From Polymyxa betae A26-41 (lineage: Eukaryota > Protista > Endomyxa: Phytomyxea): 64,000 bases of DNA. Made by a program: the position numbers and the translations under genes. The notes under the pieces were generated by a model that was given only the letters and a program-made list of their open reading frames with translations, had not been told where the DNA came from and did no database searches. Positions 1 through 64,000 of this stretch are shown one piece after another. Every line of letters begins with the position of its first letter. Position 1 is the first letter of the stretch. The stretch is taken from assembly GCA_003693705.1 (NCBI GenBank), contig RBZT01000286.1, positions 62,001 through 126,000 on the forward strand, read 5' to 3'.

Positions 1-3000
1 TCGTCCCAGACACACCTCGCCATTGGATTATTCAGGCTTTACAAAAGAACGCATTTAATGCGAATGCCGCTGTCGAATGGCTGTTTGCAAACACATCTAT
101 TCTTGAGGCCCTCGACAAAGTAACTGCCGCTTAAACGTCACCGTTGGGTGCTCATGCACTGTAGGAATACGAAACCAAGTGGAAATCAAGAAATTCGGTC
201 AATCTAGCAACTGAACCAGAGGATGTCGGTGATGACAATGTCTCCGAGTCCGATCTGTCCAGTTATGCAGCGATTCTTGATTTTGGGGACGCCTTGGCAA
301 CCGTTACCCAGATTGATGGCAACCTCGGCGAAGTCTGTATCTCGTTACCTCTCGAAGCTTCAGATTCAGGTTTACAGGTGATTTTATTCATTGATTCTCT
401 GCACCATCTTACTGTTAGCAGAATTTTGACAACAGTGGTTCTTTATTATGTCCTGTATCTGCTCTTGAATGGATTGACTCCTGGGTTGACGATCATATGC
501 CGAACGAAATCTCCAAACGGCGAAAGCTGGGGGCCCGGGGCTTGCTAACTGATACGTTTGTTGCGCTTGCAATTGTTTATGCTCGACGGGCAGTATTAAC
601 ATTAATGTATCTGGCTCTTCAACAGTCAACCAACGATTCTGAAGATTCCGACGAAGGATTATCTTTAGCCCATTTGAACCTAAAAGTAACCGATGTTATT
701 TCCATTTTAAAATTGATGGCGAATGATGTCCCGGGAGGATATATTCATGGAGGATCGAGCAATATTCAAGGCGGGTCCTCGATTTGGTACCTCTTAAGAG
801 CTCTCTCTCTGCACCCGAAATACGCTAGTGAAATGATGTCCTTTATAATTGATGACTGTATCTGGCACTTGCGAAAGGCATCATGCAGGGTTTTCGAAAC
901 CGCATCTGCCCATCCGTACCCAGATTCAGCGCAAACGAAAGAGGAGGTACCGCAATGTGTATCTCAGCTTGAGTGATTCCTGAACTTGAAATAGGTCTAT
1001 ATTGAAAATGCCAGCGAGCTGGTCGTGGAGTTTGACCGACGATCGCAACTCAAAGAAGGCCATGCAATGGTCTCATTTTGGTCCGACCCTGAATGCAGCC
1101 AGGAGATTGCAATCATGTCTGGTACCGGGTTTCAGTCACCAGAAAACCCGACCGGAAGTGGCTTTCGTTCTTTTATAGTGAGGTCGAATCGATTCTTCAT
1201 CACCTTTGGCAGTGGACAATCTCGTCCAAATGGCAAAGTATGTATCATGTGACCGCCATCTACATTTTATGATTGTTTATACATTCGCTTTAGGTGGAGT
1301 TTGGATATGCTCTTCGCGTACGTCCTGTTGGATATCGGTTTGAAGACGAAAGGGATATATTGAAGGCACCGCTTGGATGGCCTCTGTTATCGTTGCTAAC
1401 GAGTTCCGTTTTGGTGAACTCCTGTATAATGCATGACACCTCTCCCAATCTCATCGTTGCTATCATCCGATATCTGCGTTGTGCTAAGTCCCCATCCAAG
1501 GTTTATACTACCATGGCTCTTGAGAAACTATTGGTTGCATATTCCAATGCGTTGCCTTCATCCAAAGAAACCTTTCTGGAAGCGATCGGTGGAAAAGCGG
1601 CGATATCTCATCTGCAGACCATGCGCGACAAGATTCGCGACATGAATACCCGTGCACCTGCTGGATCGCTGTTTTCTCCGTTCCTGAAGGCGCTCGAAGA
1701 TCTTCTCAGGGCAGTACGGCTCATATTCCCCGCTGTTGCGTTCCAGACATGCGAAATTGAACTACCAACTCCAGCCTCATCTGTAGCGTCTATTAATCCT
1801 TGGGAAATACGCGCCCCTATTGGCAAATCTACTACTGTGGACATTGCCCGAGTAGAAGACGTTCTAAATGCATTACATGACGGTCGACGGTTACCTTCGC
1901 CTCAAGTAGTGGCGCTTGCGTATGAACATTTGAATAGTGAGTCTCGAGCTTTCGGTATGCATTTGTCGCCGATATGACTAATGCGTTTCAGGTGTTCAAC
2001 TGCTGCGTCTATGTCTTAAAGAACTTGAAACATCGATCAAGTTAAATAAGCAGGTTTCTAAATGGAAGGATGAGCGACGATTCTGGATGTCTATGGTCAA
2101 TACGTTCAAAGATGTCGATTATCTTGCTGATATTTTATTGATGCTCCGACGGTCGATGCTGGATTCTGCGTTTGAGCCAATGTGGTCACTTCGTCAGAAA
2201 GTAACTTCAAAGAAGATGTTCTCATACCGTAACTCACTTGCATGACTATAGGATTGGGAAGCCAGAGTTCGTGAGGCTCGTACATTTGCTGATTATGCTC
2301 TTTGCCTTCGTGAACTAGAAGAAGCTTTCCGATGGCGCGATGAGAAAGATGACAACCGTGAATCTGCTTTAGTGACATCCTGGCGCGCTTCGCGTCCGAA
2401 CTGGCTAAAGACGATCAGTACATTAGGAGAAGAGTCGTTACTGTCTCGAGTACAAGCCACATTACCTTCAGCCCAGGAAGCAGAAAGAGCAGCGTACTGG
2501 ACGTGTGATGCTAATGAGCAGCTGGTTGCCTATCTTGATGCTATGATTAGCGCCAACGCACGAAGACTGCGTTCGTTAACCTTCGTCGACATTACCGAGC
2601 CAAGATTGGTTGATTTTCAGATGTGGCCGGCCCTTCGTGGAATCCCACTTCAGCATTTGAGATCAAGATTTGCTGTCCTTAAGATGATTAATCAACTGGT
2701 TGCTGCCATTATGGTTCCTGTAGCTCCGCTGTGGAATATGGAATCAAGATCGTTGGGAACTCTACTGCGAAACTGTAAAAAACTGATATTCTTAGAGGTA
2801 TTTACAACAACTTTTTTGTTTTGTGTTTGCGCTTGGGTTTCCTGTATTGTTATACGTGGTTCGGTTGCACTGATTCTTGTATTTTTAGGCAAAGCTAGCA
2901 ATTCTGACGCAATCAGTGCAAAGAATGTACTCGAAAGAAAAGGATCCTCAAAATGTAGTTTTGAATCGACATGAGGCTGCCAAGGAACGCGCTCTAAAGC

Positions 3001-4361
3001 CATCATCGTCTCGCGTCTTAACACCTCTGATCCGTCATTCGATATTTTATCAGCTGTATTCACAGCTTCGCTTGGTGGACTCTGAAGTATTGCGACGAAA
3101 GGGTCAGGCATGGAGAGTGAAATTCGTTGGGGAACGGGGTCACGATGTTGGCGGCTTATTCAATGCATCTTTGAGTAACGTCTGCGACGAGCTCATGTCC
3201 ACACGCCTTCCACTCTTTATTCCTACGCCTAATGCCAAACATCGCATTGGAGAGCAACGAGAGAAATGGATGCCGAATCCGTCTGCAAATGATCCGCAGC
3301 ATCTGGCTTGGTTCGAATTCGTCGGAAGGCTAATGGGCATTGCTTGCTTGTCCCAAAACCGTACATTATCTATTGATCTGCCTTCGATCGTTTGGAAGAC
3401 TATCGTTCGAGAGAAGCTTAACTTATCTGATTTGAAGGCAATCGACTATTCGGTTCATCGCACAGTTCAGTTGATGCGACGGCCTGAAATCGAAAACATC
3501 AACGCTGAATCGTTCGAATTCGCTTTTGCGGATTTGTCATTCGCAATACCTTCGGCCACTGGCACTGAAATTGAACTCATTCCTGGTGGATCAGGGAAAG
3601 CTGTCACATGGCAGAACCGTCTCGAATATGCCGATGCTATCGAGAATTTTCGACTGCGGGAAACAGATGCTCAGATAGGGGCCATCTGTCGAGGATTATC
3701 GCAAATGCTGCCTTTGGATCTGCTCGTCCTGTTTACATGGCAGCAATTTGAAGTTCTGGTTTGTGGCTCACCAGATGTAGACATTCAACTTCTCAAAGAG
3801 AAAACGATTTACGCTGGAAACGTCAAAGAGAACGATACGCACATCCAAATGTTCTGGCGCGTGATTGAGTCATTCTCGGCAGCAGACCGAAGAGAATTTC
3901 TGCAGTTTGTATGGGGTCGCTCCCGTCTACCAACTACCAAGGTAATGATTTTTGCAAAGACGCTAGTTTGTTTCCTGTTCTCTTTTCATTCTCTGTGCGT
4001 TCTTGCTTGCTTAATGTGCCACTCACAGGTGGGATTCGGAAAGGATGCGTTTAAGATATCCGATCATTCGGCAGCGGTTCTTGCAAGTAGTTCGTCTTCA
4101 AATCCATTTGCTCATGATCCATACCTACCCGTGGCACATACATGTTTCTTTGCTTTAGAGCTCCCGCGCTATTCGTCAGATGCAGTTATGGCTGAGAAGC
4201 TTCTTTATGCAATCCATAATTGCAAAACGATTGATGCGGATACGACGCAAGAAAGCGCCATGAACCTTAACATGAACTGGTCCGATGGCGAATCGGATGA
4301 TGAGCAAGAAAACAGCAATAACGCAGCAAACGACGATAGCCAGGATGACCGCAAATCGTGA
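1..4361 (+). CDS. Large HECT-domain E3 ubiquitin ligase (HERC-like), 5' part outside window, multi-exon
   Basis: C-terminal HECT motifs WRVKFVGERGHDVGG, LFIPTPN, FEFVGRLMGIA, FLQFVWGRSRLP, LPVAHTCFFALELPRYSS (catalytic Cys). UBA-like IIQALQKNAFNANAAVEWLF at the window start, and a CUB-like segment (SAHPYPDS...VEFDRRS). GT-AG introns, e.g. 3942-4028. Confidence 0.93.
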
Positions 4362-4930
4362 TTAATACATAGTAAATCTATTTCGTAACACAGCATCTGT
4401 AATGTTATTAAGACAACTAAGCTTCTCCCTACAGAAATTGGTGCATGGCTGAGATCACCCTTGTCATTCGAAGCATCGAATAATGATTCATTACTGAAAT
4501 ATCGTTCAGCAACTTGGGCCAGATCGGAGACGTTAAGGATTGAATGGAACGATGAAGAGGTCGAAATGTTCAAAGAATACAGAGATCACAGAATATACCC
4601 AGTACCTCCATACAGTCTAAACTCTGAACAATGCCGCTTTAAACAAAATACAATGAGAATGCAGATCTTAAAGTGCACAGATTGCCCGATTTTATTTTCA
4701 GTAATTGGTTAGTTGCCATTGGATGTCTGTATTATCTAATGCTTGGGACTGGCCAATGGTGCATATATGTACAACAACAGCCCATAACACGAATGATCTC
4801 CAGTCTCCTGGATCCATTATTAGGTAAACCGTCAAGCCAGCGACTTTCGTACAAATCTGTCCCTACTTCAATGGTGCGCATAATTTGCATTCTCCCTAAC
4901 TTGTATCCATGCCATGATCACTAATTTCCA

Positions 4931-5452
4931 ATGTCTGGCTCAGCAGTATCAGATTCCTCTGACAGCAGCTGTGGCGTGTGTTATGGCGTTCTGTACATAA
5001 CGCGAACCATGCTTGCTCAGCAGCGTGGTCCAAAATGCTTTGGCTACCTGGCTCCACCTGAGACCAATCCTGTTCGTAGAGATGCTGATGACGAGCTTCC
5101 TGAGCATCTTGACACTCTCGTTGTAATTGGTAAAGCATCAGTTATAAGTCCTATGCAAATTGGAAGCGTCTCTGGCATTCGATTTGTTGTTATATCGAAC
5201 CGTGAGGATGACGTTGCTCAAGACGTCATCAATGTGGACTGGAAAGAAGCCATTCAAAGGCAATTAACTCGTCAAAAAGAAGCCGCTGCAATGCTGGGTG
5301 AAAGAATGGTTTGGCAGTTATCTTCTTCAGGAATGGATTCGCTAAAGCAGCAGCTGGCTGCTTTCACACCTGCTGCTAAAGATTTTGCGCAAACTTATGT
5401 TCGAAAAATGAAATCGTTCTTCAATGGTGAACCTCCTAAAACTCGAGAATAA
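4931..5452 (+). CDS. Hypothetical protein, 173 aa, N-terminal Cys motif (CxGxLY...PxCxG)
   Basis: Intact ATG-to-stop ORF between two genes, followed by AATAAA. The Cys motif is reminiscent of an uncharacterised plant/protist family (not verified). Confidence 0.6.
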   Translation: MSGSAVSDSSDSSCGVCYGVLYITRTMLAQQRGPKCFGYLAPPETNPVRRDADDELPEHLDTLVVIGKASVISPMQIGSVSGIRFVVISNREDDVAQDVINVDWKEAIQRQLTRQKEAAAMLGERMVWQLSSSGMDSLKQQLAAFTPAAKDFAQTYVRKMKSFFNGEPPKTRE

Positions 5453-5515
5453 CCCAATTCAGAGATAGCCAATTGAATCCAATAAATATTATTACAGCAT
5501 GTAGATTCATAGAGG

Positions 5516-8166
5516 CTATAACGACCCTCCATGACCGCAACGATCAATGCAAGCAGCTATACACCGAGATGCTTGGCGAAATACTGCAGATTGCTTCGGC
5601 GATGGACAGGATTCCATAACATCCAGCACTATTGGAAATAGCTGCAAACAAAACGAATCGATTCTCTCGCCTTCCTCTGTTTCACCAGATCTGCGAGAAC
5701 CTCCTCTTTGGCGATCCACATCAACAGGGTTAGGCGATACATCTCTTGACGAGGACGATCCCGAAAATTCGTCAGCTAAATCTTCCAACGTTGTTATAGA
5801 CCACGGATGGGATAGTCTATCAGTGCAATAAGCCAACAGCGCTACAATGAAACCTGTAAAGATGTCAGATGGCAGCTTCATGCAAAAGCTGTATCCAAAA
5901 GACCTGGGTTTCTAATGGCGACATCCTTTTTGCCTTTACTCAATGAGCGGTGTATCCTTTGAAGTGCTTTCAATGCCTCATCAGAGATCATATCGATTGT
6001 ATCGCTACCGAGGGATTTCCCGTACAACAACACCAAAGAATGTAAGGTCTTGATAGCTTCAGTATTTGGCTGAGCGCTCATAATATCGCGGTCGTTTTCC
6101 CGTTCTGCCGGGGGATGCGATGGAGTGGCTTTAGGAGAATTTGCTGGAGTTGAAGAAGGGGTCTGAGATTGAACCGACCGTTGCAAATCTCGCTCGAGTA
6201 AGTTTCTCATACGAACCGTCCCTGTCCGAAGCGTGGAATGATGCCGATCCTGTAAGGCATGAATGGCATCATCAACAACTGAATGCCATTCGTCTCGTTC
6301 TTGTCGATTTCTAAATTCGAGTTGAATCGAGCGGCGAGATCCAACAATATCAAGAAGAAATTCATCGCGCGCTTCATAAACCCGAGAACTGTCGGTATGT
6401 GCGAGTTCTAACATTCCCTTGTAACGATGTGAAGGCGTGCTCCATACTAAAAAAACTTCAGAAAACCTTAAACTACCATCGATATCCTTACGAATCATAT
6501 CGTTGAAGACAAAAACGTGCCGCGAATGTCGTCTAGATAGGGCCTTGTTGGAAGACGATCGCTTGATGACTACGCCATCTAAAAGCAGCTCGCGATCAGG
6601 CTTAATCAAAGGAGGCGCTCTTCCAGTAATCCGATTTTGCAATGACAGCAACTTAGTCAGATCTTCGACCCGTTTTTTGCTTTCGTTCAGATGATCAGCA
6701 ATTGCTCGTATCTTATCAACAGCTTGCTGAATGACGGCAAATGCCGTATGATCAGGTGGAGTATGTCGAGCCAATTCTTGTAGTAGTAGCAGATACCTGG
6801 GGATTCTCTGGATCGGTGATATCAGAACAGACGTCAGCTGAACGTTGGTAGACGCAATAAACTTGTTAAAATGTGCATGGTTATGCAGACTGCTTAAAAT
6901 TTGCAGACACCCATCGAACCCGTTCACGAATTCGCTATAAAGCTTGAATGCACCGGCGAATCTGACAAATGTTCCCGGGATGCAAGCACATTGAATAGCA
7001 CATGAGCATTCTTGCAAATCTGACAGTAATAGCCTGTTCAGGGCAGCAATGGAGGGCAAATTCGAGAAAATGGCGCAGGCCTGATCATCGGGAATAATTG
7101 CTTTAGAGCGTAATGGCTCCATGACATTCCGGACAATGCTCTCGAGCCCGGCAACGTACGTCTCCTCTGTAGCCACGATTTCACGTTCCACTTTATATCG
7201 AATTGATGCTTCAGCGCCACTTTGTACACTTCCAGCTGATGTACCGGTTTCTGGACGGTCCAGGACAGACAGTAGCAAAGGAATCGATTCGGCAGCAGTT
7301 TCTGCCTCGCAAAGCGGCAGCAAAAGCCTTAAAAGCATTGTAGAACGCGTCCGAACAGCAGCACTGGCATCAGCCAATGATCCGATTGCAAAGCGCATCA
7401 GCTCTTCTCCATATGGGACCAGAGCACTTAAGGGCATGCAATCGTTGCTTTTTGCAGCATGCGCGTAAAGCCGGCGTACAAAGCCTACCAGCGCGGTAAG
7501 CCAGCGTAATTTCAACCGGGGATCCAGCATTGACGTCAACAAGAACGCAGAGATCAACGTAGGAAATGGTAAGCGTGTCAGATGCTCGTGAAGAAGCAGA
7601 TCCAGCGCATGAGACCAACACTGCCTTATCTGAGGATTAGGATGAGCTAATCCTAATTTCGCAGATAGCAGGATTTGTTGATAGTGCTGTGCGGCGCGTT
7701 CCGATGCTTCTCCCAGCCAGATGGCAGCATCGCGTTTCGCCAGCGTTAAGATCTGCTGCAGGACCCCGATCTCGGGCAAATCGTCCGCTGCCCAGGTCGT
7801 CAATTCCATCAGCAGTTTACGCCCGAGTTCACTGTTTGCTTTCAGTACATCCATGATCGGTTTTGCCTGGCCCGAATGCCGCAACGCCTGGATCGCTGAG
7901 CTCCAGGCGCTATCATCGGCCTGGGTTCTCATCACTGTGGTTCTGGCCGTTCGACGATACGGCCCGAATCGACGCCCTGGTTCTGCAACCACCATCGTCA
8001 GAGACACATTCCAAATGATACAATGATGGGGGTCACACATGGTCGTCAGACAGATTCTCGTAGCGTTAGCTGACAGGGAATGAGGTTGCGCCCGATTGGA
8101 TGAGCGATGACGAAGGAAAGACAGATGACAAGACGACAGACGATGTCTTCGATGGCCTGATCCCAT
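5516..8166 (-). CDS. Rho guanine nucleotide exchange factor (DH-PH) flanked by HEAT-like helical regions; true start probably nearer 7930
   Basis: DH motifs EIVATEETYV, IFSNL, PIQRIPRYLLLLQELARHTP, and PH RELLLDG...FVFNDM...EWHSVV. Introns at 6447-6491 and ~5855-5905 join ORF 5878-8166 to ORF 5516-5881. Confidence 0.88.
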
Positions 8167-8528
8167 CCGCTGGTGGTCACAGGAAGTTTTCCAAATCTTT
8201 CTCGATATTTCCCACGATCCTTACTACGTACATGTTACTGGCTATTAACAGCCAGCAGGCCGATATGCAGGCTCATTGCATCAGAGTGCCAGAGGGTTTT
8301 GAGCTTGAGTATTAAACGGTCCGCTAAAGTCTCTATTAAGATAATGAATGCTGCCATTCCAATATACAAAGATGGAATCAAATATACAAAGATGGAAGCA
8401 AATGATTCAGTTTGGCAATAAAATCCAGAACAGGTGTAGGGTTTAGGGTTTTAGGGTCTTGAAACCGGAGAAGTAGAGGCCAGTGCCATAGCGGGATTCC
8501 ATTATTCGATGTAATCGCTAATCCGTCC

Positions 8529-10364
8529 ATGAATCACGATGGTTACTATCCAGCATATTCGACGAACGGCACTGAACTTGATCCCAATGCTGTCAACGAG
8601 CTCTTCGAAAACGTCGTGTATGGCGAAGGGATCGAGGTCTACGGTAGCGCTCAGCAACGACGTCTGGAAGCGGACAGGCGACGTTTAGGTCGGGATTTTT
8701 TTCTTTTAGACGTTTTATTGTTTTTATTGTCTATGGCTTCTTACATTGGTTTTAATGTAGAAATTGAACAAAGAGCAAAAGAGAATGCAGAGAAGAGGGC
8801 TCAGGCCGAGAAAGATCGTCAGTTCTTTGACACATTAATTCTATCGGGTCCCGATCGTCCTGTCTCGAAGCCTGATAAGAAGTCATTGCCTGCCAACACA
8901 TCACAACCGAGACCAGCCAAGATCCAGATTCCATTCACGGCCGCCGATCGTTCACGAATTCCTCGTAAAACTCGTCAGCAATGGCTGGATAAATTCCAGG
9001 CCGCTTGCGATGTCGCGTTTCCTGGAGCGTTGACAGCATTGGAGCCGTCATTGATTCTATCTCTTGAACAAAGTGTCTATCAGACGACGAAGACGGCTAC
9101 TGCCTATGTTGGTGCTTGGATGAACAAGATTCATGCAATGAAATCGGCACCTTGTTTAGCCTTGTTTTTATCGCCCGATTGTGTAAACAAGGCGTCATCT
9201 ATGCAGGGAAATCAGCATGATAATGGCGAAGCTAAGCACCAGGAGCCTGGGCCTTCGCTGCCATCGTCAACAAATGAGGAAACGGCGGCATCTGCCGATG
9301 ATCGTAATGGTGTCGAGGACAGTAAAATATCTGACCCGTTGCCTTCGGTATCGACGACGTTATTGCCAAATCCCGGGAAGGCATCTCTCCTGGGGAAGGA
9401 GCTCCCGTTTAGTCTATTCGGCTCAGATGATGAAGATGAAGCTGATGTTCTCACTGCTTTTCAACATGTAAAATTGCTTTAGGGCATTGCTTAGCTCCAA
9501 GTGACATTTGCTCATAGAACGATGATTGGATTGCTGAACTCCCGCTGGCAACCCATCATTCAGAGTCCAATGCCATCACTGATTCGGAATCGCCATCTGC
9601 ACCGCCTGATGTCAATAATGCACATCAATCTGAATCCGATCGTATCGGGAATGAACCTGCTCAATCAGATATTGATGTTGACCGTGTGGTAGCTGATAAT
9701 CATTCAATGTCGGATACAAGGTTGATGCTGTGTTCTGTTGCTATGAATCAATCGTGGTCTCAACCTCAACTCAGCTGTCCGAACGCACTCCAGAGCCGTG
9801 CTTCGAAGTCGTGCGAAGAACCGCTGCCAAATGGAGAAACTGAATCAAATAAAACAGAGATGGCAGATGATGCTAATAGCCATATGGTACATTTACATTC
9901 ACTTTCTGGATTTCTCTGATTGGTTGCGCCCGTTTAGTTGCCAGAAATCGATAATAATGATGTACAATGCGAACAACAAAGGCAGAATGGGAAAAGTTCT
10001 TCTAAGAAAAGAAGACAAACGGACAGGGCTTCTGATCAACCAGTAATATTGGGTCGTATTGTCTGAACTGTGTTAATCTGTGCCCGTTCAGGCATCGAAG
10101 AAACCAATGACGCGCTTCCACCCGGAATGCAAAACCTTCATCTGTGATGTGGTTGCTGCACATCTTCGTCTGCGCTTTGGAAGGGAATTATCCGGCAAAG
10201 ATGTGGTCTCTGTTCAATCTCGCATTGTGGGAAAGATCTTGTCGGATCCGAAGTGGACATTGGAACGTCTTCGCAAACATAAACGCAACATCGACGATCT
10301 CGCTGAACATTATGCTAATAGAATACGGCGTGAACGAAGATCTTCCAAGACTCAGCAATTGTAA
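8529..10364 (+). CDS. Multi-exon protein with a REXO1/RECQL5-IRI-like helical domain and a C-terminal SRI-like domain
   Basis: RIPRKTRQQWLDKF...LEQSVYQTTKTATAYVGAWMNKIHAMK resembles the Elongin-A-binding/IRI helical bundle. The terminal exon FICDVVAAHLRLRF...SRIVGKIL...KRNIDDLAEHY resembles SRI. The middle is low complexity and exon linkage is inferred. Confidence 0.5.
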
Positions 10365-10599
10365 ATACGTTCTGTAAATCGGTTTATCATGGTCGCCTAT
10401 CAGTATTGGCTCCTGCTGGTTCGTCGATTATCAATGCAGACTACTGATAGCTGGCTAATCATGTCTTTGATGGAGATCTTGACGATTCAGGGCCGTATTA
10501 AGACAGATGATACCTGGACTTTATCGGTTTAGTGGTTTCCAAAGTTTCATCTCAAGAACGGTACTGTCGCCTTAGATGGAACGTTTATACCATGCAAAA

Positions 10600-11492
10600 C
10601 CTGATGCCGGATGGCTTTGCTTTTCAATGTTTGAAAAGGCAAAAACGGCATGCTCTTTCGATTTGAAATTTGTTCATGATTTAGCCGGTTGGGAGAGAGA
10701 GCCCAGCATCAGATGCTCGAGCGTTTACAATCTACATATCGCTGGCTTCATCTTTTGCAATTTTCACGAGCAGCTGTTTCTTTGGGATCAGCAGCCACAT
10801 TGAACGTAGCGTTGATGAGCAGATGAACGCATGGATGTGGCCGACGTGAGACCAGTCTCTTGAGCAGGAAATCGGTGAACTGTTCCGGCTGATAACGACG
10901 TCCGGTGATGTGATTGATGTCTGTAGAGAACATTCCCCAAGATCGTGTCCATCTGGAATCGAGAGATCGGATCGGGGCTGTCCAATCCATTGGCCGACCA
11001 ATTCCCAGATACGATCGCAGACTAGGATCTGGACCAGGGCCGATCTCTTCGCAATATGAATCAGTCGACGAATACGGCTGGCGGCGGAACGTCCAGATAC
11101 AAGGTAGAAATGCAGGCAGATATCTGGACCTAAATCACGTAATAATTGCAGGTTAAAGGTGGCAATTAGTGAGCGGATCCCGGTCGGATAACAGTTCGCT
11201 CGAGACCTATCAGGTCTTCAGGTGTGGCTTGTTTACGGACGAGGGCGGAGATCTGCGCGTCGTCACGAGCCAGCATGACCAGATGCTTGATGAGGTGCGT
11301 AGCGTGCTTCATATCCAGCTTGCAGGAAATGTCGGATCGGAATAGCAGATCTATACAGAAGGCCGTATGCAGGGCCTTATAGAGATGTTGTGATACAAAC
11401 GATAGGTGATGACGAGATTGAAGATCACATTGGATGGAGATCTCATAGAGAAAATCCTCAGGGAGATCATGGAGTGACTGCGACGCCGACAT
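10600..11492 (-). pseudogene. F-box protein, probably degenerate downstream of the F-box
   Basis: N-terminus LHDLPEDFLYEISIQCDLQSRHHLSFVSQHLYKAL matches the F-box consensus. The downstream coding signal breaks into several short frames with no clean splice path found. Confidence 0.5.
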
Positions 11493-12559
11493 CAGAGAGA
11501 GGGAGCTCGGTAGGAGGTATTGAAACCTGTGAATATCATGATCGCATGAATGCGCTCATGATTAAAATATATCGCAGGAGTTCACATGCAGATGGATGTT
11601 GTAGAGTATCGCGAGTTATCTGTTGATACAATTTGCTCTCTGTATTATTATCCAATCTACAGAAAACGTCCTCATTCGAATAGTCGTACATAGCAGTGGA
11701 TGGATTCAGAAGCGTCGAGGTCCGAGTCGGTTGTCCAGCTACCCAGATTCATTCCGTCACGGAGTCCGTGGAGGAGCTCGTCCGAATATAGGGCCGTTAA
11801 TAATAATCTGAATAAGAGTCTTTTTTCTGGCGTGAGGGAAAGAGCCAGTTCGCATAGCTCCTTTTAATACGCCATGAACGCCATCATCAGCATCATGGAG
11901 GCGCCGTCCCATTTGTTGCTCCTTGAGGTCTGTATCGGTCTGCACAATCATCAGCCGGGTGAATGGGGTGACACCTCCATCGACCCGCGACGACCTTGGC
12001 GAAACCCATCGGATCTTTCAGCAGGGTACTCGGCATTTTAGTGATGTACGAACTGTACAGTCAAGGCGTGCAAGATGGTTTGACAATATCAACCGAATCG
12101 CGATCTGTTAAACGAGAAAAAATACCAAGTATTGTCAGAACTCCGAATTCCATTTGACACCTTGCTCCGGATCAAGGATTTTGACAGTCATTTGAGAAGG
12201 CATTACTGACACAAACATTCTATTGGAGCTGGAGAGATGCTGCCCTTATTGAAGCCATCTATATGCTGCTGATCGATGATCTCCTTTCATTCAGGATGTT
12301 CCTGCATATGCTGCACGACGTGGCCTACTATGTCTGCCGCCGGGGTGTTTCAAGGCGTAATTCAAACATTTCACAAAATTCGGAAATAAAGTACCGTCGT
12401 GGAAATGAATCCAGTGAAGTTCGCCAACATCTTCCATAGTTGAGTCCTACAGATCAGCCCATGATTGCTCCAAACAGAACTCGGCATATTATGCAGACAG
12501 CAGACAGATCGTGATCAGAGGACATAAACTGTCTCAAAGGCAAGCGCAGATCGTCATGG

Positions 12560-13312
12560 TTGAAGCTTACAACTGGTGAGATTCCACATGCCTTAAATGG
12601 TCCCCGAAATCCATTCGTTGACCCATAACGATGCAATCTTAGTTTTGAAATTTCCCTCTTAGGCGCATATGTCCTGATTGTCGAGCGCTTCGTCAATGTA
12701 AGAATCGTCCCTGCTATCAATACAGGCTTGAAAGCCGCGATTAACCAGCGGTACAAGGTGTGTCAAATTCAGTGGAGTAATCCGGACCGAAGACATTCCA
12801 TATTTCCAGTTGTTTGGGATCCACCAGCTGGATCTGAGCTCAACAAGGCGAACAGTAGCCTGTGCACGACCGGTTCAAAACTGTCGACTTGACCAAATTC
12901 TAAGATTGTCTCCATTCATCATTGCAGTGCTGTTGACGTCGCACAGAAATCAGTCAACCAACTTAAGGTTTTCTCTGCAATTTTGAGAAACGTGTGATGG
13001 ATGCATCGTCCCTTGAGCCGCAATGGTGAAAGAAGCGGGAAATTGCTTATGAGACGAGCCGCCTTATCTTAACGGCACACTATTGATCCCTTTCTTAGTG
13101 ATGGTCTGCTTGTGTTTAGACTCCAAAGTCTAAAACTGGAAGTCCTTCACCGGCTGTGACCCCTTAAACTCCGGGAACGACTCGTCGTCTTGTTGCGCAC
13201 GGAGTTCTTCGTATCGCCTTCGTCTGATCCATGACTCGAAGCACTTTCTCATTCTTACCCCAGTAAAAGGCTTTCCATTTCAGGCAAAATCTGCTGACGC
13301 AAACTATCCATG
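12560..13312 (-). mobile_element. Decayed pogo/Tigger-family (CENP-B HTH + DDE_1) transposase
   Basis: Manual translation across stops and frameshifts gives ...FPEFKGS, KQTITKKGINSVPLR*GGSSHKQFPASFTIAAQGTMHP, VNRGFQACI...EGNFK..ASLWVNEW..FKACGIS. These are ordered hallmarks of pogo DDE_1 transposases. Confidence 0.75.
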
Positions 13313-13473
13313 ATCGTGCAATATCGCGCACCCTTCTGCGGCTATTGTCGATGAGCGGTGCAGAACTTTTACAAAACGCGTTAAATTTTTACTGCGGACA
13401 TCATTGGGACGCAAAAGCAGGCGGGATAGCCCGTCACGTTTTGCGTTTTGCGGTGGGGCGTGGAGTCGCTTCC

Positions 13474-13631
13474 AGGAGGTTCCGCCACTTGAACAATGTT
13501 ATGTACTATGTTAGCGTGACCTCCCATTGAAAATCGCAAGCAGCTCATTTCAGCGGTCATCACTAGGAGGTCCCGCCACTTGAAAAGGGTTAACGTGACC
13601 TCGCATTGAAATACACAGTGAGCTCATCTCA
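13474..13631 (+). repeat. Imperfect tandem direct repeat (2 copies, ~70-80 bp) upstream of the secreted PP2C
   Basis: aggaggt(t/c)ccgccacttgaa...gtta(g/a)cgtgacctc(c/g)cattgaaa...agctcat(t/c)tca at 13474-13552 and 13565-13631. Confidence 0.8.
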
Positions 13632-13696
13632 TCTTGGATAGTCCGCATTCACTAAACAGAATTGGTTGATAAACGGTTGTCTATTACTGCTACAGA

Positions 13697-14958
13697 ATGG
13701 GGATCCCTGTAGCTGCTATTCTGACTGTTGTATTATGCCAACTGGCTTTTGACGTCATCTGTTGCTTCCCAATGGGGGAGAATGGTTCAGAGCCGGGATA
13801 TGACTTTATGTCGCTGTTAGGCCGGCTGACATTAAATGATGAGGACGAGCCACGTGCAAAGCCCTCTGGGCCATTTCGTATGATCATGTATGCGTCCAAT
13901 TATCCCAATCCGTCTAAAGCTGCTTATGGCGGAGACGATGCGTTTTATACGTCACATGAACAACAAATGTTCATTATCAACGATGGAGATATTACTTCGT
14001 ATCGATGATTTATTAGAACTAACATGGTAGCCAGTTTCAGGTTCCGCTTCCGAAGAGTCGCATTGTTTTCCGAACTTGGTCTCGCGAATTCTGGCGTTAA
14101 AGACCATTCAGTCGTTTTCAACGGCAACCGACTGGCGTCCTGCAATGGAAGAGGCCTTCATAGAGCTGGAGAATGAAAGAATCTGCGGAACTACCACGAC
14201 CTTGGGTTCGGTTCTTTGTTTCTTGTGATGAATTTTTATTATCTCATACTTGTTTTGCTGTTAATTCCGTTCACCTTTGATGACATTTTAGTTGCTCGGA
14301 AAATAATTCGTGACAACCGCGATGTCGTGGCGGTATACAACTTGGGCGATGGACGTGCCGGGCATTTCCGTCGCAATCAGTCGAGTGGACGATATGAGCC
14401 AGTTGCGATCACTAAGATACAGATGCACGAGTTTGTTTATGTTTTGTGACAGACGTATGGATTGATGATTTACTATCAGTGCTAATAATAGTCCATTTCA
14501 AGCCAGCGGCGATGAAAGTGTGTTCAGAGGCGATCCAGTTTCATCCATGGAGGAGTATATATTTGAAATTGAACATGGCGATTTGATAATCGGTGCGTCG
14601 GATGGACTTTGGGATATTATGGATGAAATGGTAAAATGCTGTCTGTGCCTGATAATGCATTTATACATTCCAAGGATGTTGCCGGGTTTGCAATATTGAC
14701 GCCCACAAACAATCTAGCGAGAACCCTGGCGTCATTGGTAAGACCAGTCATCCCTAGTAGGATTCGATCTAAACCAGGCATCAGGCGGCACAATGTCGCC
14801 AAATGGAAAAGTTCCCGGATGATGTCACTGTGGTTGTAGGGCACGTTGTTGCATCCGTTTCTGAACAAACTGGCTCCGATGAGAACAATTGCTATTTGGC
14901 AAAAGAAAATCTCGAGCACATAAGGCAGAGAAGAGCAACCTCAAGCAACAGTGAATAA
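13697..14958 (+). CDS. PTC7-type PP2C Ser/Thr phosphatase with N-terminal signal peptide, multi-exon
   Basis: Motifs PNPSKAAYGGDDAF, IINDG, CGTTT, YNLGDG, QMHEFNSPFQ, GDLIIGASDGLWD and KFPDDVTVVV, in order across introns. Hydrophobic N-terminus MGIPVAAILTVVLCQLAFDVICC. Confidence 0.85.
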
Positions 14959-15640
14959 AGCATTGGTTATTGTCCAACCGTATCCTAGGATACTGTTATC
15001 GACTTCGTCACGAAAGGCGTAGTACCGCAAGAGTTTCGCTGGAACCGCTCATTCGCCTGTGTATTTGGGAATATCGTGTGTGTCTTGATCCGCCCTTGTA
15101 ATAGAGTTTGAAAAAAGAAATCAAAATTCGGTAAAGGATCGGGAAGAGAATCATGCACCGTTGCAAGGATAAGATTACAAAATCGGTATTTTTGACCCAA
15201 GAAAAAACCCGTTATCTTCAAAAACCAATGTCAATAAACCCCACGCAATTAGCCAGACCCTGACTTCGCAGCGGGCCACAGCAACCGCAGCCCATCATCC
15301 AAATTTGACAGGCTGCGCTCAGCATGTCTTCTCTCTACCTAGGGTTTTGGCGCAGCGTCAAGCCTGTCTAAGCCGAAGAGCTACCGTAGACACGCTCGCA
15401 TTTCTCTACCTGTGTCTACCCTTTGCCTGTCTACCCTTTTTTATAGGCCCATTTATCATCGTGTCAAACTTTCTATCTAACCGGACAAAAATCAGAGGAA
15501 ATTTATTAGGTTTTATCAAGGCGTTTCAAAGCGCTGAATTGCCCATAATCATAAAACACAGCATAAATCATAATTTAAAAAAGCTATTAATCAAAACAGG
15601 TCATTCCCTTTACGATGATGCTTTACGATTCCCCCCATAG

Positions 15641-15690
15641 AAAGACGCCGATAACGTCCTTACTAGGAGTAAGACATTATCGGCGTCTTT
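15641..15690. repeat. Near-perfect 50-bp hairpin/palindrome
   Basis: aaagacgccgataa (15641-15654) is the exact reverse complement of ttatcggcgtcttt (15677-15690). Inner arms cttact/agtaag also pair. Confidence 0.85.
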
Positions 15691-16246
15691 TCTCTCCTCT
15701 GCATTTTCAGCACTTTTCGGCTTGCATCAGGATTCGTATTGTTAATGCGATCGAGAAATCATTTCGGGATGTAAAGACAGCTTTTCCCGATAAACCATTA
15801 AAAGTGCCGGTTTCTAATTCAGCCTTGTTCTGACGGATGTGAACATTCAACCGGCCTCATTCATGAATCTACATATAGCAATACCTATGATATATTAAAG
15901 TTCTTATACCATGCATTTGACTTTGCCCTTGCTATATGCAGCAAATTGTCATGATTTGAAGCTCGACTTCTCTGCACCAGCATGCTGCCTAGAGCTCATT
16001 TTCCGGTCGACATCGCACCCTTTTTCGCTTCTTTGCACATTCAACCTTTTGTTCGCAGCTCTCATCAAAACTGGTAAAGTGATTGATAGGCATTTTGTTG
16101 AAATCATCCACAGGTGAACAAACAGTAAAAAATCAAAGGCCCGACGGCGACGGTTTCCCAAAAGATTTTGCAACTCAGTTGCTGCGGGCGCCTACAGGCT
16201 CAATAAACAGCCCACTTTAGACGATTTGACGGACGTGTTTGATTAC

Positions 16247-16516
16247 CGTAGACGACAGAATAATCCGACCAATTTTTTGCCGATACGGGACACATATTTT
16301 TGTCGTTTCCAAAAACAATAAGGGAATTTGGTCCAGCTCTGATAATATGGGACTATTGTCATATTGGCAAAACTGTTCAAAAACCCTAAAACCCTAGCCC
16401 AGAGAAAACCAGAAATTCCTGCATTTTCGAGATACGGATTCGCATTTTTATCCCAAGAGGACCGGAAATACGGTCAGTTTTGTCGTTCGGTCAGTCGGAT
16501 TATTCTGTCGTCTACG
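16247..16516. mobile_element. MITE-like element with perfect 23-bp terminal inverted repeats
   Basis: cgtagacgacagaataatccgac (16247-16269) and gtcggattattctgtcgtctacg (16494-16516). The left end reads TA-CCGTAG as in pogo/Tc1-type ends. The interior is non-coding. Confidence 0.75.
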
Positions 16517-16845
16517 CAAACAAACTTTCCGAAAGACTGCGCTTGTTTAAAAAGTGTAACATTGCAAAACCCCGAACGGACTTTTTAAAAATTGCCACCT
16601 CACAGAATTACGGTCCTACCAGCACTTCAAGTTGCGGAAAAGTCTAAATGCTGACAAATAGTACGAAACAAGAACAGTTGTTGGTCTCGAGGCCGAACTG
16701 CTCGATTTTAAAGAGGCTAGAAATTGCCTATTGCAGCCGAATGATCATCATTTGGTGCATAGGGTTGGGAACGACGTTCTACTGCAAGATGCCAACTTTT
16801 ACCATTGCAGGTCAATTTGAAACTCTTTATATTTTGACAGCCAGA

Positions 16846-19800
16846 TTATTCAGAAAAATAAGCCTGGATAGCTTTCATAGCATAGGTCGACAGAGTATCA
16901 TCTGACGACTTAAAAGTGAGAGATGTCTGTGTTTGGGAAAATGCGGCTTCGATTAGAATATCAGTCCTCTTTAATCGCAACGCCAAATACACACACGCTC
17001 CTTTGTTGGGAACTTGAACCCTAACATCCGGAATGTTAGCGAGTCAATCTCACATCCAAGATGTACAGCAAACATACGTGGCCACTTCAACGACGTTTAA
17101 AGGAGCGAGTTTAGCACAGAACACTTCCGGGGAGCTAGGAGAAACTGGACATTTCATTTCATGGGACGTATCGATTCCTTGCCAAGTAGGGGGAAAATTC
17201 TGCTTTGAAATGTGACCACTTTCTGCAAACAACACCTAATCGCAGATAAATTGTTATATCAGGGTCGGAAAAATCATACTAACATGAGGAGGAAAGGGTG
17301 AGACAAAGTATGCTATTCCCAGATCAGTTTTGATTGCCATCTGAACTAAACCAGGACGGCCTTTCAAAACGCAAGGAGCTTCATCTTGCAATGGTAGAAT
17401 GGCAGGTCCCGAAGCGCCTAACGATAGTTATGCCTATATGTATGAAGCAAGCGGATAATCAAATACCAGGAGCAATGGGTCCACGTAACTGAACAGCACC
17501 GGCAGGCATAATTCCAATAAAGTTCTCGTTAAACTGAAGCGCACATTGCTGAATTGGGACTTGGCCTCGATTCTCAACAGTAAGTTCCATGAATGCAACA
17601 CCTCCCCGTCGTCCAAACGCAGTCCAGATTTGCAGATTGCCTTTGTCGGGTGTAAGTACCTATCACCAACTCTAAGCAATGTGTCCGATCCGGAACAAAA
17701 CCATCTCATACATGGTATTGTTTGGTTTTCGGGAATGCCGTTTGCGACATTGCTGAGACTTGAGGAATTTCTGGAGAAGGCGATGCCATTGAAAGACCTC
17801 CAAGATCCAGGAGATCTACAGCAGACTTAGCCTTGCTAGGAGGGCTTTCGTCGTCACTTTCTTCGCTCTGAGGAATGATCAGCTAATACATCCGAAAACC
17901 AGATTCATTTCCGACTTCTTCTTCGTCATCTTCTTCGGATTCGTCATCATCATCCTCCTCGTCATCATCCTCCTCCTGACCAACAATAAGCTGCAAGTAA
18001 ACTTAGTGAGTCATTATAATACCTCATCGCTACTTTCGGCCGCAGCTTCTTCCGCCAAACGATAAACAACGTCACCGCCTCCTTTAATGAATGTCTCCGG
18101 TGGTTTATGATATATGCTCGATAGCGTAGCAACTGATGAGAAATTAGAAAGCTTAAACTGTTTAACACAATTAGCGAACCGTGTTTAAGAAGCACGTCGA
18201 GCTGGTCTTCTGGAATTTTGTCAGTGTCATCTGAGATGACGGGTTTCTGAGCGATGACAATCTTCTTTGCAGCTGCCGGGTCAGTTGACAGAAGCCTCCA
18301 GTAAACATAACCACGATCTCGCAGATCGGGATTATCACTTCGTTCCGTTGACAAATCCAGAACACGACGAACAAGCTCCTGTAAAAGCGACAATTGGATA
18401 CGCATGTTACAAGAATTATTACTGTAATACCTGAGCTGAATCGGGTCGTTTCAAGAACAACTTGACTGTCGCCGTTAGAAGCGAGAGCTGTACCTGAAAC
18501 GTTTATAAGCTCAAGCAAGCATAACGGAAACGGAGAGAACCTGGGCAGTTTCATCTTCGAATGTATCAATCCACGATTCCAATCTCTCTGCAGCATCTTC
18601 GATACGTTCTGCATATTCACCAATAATCCAGATCATGGCGGATTTTGCTTCAGGTTCATCCAATGAGTCTAAGTTCTCGCAAAGATTGACGATGACACCC
18701 TGAATATTCTTTTTAGAAAATCGAAAAAAATCATCTTTGTCGAACAACCTCATAACGGTTGGGATACCGCCGGAAAATATCTTTGATTACGACAACAGCT
18801 TCTTGAACGACATAGTTCACCTAAGAACAGTTAGTTAAACGCGACGACTGCCGATTCAGAGGACCTACCTTTGTCGATATCAAATCAAGAAGGACCCGAA
18901 TACAGCGTTCAGCAGATGGCTCCAGCTTGATTGCAGCACGTCCAATGGCACGAACAGCTCGCCGAACAAACTCAACGTCGACTTCTTGAGCATATTCCTT
19001 GAACTCCAGCAGAACCTGGTCGACGTTGCTGTCGTTGACGAGTTTCATCATCACTTCCAGTTTCTCCATCTTGACATAAACAGGGTCGTTGTATTTGCAA
19101 AAAAATACCCTCACTTCTTTGCTTAGGATTTCAGGATATCTAACAGAAGGTTCAAATTCTGAACTGCAGCTGCCGAAGAGTGCAAATTACTTTTGGACAA
19201 TGAGGTTGATGTTCCGAAGAGACACATATTGGATTTCAGGTTCAGCAGATAGCAACGTCACCAAGGGAGGTGCCAGTTTGCGCTGTAAATTAGCACGAGT
19301 CTCTTCGTTCTGAACTAGAGGTAGATAGTTGATAACCAATTTGATCGCTGACATGACGACTGCTGAATTGGCATGCTGCAACCTTGGCGATACTCGTTCG
19401 ATGATATCTTCAGCCTCGTTTGGTGTAGGAATATATCTATGAAATAACAGTTGGAAAGTTACGGTTTGGCAGAATATATGTTTACTTGGAGAGCGAATCC
19501 AAAATAAAGACTTGACCCCATTCGGTACATTCATTTAAGGCAGTCAGAAGTTTATGTAATGTGGATGAGGTGATCTTGAAAACATCCGACTTCGCAGTTG
19601 AGCTGATTTCTGATAGAGCTGCGACAGCATTAGCAACGACGGTCGGGTTATTATCAGAAATCATTTCTCTACAGCAATCATCAATATTCATGCTGATGCT
19701 TTCAGGTTGTCGAGCATTACCTTAGCTTGTCGATAAAGCCACGTTCTTCAACCAATTGTGCATTGATATCGTAAAGTTTAGCTGTACAAACAGCAGCAGT

Positions 19801-20384
19801 TTTGCGAACGTAGGGGTCCTGTAACAGGAATGTTCAAAAAATTCAAAAGTTTTAGAACAAATAGTACAGAGTCGCTTAATGCATGTTGCAAAGGCTCACA
19901 GAGATACTCGGTAATTCTATCAACGCGAATGCATCCCATTGTTCGAATAGCCAATGCTCGAACCAGGGGATTCGGCGTTGAGGCTCCGGCGTCTTTCTGG
20001 AAAGTGTTGACAACCAGGATAGCCTAAATACCATCATCCTAAGAAACCGCAGAAAACAGCTGTCTAATTTGAACCTTATCAGGATGGGATCTGGCATAAG
20101 AGATGATATAAAGATACACAAGTTTTTTTAGTTCGATATTGTCGGTTTGCATAGATTTGATAACATGAGTGAACAGTGCAGACACGTCTTTACCAACCGT
20201 CATGGCTGCTATCACCTGGAAAGCTTTTCAGATTCACTGCTATCAAAGTAAAATATCGTCCAACTTTTTTGACTGCCTCTTTGACAACATTGCGATCTAA
20301 GGAATTAAGTTCATCGGCAAGATCTTTAATCTCGCCTTTCTTTGTCGTATTCTGGAAGTATTTCCCATCATTGCCGGCGGTCAT
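16846..20384 (-). CDS. AP-1/AP-2 complex beta subunit (beta-adaptin), many introns
   Basis: [104 protein letters not shown], an acidic hinge, and an appendage ending KAIQAYFSE*. Confidence 0.96.
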
Positions 20385-20659
20385 ATGGCTATATCAGAGA
20401 TTGACGCCGAATCCAGCAAGTGGATTAGCGACAGGCAACAAAGCAGTATGGTACAGATAGATAACTGGGTGAGATCAGCAACAAACTGCGAAACTGGGGG
20501 TCTCACTTCACAGATGGGGCGCAGCAGCCCCATTCTGTGAGTTGAACCTGAACTGCTTCTGAAGCTGTTATTTGTAGCTGCTAATGACCCGATTCAAACA
20601 TATAATGTTAATGGATATAAAGGGTTTATATATAGACAGAAATAGATGTCATATTAATA

Positions 20660-21981
20660 TTAGGCAACACTGGCGCGATGTGTCTTGCGAGCATGCAGCA
20701 GCATGTGGCCCTTCTGAATGCCTTCAGTTGCTAACGCCCTCAAAGCAGCGAAGTTCTGGGCCAAACCAACCGAGACAATGATCTCTGACAGTTGTTGGGC
20801 TGATGGGTTACCCAATATCGACATTGCCATCTTATAAACAGGGTGAGCTTTCAAGGCGCCTCCAATCGTTCCGACAGCAATGGGAATCTCGATTGTACCA
20901 ACAAGCGCGCCATTGTCAATGTGATAGCTCGTAATCGTTCCATAATAACCATTACGAATAGCGAAAGCATGGGCAGCAGCCTCAATTGCTCGCCAATCCT
21001 GGCCAGTAGCGATAGCAATGGCATCGATACCGTTCATGACACCTTTGTTATGGGTCACAGCACGATAAGGATCAGCTTCCGCGAGTTCATAAGCCTCGAC
21101 GATCCTCTCAGCCACGGTGGCACCATCAAAACCCTTCCACGCCAGCTGAGAGAATGGGATACGGAAGGATGCTTGAGCGCGTCGTTCCAGGCAGAGATTG
21201 GATAAGATACGTAAACCAACCCTACCTTCGACCTCTTTGGCAAGAATAGGAGCAATACCTTCGCAAACGGTGTTAATGACGTTGGCACCCATGGCCTCGC
21301 AGACGTTCATGTGAACGTGAACGACAAAGAACGATCGCGAACGCAAATCGGGATTGCGTTGGTGGACAATTCGTGGTTCGATGTCCACAACACCACCACC
21401 TCGAGCAGCCATTGATGCACAGAATGTGTTCGCCTGAACGATGAGTTCTTCCCGTCGCGTTCGGATTTGTTCACAGGCATGCTCCAGGTTTACGACGTCC
21501 AGCAGCTGAACCTGGCCCGTCATAATACTGGAAGTTGATTGAGCGACGAAACCGCCAGCATTAGCAATGAGTTTGGCAGCACCAGAAGCCGCAGCAATAA
21601 CACTTGGCTCTTCGACTGCCATCGGAACGACATAGTGGACGTTGTTGATGACAAAAGTCGGTGCAACTCCAAGAGGTAGTCCCATCGTTCCGATGCAGTT
21701 TTCCACCATAGTATCGGCAACCTTCTCGGTAAGTCCACCCTAAAGCAGAGCTGAGAGATGCCAACAGGCATGAATGTGAAGAGTACCCCAATCATGCTGG
21801 ATCGGTCGAGTTGAGAAAACGTCTCGAATAACTGATCCTGACGCTGGACGATGGTCTTTTTGAAATAGCCGGACCAAACGTTCAGCTGGCCTTCGCCAAC
21901 ATTGCTGACGTTCTCGTCAATGTTGTGCTTGACGTCCATATCGTTTAAGTTGAGACTTTTTAATTTAGAAATCGGAAACAT
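20660..21981 (-). CDS. HMGR: Class II (bacterial mvaA-type) HMG-CoA reductase, soluble; start uncertain
   Basis: WSGYFKKTIVQR, ENCIG..LPLGVA, PMAVEEPSVIAA, EAMGAN, ILSNL, THNKGVMNGIDA, GQDWRAIEA, AQNFAALRALATEGIQKGHM. Intron ~21740-21786. Confidence 0.93.
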
Positions 21982-22831
21982 CAATGACGATGTGTGGGTG
22001 GGCCTTTTGTGCTCAAGGGCCAGCTTGAAAGCAGGCCAGTGATCTGTCAAAAACATCATCACGAAACGATTGATGGTTTTGAAAGAGAACAAAACGTGAA
22101 TCGGCGATGATCGCTGAATAAATTTAGATTCTACCATTTGGGGGAAGCCGCTGACCCGGCACCACGGCTATCTTGGAGGTTTCATTTGCCCGATGAACAT
22201 CGCCAATGGTGTCATCGGTTCTGAAGCGCGCCTTATCCGGCGTTGTGAGATGCAGCGCGGTAGCCAGGTCGTCGTTCTGAGAAGAACATTCGATCAAGGA
22301 AGATATTCACAGATGATGGTCTACCTATATACAAACTCGGGGATAAGGCGAGCCGTGGCCGCTAGTGCCCGCGTTCGGCCTCGCCCTTGTTGTAGATTTC
22401 TCTCAGTTCCAATTGGGCGTTTGCGTTTTGGTAGTTGTCGGGCAGCGCAGGCGCTCACCCCCAAGCAAGACGCATAAAAAGCAGGCTGAGCCTCAACGAT
22501 GTAATAACGCAGAAGAGCGATTCGGTTGCCAATAAAACTGCGTCCGCTATTTTCCTTCCTTGATTGCGCCGGCCTCCGGTTTTCCAATAAAGACGAAAGT
22601 TTTACTCAAACAGGTTACCCCACCTATCTACTGTAGCTACAGGTTTACCGGTACACATGGTTTACTGTACACTACATTAATAAGTATTATATCGCTGTTA
22701 ACACCTTCTTCATGCATATTCGCGAACCCGGTATCGTCTTATCCTGGCGAAGAGCTTCTCTTGCTTCACAAACTATAGTCACAAGTTCTGATGTTTAAAT
22801 TAATCATTGATATATGCACAGTAAATTGTAT

Positions 22832-23722
22832 CTATTTTATGAAGAAAAATACGCCCAAAGAGACAAATAAAGCCAGGACTAGCGTTCCTAGAGTCCCCAG
22901 CGAGCTGCTGCTGCTTTTCGCCGCAACCTTTTTGGGATCAGCTACTGGCGCCGTGCTAGGTGGTTCGTAGCAAGCTCCAGTGAAGGTGACTCCAGAATCA
23001 TGGGTGCTTCCATCGCCTGTGATAGCAGGAATCGAGAACGTGACAGTTTCGTATCTAACACTTGTAAGCTGAACTTTCATCGGCAGAGTGAGTGTTCCAG
23101 ATGGCAGATTCCAGTTGACTGAGGCCGAATTTCGCTGGAGATCATTCCAGGCGCCATTTGTTTGAACGGAAACGGCCCGAATTCCGAGAATAAAATTACT
23201 GAAACCGATAGTGGCAGAATTCGATATCGTGGCACCCGCCGAAAACTGATATCTGATTGTGCCAGTAACGGGACATGGCACGAATCGCCATGAAACTCCT
23301 GGTCCACCCAAACGGTTAGCTGTGCTCTGAGCGAGTTGAACGTCACCTTCGTTGCTACAATCGATTGAATGGTTAGAACAATTTTGAAAGGGGCATAATT
23401 ACGCTTTGTTGATGCCTTCCAGTACAGTTAGGATCTCGCTGACACCAGTGCTCGACGTGATATTAACACAGGCGCCGCAGGCAAGACCATTCGCCATTGG
23501 ATTGAAAGCGATCGCGACGAACTTATCATTCTTTGTTGGAAAGAACAATTCTTGATTCCCACACGACGAGGTTGGAGTGACAGTTGACGTACTAGTCAGC
23601 CATTGATCATACAAAGGAAACGCCTCTAGCTCTCCCGAGTAGACAGCATCAGCCTGATTGCAGAACTGTCCAGACGCCCGCCCGGTTGCGTACAGCGCTA
23701 GAACAAGAACGATGGGATTCAT
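22832..23722 (-). CDS. Secreted expansin-like protein (DPBB + CBM63-like) with C-terminal GPI/TM signal
   Basis: Signal peptide MNPIVLVLALYATG, then SCG...FVAI..NGLACGACVNIT, SWRFVPCPVTG, WNDLQR, PMKVQLTS and a hydrophobic C-terminus. One intron near 23360-23410. Confidence 0.85.
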
Positions 23723-24107
23723 TAATGTGTGATGGGTTTGAGGGTCACAGCAACTATGATGAGGGAGCCCGTATAGCAGCCAGTCGAAACCAGATATCAC
23801 TTAGCAGGAGGACTTCCAATTGTCAATGGAACTGAAAGGGGTGAACGTGACACGCGCCATCACCATGAGTTACTGCCGCCCATTCAATGTTAACTCAACA
23901 ATGATGATGGTTTCGGATCACGATTTCTGTAATTGATGATAATATATGACAGAGTTTGAAGACGGAATATTGCCTCATGAGTTTTAGTTTTCAAATTGCA
24001 AGCATTAATACATAGACAACGCGCCGCTATAGCTTTGTGAAATCACTAGGACTGGAGTCATCGACCATGGATGGAACGAGAAAATTGATGCTCTGCGATT
24101 GGCATGC

Positions 24108-25207
24108 TTAGACGACGAACTGTATTTTGTGAAAATTGAGTACCGCAGGCGACCGAGCAGGATTGGATGCTACAAACTGGTCTACGAGCTTGTGAATATA
24201 ATTATACGAGCATCCAGGCATAAATTCATCCTCAGATCTAGAAAGCATTGGACTGAGATAAATGGAAATCCAAAGTATCGATTCATAACTTCAACCTCGA
24301 TAAGTATTTTTCAGCATGGAGTTCACACTCATCGATTCTTTGCGCTAGATTCGATTCGGTCGCAAATGCACGGCCACTTCCTTCAACTGCAAAAAAAATG
24401 TAAGACATTGCAGGCACGAAGTAGTTGTTCCTAACCAAGAACTGTCAAATATTGCATCGCCAGACGGTCGTTTTCTTTAATCTGTATTTGTGAGTTGTCA
24501 GTGTTGGAGTGAAATTAGTATTAATAAAATTACTTTGTTTTGAAAGGTTCCAATGTGTGGCTGCAGTTTCATATCCAATAGACGAGCAGTGAAAAACAAA
24601 GACAATAGATCTCGAGAAGCAATTGCCTGTGGCGCCGGTGCTGTCTATATGGGCTGATAAGCTGTATGCGCTAGAACAATAGCAATGAAAGTAAATTACA
24701 AGAACGCCTTTAGGTTCCACCTCCATAGGTTCATCTTCCATAGTGATGGTTTCAGTCTCAATCTCTACGGTCTCCTCACCCAGTTCATGATCTTCCCTGG
24801 ATTCTTCTCGCTCTTCAGGAGCGCCGTTCGGTTCCTAGATGTTCTTTTTAATGTAAAAAAGAAGAGCAAAAATTGGATACATTCTCATTGGATTCCATAA
24901 CGATCCGGATTTGGGTCTCTCGTAGTTTCTCCAATCTTCAAGAATCGCCATTAGTTTGTAGCAGCTAAAGTTTCATTAGCAATACACACTCTTGTAATAT
25001 GGCAAAAATAGAAGTCTTTGAGGCAAGCAGCTGCTTCTGATCATCCGTTAGTATTTTCCCGTCCTGGTCTAAAGAGGCCTCGATCTTCTGAATTTTATCG
25101 ATCTTCTTCCGGAAAGCCCGGATCCGTTTCGACACAGCCAGGACCATCAGATCGTCGTCGGCCGGAGTCCCACTCATCCATAGAGGCTTGGTTTGGGAAT
25201 CAGCCAT
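24108..25207 (-). CDS. Caprin-like coiled-coil/RNA-granule protein, multi-exon
   Basis: SKRIRAFRKKIDKIQKIE...GKILTDDQKQLLASK. Spliced downstream exons give DLLSLFFTARLLD, ECELHAEKYLSRSEDEFMPGCSYNYIHKLVDQF, the caprin homology pattern. Confidence 0.7.
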
Positions 25208-25509
25208 GACTGAGCAAGACCGAGACGAAGAGATACCCACGATAAGTAGATAATCGGGAAAAGTGACCAGTGTTGCGATGTTCGTCATTGCGCATGGGCA
25301 TGTTGATTGTTGATAGTTATGAGCTTTTCAGTTGTAAATACGGTTACAGTTGTATTCTACATTTAGGGTTTCAATTCTCTTGATGAAACTGAAAACTTCA
25401 CTGTGGAGCACACATGCACTTCCTGAACCGCACCCAAGCCAATCAGTACATTTTGAAAGTTCAACCATCAATGAGCTAATTTAAACAATGCTGAGTTGGA
25501 TTTGATTCA

Positions 25510-26467
<958 letters not shown>

Positions 26468-26649
26468 CTAACTTGACAAGCTGTTAAAGCAGTACCAGAG
26501 ATGGACTGTCTTGGTCATCTCTTGAAGGCAAACAGTGATACCCGTATTAAACGTTACAGCCAATCTGCCTGAAACATAGAAAACGGGCCAAGTCATTTGA
26601 CAATGATGATGCGATAGAGAGTTTTTCGTCGAGTTTATTTTTAATGGTA

Positions 26650-29293
26650 TTATTGGATCAGAGAAAGCATCGACGCCAACGAAGATAGCATGAACATCTT
26701 GCAGTCTCGAGACGCATCGGAACCGTTGTCGAGGTCAATAGCGCCGGCCGACAGGTTTTGCAGCATGTTCTTGTACGAATCCATAGCCAAGAAGGCAGCG
26801 TCTCGCGCGTGCTGATAGTCAAGTGAGGCGAAGTCGGATTTCAACTCAAACTGAAGTGCAGTCCAAGCGGATGCCTTGAAGTTCGCACGGATCATGAGTG
26901 CTGACTTCTTTTCAACTTCTGTGAACTTGGCAGTGTCCAACAGCGATCTAGCAGCAGCTTCGTCCTCTTGCTGATTCATCTTAGCAAACTCTGCAATCTT
27001 CATCTTGACCGCCTCATTTGTAGGAATCAGATCACGGCGAACGTTTTGGTTAGCGAAAGTATTAGCTGGGCTGGCAGCAGCTTGCGGATTTGCCGAGCCG
27101 ACTGAGTTGAGAGCGTCTTGCGAATTTGCTGGAGCAAATGTGTTAAGACTGTCTTGTGGATTCGCAGAAGCAAATGAGTTAACAGCGTCTTGTGGATTTG
27201 CCGAGGTAGATGGGTTTGCAGCGCTTTGGGGATCTGCAAAATTCTGAGTCATATCAGCCGGAGCGCCGTCTGCATCGGATTCGAAATCGTTGGGTGCGAT
27301 GTTGCTAAAGGATCCATCAACAAAGTTAGTGATAAAGTCTTTGATGTCGATGTCAGCACCGCAAATGGCGCGGAGCTGTTTCTTGAGATCGGTAAGTTCG
27401 TTTCGAAGAGATCCTGACTTGTCAACGAAGTCACTGTCGGCCGTGTTTAGATTATTAAGTTCCATTTGTTTCGAAATGATCTTCTTGCCAATCTCCTTTG
27501 CTTGCGACTGAGTGCCGGCATCAAGTTGAGAAAATTGCAAAGTAGACATCCTTCGCAGAGATTTTCGAGCTGCGTTGACATTACCACTGACGGAGCTGTC
27601 GACAAATGAAAATAGGAAATCGTTGACATCAGCGTTGGCACCAATAATGTTGTTGAGCTGTTGTTGGGCATTGTTGATATCGCGTTGGATTGTGTCAGAC
27701 TTGCCAACAAAGTTCTTATCGTTTCTGTCCAGGTTATTGAGTTCAGCTTGCTTTGAGATTATCTTTTTGCCGATCTCTTTCGCTTCAGATTGTCTTGCAG
27801 TGTCCAGCAAAGAAAACTGAGACGATGACATTTTCATCGACTTGTCATTATTCATAGTGCCGGACACGGAATTGTTACTTTTGAAGGAGCTGTCGACGAA
27901 CGAGGAGAGGAAGTTGCTGACATCAACGTCTGAACCAAGGATCTTCTGGAGCTGTTGCTGGCTGTTGCCGATTTCATTTTGCAGAGATTCAGCTTTGGCA
28001 GCGTAATTCTTGTCGTTCTTATCAAGCTTGTTAAGATCAGTTTCCTTTGAAATCAGACGCTTGCCAAATTGTTTTGCATCGGCTTGCGTTTTGACATCTA
28101 GTGAAGAGAAGTCTGCAGTTGATAGCTTTTTAACGCCCGTCGAAATCGAAGAGCCAGTAGAACCACTTACGGAAGAGGATCCCGAAGGGCTGCCAGGACT
28201 TGATGTAATTGCCCCATTGCTCGTCAAAGCGTTTGATAACCCCGGGTTTCCAGAAACACTAGTAGAAACTGAAGAGTCAGAAGTGTTCAGCAATCCCGGT
28301 GTACTCAGTAATTTCTTTGTGAAATCGGAAGAGCTTGGGGCACCACCAGTGCTCGTGTTAGCTGGGGAGCCATTGCCGGATGAAGACAGAGTCGATCCCG
28401 GGTTGGTTGTGTCTGCACTCGGGATATTGGTATCGACCGCATCACCGCCACCATGAGTGCTGCTAACGAATGTGTCAACATCAAAATCGGATCCAGCAAT
28501 GGATTTGATGCTAGATTTCAGCTTCTGGATTTCTTCAGTTTTCGCTTTGAACTCCGGCGTATTGCCTTTGCCTTGAGCCTTCATAGTGCGGCGTTGCTGT
28601 TCCAACGAAGCACACTGCTTCCCGATTTGATTGCATTTAGCTTGCTGACTGGACGATAAATGACCGAGGCCAGTCTTGCCAGGAGATCCGCCGCCAGCAC
28701 CAGGTTTGCCGGGAGAGCCAGCACCGGGTTTGCCGGGAGAACCAGCACCAGGTTTGCCGGGGGAGCCAGCATCAGGCTTGCCGGGGGAGCCAGCATCAGG
28801 TTTGCCAGGAGAGCCAGCACCAGGTTTGCCGGGAGAGCCAGCACCAGGTTTGCCGGAGTAGCCAGCATCAGGTTTTCCAGGCGAGCCACCACCAGGTTTG
28901 CCGGGGGAGCCAGCATCAGGTTTGCCGGGAGAGCCAGCATCAGGTTTGCCGGGAGAGCCAGCACCAGGTTTGCCAGGAGAATCGCCGCCAACTCCAGCAC
29001 TAGGCTTGCCAGGGGAACCGCCGTCAGCTCCAGAGCTAGGTTTGCCGGAAGCGCCACCACCGCCACCGCTTTTTGGGGCGCCACCACCGCCACCAGAGCT
29101 ACCACCACCGCCAGAGCCTGCAAACAATTGAGATTATATCATAGATATTTAGGGGAATCCAACCATAGCTGCTAGTTAATGCTTCAAACCGTTTGATATT
29201 TCTTGGACGGATGGAACATTGAACAGGCAATATGACCAATGCAATGATACAGACATATATCAATGCTTTAAAGAAAACTCGGAGAGGAGACAT
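26650..29293 (-). CDS. Secreted repetitive protein (~860 aa): signal peptide, Gly/Ser/Pro octapeptide repeats, 3-4 ~90-aa helical repeats
   Basis: Exon 1 MSPLRVFFKALIYVCIIALVILPVQC is joined by a GT-AG intron (~29118-29163) to the 825-aa ORF. Confidence 0.85.
28693..28980 (-). repeat. Coding tandem repeat, 12 x 24 bp (SPGKP[G/D]AG)
   Basis: Repeated ggtttgccggg(a/g)gagccagca(c/t)ca units. Confidence 0.95.
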
Positions 29294-29735
29294 GACAAAA
29301 AGTAGTAATAAAGATCCTTATGGAATGATAATCTCAATTCCGATGTTTTCAAAAAAAGTGCTGTCAGGGAATTCCCTTTTTCAGAATGAGCAAAGCGTCA
29401 GCAAGATTCTCGAAAACATCCGAGTTGCATGAATCATCATCCTTCAGAACCCGACAGTATTCACGGCCGGATGCAGCACAGAACGCATGAATCAATCGTT
29501 AAGACCATGCTGCTCACGATAAAATAGCTTGCTGAAGGCCAACAGTTTCTTTGATCAGGAATTATGTTGCATATTCAAGAGGGATTGATTCTAAGATCTG
29601 ATACACATCTCAAGATGCTAATGTGCTCACATCACTATAGTTCTAAGCTATTCATTTCTAGCTCACAATAACCACTGAATGCTTACGGTTGAATAACATG
29701 TAATAGGTTTTACTTAATTATTGGGAACGGCTTCG

Positions 29736-30075
29736 CTATATCGTTCGCTTCTTTGTAGAGATATAACTGACTGTGAGTCACCTTAGTGAAAGCCAAAATT
29801 GTTAAATCCGAGCCATTTTACCATTGTTTCCACGAATAAATGCATCTCCAAACTTTGTTTTAAGTTGATCATCCATATATTCCTCGGTTTGTTCCATTGC
29901 AATGTTCATGTACCCGTCAAGACAAGCCAGTATACCTATAGAACAGTCAAAACCTCGTGGTACAACCGAGAGGAACAGCATCCATGCCTCGATACTCGAC
30001 GCCTGAATTGAGTTTGACCAGAACAGGTCTGCCCAAGACAGCCTGGAGGAAATCGGACGGCGACTTCTTACTCAT
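29736..30075 (-). CDS. LSM6: Sm-like protein LSm6 (3 exons)
   Basis: MSKKSPSDFLQAVLGRPVLVKLNSGVEYRGILACLDGYMNIAMEQTEEY...KFGDAFIRGNNVSYIS assembled manually. Missed by the ORF track. Confidence 0.93.
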
Positions 30076-30723
30076 GCTTGAAACGACAGTAGAAAAATTT
30101 GCGTATGAGCAGCTCGATTTGAGGATTTTTCAGGCTAACAGGTAATCGGATGAATTCGATACAAGCGAGTTTCTGACAAAATGTTTTGATGGAAATTAAA
30201 CAGATATAATAAAGGAGAGACGTAATACCAGAATAACTGGGCTGAATTAAGGATCACCACGGTCAGTTTGTCATTAATCTGCTCTTTTAGATGTCAGGAG
30301 CAAAGTGTGTTTTTCGAACTACAGCTTTCAGCAACGAGAATGCTATTTTGACGAAACCATGAAAGCCGACTTCAGAGCCATCCTATCGTTTTTTATGTAT
30401 TCCGAAGCTCGGCGCCAACTTCGATTTCTTGAAACCTTCCTGGTTTTCTTGATATAAATTTCGGACTAACGTTTTCTAGAGCCGTTTTGCCGGTTGCAGG
30501 TAGCCGCAGGGATCGGTTTTTGAGCTTAGATGCGTTTAGGACATTGTCTGCTGTTATCCCACTGCTGTCCAGAAAGCTGGTTGTATATCTAGTAAAGTTA
30601 TATGATGCTGTTGGAGACCCTGTTCGCCATGATATATTGGAGGATTCTATTCAATTTAGGACCTGAGAGGTAAGCTGCTCCACGACGCCATATTATTGTT
30701 GGAGATATTGTGCGCTCAGCCGA

Positions 30724-31876
30724 ATGACGCCGTCGCGGCTGACAGACGATGGAGCCGTCCAGGATACGGCCAACGATGCCGTTCAAAGTAAAGCGTCAGC
30801 GGCGGCACTGAACTACTTCCACGACCCATACGTGCAACTGATGTGTAAGCGAGCGCCCCGGCGTGCACCGCTCATCAATCGCGGCTATTATACCCGGGTC
30901 GCTGTTATTCGTGATCTGGCGCGCGATTTTGTTCGACAATGTCGCCAAGACCAGGTCCAATGTCAGATTATATCGTTGGGGGGTGAGATTGAGTATCTTC
31001 GCCCCATGGCCTCTTAAATAATTCGATCTCTAGGGGGATTCGACACTCTGCTCTTCACGCTTCGCGATGAAGATCTGGCGCCTGACGTCTATATCGAAAT
31101 CGATCATGCAGAAGTAATCCAGCGAAAACATCGCATGTTACAGACAATCCCGGTATTGTCTAATGCTGTTGGAGGCACAATGACCCGAACCGACAGTGCT
31201 GTGATATCGGTTTCATCGCAATATTACCTGCTGAGTGCCGATCTTCGTGATATTCCAGCTCTGGACGCCAAACTCGACCAGATTCCATTGAATTGCCAAC
31301 ATCGAACACTGTTTCTAAGCGAGTGTGTCCTGGTATATATGCAAGCGAGCCAGGCCGATGCCATTTTAAAATGGGCTAGGAATCGTTTCGGTGATGCTCT
31401 TGGCGTTTTTTTTATCCAGTTTTTTAAACGTGTTGACAGATGCTTCTTCGGTTTTCGTGTTGTACGAACAGATCCTGCCTGATGACCCGTTTGGGCAGAC
31501 AATGTGTAATAATCTTCAGAAACGTGGATGCCCATTGCTGTCCATACATGCTCATCCGACTCTGGAAGCTCAGCAGCAGCGTTTCCTTGACGCAGAATGG
31601 GCCCGTGCCCATGCACTGGATATGAATGTTATTTATGTAAATGATCGGCGTTATCTTGTTGCTCGGATATGGGAAATTTAATGATGGTGTTAGGAACGTG
31701 TTATAGACCGAACCGATATTGGGAGAATAGAGAAATTGGAGCTGTTTGATGAATTTGAAGAATGGCATTTGATTCAAGCACATTATTGTGTTGCTGTAGC
31801 TATTTCATCAATGAACAATTTCACATCTGGGATCTTTGCCAAGTTCTCCGCCTTCGCTTGGCCAATGAAGTCATAA
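30724..31876 (+). CDS. LCMT1: Leucine carboxyl methyltransferase 1
   Basis: AVQDTANDAVQSKASA, PLINRGYYTRV, QIISLG-GFDTL, TLFLSECVLVYM, YEQILPDDPFG, ELFDEFEEWHLIQAHYC. Confidence 0.93.
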
Positions 31877-32571
31877 ATTTGTCAAGGTGGTGGAATCTGC
31901 TTACATTCATTGTCGAAAGTGAAGGCGACGTCAGTTAATATCTTTCTATTATTTCATTTAATTGGTTGTCTGCTTGTAACAGTGTAATACAATGATTAGA
32001 ATAACCCAACTGACAATGAAAAAATATCTGTTTGAAACCTCATTTCTTCGCAAGAATGAAAGTCCAAACACGAGATGAGTTCAATGGTATGCTGACCGGC
32101 AGGCAGATGATAAAGCCGGCAAGTCAGTGTCGTGCAGAATCAGGTTCGAAACCTGTCGAGAACCCACCGCGAGTTACCATGTCTGATCAGCCCCAATACC
32201 AGATGGAGTACCGATTCGGCAATGAACATGACCTATAGTGGACTGCGGATTCCAAAACCGAATTCGAACAACTATTGAGACGAAGGACAGCTGGGAATGC
32301 TTATTGTCATGTTCGCGCGTGGTTGTCCCTGCCACAAACCTTAGAAGACGTCTGCCGATCTATGATTGCGTATGAGAGAGATACGAACCCGTTGACTGTA
32401 TTAGGGCTTCGACACGGTAAACTTGATCAGAATGGACACTGAGTGTAAGATCGAGGAGTCAGATCGCCCTATTTGTCTGTCTGTGTTTCTTCTATCATAT
32501 TGCGATCTCCGTGTCAATCTGCCTAATAGCACTGTGGAAATCGTTGTCTCTTGTTCTGGATACCCGTCGCA

Positions 32572-33162
32572 ATGGCTGTCGAATCTGATGCTGCCGCCCT
32601 GGCACCCACTTCTGTCCAGGACAAGTCTGGTGCCGCTCCTGGACAGCTGAAGGTTACGGAACCAGCCAAGCCGTTGAAGCAAGCCGTGTTCGTTCCGCTT
32701 TCCTCGCTGGAGCCTGATTGCGCTGGCTATAATTTGAAAGTTTGGCTGAACTTATTAGGAACGATGCAACTTTGTAACATTTATCCGCTAGGTTAAAGTA
32801 GTAGAAGCCAAGACTGTTGTTGATCGTTTGCGACCTGACGGAACCCGATACGTTATTGGTGAAGTATGATATCGCTTAACTAAGCGATTATGCTGTCTCA
32901 TATTATGTCTATCTAGGCTATCGTTGCTGACGAGTCTGCTTGCTGCACATTGACTCTGCGTGGCCCAGCTCAAGCGGAGCTTGCCAAACCTGGCACAAGC
33001 TTCGTTATTCGCAATGCCAAGACAGTCGTCTTCGAGGAGCACATTCGCCTTGTTATTGACCAGTTTGGTTTAATGACCGTCGACCCTAATCCTGCCGAAG
33101 GAATCAAACTCAACTTAGAAAACGATCTGTCGAAGGTCGCCTACGAGCTCGTTCAGGAATGA
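32572..33162 (+). CDS. Small single OB-fold nucleic-acid-binding protein (At4g28440-like type)
   Basis: LEPDCAGYNLKVKVV...AIVADESAC, VIRNAKTVVFEEHIRLVIDQFG, NDLSKVAYELV. Two introns. Confidence 0.8.
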
Positions 33163-33235
33163 TTTACTATTATAGTGATGATAAACTTTTAGTTGACAAG
33201 CTACATAGTTTGACTTGGCAATGTATTAGGATTTT

Positions 33236-33682
33236 TTAGATGGTGATAGCAGAAGGAGACACCTCAATCTGGCCGGCGATAGTGTCGAGCTCACGGCGAC
33301 CCTTGGAGGTGATCTGTCGGCCCTTCTTTTTGTCGTCCTGGGAGACGAGTTCAATGGCCTCTAGCTGCTGCATGATTTTGCGGTTAACACCCTGGGCGCC
33401 CTCGCCGAACACATTACGACGGGCACCACGGCGATTACGTCCGCCAAAGACCTTGCAGAATCCGCCGATGGATCCACCACGAAGGTAGACACGACGAGCG
33501 ATGGCGGCAGCTCGGATAAAGTACCAATCAGGGTTGTGAGGAGGCAGCTCTTTGTAGGCGCCGGTTTTGCAGTATTCGGCCCAAGCCGGGACCTTGATTT
33601 TGTCCGATTTCTTGAAGTGCTCGGCCAGAGCAACCACGAACTTGTCAGCAGGAACGTCCTTCACGAGCTTACCAACCGCCAT
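33236..33682 (-). CDS. RPS19: 40S ribosomal protein eS19
   Basis: VKDVPADKFV, KTGAYKELPPHNPDWYFIRAAAIARRVYLR, GRQITSKGRRELD. Intronless. Confidence 0.98.
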   Translation of the reverse strand: MAVGKLVKDVPADKFVVALAEHFKKSDKIKVPAWAEYCKTGAYKELPPHNPDWYFIRAAAIARRVYLRGGSIGGFCKVFGGRNRRGARRNVFGEGAQGVNRKIMQQLEAIELVSQDDKKKGRQITSKGRRELDTIAGQIEVSPSAITI

Positions 33683-34177
33683 CGTTACGAGAAAGCAATC
33701 GAATTTGGCCAGCGAAGTCCGTGACGGCGTCCGCTGTGTCCTAATTTATGATCTTCGGCCCTAATATCGCAGTTTTTCCTAATTCGAGTCTGAATTTTGC
33801 TGGGCAACATTTTTCTACATTTAATCGGCTTGCTCAATTGCAAACACGGGGAAAGCAGAAATACGAAGTTCAACACGAACCAGCTTTTTCCCTGAAGAAC
33901 GGATTTCTCGCTTTCTGTACATTGGAAGGCTTATGATTTAAATTAGAATTTGGCTCTAAAGTAAATAGGCCAGTCGCCAGTAAAAAGTATGTTTAATAAG
34001 AAGCGGCTGCGCCGCCTCTAAGCGCCCAGTTTGACTGAATACAGATACTTGACTTTGTCATTTCTTAATAATATCGTCTTTGTATTGAAGGCAAGAGCGA
34101 GACGATCGGCTCACCACCTGTGCAATTTGTAACTTTGGGGTCCTTGATCGGTCACACGATTAACACCTTCATTCTCG

Positions 34178-35460
34178 ATGGGAATTTCAGGATTGCTGCC
34201 ATTGCTGCGATCGGTCACCGATCAGGTTCATATCTCGACGTATGCCGATCAAACCGTAGCTGTCGATACTTATTGTTGGCTGCATCGAGGTGCTGTTTCT
34301 CACGCTTCTGCTCTTTGCAAAGACCCGAACGCTTCTGATTGTTACATTTCCTTCGTTCTGGGTCGAATTCAGCTTCTTCTCGATGCAAAAGTGAAACCCT
34401 TCCTTGTTTTCGACGGCGGTCTACTACCTTCAAAACAAGACCAAGAACGACTTCGCGCTGAGAAAAGACGAAGCAATTTGCAAAGCGCCATGCGTCTGGA
34501 ATCTTCAGGATTTAAAGCGGCCGCCGAACGCCATTACCGCCAAGCTCTTGATATAACTCCAATGATGGCTAAACGAACAATAGATGCTGTTGAGGCCAAA
34601 TTTAAAGATCGCGTGAGGCTCGTTGTGGCGCCGTATGAAGCTGACGCTCAGCTGACTTGGCTTGTTAACAACGGTCATGCTTCTGCAGCGCTTACAGAAG
34701 ATTCCGATCTGCTTGCCTTCGGTTGCGAGCGAGTATTGTTTAAGCTTGATGGAGCAGGGCGTGTAGATCAGATCTGCTTGAAAAATCTGGGTGCTTGTCA
34801 GCAGCTCGATCTGGCTCGATGGAGTCTGGCTGAATTTCAGCTGATGTGCGTTCTGAGTGGTTGCGATTATTTGGCATCACCCGAAGGGCTTGGGCTGAAG
34901 ACAGCTCACAAGCTGGTTGCTGTGAATCGGTCACCCACTCGTGTCGTCAGGAGACTTCGTCTTCAGGGCAAGTACAAAATCCCAAAGGATTACGCCAACA
35001 GGGTTGCTGAAGCCCTACTTACATTCCAGCATCAGGTCTGAACTGTTGTGTTTTTATGTTGAGCGCATGCTTTTTTCGGTCATCTATGCTTTCAGTTTCT
35101 GACATTTATCGATAGCGCGTTTACGACATCGTTAATAAGAGATTGGTTAATCTATATCCTTTGTCTGATAAAGTCGCTCTCCAAGTTTCACAGGACGATT
35201 TCCTCGGGCCTTACCTAGAGAGCGATGTTGCCACTGAGATAGCAAAAGCCCGCTTGGATCCCATTACACTGAAACCTTTCGCCGATATGAGCGTTCCCAA
35301 TTCGCCTACAAAATGTTTGCCTTCGTCAAGACAAATGATGCCAGAGAAACGCGTGTTTCAGAGCTGTTTTGTTCAGTCTGAACGCATTACACTAAGACGC
35401 CAATATGGGACCGTTCCACGAAATTCTCTGTTTTTTGAACAGTTTCTAAAATTTCATTAA
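34178..35460 (+). CDS. EXO1: Exonuclease 1 (XPG/FEN1 family)
   Basis: MGISGLLPLL, AVDTYCWLHRG, VFDGG.LPSK, VAPYEADAQL, TEDSDLL, LSGCDYL, TFQHQ|RVYD. One intron ~35036-35115. Confidence 0.95.
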
Positions 35461-35635
35461 AAATATATATTAAGTCATACGTTAATGTATTAAAACGATA
35501 AACGAACGAATTGGCTTCAAAGCAAGTTGCTTTTTAAAACAGAAAGGCAAGAACTTTGAAAGAAGCTGAGATAACTCATCTGAGGTGAGCTTATGCGGAG
35601 CGAGAAATGCAGTTTGATTTGTGGAAGACTAACAT

Positions 35636-38600
35636 TTAGCCTTCGGGCTGAACATCAAGACCATCAGGTCTTTTCAATATGGCTTTGACATCAAATTTCT
35701 TGCCGTCTTGGAAACCAAACGCTTGCACAGGAGCGTGCAGCGTTGGGGGCTGAGAATCGAAAGAAATCGAGTTTGCATCATGTAATGGCTGTGCTTGCGA
35801 CCAAGCAGAAGACATAGTTATTGCTGGATTGTTGTCAATGGCGTCAGGAATTGCCGGGATCGCTTCATCGTCTTGGAAACCATCTTGCTCGTTACCTTCG
35901 ATGTGATCTTGCGTTTGTTCTATCGGTAACTTGATTTTTTCGGCTTCAATTCTTTCGCCAATTCGTTCCTGTGTCGCTCGCATTCCGAGTTCACCAAATT
36001 TTTTTGCAGCCATTTTCAGCCCAGGCAGATCGCCTTTCAGCTCGCTCTTTAGAGCGTACCATATATCCAAATGTCGTTGGTTTGCAGTACAATGGTACCA
36101 TTCTTCAAGCAGGCTCCCGATCTCACTAAAAGCTTTAACTCTTGGATGAGATTCCAACCAATGGATCATCTGCATCATCTGGTCTAACACGAACGGTGCC
36201 TTCTCTTCAATGACGCCTTTCATTCTGTATTGCTCAGTTTCTGCTTTAAAGCGAGACAACGATCCACGTCCAGCAATCGGAATACGAAAGAAAAGATAAA
36301 CAGCACTGCAAGCGAAGACATTCAGGATGATCGGAAGGAGTAAGCTGAAGGGAATATCTGGCATCACAGACAAGTTCTTTAGAAGATCGAATAGGTCTAT
36401 GAAGTGACGAAACCCGAGGGGTAAATCGATTGGCTTTCCGATGCGTAGGCGAACGATGAACGACAAAGTTTGTGCCAGAACACTGACATCATCAAGTCTT
36501 GCTGGTACAACAGCGCCTAATACCCAAATAACGATGCGCTCGACGTACCAGCCAGACTTTGGTTCTTTTAAAGTTTGGCTCGATGAAGATACATCATGAT
36601 AGCATGATTTGATTCGCGCTATGTCATTCTTAGGCAGGCAGTCAATTTCATCGAAGGAATTTTGAATCTCTTGCTCGAGTCGCTGATGAAGATAATATCC
36701 TGGGCAGTTGACTGCGCATCGAGTGGGATAAGACTGCTTCTCAAGCCAGATCTGGAAGACCGCTTGTTTGACGTGTACAGATTGCACTGCCGGTATCTTG
36801 CTAATACAGCCGATGGCGCATCCGTGTTCGCTTAAGTTCATGAAATCTGTCGCCAGCTTTGCATATTTAGAATTTAGAGCGGATTGCTCCAAACATTTCC
36901 CAGATCGAGTGAGTTCTGCTAAAAGCTTACGCTCGTAGCCTGCACACTCGAAGCAAGCAATCGCCGCAGCTCCGTCACCGATTGAATGGAAGATTCTTGC
37001 AGCAACTGAGCGTAGCCCGCATTGATTACAAAAATGCCCAGCTGCTTCATTAAAGAGCATCGGGACAGATTGCACGTCAGCACGCTGCCATGATTCGTTG
37101 ATAATTTCAGTGATCGATTCTTCCACGAAATCAGCACCGAGCTCAAGAATCAATCCGGAGCATAATGCAAGCGTGAAAGTGGAAGCACCGGCATAGACTG
37201 AGCTTAAGATAGGGCTAAGATATGTATCCAGATCACCAGAATGAGCAGATTGCAGATCTTTGACAAGCTGATCGTCGAGACAATCGGATAATGACTTTAT
37301 AGTATCTTTGATGCGATCTTGCAAATATTTATGGCAGTTCTCTCTGGTTAAAAGTGAGCCTTTAACAACATATTTCGGTTTCGAAGGGGTTTTAGAACCG
37401 TTCGCTGCAGGGGATTTAGGACCCTTCGCTGCATTTTTCTTTGATTGTTTCCGAATATGAGATGACATTCGAGCTTTGGAATGAGATGCAGCAGGTGGAG
37501 CTCCGGAAACCGACTTGCAAGTTGAAGGGGCTTCAGAAACCCGACTGGAACAAATGTTTGGCTTATCTTTCAGTAAAGGCATTTCCCGTACATGGCATCG
37601 GATGAGATCGGAAAGAACTTCACCAAATAGTTTTCGCTGCGGCTCCGTCAACTCACAGGAAGCTCGAAGCAACTCATATAACCCTGCAACCCATCCAGGA
37701 TTCAAGCGCATTTGGAAGAATGCGATACCGTCATCAATCCATCCAAATTGAATCAAAACCGAAATAAATGCTGTCGTTAGCTTGCCAAATTCGGTCAATC
37801 TTGGGAACTCGTATGCTCCAACAGGAGAGGCTTGATTGAGCCTAATCATATAGTCTTCTAAAGACTTGCAAATGGCTTTAAACATCGTTGATCTCGTCAC
37901 CGGAACCAACCTCAGCAGCCGTGTAATAAGAAAGAAGTGTGAAGCGGTAAAGCTCGATAATGATATAATTGTTCGAGCTAACTTCAATACAATTTTGAGC
38001 GAGATATCAGGATTTAGGTCCTTTTGGAATTGTTCAAGCGCTTCACATGCTTTGTCAAATACGTCTGCGAACATGTAGCATTCGATGACTTCCTGTTCTC
38101 GGCCAGGAAGCAGTTTAGTGTACAAATCAGCAGCTTTCAAGAACTGTTTGGCATCATAAAGATAAGTTGCAGCTAATTCCATTTCGTTGATCTGGACCAA
38201 AAGTTCCGCTGCTTGATAAACATGGTCTGGACATCGAGATATCTCAAATTCCTTAATCAGAATTTTTGCTTCCAATCGTTTCACATTATCGAATTGTTCT
38301 GCTTTAAAAAAAGCATTGCGAGCTTCTCGAAGCAAGCCTGCACATTCATATTGCAAGGCCTTGCATGCCCATTCTTCAATACTGCTCGATCTGCTAAAGC
38401 TCATCTCGCTTTGTGTGGAAGTCCATTGGATCAAGTCCTTGAAGACTTCGACGTAAATTCCGGACTCCTCTTTCCCGCTATCGATAAACAAAAGGCGATG
38501 TTTACAGCGGGTCACCGCCACGTAAAGTTCCTTCAGAAAATGGCATAGTTCGTAATGCTTACGGAAGTCAAATTCCTGAACAACCGAGTTTGATGTGAAG

Positions 38601-41600
38601 TTAAGCAAAACCCGGAGCCGTTGACAACCGACTCCAGAACTCGAAAAAATATTATAGAGAACGACGTCTTCAAACTCCAATCCTTTGACTTCTAGAATAC
38701 TGAGAACTGTGGCTTGCCAGTCATTCGATTGCAGTAAAGTGAGGAGTTCCTCTTTCTGAACAGCATCACGGACGATGATGATTTGTTCAGCAGCGAATTC
38801 GTTCGCATCCGCAAACAGGAAGGACAGTGCCTCGATGGGGTCTTCTTGGAACAATCTGGGTGTGCCGGACCACAGTTCAGGCGGCGGCCTTGCACTGCGC
38901 TCGCCATGAAGCCTGTCTATTTCATCTGGAAAGAAATAACGAATGACATCCAGAATACAATTTGCTAATGCCAAAACTTCCTGAATCGTTCTGTAGTTAA
39001 CAGTGAGATCGAACTGGAGAGGCCTGACAGGTCTATCTTGAGAGGAATCAAACAGGAATGCCTTCAATTTGGGGAATCGAAATCGGTTCCCGGCAGTAAT
39101 GCATTGAGCCTGGTCGCCACAACAAACGAATAGCGTCTTGGGATGACGGAACAAGTCCAATAAGCGCCAATGGCATGGCATTAAGTCTTGAACTTCATCC
39201 AGGTAAATTGCATCAACTGGAGCAATAGTTTGTCTGCGTCGCTCAATAATATTTGCGATGATTTCTGGATAATCGATATGATGCCGATCCAAACGGGTTC
39301 GCTCGTAGCATTTGTACGCATCGTACAGTAGTTTTCGTTGAGATTCAGGAATAGCAGTCATGCTGCTAGACGTTTGTTCAAGCTGGTAGTATTCTTTAGC
39401 CAACATTGGTCGCATGTAATCAGTCCGGTTACCGCCTTTGATTGTAAACATGATTTCGGTAAATATAAATTCAGGAGCGAATAGTTTGCGAACATGGTCC
39501 GAAAGATGTGGGTAATAAACTCGGCGGAATCGATCAAAATCCACGATATCGCCCACTGAGTACAGGTGCCGATGTGGAGCTTTGAGATCCAAATCTTCCT
39601 CGTCATCTTCTTGGCAGATAAGTCGGCGAGACGCACCCATCTCGTAAAACAAACGATGTTGTGGTTCAATTTGGCTATCCACTTGCAAAAGTAGACCCAA
39701 AAGTGAAAGAAAGGTGCAACCAGGATGATCAGGTCGTTCGATATCTTCTTCGTACGTTGCATGAAAAGTATCGATAAGGAGATTGAACTCTTTTCTGACA
39801 CTGTCGATTAACATCGGGCTCACGCTCACGAACAATTGACGAGGGGGATCAAGATTCTGCAGCAGTGCGTTCTTGTAGCCGCTCAATATTCGTTGGGCCT
39901 GCAGACGTGAGTAGATTGAACTATCCATAAACCTACTGTCATTACCAGAACGCTAGTCTTTCCAGAACCGCCGCGACCAACCAGCACAATGGATCCTTTC
40001 GTATACTGGACGGCATCGTTCTGGATGTCATCAAGCAGATAAGGAAGCTGGAAAGAGGCTCTCTTCGCTGAATCAGAAGAAGAGAACATTTCAATAAGCG
40101 GTCCATCGGAGAGGTCGAACAGCTTAATAGAGCCTGAGATGGCATCATCAGCGCCTGCACCGCGCCAAAACTGCTTCGGAAGATTTTTCAACCCAGATTG
40201 TGGACATGCATCGGAGTTGCATTGAATGATACAAGCTGAAAGATATGCATCGTTATATGTCTTACGAAGATCTTTGAAAGCATTCCATGCCGGGAGCAAT
40301 TGGGATTGATTAAGGGGACGGATGGCATAGATCACTTGAGATTCATAGCGAATTTCTACAGTCCAAAGCAGAACCAAGGCACTCTCAACTTTGTTTACAA
40401 GGAACAATTTCCCTAGCACTCCGCCTTCCTTGCGATAAGGACGATGAGTTTCGCTAAAGTCGCCCATTAATAGCTTTGAGAACAAGAGACTGTAAGAGCG
40501 AGTAGTAGAGTCTTTGCAGCGTCGAAGCTCGTTCATAACGGATTCACTTGCGATCAAGTTCCAGACATGGTGATCGCGTCTATCGATCAGACTACGGCCA
40601 GATCGCTTCTTGACACTTTTAGTAGGTTTGGATTCCAGTAATTGCTGCTTCTTCGAGGCCAATACAGCTCGTTGTGCAAATGCACGAATTTTCGGATCAG
40701 AATAATCTGTTGATGGATCAATTTTCCCCAGCGCTCCATTGGATTTACAATGCATTGTAAAGCGGCACCATATTCTTGAGCGATCATCACACAGGAAAAG
40801 CTTTAAATCGCCAAAGACCCAGAGAGCATATTTTGCACGAGTAATCGCCACGTTCATACGATTCCATTGCTCAAGAAAGTTCGTGGTTGTTCCGGTACGG
40901 GTAAGTGAAAAAATGACAATATCACATTCCTGACCTTGGAAACCATCGACAGTACTAACTTTAATATCAGCTGAGAGTACAATCTGGCTCTTGAGATCTT
41001 CAATTCTTTGCTCCAGTACGCGCTTCTGTGCAATATATGGGCATATTACACCAATCTTTAAGCGTTCCTTGGGAACTGAGAGTAGAAATTTTCCAAGATG
41101 AAGGGCAATCAGCAGCGACTCATCATTGTTGAACCAGCTACCATTTCTATCGGAGGCGCAGGACGTTTTTTTGTGAGTGACGAATTGTAACGGCGGGAAC
41201 CGGTCGGAATACCATGAAGGACGGTAGGACTGAACACTGGCGCTATCTTCGATCCGACCTTCATAGAATGTGGCATTGGGAAATGCCGAAATCGAAGGGT
41301 GCATTCGGTATTGGACCGCCAATAAATGAATCGGATGCAATTCCGCTAGCCGTTCGAAGAGACTTCGTTGATAGGCTGCCTCAAGACAGAACTGAGAGAA
41401 GACTGTTCCGTGCAGCTGTCGAGGGTCTCCAACCAGAATTAAGGATTTCAGGCTCGCCTTTACAAGCCCAACCATCTCGGCCTCTATTGCTTGGGCACAC
41501 TCATCGACTATGGCAGCTTCAAAGGGAATAGGAATCATTAATGGAGACTTGCTGGCGCTTAATGTACAAAAGATAAGCGAAGCTTTCTTCAGAAATTCTT

Positions 41601-43029
41601 GCTCTAGTTCGGAAACCAGAAGCGGATTGAATTCGCCAAGGACATCTTGTGTGAGATTGGTTGCCGAGAACACCTGCAGCTCGCGAATTCTGGCTGCTAC
41701 TACGTTGTAATTGCCTGTAAGCGCGCCTGACCGAATTTTGCCCACCGGAAGGGTGACGTTTGCGAACAGTGGGTTTAAAGATGAATCATCCCAGGCCTCG
41801 ATAACGTTCAGAACAGATTTCAGACAACTTGCTTGAATCAGTTGCTCATCACACGATGGCTCTCCACTGACTTTATCCCGAACATCGTCGATGAGAGCGA
41901 CAAGCCGATCTATCATTGTTTTAGCCTGAGCGTATTGTTAACTAAAGCTAAGATTCCAGCAAAACGCCCTACCGATTGTAATAGACGATGGATGCGAGAG
42001 CTCAGAATGTATTCGTCGAGGCTATCAACGATCAATGCTTTAATGTTTGGGCGAGAAGTGTTGACGATAATGACGATTCGTTCTGATTCGATATCGTCAG
42101 GTTTCTGAGCAATCAACTTTTTCGCCACGTCAAGAACGGCGATGTTAGTCGGAGCTACCTGAATAATGCGCTTGGATTGCAACAGAAGCGCCGTTAATAA
42201 TGCAACAATACACGTTGTTTTCCCGGTGCCTAACTTATATGAGACAGCTAACAGACAATACGGGCGGCTCACCTGGGGGTCCTTGAATGAGTTCTACTGA
42301 ACCAGGACGTGAAACGGCACCAAGACAAGCATGAACAGCCAAGAGCTGCGACTCGTTTAGACTAGAAAGCATTCCGTGAATTCGATGATCGAATGTCATC
42401 ATAGAAGTGACAGGATGAACAGGAGCTTGGCAGGAGAGGATTAATTGCTTGAGCTCCTGATTAATATTCTCTTCAGCAAACATTGCATTAGTTTTGTGAA
42501 AATCGAGCGATTTCAATATTCGGTAAGTGGTTGTTGCAGAGTCAACTTTGGCAGCATACGCGATTGGAGTGTTGCACATAAATGAGAAAAGCTCGCAATG
42601 AACGATGCTGGCATCTTTCTTATCTCTCGAATTAACAAGCATCCATCCGCATCCGCACCATATTTCGGAAGATTCTCCAATCTCCTTAAACTGTGGGTCG
42701 TCAGCTGAAATCAGGCAAATATCCCCCGGCTTTAGAGATCCGATTGGATCGTGAACAAAGATGGAACCTCTTTTCGATTCAGAGCGCACCGTTATTGAGC
42801 GGAAGATGATTTCGACTTCATCGAATTCAGTGAGCTTTCGTGCTAAACTGGATCGGAAATTCTCCAATGTTGGAAGAAAAAATGATTGAAGATAACTTTG
42901 CCAACTTTTGGCTTTCCTCGGAATCGGGTTGATATTGCACGCCCATGGATGGTCTTCGGCAAAGAGTTGCTCCCAGGTCAAATTCAGGACAGGATGAATT
43001 ACGTCCCAGCAGGGCGGATCAGGTGGCAT
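35636..43029 (-). CDS. ~2,400-aa dual SF1 helicase: Upf1/Sen1-like helicase + RelE-like domain + UvrD/TRANK1-like helicase + TPR-like repeats (4 exons)
   Basis: Introns ~42231-42273, ~41926-41971 and ~39899-39945 join four ORFs in frame. Helicase 1: GPPGTGKTT, APTNIAV, DECAQ, VGDPRQL, QYRMHP, TVDGFQG, NVAITRAK. Helicase 2: GRGGSGKT, DEVQD, GDQAQCI, VNYRT, KGLEF, LYVAVTR. Confidence 0.9.
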
Positions 43030-43244
43030 CAGGACTGCAACAATGTTTGTTGGTCAAATGGGGACACCTCATGACGTTTCGACAGGCTGCGCGCACAACC
43101 CGTGTTACATGTCGCTACCTGACCTGGTCACATGCTAAGCGCAACCCTTGAAGCTTTGAATAGTTTTAGTTTGCGAAGTTCGCGGAGCCTCTCCTGTACA
43201 GTCACGAATCATTAGGCTTGCACGCATCCAACTATTATACAATC

Positions 43245-43829
43245 ATGAAAAGGGAGACACAAAACATGATATCAACCTGTATTTTCTTTGAAGTTAAATC
43301 AAACTCGTCCCTTTGTGGTCAAATTTCTACACCAGCGTAATCGCACGACACTGTTCCCGTTCTCATGCCAAACGAAGGTTTCACGATCGTCCAACAAGGT
43401 CACTCGCTTGCAGGATCGCATGCTGATGGACCTTATCGTGATACGACCAAGATCCGGCCTATCACTGCTGCAGACGATGTCAAGTATTACAGTGCATCAA
43501 ACTCGTGCGAATATACTTCAGTTATCGTCAGATTGGGCAATGATTTGCCAAGACGCTATAGCTTAAGTAGAGATTGGCTCAGATATGAATAGTTCAAAGA
43601 CATGCCAATCCTGTTTCCTGCATGATTGTATGAAAAACTTGACAAACTTCTAGAATCAGATAGTTTGGTAGCGCAGCATGAAGATGCTTTCTCCAGCGAC
43701 ATTAAATTGATACCGATGAAACTACGACCTTTTACAAATTCTCACAATATGATGGTGAGAACGGCCGCCTTTCTGAGCTTTTTGTGGGACTCACTCAGTA
43801 AAAACCTGTTGTGCGGAACAGCGATTTAG
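43245..43829 (+). pseudogene. Decayed reading frame of unknown family
   Basis: The ATG at 43245 and ORFs 43365-43592 and 43626-43829 share one frame interrupted by three isolated stops. Confidence 0.3.
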
Positions 43830-44405
43830 CGACCAGTCGACCAATTCTTTTCATTTAACAGAGCTCGGACGATTCATGCAAACTGTCTATGATCAGCATA
43901 CAAATTCAGCTAATCAGCTTGACCATTTCGGCAATGAATCAAGTTGTTCTTGTATCGTCCAGGACGCCATGGTTGTCCAACGGCAACTGTTAATATTGTT
44001 CTATGTGAATAGTTCGGTTCGGATTCTCTAAGTTTGCCATTTTTGTGCAACAACCATGAACGATGCAGTCTGATAGTGCAACATAACGAGATGCCCACGT
44101 CATAAGCATCCACTGCTTGACATTAGCAACCGCTATGCGGTTTGCTCATAATCCCAGAACGTGTACCGACATAAATGAGGTGGTTGTGCTCCCAGTCCGG
44201 CTACCTGCAATGCGGCATCTCATGAAGACAGACAACCGAATGGTTGAAATATTCCAATAGCCGCATAATCTCTGCTCCGTGATAGATCCAATCCGCTATC
44301 AATAACGTTACTCCGTCGGCCTGAAGAGCGCCCAGATATCTTGACCTTCATTGCTTAAGATATCAGGGGGCAGGCGTTAGCGCTTTGGTGGCGAAATCGG
44401 CCGGA

Positions 44406-45715
44406 ATGATGCGATTCCGAGGACTGCCCACGTCGCCGAGTGCATCACCTACTCGATCGGCCGATTCGTCGCAATCCCCTTCCAGGGGACGTTTGCTCGA
44501 CACCAGCGCATTTCGATGGGCAATTTTTTTCATCGCTCTGGTCGTTATTCTTTTCCTGCCGTACACCCTCGCTGCTCGCCTGCTTAAAACAATGCGATTT
44601 CTGAATGTCCAACCGATGGACATGTCGAGATACTGCCAACGACGCTATTCCAACAGCACGCTGGAACTTGGTGATGGTTCGTATTTTATAGCCCTTAACC
44701 TTCATAACAGCGACAAGGTTGTGCCATATATCATACCACAGATTCAACGCCTTGTGGACATCCTTGGATCGCAACGAGTTTTTGTATCTATATATGAAAG
44801 CGGCAGCGTTGACAGTACTGGACGCTGGATCCTGTTATATCGGCAATATCTTCAGTCGAATGACATTCCACATGAAATCATATCCGACAACCGCGTCCGA
44901 GGACGAAGCCAACATCGAATCGATTATCTTGCAACTGTTCGCAACACAGTCATGGCACCTTTGTACACAGGAAAATTCAAAGCCGACTTTGTCGTATTCA
45001 TCAATGACGTAGTCTGTGGTTTTATCTTCCGACTTGGTTTCTTTCTGATTTGTGGCTGTAGTATTTCTGTGCTGAAGATGTATCGCGACTGGCCCAGCGA
45101 GTTCGCCTGGGCAACGACGTCAGTATGGCTTGCGGTCTGGATATAGCAGCGGACAGGTTTCGTGACATCCTGTTCTACGACACTTGGGTCTGCAGAGATA
45201 TGGTGGGCGGCTCGCTTCATGGAAAGTTTCCTTTCTTCAACCGCAAATCTGACATCGAACGGATACGACAAGGGCTTCCGGTTCCCGTATATGCCTGTTG
45301 GAATGGGTTGGTCGTAATCGACGCCTCCGTATTTTCCAAGATCAGATTCCGATCTGCACCTGGCGATGCGTGTCTCTCGTCCGAATGCACTCTGTTTTGC
45401 CAGGACGTCTGGGAAGTGGCGCCTGGCAATATCTTGATCGACCCTGCTGTTTACGTGGTTTATGAGCAATATACTGCTGAGCGTATGCTGCAATATCCTG
45501 TTGAAGGTCTCGGGTTGACGGATCTTCCTGTTTTGGGGACATTCCCCGATCACGAACCGCGACCGACAGCTTACGGATGCTACCCCATGGTTGGTCTTGA
45601 TTCATTTTCTTCACCCCGAAGAAGAGTTCCTGAACCGGCGACACGCTTGCCCAATTCGTTTTGGTTTAACGAGAAGCTCTATGTTTCTGACAACGACTTT
45701 GTGCCTTATTTTTGA
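44406..45715 (+). CDS. CAP59/Cmt1-like alpha-1,3-mannosyltransferase (GT69), type II membrane protein
   Basis: TM anchor, YFIALNLHNS, VFVSIYESGSVD, RIDYLATVRN, VVFINDV, MACGLD, FYDTWVCRD, VYACWNG, SECTL. One intron ~45010-45061. Confidence 0.9.
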
Positions 45716-45873
45716 AATATGCACAGCCTTACTGTTTTACTTAAATTGTTATAAGGTCTAGCTACTCGGTAATGAGTAAAATGAAGACTAAAATAAATCT
45801 ATTGCATTATTTGCCACGAAATTGAAAGTGACCTCAGTTTAGAGGCCACTTTAATAAATTAAAGATATATTAG

Positions 45874-47232
45874 CTACCTATTATCAGCGAGAGAATAGTT
45901 TCGTAGTCGTAGCTCAACACGTTCGGCACCCTGCTTAACACCAGCAAATACGTTTTGCTGGCACAAGCGGCACAAGCGTCGTCCAATGCGACGGCATCTG
46001 CCACATAGTCGCTCCTGGCGACCGGACATCACCCATTCTAAAACCTTTGTCTGGGTGAGCCAAATTGGTCGAATGTCGTGCACGATGCGCTCTCCAAACT
46101 TCTCCATAGCTTCGATTGCATTCATTCCAATCAGATCAGCATGTTCCAGATCAGTGCTCAATTCCAGAGCTGAGCGCAGCCGATGCACGAACGGCTGTAT
46201 GCGATCGCTCTGAATCAAACCAAAAACCATCCAGAACGTTTTGCGCATGGCGAATTCGGTTAAGGGCTTATAGGCAGCACGGGCTGAAGAAATATCGATC
46301 AACAGAGCGAGCATCTGAATTTCAAGCGGCCTGATGCCCAGATGCATTCTTGTTAGAATGCCACCTCCAGGCCGAATATAACGAAGCGCCAATAACAGCT
46401 GAGCTAGATGAAGACGATCCTTTAACTGGCCGTGCTCGGATTCGTCGTTCTGGCTTCCAGAGATGGTGATTCCGCAGATTATAATATCGAATAAATCCTC
46501 ATTCGGAAGGCCCGTTAACGCCAGGTCTATTGCATCGCGCTCTACAACAGTATAACGAGGATGGTCTTTTAACGAGTTGAGATAGACATTCCTAAGGCGA
46601 TTAGCCTAGCAGCAGACGTTGGTTTTAGGGAGCTTACCCGCCAGATTCGGGAGCCAATGTGATCCCGACACCGCTGATACAAAGATCGGCATCCAGCAAT
46701 AGTTGAGACATTCCGCCAGGAGCAAATCCAATGTCCAGGAACCGGCATGAACCTCGCTGTCGGACAACCTCGATTGCATGCTGTACAAACCCGACACCGA
46801 TATCGATATCAGCAGCATATTTCAAAAATCGGGTATACAGAGGGATGACATTCTCCTGGCGCGAATCCCAGCGCAGAGCTCCTGAATAGATCTCATTCAT
46901 TGAGTGCAGCAATCAAACAATATTTTGAGACCTCGGTCGCTGAATGATTGCAACCGCTTTATAAACTTATTCTGAATGTTCAGATCGGTCTCGGATCGTG
47001 TTCTGGTCGTCATCCAGGTTGTGAACGTTCCGCTGGGATCGTGGTCAGCCAGACAGGCGGCGATGGTGCGAGTCGAGGCGTCGTCGAGATATTGATGTTG
47101 GGGGCAGCGACCAGCATCAGGAGACGGAAGCCATTCTTGGCAACGAGGACCGCATCGCTCCGGAATCAGCAAAGTCGGTGCCGCCGACATGATCGCGCAG
47201 ATTCCAATTAATAAAACGAATGGTAAACTCAT
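45874..47232 (-). CDS. FtsJ/RrmJ-like SAM-dependent methyltransferase with hydrophobic N-terminus and C-terminal CxxC-CxxC motif (3 exons)
   Basis: FLDIGFAPGGMS (SAM motif I), FDIIICG, AQLLLALRYIRPGG, YKP, CGRCRRIGRRLCRLC. Introns ~46883-46932 and ~46592-46637. Confidence 0.8.
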
Positions 47233-47422
47233 AGACGTTCTCGAGGATCTGGAATTTTGGAATAGTTCTTGGTGACCCAAAACAGAATGGCTGTATTAAC
47301 ACCTCGGGGTTCAAATACCGTTATGAAATGACTGACATGTTTTACGAATGAATTAAACAGATGCAATAATATGTTAGGAAAACTGTGTTGGGTCAGTGCC
47401 GGTATAACACCCAAAAAAACAG

Positions 47423-48124
47423 TTGAATTGTGGACTACTTTCATACAGGGACATCAACGGTCAAAATAACATTTGCTTCACGACTGCGACAAGAGAACAC
47501 GTTAATGCACAATACGGGCACACCGTTCGACCTGGAAGCCGTTGTGTGCTTACGAAGCACTATCCGAAAGTGGATTTCTACAATTACCACAAAGTCATCT
47601 GTGAGACTCTCGAGGGAGGCATTGTTAATGGGATATTTAATTTACGCGATGTCTGTCGTAGATATTGCATACCAGTCATTCTTTGCATGGTTCTAGAATC
47701 GACAAAATCACTAATGTTCATGAATGGAATGCAATAACGTTTGAGAACCAATATAAAGTGCTGTCTAGATTCACCGTTTAAAGCTGATGCGCATGAACAG
47801 TTGGCAAACAAGCTGCGAAGGAGCGAGTACGATGTAGAATCGTCATTCTTAAGAAATATGAGACATACGAGCGGCATGATTCTACCAAATGATACTTATT
47901 ATACTACGTTGGAGAAAATATGACCGTTGGTAAACAAAGACGAAATACCAGGATGGCGAACCCGTTTCAAAGATGAAGGACCCCCAACACGAACAGTTCT
48001 CTGCGTTGTTTTCGGGTCTCTGTCAAAGCACTTAAAACGTCGAAAATACCCATATATCCTTGGAGTACATATGAAATTAAGATCTATCAAAACAGCCTGC
48101 CAAGAATTCCGAAAGACGTTGTGA
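47423..48124 (+). pseudogene. Decayed intronless reading frame, unknown family
   Basis: ORFs 47423-47737, 47741-47923 and 47927-48124 are in the same frame, separated by single stop codons. Confidence 0.4.
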
Positions 48125-48423
48125 AACAAAGGTCACTGATTCGAAAAAGTTTTAATTGGAAAAAGTCGTTTCAGCAATGCGTTGGCCATAGACTCAGCCG
48201 ATGACTTTGCAGAAAAAACCAGGTCGCCCATGATGCCATCGTCAGACTGCTTGACGAGTTGCTGCTCTTATTTTTTCCGTCAAGGAACATTTTCAAATTC
48301 GTAACGAAGTCCGCCACGGACTTCAAGGTCATTGGCTGGAGATTCCGAAACCTCGTCAGAAAGATTTTCCAGTCTGGCCAATCTTGAAAGCCGGTGACAA
48401 CGGCTTGAATCCATTCTCTTCAA

Positions 48424-51400
48424 ATGGCTGGCTTAAAGTCTGAGGAGCCATGTTTTCCACGTGGATCTACGAAATCTTCCAATGTTACTCCATCAAGACA
48501 TGTTCCCATGGAGCGTGATACCCTTTTTCAGGATCCCGGTTCCAAGAAACGGCGTAGGTCCGATCACACTGCCAAAGCGACGAAAAAGAAACGAAGTGTG
48601 ACGCTAAAAGAAGCCAAATCGGTTTCCGTTACGAGGGCAGAAGTCATGGTCTTCAGCAAGCTTTCCGTCGGGATGAAGATCCTGGGCGCTGTCCAGCTTG
48701 TAAATGAGGTCGACATGGTTGTTTCTCTACCAGGAGGATTAACAGGAGTCGTGTCGCTCCGAGAGATCTCGGATATCATGGCGGACAGGGTCGATAAATT
48801 TGTCGATTCCGATGATAACGACGCTAACGAGGCGTTGCCCGATCTACGTGATCTTTACCAAGTAGGGCAGCTCGTGCCCTGTGTCGTCTCCAGATTAGAT
48901 CGGGTGGATTCGGCAAAGCATATTGACCTTACGACTCGTTCGTCCCTCTTCAACGGCTTTACCTCGGAAGCTCAGATTCAGACCGGCATGATCGTATCAT
49001 GCACTGTAGTCAGTGCTGAACCTCGAGGCTATGTTGTCGATTTCGGAATCACCCGAGGTTTCCTTCCGTTTAAGGAGATTGAAGATGATGGACAGAAGTT
49101 CGTTCCGGGTCAGCCAATCATGGTTCGTGTCGTATCGAAAGGTTCAGCTGCTGTCAGCGTATCATTACGCGAGATTGCTTCGTCGAAGGCGAAGTCATCA
49201 TGGAACTTGTCGTTGCCGATGCTGACTCCTGGGACGTTGGTTAAAGCCACAATCAAAGAGAAGCTCCCAGATGGGTATCTTTTCACGTTTTTTGATGCGT
49301 TTTCTGGAACTGCTGATTATTTCAATCTCGATGGGCGTGAGCTGTAGGTTGATTTAGATTTGTTTTCCATTTCGTTCATGCTCTCGTTTAGTGAAATTGG
49401 CTCGAAACACAGCGCTCGTATTCTTTATATCGATCAAGAGCGTAAAGTTGCTTCGTTATCGTTGCGAGAAGACATTGTGAAATGGCAATCTGGAATGCAG
49501 CCGCTCCCTGTTGGCCACATCACAACAGCCACTATTGTCGCATTCGATGCACTACGTGGCTTGATTCTGAGTACCGAAGACAACCATCGAGCTTATGCCC
49601 ATATTTCGCAATGCTCAGATAAACGTCTCGCAAAGCTTGAGAAAGTTCGTTTAATATCGGAATCCTGACTCTTTGTTGCTAAGCCATTTGCATAGGAATT
49701 CCAAATCGGCCAGACTCTCCGGTGCCGTGTCATGGCTTACAAGCCCATTGATGGAGCTCTGAGTGTCTCTCTTCGCGAATCGATCCTATCTCAAGCAATT
49801 CTCTCTCTTGATGATGTTAAAGCGGGGGATTCCATCTCAGTGACCATTGATCAAGTGCAGCCCTGTGGCGTATTCGTTAATGTTACCAATCATATAAGTG
49901 CTCTGTGTCCATTACATCATGTTACCGAGCTGCGTAATGCTCATAACAAGGTCATTTTGAAACTTCGTCCTGGAAAGAAGGTCGATGCTAGGATCCTGCG
50001 GGTCGATCACGAAACCAGGCGGGTCGCAGTTACGTTCAAGAAGACCCTGGTCGCCAGTACGGATGCACTGATTTCGTCGTGGGAGGATGTTCACGCTGGC
50101 GTTATCGCTCATGGATCTGTTGTCACTATCCGCCCGGTATTCTATACTTTATCGGTTTCAAGCACCCTTGTTAAGCTTGTCTTAGGATATCGGCCTTTTC
50201 GTTGAATTTTATAATAACATTTGTGGATTGGTACCGCTGTCAGATTTAAAAGCATCTGGCTTCACCGATTTGGAAAAGTCTTTCTTCCGAGGGCAAGTTG
50301 TTCGCGTCCAGGTTGTTCATTCGAATGCTCAACGTCAACGAATGGGCTTATCGCTGCGCATTTCCGGTTCTAGTTCCAGCAATCTTATTGTTACTAGTGA
50401 AACCGGATCTGTTGCTGAAGGACTTTTGGCTGGTTATGATGAGCAATCAATTCATGTTGAATTTGGCTCTTGCAAGGTTTGGTTTCCACTGGTTCGGTCC
50501 TTATTCGCTTAAATTAGATATCAGGAGCCTTGCACAATTCCAATCCATCATTTATCGGATCATTCTTCAAATGCTAATTCTGTTTTTGAACGTCTTAAAA
50601 AGGAATCTGTTGGCTCCAAATTCACTATCGGTATTTTGGGCCGTATCAACGACTCTATGTTACTCGGTACGCTGAAGCCTTTGCTCGTGTCTGCAATGCA
50701 GAGTGGTGTGTTTCCTAAGTCTATATCCGACCTGAATGTTGGAGATATTTGTCAAGGATATATTAAAGCTGTCGAGTCATTCGGTGCCTTTATTGCTTTC
50801 AATAACGGTATTGGGAAGTCTAGCTTCTTATGCGTGTATACTGATATTTCAGCAGACTTATGTGGATTGTGTCCTGGTAGAATGATGGATTCCCCCTCGT
50901 TCGAAGTGGGTCAATCAGTATTAGGTCAAGTCGTTGAGGTCGACAGCGAGAAAAAGCGCTTTATTGTCTCGTTAAAGCCAAGTGATATCAAACCTGATGA
51001 GCCTCGATTAAATGCTCTCACGATGTCTTATTTCAATGAGCTTGATGCCACTCTTGGTTCGTGTCTCGGTTTGGGCTTTTTTGTTGAACTCCACTTAATT
51101 CTCTTAGTTGATGATCACATTGACTGGAGCACTCTCGCTTTCGGCAATGTTGTCGATGCTAAAGTTGATGTTCGAAAGGATTTTGGCGTCGTTTTCAGTC
51201 TTGAGCCGAAACCTGTAAAAGGCTTCGCTATCGCTCCTCACAACACTGAGGGTACTTCGTTGTCTCACCTCACTAGTTGCTTTATTAACCGTTTATCCCA
51301 GGTGCATCTCTCGAATTCGGAAACCTTGTCAAAGCGATTGTTCTTGATGTTGATCGACAGCTTAAGATTGTCGACTTGAATGTTTCTGACGAAGCTGTTA

Positions 51401-54400
51401 AACAGCGCCATCGTTATCAAAAGAGCGCTAACAAGGCCACAAAAAAAAAGTCGAAACGCGCTATCGCTGATTTACCGAAACCTGGACAGACAATTTCGTC
51501 TAAAGTTTGCTTGGTCAAGGATAATCATGTAAGTTTGTCTCCTCTTTATGATAGATTGTCGTCCTCAATTGCGGTTAGGTGGTTGTATCGTTACCAGACT
51601 ATCAAGGCCGCATCGCTTTCGCTCTTGCTTATGATTATAACCACCGCATAACTCGATCTACTCTGACTCCTGGTACAGCGGTCAATGTCATATTCATCGG
51701 AGAGCATGGATCAAACCGGTTATTGGTTCGTTTCGATTTTCCATCCCTATTGCTGGAAGGCTCGAAATTGTGGAATTCCAGGATTCCCAATGTTGGCGAA
51801 CAGGTCCAAGGAAAAGTTGTCGACATTCGTAATCTTTATGCCTGTGTTCGGCTTCCAAACGTTCGTTCCAAAACGCAACTTGTTGTTTGCCGTATTTGGA
51901 TCGGCCATGTTACCGATGATGTCAATGCGAAGCCGTTTGGCGAAGGCGGATGCATCAATGTTGGTTCAGAAATCACTGCTAATGTGATATCTTCAATGCA
52001 GCGAGTTTGTGTGGCGCATCGATTTCAATCCAGTATCTAACCGTATCTGTAGGGCGATGTATTAATCTTAGGACTGTCAATGTTGAAAGAGACCCCTACA
52101 ATCAATACTGTTGATGATGTCACTCGTGGATCGACTCTCCCGGCTTATGTTAAAGCCATCAAAGATAATATCTGGGTCGCTCTTTCTCCACTTGTCAAAG
52201 CTTGTGTCCATCCCCTATTGGTATCCTCCCCTGGGAATCAAAGCTTCGAAATTGGTCAACGCGTTGAAGGTAGAGTTTCTTATGTTATCAAGACTTGAAA
52301 TTGATCCTCTTTAGCGACCATCCTTCGAATTGACAGTTCACAATCTCAACTGGATGCTTCTTTGAATGGCGTTTCCGACTTCAAGAAGTTGATAACTCCC
52401 GGAGCTCGTTTGACTGGTCGTATCCGCTCGATTATGAAACCTCGCTATCTTGTTGTTGAGATCGCTCCCCAAATATTTGGACGTGTTCCATTGTCTGAAA
52501 TTTCAGATGAATTCACCGACGAGCCTCTTAGCTCTTTCCAATCTGGCCAGGTTGGCTTATTTGTTGTACTCTCATCCCAAATTGATCATAATATTCTTAG
52601 TACGTTTCTGTTCGTGTCATATCTATTAATGACGACCTGAGTCGTATTAATTTATCGTTACGAAATAATGCCGCTCCCATTAGCAGTATCAGTGATTGCC
52701 AAATAGGGCAACTCGTGTCCGGTTATGTCACGGATTGTGGTAATATTAACCATGACTTGGATTGGAACATATATCTTATTAGGTTATTTCAGGATCGAAA
52801 GGCTGTTTCGTGGAACTTAGTGGAACTGTCACTGCTCAAGTTCGAATTGCTGATCTATCAGATCGTTTTATCCCTGACGTTGCCTCTGTATTCACAGCTG
52901 GAAAGCTTGTTAAGGGTCGTATATCTACAGTGTCTCCGCCTAATCATATTGGGCTTTCATTGAAGGAGAGTATAGTTGACCCTGATTCAGCCGGCGCTAT
53001 TGCCACTGTCGCACCAGGAAGCATCGTTACTGGATGTATCATTAACATTCGTGACTTCGGTATCTTTGTCCGCATCGATAATGACACTGGAGCTCGTGTC
53101 ACCGGAATGGCTCACGTATCTGAAATTTTCGATGAGAAGGATGAAACAATCTCCTTGAAAGATCGAATCGCGAAATACTACGCTGTTGGAGATGCTGTTC
53201 GGGCCCGTGTTATTCTTGTCGATCCCAAGTCAAATCGCATTAATCTTTCCCTTAAGCATTCTCAAGTTGATACCGACATGAATGAGGCTTCTACTGAATT
53301 TGAAGAGAAAGACGCTGAGTTGGCTGGCATGGACATCGATTGTGATGTTCAAGAGCTGAACATTCCTGAGGTCGAGATGGCTGCTGCTCTCTCTGATGAT
53401 GATTCGGATAATGAATGCAGTTCGAATGCTGAACCCGAATTATCAGCTAATGCGCACCAAACTTCTGAAGATGTTAAAGAAAAGGCATCAACACAGTCGC
53501 GAAAAACCATGATTGAAAGGGTTCGTGCGGAAGAAGCTAAACTGGAGCATATTGAAAAGCGAATTGCTGACGGGGAACGTGTTCCCGAAAATGTCGAAGA
53601 TTTCGAGCGGCTTGCTATTGCATCACCTAACTCATCGCTGATGTGGTGTCGTTACATCGCTTTCCAGCTCTCTTTGAACGAAACCCAATTAGCCCGTGAG
53701 GTTGCTGAGCGTGCTTTGACAACGATCCATTATCGAGAAGAAGCAGAGCTGCTAAACAGTAAGTTGCTCTAAGCACTACATGGCGCAAAATCTAACCGCA
53801 TTCTAGTTTGGGTTGCATTGATCAATCTTGAGAATTTGTATGGATCTAGCGAGACTCGATCTGCCGCTCTAGAAAGGTCTTTAAAGGCTTGTGATCCGAA
53901 AAAGCTTCTAAATCGTGTCGCACAAATGTTTGAGCTTAGTGATAACCAAATCGAATGTGATAGTACACATAAGGATATATGCAAACGTTATCCCGAAAGC
54001 CGAAACGCGTGGATTAACGCTGTTGGCTACAAATTCCGATCAGGACGCCCTGACATTGCTCGACCGATGCTCAAACAAGCGTTACAAATGTTGCCCAAAC
54101 GAAAACACATCCGTTTCATTACATCTTTTGCTCTGTTCGAGTTCAAAATGGGATCTGTCGAACGTGGAAGAACAATTCTTGAAGGCAGGTGCCCAGTGAC
54201 TGTCTTGACCATCATGTCTTATTCTGATTAGGTGTCTTGGGGAACTATCCCAAGCGCGTTGACCTGTGGTCCATTTATCTGGATCAAGAAATTCGTATTG
54301 GTGACCAAGCAGTTTGCCGTCGGCTCTTTGATCGTGTTATTCATCTCGATCTATCTGTGAAGAAGATGAAATTCTTTTTCAAGCGTTATCTTCAGTATGA

Positions 54401-54482
54401 ACGTGAATACGGTGACGAAGCCAGCATTGAGCATGTCAAGGAAGCTGCTAAGGCATTTGTCGCCTCCAGGGTATCGTCGTAA
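48424..54482 (+). CDS. RRP5: rRNA biogenesis protein RRP5 (S1 repeats + HAT/TPR), many introns
   Basis: N-terminal FPRG, multiple S1 domains, DFERLAIASPNSSLMW, AREVAERAL..IHYREEAE, YPKRVDLWSIYLDQE, KKMKFFFKRYL. Confidence 0.97.
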
Positions 54483-54511
54483 CCGCACTTGCACTCAATA
54501 ATTAAACAATA

Positions 54512-56079
54512 TTAAACTTGTATTGCTTTTAAATCAATTTTCTCAGTTTGAGATCTATTCCGTCTCCTGGCGTTGGCAATGCTTATAAAGATTACGCCAA
54601 TTGCTAATATATACATTAATGTTGACAGGACAATAAACTTCTTTCGAAGTTTGACATTTAAAAATTCTGGGCCCAACGAGATGTGTAGTATGGTCTGCAG
54701 CATTTGTGATACGAGCATGTTCAAAAATAGTAGATGCAACCTGATACTATCATTTGTGCCTTTTGCAACCTGACTTGTTGCGATACATCCGCTGATCTCA
54801 TTGACAGCATAATACAGAACAATGCAGACATGAGTGATTTGAACAATGGAGCTCTGCGCTGCGATAAGCAGTAATGTTCCCGCACAAGTAGCAGCTGTTA
54901 GCACAGAATACAATGTATGTCTTTGAAGAAAGTCCCCGTACTTTGTACTTGCTATCGCAGCAGCACATGCTGATATACGGCACGCTGCTAGAACAAGGCC
55001 ATTGGTTTGGTCTTCATTCGAAATCTCCTTAAACAGTGTCGTATCCATATTCATTACTAATTCGGCACAAGAATTCGCAACCCAAATCCAGACGCTCCAA
55101 AGCAAAACCGAGGTGTTTCCGCAAAGTGTTCTGCGACATTCCTATCAGAACATTAGAGACGAGCGAGGAAGTATGAACATTCTAGCCTGAAACTGAGCGC
55201 AAAACCCAGAAAGACGGGAGGCAATAGTTGGTGCCCGGTCACGTTTTGTTCGAATCGGCATAGTAGCCGCAAAAAGAAGAAGGCCAGTGAATGTCGAACT
55301 AATGGATATATGGAAAAGAATGTCGTATGACAAATTAAAATGCTGACGACATATCCAGGCAGCCACTCCACCGATTACATTCGCAGAAAGATTTGAAGCA
55401 CGGAGCCATCCAGTCTATGCAACACAATCAGTTCGCACTTGACAATTATGAAAAGAAAAATGGGAAGGCCATTTTTTCTGCATAATTTTTTTTTAGAACA
55501 AAATGATGGTAACTAACAATCTTTAAGAAGGTATCATCAGGAACGACACTGTATATAAATGCTCCATTGATGATTTTCGTGCTGCTCGCCAAACCGAAAG
55601 TCAGCTATAGTCGGATGTGAGTAACTCAGAGATGAAGTCAACTAAACAACTCGGACCTCAGCAATTTGTATGGTCTGGAGACTAGAGCTTGACAGCAGCA
55701 AATACTGACTTATAACCCGACAAGCAATTCCAGTTAGAATAACGTGATGATAGTCAACGATGTACTCGGCAACAAATGTAAAGGGAAGAAGACCTGCAAG
55801 CAAACCGTATGTATAGAAAGGCTGCATTAAATCTGATTAGCGAAATTATCGACAGCTACCATAATTCTCACCCAGATATGATGGGACATCTGCTCGACGC
55901 TAAACCCTTTCACATCTTTGAAGAAATGGGAAAGATATCTGAACGAGACTAAGAGAACCGCCTTCACAGATTTCAAAGATCAGGACGCACGGGTCTGATG
56001 GTTTTAGACTCTGAAAAAAGACACTCGTCAAGATGAGCGAAGTCAGCAATCTCCATCGAGAACGGGGTGCTGCATGCAT
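54512..56079 (-). CDS. SLC19-family (folate/thiamine) MFS transporter
   Basis: FFQSLKPS[DE]P N-terminal motif, PFYTY, and multiple TM helices over several exons. Confidence 0.75.
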
Positions 56080-56694
56080 GAATTGGATTGAATATCGATT
56101 ATGACAGTATAACAAACCCAATCAGTCCTTTTCTCCACAAAACATTGTCAGAAATCAATTCCATCGGATTAATCTCTATCCGAAACGCATTCTAGAAAAT
56201 ATCGAATCTAAAGAGCTGCAGCAATACCTATAAAGGCTATAATGGCTGCCACCCTTCACTTCAATCGCTCGCTAACCACGTATCAATAAACCCACCGGGT
56301 CGAAATCCAATCCTGAAATGCTATGTTCAGATTGGACAGGAGCTTTGTATCTAAGCCTCACGGCTGCCGACCGAATATATATGAAAGTTAAAGACCATAT
56401 GCGAACCTAAGGAAACGGAACAAATGGAATTCGGTGATTCGCTCAATTGTGAAGATCGGAATCGGGAACGCGTGATGCCCGAGGATAATCCGAGCCACCA
56501 TTTCCCAATATAGATTTGACTTGTGTCTAACGTTGCGCAGTCCCATTGTTTCCACTGTGCTGCAGTCGCCGCCATCTCACAGCTTCCACGTTACATCGTT
56601 GCTCTCCACCTTTCGACTTTTATTAGTTGACAGTCGTCTTCTACTTCATCGAATCTATACACCATACATACATACTCATACCCGATTCAACAAG

Positions 56695-58150
56695 ATGCCA
56701 TGCAAAGCGCTCATTCTCGTCGGCGGTTATGGAACGCGTCTGCGACCCTTCACATTTGATGCACCGAAGCCGCTGGTCCCGTTCGCCAACAAGCCCATTG
56801 TCATGCATCAGATTGAGGCGTTGGTGAAGGTCAGCGATCTGGGCGCTGTCATGACTGCCAATACAGATGACTGTTTCAGGTTGGAGTTACTGAAGTTATC
56901 TTGGCTGTTTCATATCAGTCGGAAGTTCTAGAGGCTTATCTGCAGGACCAGGCAGAGGCGGTAGGCTATCGTCTATACTCGCCTTCCAAATGCTAATCTC
57001 CGTAACAGCTTGGTATTAACATTATTTTCTCGAAAGAAGACGAGCCTTTAGGAACAGGTATGAGATCTGTAAATCGTGGGCTTGTTGGTGCTAATACTGT
57101 TCAGCTGGGCCTTTATCATTGGCTCGACGATATCTGGATGGTCCCGATCCGTTCTTTGTCCTAAACAGTGACGTAATCTGTGATTTCCCGTTTGATCAGA
57201 TTCTAAAATTCCATAAATCGCACGGCAAAGAAGGCACTATTTTTGTATGAAAGTCCATAATAACGAATGTTTTTGAATTTATGGAATCAATCACAGGTGA
57301 CACAAGTTAAAGACCCATCAAAATACGGTGTTGTTGTTTCCGACCATTCCGGTCGCATTGAGCGGTTCGTTGAAAAGCCAACTGGTAGGAAAGTTGAAAA
57401 TAGGTTTCTAGAAATAATGATGATTGTACAGAGTTCGTCGGAGACAAAATTAACGCTGGAATGTATATCTTCAACCGGGGAATACTTGACCGAATCAAGG
57501 TATTGTCATGGCATTTCAAAATTCTAACCAACTTTTGATCATTGATCATTGCATTCAGCCCGTTCCCACATCAATCGAACGCGAGACCTTCCCTGAAATG
57601 GTGTCTGAGAAAAATCTGTACCAATTCGTAAATGCCTTTTTTTACGGGATTAGTCACTGTGTTGAAAGCATTTAAGGTGTTGCCCGGATTCTGGATGGAC
57701 ATTGGTCAGCCATTAGATTATCTTAAAGGACAGACGATGTATCTTGAGAGCTTAAATTTTAGAAAATCGCCTACTTTGTGTAAGAGCATCAACGGATGCG
57801 CATCAAACGACGTCGTCGGCAATGTTGTTATCGATCCAACTGCAAAGATCGGTTCAGGCTGTCTCATTGGACCAAATGTTGTTATTGGGCCTAATGTTGT
57901 TATTGGCGATAATGTTCTTATCGCTAACAGCGCCATCTTCGCTGGCAGTAAAATTTCTAGCAGTGCTTATATCGTGTCGTCGATCATTGGCTGGGAATGC
58001 AATATTGGAAAATGGGCTCACATCGGACCCGATGTCTTTCTGGGAAAGGATGTCAGTGTTGGCCAAGGAGTGACGATCATGAATGGCGTCAAAGTCGCTC
58101 CACACAAAGGCTTGAAAGATGATGTGGTCGTTGCTAAGGATATCATGTGA
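56695..58150 (+). CDS. GMPPB: Mannose-1-phosphate guanylyltransferase (GDP-mannose pyrophosphorylase, beta type)
   Basis: [56 protein letters not shown], hexapeptide repeats. Confidence 0.96.
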
Positions 58151-58331
58151 AGTGTTGTATATAAATCCTTGTAAATCAATGTTTGGTTAAATAATTGTTA
58201 ATCACATGGAAAAGAATTAGAAAGGGATTAGTTGGATTTGCTTTTAGGTGACGAGATAGGGTTCTGTAAACCGGTAGAACCACGTTACATAAGACAGTGT
58301 AGTCGATTAGGGTTTGTGATGACATGTAATC

Positions 58332-59057
58332 ATGGACCAACTCTCTTCACTTACATTGGACGATGTTGTAGCCTTTCTTAATACAACCGATGGACGTGAT
58401 CGTTTCACTCGCTGTCTACAATACGGATGCCTGGCGTTAGCCCCTTCAGCCTCCATTACCAAATTTTACGATGCCCTAAGCATGGCCAGAAAGGTTCTTC
58501 GTATGTCGAAGAGTATGGACATTTGGAATCAGCTTGCCACATCCTGCAAATATGCTTTCGATGATGTATGAAGACTGTCGTCGTTTTATCTCATTTCACT
58601 GAGCTGCCTTATAGTATGCACGGCTCGGTCTGCTAGGCTTCTATTTTTCAGATCATTTAATATGGGCCCAACGAATTGGCTTTATACAGCTATCAAAGAA
58701 GTCACAAGCAACTATAAAATTATTGAAGTCGTCCCTATGGTTGGTTGTGCTGTTATCAACAATAACGCGTTGCATTCGAAGAATAATAGCCGTTTATAAT
58801 GACCAGGTAAAGAATGCGATTTCCTGCAAAATTCTATCTAACGATTGCTCTAGAAAAACGAAGAAGGTAATTCAGAGCAAAAAAAGAATGTCGCTCTGTT
58901 AACGAAGATCGTGGCGCGAAGCAGTCTTGATCTGCCAATTTGCCTTTATTTTGCAGGCGTCCTGAAAGTACCTTCAAGGCTAGTCGGTCTGTTAGGCCTG
59001 GTTTCCTCTTTGATGGCTCTGCAGAATACCGATAGCAAGATAGATCCGATTCTATAA
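58332..59057 (+). CDS. PEX11: Peroxisomal biogenesis factor 11
   Basis: FLNTTDGRDRFTRCLQY, LSMARKVLR, DHLIW, DLPI...VGLLGLVSS. Two introns. Confidence 0.85.
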
Positions 59058-59138
59058 AGCAGAATTTCAGTGTTTATTGTTTACAAATCATTGGCTTTCT
59101 CATCAGATAAAGTGGGACCCATTTACTATGATGTGCTG

Positions 59139-59810
59139 TTAGCGAACGTCTTGCCTCATGGAACTGTTGCTTGCCGGTGCAGATTCCATAATTAATGACT
59201 GCCCAGGAGCCAAACACAGATTCTGACTGCACGTGTTCCCTACAGGACATGCTGAACAAGGTATCCCACTTTTGAATGGGCGTTCATTGTGAATAGGAGC
59301 ATGGTCGAAATGACAGATGAGAATGTCGCCCGGATAGGTGTTCAGCACCAGAAGATTCTCACATTGATTCAATGCACAGCCGAGTTGTCGAACTGATGCC
59401 CACATCAGCTGCCGCCAATGTCCACATTCCTGGTCTTTGATGCACTTATTTTGGATCATATCATACGAAGCACCTTCCTTCTCGAACCAGAACTTGAACA
59501 GATCAAAGTAATTGAAAGTGCCAGAAGGTGTGGCGAATGCGATGTTTTCGCCCCATGGAAGTCCAGCTGTATGCTTTTCGGGGCATTTCATCGCAACTTG
59601 CCGTGCTGAATCGGCTAATTGGTTGCTCCATTGAACTGCTTGCATATCGCTGGCGCCGAAACCATTCTGACCATGAGCATCGACACTTTTTGAGCGAAAG
59701 TAGTTTGCCACACCGATAAGCTTATTGATGTCAGTTGCAGAGAGATCGGCTTTAGCGTGCAGCACGAGAATCGTGAGCACTGAGTTGAGAACTAGGAACG
59801 GAAACGCCAT
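59139..59810 (-). CDS. Secreted CAP/SCP/PR-1 family protein
   Basis: Signal peptide, MQAVQWSNQLA, GENIA, CGHWRQLMWASVRQLGCA, ICHF and a Cys-rich tail. Intronless. Confidence 0.92.
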   Translation of the reverse strand: MAFPFLVLNSVLTILVLHAKADLSATDINKLIGVANYFRSKSVDAHGQNGFGASDMQAVQWSNQLADSARQVAMKCPEKHTAGLPWGENIAFATPSGTFNYFDLFKFWFEKEGASYDMIQNKCIKDQECGHWRQLMWASVRQLGCALNQCENLLVLNTYPGDILICHFDHAPIHNERPFKSGIPCSACPVGNTCSQNLCLAPGQSLIMESAPASNSSMRQDVR

Positions 59811-59979
59811 GCTGGTTTGAGATCAAATTTTCCTTGTGAGAACATCAAGTTCCGGTTTGGAAGAATGTATTCGCGGCATGAGTCAACGAATCCGGCTAAG
59901 TTTGAATTGAAAAATAAATATCTTTATGCCATTTATCATACAATTAAAAGTCTTAATAAGAGTAAATAAAATACAGATT

Positions 59980-62900
59980 TTACATTTTGCTATCCAGCAA
60001 ATCATGCTCTTTCAAGATGTCGGATAAGAGCGATGTCTTGAGCACTTGTAAGTAGAATGTGTGGAATTTTGGGCAATCAGCTTTGACACCAGGTAAACTG
60101 TGCAGTTTGTGGATGGCAATGATGAAAGATGACAGAATACGACGAATATCACTATCCGATGGATTTCTTTTCACTTGAGCCAGGCAATTCTTGACAGCAG
60201 GTAGAAAATACATCGGAAGATCTTCGAAGAAGCCAATCTAACAGATTCGATCAATGAATGCCAAGAAATCGAATACGCACATACAGAAACACCAGGAGTT
60301 AAGCTGGAGGCGATACCAGCCATGATGTCATACGTGCTGCATTGTAATTCAAAATCCGGGTCATTGACACCGTGCTTGGCTAGCTCAATAATAATGAATT
60401 TAAAGGGGATGTGTTCCGGATACAATTCTGTAATGGTTTTCAAACAGGAATAAGCCGCTTGACGAAGAAGTAATCCTTCATCGACAGTTTCTAAAAACCA
60501 CCATTAGCATAAGCGACATAAGATCGAGGCAATCTAACCTTGAAATGCACCGAAGTCGATTTTGCGGATCAGCTCATTTTTCAAATGAATTTCCTCTGCA
60601 GCCCAAGACGTTAAATTTTCAAGGATTGCGTCCAGATTGGAGATCGATCTGGTGGAATTTAGAAGGGCAATCAAAGCCAAATAAGCTTGACGTTTGACTG
60701 CCAAATCTAGAGCAAAATGAGGAACTCATCATTAGCTAAAATGCCAATACAAACCAGAATCATGCAGCAGCGGAAGAAGCAATTCTGCTGGGATGCCTTC
60801 GTCACGTATTTGGGCATAATAGAATTTAATAGCTGTCACTATACTAGCTCGAAGTAAACGCGATGGAGATTTTAGAGCCGATTGGATTTGCGAAGCCAGA
60901 TGCGAGCGATCAAGCGCCAATAATTTTCCAATACATTCGGAAGCAATGGTTCGAACACCTGTAAGATTCTTCTTAATAATGAATCGCTGAGAAAAGTGTA
61001 TGATCGACCTTCATCTTCCGAATCTGCATGTCTCATTAAAACAGGAAATATCGTATTCGTAACATCCAAAGAGATCCGATCAGGTTCCACTGAAATTAAT
61101 ACTTCCTGAAACAAGGTTGTGACAACATTTGGGGGAGCATACTGGCCCATTGCATACCTTGAGAGCATGTAAGGGGAAGCAAACTGATTCTGTCTCGGAT
61201 TGTACAACACGATCTAGAAGTGATGGAAGCAACGAAGTTGGGTTCGCTGATGTGCAAGCACCAAGTGACGTTGCAGCTGATGCTTTAACATGTTCATTTT
61301 CACAATTGATATATGACGATAAGAATGAGAACAGGTGATTCAAGAAAGGTTCAGGAAGAGGAGATAAACGCGATACCTCGCCTACAGAAACAGACTTCAG
61401 ATTCCTATGCAAAAACAATTCATGGCAACAAGAGAGGAGTAAGAGGATTCCTACCGAATATAATCAAGAAGAGCTGCAAATAACCAGATTTTGTGTTGCT
61501 GTCAACGGAAGATAGCAAATTCGTGATTTCTTGGACAAGAGTTCCTTGATCGAATCGTGTCACAAAACCTGATAAATGTGGAGGTGAACTGAACAGTGAA
61601 ATAGAGTAATAATAAGATTCATACAAGCAGCAATAGCAGATCCAAGAGGTGCAAGCTGAACATCAGGATTGGAACCAATCTCCATCAGACGTGTAATGAG
61701 ATGTTGATACTCGTTATCAGAATGTGATTGACAAATAGCAACCAAGAGAGCTTGTGATGATTGCAGTGATGATCGATGTTGTGAATCTGCATTAGATAAT
61801 ACACGAATGGCTTGATCTGTAAGAGAACGAACAACATCACGTTCCTGTAATAATACATTTGATAATGACATTTTTGAGATCTATGCAGAGCATACTGGAC
61901 TAAATTGTCGTTGTTTGGCTAACCTAAGAACATTCGCACAAAGGTTATGCATGCTGGTAATAACAGATGCATCATCCAGATTAACACAGACTTGTAAGCA
62001 ATCATTCAGCATCGATACAGCAATTGATGCCGGATATCGACTGACAAATGCAGACATCGTGGATAAATCTGAAAAGAAGAAGGTTCAGAAGATGATGGTA
62101 TAGAAATGGCAGAGGAACGAACATGGTGAAATGGTATTAGCATCTTTGTCTTTATGGCTAACAAGTTCAAGTAGTGTTTTAAATATACGAGAAGCGCATG
62201 GCTCTAATGCTTGATAAACTGATGATACATTCGAATTTGCCATAACAGTTAAACATTGAAGTCCTGTAGTAGCAACATTTCGAATTTCAACACAGGAGAG
62301 GAATAACTCCAGACAGTTTTGGAAATCGGAACTGTCCAGCGATCCACCTGTAACATCCATCAGATGAAACAACAGACCGAGAAACTCAAATGAAAAAGCG
62401 CCTCACCAAAGCAGGGGCAAAAATCAGCCAAAGCCGAACAGGCATAAATATGCACTTCTGTAGGACAGCTGGGAAGTTTCTTCGCGATCTCAAATAATGG
62501 CTGGAATAGGAGAATCATTTCAGGGATTTCAGACTGATCATCATTAATGTGAAGACTCTTGCAAAGTGCAGCAGCACTTTCAAATGGAGCCACTGATAGC
62601 TTGTCTATCATGTTGGGTCAGAAAGGTTGCAGACAACAGATTCAAGAAAACAGACTGGAATCATCATTGATGACGGTTATTAGCGCCTGTAATATAGACT
62701 GAATATTCATCAAGCGTAGACGTGAACCTGGCAATAAACTAGTCAATGCTTTTAGAGTCTCAAGTCCAATTAGTTGAACGGATGTGTCGCTCTTATCAAC
62801 AATTTCTGAAGAACAGATGAATACGTTGGACATAAGAGAAGTGATAATGAAAACCTGAAAGTGCAAATGACAGGACTTCATCTGATTCCGAGAATACTCG

Positions 62901-64000: not shown

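Follow-up and report, generated by a model that had tools for sequence, protein, structure and literature searches.

Four minus-strand open reading frames (42235-43029, 41913-42272, 39883-41916 and 35636-39928) follow one another in the 64,000-nucleotide stretch of Polymyxa betae DNA analysed here (the window). They raise the question of whether they form a single gene and, if so, what kind of nucleic-acid machine that gene would encode. The initial annotation had spliced them into one protein of ~2,400 aa, with two helicases, a central toxin-like domain and a long TPR-like C-terminus, and had proposed a defence or surveillance function. Here we find that all four belong to a single transcribed gene, whose 2,418-aa product is a member of the TRANK1-type helicase family in an N-terminally extended dual-helicase form. 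The overall reading that we favour, with a probability of about 0.6, is that of a transcribed dual-helicase gene whose product would be a two-motor translocase with a RelE-fold module and a proposed role in RNA surveillance.

A single transcript contig spans the gene

Three GT..AG introns join the four reading frames (Table 1), and the coding exons of 757 + 257 + 1980 + 4260 nt add up to 7254 nt, or 2418 codons, with an in-frame stop 8 codons ahead of the start ATG. The transcript basis for splicing is one contig of run X1, 8617 nt long, which covers the entire gene and thereby bears out the claim of a single gene for a single giant protein. Introns 1 and 3 were absent from this contig, as was a leader intron that the initial annotation had not predicted. 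The proposed assembly thus stood as regards the reading frames, the codon count and two of the three expected junctions, whereas intron 2 was retained in the contig, a point to which we return below. Searches and comparisons of the 2,418-aa product were made exon by exon. No Rfam family was found in 35000-44500. The raw RNA runs X16, X17 and X11 contributed 0 reads to the stretch and thus have no bearing on its splicing.

Table 1 Features of the locus, in window coordinates
Feature	Position	Strand	Remarks
Upstream leader exon	43277..44264	-	5' UTR, or an overlapping non-coding transcript fused to it by the assembly
Leader intron, 45 nt, GT..AG	43232..43276	-	absent from X1 contig
Leader portion of first coding exon	43030..43231	-	5 upstream ATGs
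Coding exon 1	42273..43029	-	start codon, N-terminal domain (aa 13-252), start of helicase 1 through GPPG
Intron 1, 43 nt	42230..42272	-	interrupts Walker A (GPPG/TGKT); absent from X1 contig
Coding exon 2	41973..42229	-	helicase 1 Walker A and motif Ia region; Pfam AAA_11 1.3e-6
Predicted intron 2, 47 nt, GTAGGG..CTCAG	41926..41972	-	frame requires removal; kept in X1 contig
Coding exon 3	39946..41925	-	remaining helicase 1, RelE-like domain, linker, helicase 2 Q motif and Walker A
Intron 3, 47 nt	39899..39945	-	right after helicase 2 Walker A (GKTSVL/AQR); absent from X1 contig
Coding exon 4, 4260 nt	35639..39898	-	stop codon 35636-35638
3' UTR	35513..35635	-	end inferred from contig collinearity; record position 2488 = window 38000
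Helicase 1, Upf1/Sen1-like SF1B core	40804..42366	-	across introns 1 and 2
Predicted RelE/ParE-fold domain (beta-alpha-alpha-beta-beta-beta)	40303..40569	-	exon 3 residues 450-538; AF2 model
Helicase 2, TRANK1-type UvrD-like SF1A core	38429..40053	-	across intron 3
Conserved TPR-like helical region, ~150 aa	37979..38428	-	after helicase 2
Ser/Lys/Pro/Ala-rich low-complexity linker	37379..37573	-	composition
Lineage-specific C-terminal region, ~580 aa	35639..37378	-

Both helicase cores are complete

The motifs of helicase 1, read from the translations, are all intact (GPPG/TGKT, DECAQ, GDPRQL, QYRMHP, DGFQGQE and ITRAK). Its proposed identity as an Upf1/Sen1-type SF1B helicase was confirmed by the expected Pfam matches to AAA_11 and AAA_12, the latter in exon 3 at 1.3e-51, and structure-chain matches included 8ftm (1.7e-47), Sen1 (1e-38) and Upf1 (2e-36); no paper on PDB entries 8FTM, 8FTH and 8FTK was found in the literature searched. 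Core motifs and fold family are common to helicase 1 and Upf1, Sen1 and IGHMBP2, but the CH zinc-knuckle and other accessory domains of Upf1 or Sen1 were not detected by Pfam. Instead of an Upf1 CH (Cys/His) domain, which was absent by Pfam search, exon 1 aligns with the N-terminal domains of chytrid and plant homologues, beginning at their residue 2-3; this N-terminal domain had no Pfam match, DUF6469 included. Lacking the CH domain, and with other, more canonical Upf1-like genes present separately in the genome, the gene was rejected as the Upf1 orthologue.

Helicase 2 likewise retains every motif as read from the translations (GRGGSGKT, DEVQD, GDQAQ, NYRT, KGLEF and VTRCK). It matched Pfam UvrD-helicase (8.8e-6), as anticipated, and sloth TRANK1 in pairwise BLASTP (E 3e-26), and it was placed inside the TRANK1-type family tree, in agreement with its earlier assignment as a TRANK1-type UvrD-like SF1A motor. 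Among solved UvrD-type helicases only HelD matched (0.03). A family search with helicase 2 gathered 62 proteins from plants, fungi, animals, algae, ciliates and dinoflagellates. Animal TRANK1 has this second helicase and the RelE-like domain that precedes it in common with the window protein, and has a TPR region after them, but carries ankyrin repeats and is without the Upf1-like helicase; in the window protein, no Ank family of Pfam matched any exon.

The domain between the motors is predicted to adopt a RelE/ParE fold

The AF2 model of the central domain reached a modest pLDDT of 62.7 (70-80 in the core), and Foldseek returned RelE/ParE-type chains as its best matches (Cami1, BrnT, YafQ and RelE), as would be expected of the toxin-like domain claimed earlier. 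When the predicted model was compared with 48,161 solved chains using VIA-align, all of the best 22 matches belonged to the RelE/ParE superfamily (Z 5.0-7.8), the best chain being 1wmi_C (Z 7.8, rmsd 2.5 over 82 of 88 residues). Judging from these models, the central domain is predicted to have a RelE/ParE fold. Leave-out family HMMs recovered the domain in TRANK1 (5e-17 to 5e-15) and, once the rows of the window, the chytrids and the metagenome had been withheld, at residues 452-562 of exon 3 (28.2 bits). The domain sits immediately ahead of the UvrD-like helicase across plants, fungi, green algae and animals. At the level of sequence models, neither the window domain nor its short relatives matched any Pfam family for RelE, ParE, HigB or YoeB at E ≤ 10.

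Across 59 sequences of the domain, the only columns conserved at ≥70% were W4, L35, G38, Q85 and C120. No basic, His or acidic column was conserved family-wide in this set, and the window domain is without a strand arginine that is common in its relatives. Of the toxin-like description the predicted fold is supported; an effector role finds no support in catalytic columns or Pfam matches. To our knowledge, a cognate antitoxin is not to be expected for an internal RelE-like domain. RelE active sites are themselves variable (PMC11090510). Most likely, the domain is an RNA-, ribosome- or partner-binding module and not a canonical RelE RNase.

The TPR-like region is conserved and the tail is lineage-specific

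Behind helicase 2, the conserved TPR-like region was matched by phmmer to a Rhizoclosmatium fragment (P0024, 4e-16) and to plant proteins (about 1e-4), and a weak match to Pfam TPR_IF140-IFT172 (0.005) was the sole hit among five C-terminal slices. The long TPR-like C-terminus of the initial annotation is supported in part, by these ~150 aa with their weak TPR matches, whereas the last ~780 aa showed no similarity to any homologue, the chytrid relatives included. The tail had no Pfam or PDB sequence match, no internal repeat and no match to an HMM of plant tails, and an Atlas search produced leads only (0.77-0.87). The Ser/Lys-rich linker is disordered and basic, and a strongly hydrophobic segment is found in the tail at 36278-36352 (hydropathy 2.3).

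The two motors share an old history

The window protein has its nearest relatives in chytrid fungi, in proteins with this layout, namely HDU76_005415 of Blyttiomyces (2380 aa; P0003), HDU96_003863 of Phlyctochytrium bullatum and HDU79_010975 of Rhizoclosmatium, with plant dual helicases next. Exons 1, 3 and 4 are collinear with the Blyttiomyces protein (36% identity over 592 aa for exon 3), and exon 2 aligns with its residues 225-315. A metagenome locus, L024, is collinear with the gene as well, and its equivalents of the first three exons form one open frame. The chytrid proteins and L024/P0002 have the same domain order as the window protein from the first residue to the start of the TPR region, at 33-36% identity by BLASTP and 41-45% over the trimmed tree alignments, and fall into one clade with it for both helicases; they differ from it in intron positions, as well as in the tail described above. 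A 58-nt intron of L024, for example, sits five codons upstream of the intron 3 position.

In plants, the dual helicases have the N-domain, Upf1-like helicase, RelE-like domain and UvrD-like helicase of the window protein, followed by TPR where the latter has its TPR-like region, but they form a separate clade, carry DUF6469 (undetected in the window) and have unrelated tails. They are labelled 'UvrD-like helicase ATP-binding domain-containing protein', with some named TRANK1 or 'helicase magatama 3'. The earlier statement that similar fusions occur in plants was thus correct, and it extends to chytrids. Separate phylogenies of the two helicases were congruent and grouped the window protein with chytrids in both; because both motors give the same tree, the SF1B and SF1A motors have descended as a pair since an old fusion. 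Relatives also carry Death and PARP modules, and a TRAF zinc-finger match lay just under the Pfam cutoff. A metagenome scan with exon 3 returned generic Upf1-like loci only, at ~30% identity.

The gene adds a further member to a family that is catalogued but uncharacterised, and shows the TRANK1 type in its fullest form. It indicates that the family core includes, as a conserved element, a toxin-shaped domain with a predicted RelE/ParE fold, and it shows that motors of the 5'-3' and 3'-5' types have stayed linked through deep evolutionary time. Human TRANK1 is a disease-association gene. In the literature searched we found no known function for TRANK1 and no study of its plant, fungal or protist relatives; searches on DUF6469, on TRANK1 with UvrD-like and on TRANK1 with Arabidopsis yielded nothing relevant.

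A proposed role in RNA surveillance

Given this architecture, the product may be a single-chain, two-motor nucleic-acid translocase. With the polarity usual for each class, the SF1B motor would move 5'-3' and the SF1A motor 3'-5'. On a duplex or forked substrate, the motors could then advance in one direction, each on its own strand, like RecB and RecD. RecBCD combines the SF1A motor RecB (3'-5') and the SF1B motor RecD (5'-3') in one machine, and pairs SF1 motors of both polarities as proposed here; the analogy is mechanistic only, and the RecBCD motors are separate subunits that work on DNA ends, with the RecB nuclease. The RelE-fold domain between the motors could bind RNA, the ribosome or a partner, and the TPR region and tail might recruit further partners.

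Domain associations in relatives and prokaryotic analogues make a defence or surveillance role plausible. CnuH of Type II/III-A CoCoNuT systems joins an Upf1-like SF1 helicase to a RelE-fold RNase toxin-like domain and is predicted to target RNA (PMC11090510). By its published description, it resembles the window protein in having the Upf1-like helicase and the RelE-fold domain in one chain, but its RelE-fold domain lies before the helicase and not after it, it has no UvrD-like second motor, and it belongs to a McrBC-type operon. A prokaryotic RelE-helicase fusion also adjoins Tiamat. Models of two defence systems matched the window protein (MkoA 1.4e-52, GajB 4.5e-9), which points to shared helicase superfamilies only, not to defence membership. 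Mokosh or Gabija membership was rejected, as the matches are confined to the helicase core of an intron-bearing eukaryotic gene with no operon. By analogy, and from the domain associations in relatives, the most likely biological role appears to be an immune-like one, in which aberrant or foreign RNA is kept under surveillance.

The position of helicase 1 nearest to Sen1 and Upf1, the age of the helicase 2 family (plants to dinoflagellates), the single full copy in the genome and the lack of a conserved catalytic signature in the RelE-like domain would also suit a housekeeping helicase like Sen1 or Upf1. Such a protein would act in control of R-loops or transcription termination, in RNA decay or in repair, with no immune-like role and with RelE-fold and TPR parts that are structural only. 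We consider this rather unlikely, in view of a patchy and fast-diverging family whose nearest relatives are 33-41% identical and whose tail is unique here, of two decayed paralogous fragments that point to gene birth and death, of the Death and PARP modules in relatives, and of the separate, more canonical Upf1-like genes.

Beyond RNA surveillance by a two-motor translocase, a broader conjecture, to which we assign a low probability, is that all TRANK1-type proteins, the human one included, go back to an ancestral core made up of the RelE/ParE-fold domain followed by the UvrD-like motor, and that the family is to eukaryotes what helicase-RelE conflict systems are to prokaryotes. The dual form would then be a single-chain bipolar motor that loads on RNA that is foreign or aberrant and possibly bound to ribosomes, with the RelE-fold module clamping or cutting it and variable C-terminal modules (Death, PARP or the parasite tail) delivering the response. 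The locus thus offers testable hypotheses, namely bipolar translocation and binding of RNA or the ribosome by the RelE-fold domain; in the parasite itself, the gene may be regarded as a candidate handler of foreign RNA.

The retained intron and the output of the gene

Retention of intron 2 in the X1 contig, whose piece 39945-42228 is continuous with 0 gaps, leads to an in-frame TGA at 41915-41913. Because the full protein needs removal of this intron and the contig keeps it, output of full protein may be low or regulated. The intron is of the same size class as the three confirmed ones, and the corresponding part of L024 reads as a single open frame; the exon 2/3 junction is not fixed by homology, as this stretch is poorly conserved. 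At its 5' side, the contig extends 764 nt past 43500, so that the far end of the leader exon is inferred from the length of the contig. The sequence of this exon is unique in the genome and includes 22 upstream ATGs but no ORF >67 aa.

With the 47 nt kept and no gap in that piece, a donor (GTAGGG) weaker than those of the confirmed introns, 27 upstream ATGs in the leader and decayed copies elsewhere in the genome, the gene might no longer be productive. The shift of frame from exon 2 to exon 3 would then be a real disruption in a decaying gene, which would give a truncated N-terminal peptide or a product without the helicase 1 Walker A. This is quite improbable, however, as the remaining frames are open for 2,418 codons and every helicase motif is preserved to either side of the interruption. 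The 47-nt segment itself shares the length of the confirmed introns, begins with GT, ends with AG and contains a TTAAC branch-like site, and relatives encode the region as one frame. In addition, the share of sampled words present is lower in two RNA runs (0.92 and 0.90), as expected if a third intron is removed, which we only infer from these values.

Origin and copy number

The initial annotation had also placed the gene in an accessory island, in keeping with a mobile or fast-evolving gene. Recent acquisition of this kind, for instance from a chytrid or a virus, is very improbable: it would fit the grouping of both helicases with chytrid fungi and not with other protists (SH-aLRT 99), the scarcity of introns across 7.3 kb of coding sequence and the lack of a plasmodiophorid orthologue in any search, but branches are long (0.8-1.2 changes per site) with identities of at most 41-45%, GC and GC3 are ordinary and match those of neighbouring genes, the four spliceosomal introns are of host type, the flanks are not repeated and bear no direct or inverted repeats, a viral scan found no relative, the gene is present in a single full copy, and a control with the neighbouring EXO1 likewise gave no plasmodiophorid protein. 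Because of this control result, absence of the gene from related parasites cannot be claimed.

Besides the full copy, the genome contains the two decayed paralogous fragments, beside which the ORFs showed no Pfam domain. For the lineage-specific C-terminal region, a partial paralogous relic is present on contig C964.

A single transcription unit with a retained middle intron

The initial annotation had proposed that four separate ORFs splice in frame into one protein of ~2,400 aa. The window does hold four ORF pieces on the minus strand which, joined across predicted GT..AG introns, give exons of 757 + 257 + 1980 + 4260 nt, or 7254 nt and 2418 codons if intron 2 is removed as predicted. Protein analyses were run exon by exon via window coordinates. 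The start codon at 43029 is supported, since exon 1 begins to align at residue 2-3 of chytrid and plant relatives and the frame is closed by a stop a short way upstream.

Words sampled from the junction regions were 90-95% present in six public runs from two studies and reached 100% in none of the six, as spliced RNA assemblies would give. In one of the RNA runs (X1), a single contig of 8617 nt matches the window collinearly, starting at ~35513 and reaching at least 44264, so that the locus is one transcription unit and not two genes. Three raw RNA runs yielded no reads and do not bear on the splicing. The X1 contig, which is the one transcript contig analysed, lacks exactly introns 1 and 3, together with a 45-nt leader intron (43276-43232), but is continuous over 39945-42228; the middle 47-nt intron (41926-41972) is thus retained, and in this form a TGA is read at 41915-41913. 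The transcript therefore bears out the proposed splicing at the two outer junctions and departs from it at the middle one. We favour the view that 41926-41972 is a real intron whose removal is needed for the reading frame, because its size class and end signals match those of the three confirmed introns, both flanks have open frames with intact motifs, and the equivalent of exons 1-3 at a related metagenome locus (L024) is a single 962-aa open frame. Its retention may reflect regulated or inefficient splicing.

Upstream of the start codon, the transcribed leader of 1.2 kb contains 27 ATGs. Either this is an unusually long, uORF-laden leader with strongly restrained translation, or a separate non-coding transcript from further upstream has been merged into the contig. 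Genome and X1 contig differ by a lone A>G mismatch in 5.5 kb (window 39368), which indicates either that the isolates are nearly identical or that both sequences share one source.

Features of the gene and of related fragments (G000, this genome; C232 and C964, its contigs; L014 and L015, loci extracted around the C964 and C232 fragments)
Feature	Coordinates	Strand	Description
Transcribed leader region	43030-44264	minus	co-transcribed with the helicase gene; lies between helicase and GT69 gene
Intron 1	42272-42230	minus	43 nt, GT..AG; splits GPPG from TGKT
Intron 2 (predicted, middle)	41972-41926	minus	47 nt, GT..AG
RelE-like domain	40303-40569 (exon 3 residues ~450-538)	minus	predicted fold
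Intron 3	39945-39899	minus	47 nt, GT..AG; after GKTSVL
Hydrophobic segment	36278-36352	minus	25 residues, Kyte-Doolittle hydropathy 2.3
Decayed paralogous fragment	G000:C232:9585-10308 (L015 7815-8544)		~50% identity to exon 4 residues 4-265
Weaker tail fragment	G000:C964:18640-19131 (L014 8647-9129)		25% identity to tail residues 1083-1248

Two complete motors and a predicted RelE/ParE fold between them

Both SF1 motif sets described in the initial annotation are complete and intact. Helicase 1 has all SF1B motifs and matches Pfam AAA_11 and AAA_12 (AAA_12 1.3e-51), its nearest solved structures being a fungal '5'-3' RNA helicase-like protein', followed by Sen1, Upf1 and IGHMBP2. Helicase 2 has all SF1A motifs within a very divergent UvrD-like core (Pfam match 8.8e-6), for which HelD was the sole match in the PDB (0.03). 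PADLOC matches to MkoA and GajB were rejected as identifications, the likeness extending only to the level of the helicase superfamily.

The region between the motors matched no Pfam family. An AlphaFold2 model built from eight relatives has the order beta-alpha-alpha-beta-beta-beta-alpha (pLDDT 62.7), and the top Foldseek rows for it, with weak E-values, were Cami1, BrnT, YafQ, RelE and HigB. Cami1 is a RelE-type defence nuclease that depends on the ribosome. When the model was aligned structurally with 48,161 chains, ranks 1-22 were all RelE/ParE-superfamily toxins, with Z falling from 7.8 to 5.0 and matches spanning nearly whole toxin chains. With moderate confidence, the model thus points to a RelE/ParE fold, in keeping with the central toxin-like domain first proposed, as far as fold alone is concerned. 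Canonical RelE RNase activity seems unlikely, because no basic, histidine or acidic column is conserved family-wide and the window domain lacks an arginine common in one strand among relatives; active sites vary across the RelE/ParE superfamily (PMC11090510). Helicase fusions go unmentioned in a survey of multidomain RelE/ParE toxins.

Of the long TPR-like C-terminus originally described, ~150 aa after helicase 2 show conservation with relatives and weakly match TPR models, but the rest (a helical stretch, then a linker rich in Ser and Lys, then ~580 aa at exon 4 residues 851-1430) found no match among homologues, Pfam families or PDB chains. The hydrophobic segment in the tail may form a membrane helix or a helix buried in a core. 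A similarly hydrophobic helix occurs in plant relatives, in tails otherwise unrelated to that of the window.

A catalogued family sharing the RelE-like and SF1A core

The best matches of exon 4 were chytrid proteins (2035-2380 aa) that share its Pfam layout, followed by plant proteins and one Tetrahymena protein. Sloth TRANK1 aligns directly with exon 4 (E 3e-26), as expected from the suggestion that the second helicase is of TRANK1 type, and dual helicases occur in plants as well. The RelE-like domain alone as query retrieved six cluster representatives out of 1.84 billion, comprising only chytrid proteins and small metagenome fragments. A family search with the RelE-like and helicase-2 region of a chytrid homologue, admitting longer proteins, found 62 relatives. 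Chytrids, plants and one dinoflagellate have dual helicases, many Basidiomycota and Ascomycota have UvrD-only forms, and the forms of animals (TRANK1) and green algae bear ankyrin repeats; ciliate proteins were also among the 62. In public annotation of the chytrid Rhizoclosmatium globosum, ORY44846-ORY44849 (P0026, P0022, P0018, P0024) are four adjacent gene models; a sister species has the same dual-helicase region as one gene (P0023, 2083 aa).

In almost all of these proteins, a locally iterated HMM locates the RelE-like domain right in front of the UvrD-like core, so that the conserved family core comprises the RelE-like domain, the SF1A helicase and TPR, with the Upf1-like helicase added N-terminally in some lineages. 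Built without animals, the HMM still detects TRANK1 (5e-17 to 5e-15), and without window, chytrid and metagenome rows it still detects the window domain (28.2 bits). Residues ~770-1000 of animal TRANK1 (P0067, P0071-P0074, P0080), directly before the UvrD-like helicase, are accordingly homologous to the window's RelE-fold domain. We found no literature mention of this homology. That a RelE-like domain forms part of the TRANK1 core is the most interesting by-product of the analysis and needs independent confirmation. Literature searches turned up nothing on this eukaryotic family, which is catalogued but uncharacterised and to which the gene adds a new member.

The separate phylogenies proposed for the two helicases were run as quick maximum-likelihood trees (62 rows for helicase 2, 25 for helicase 1) and agree, so that both motors have been inherited as one unit since an old fusion. 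The window's protein clusters with three chytrid proteins and the related metagenome locus (L024/P0002) at SH-aLRT 99, plant proteins cluster with a different chytrid protein, and a Upf1-like paralogue of the same genome falls far outside. Given the long branches and identities of at most 41-45%, a transfer between chytrids and this lineage, if there was one, would lie far in the past; vertical descent accompanied by losses is no less possible. Within L024 5990-6100, the related gene carries a 58-nt intron inside the helicase 2 Walker A. It lies five codons away from intron 3 of the window, and the offset could reflect intron sliding or independent gain.

A possible role in conflict or surveillance

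Where the window has its tail, relatives carry Death and PARP domains: a metagenome protein (P0065) has a C-terminal Death domain and Symbiodinium 'Trank1' (P0076) a PARP catalytic domain. A 4098-aa Effrenium protein (P0035) has a TRAF zinc-finger match just below the Pfam cutoff. By analogy with these modules and with Cami1 as a RelE-type defence nuclease, we favour, as a hypothesis, a conflict or surveillance role for the gene. The same role is suggested by prokaryotic systems predicted to target RNA, in which Upf1-like helicases are combined with RelE-fold domains (PMC11090510). Our working model is a bipolar motor that would act on RNA, with the RelE-fold module for binding and the tail as scaffold; its two motors are likened to the opposite-polarity motors of RecB and RecD, here in one chain.

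An ordinary genomic setting with relics of paralogues

The initial interpretation was right in part, with architecture, family and toxin-like fold upheld, but the mobile or accessory character it gave the gene is unsupported: GC and GC3 agree with those of neighbouring genes, the flanks show neither direct nor inverted repeats, the sequence upstream occurs only once in the genome, and no viral relatives were found. No search returned a plasmodiophorid orthologue, an absence that is uninformative because a control with the neighbouring EXO1 returned no plasmodiophorid protein either.

The genome has one full copy. The C232 fragment, interrupted by in-frame stops and a frameshift, lies on a contig of 11.8 kb in which no genes can be recognised. 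The C964 fragment, which takes in the hydrophobic segment and is surrounded only by short ORFs, is probably another relic, and the two together hint at past duplication and loss.
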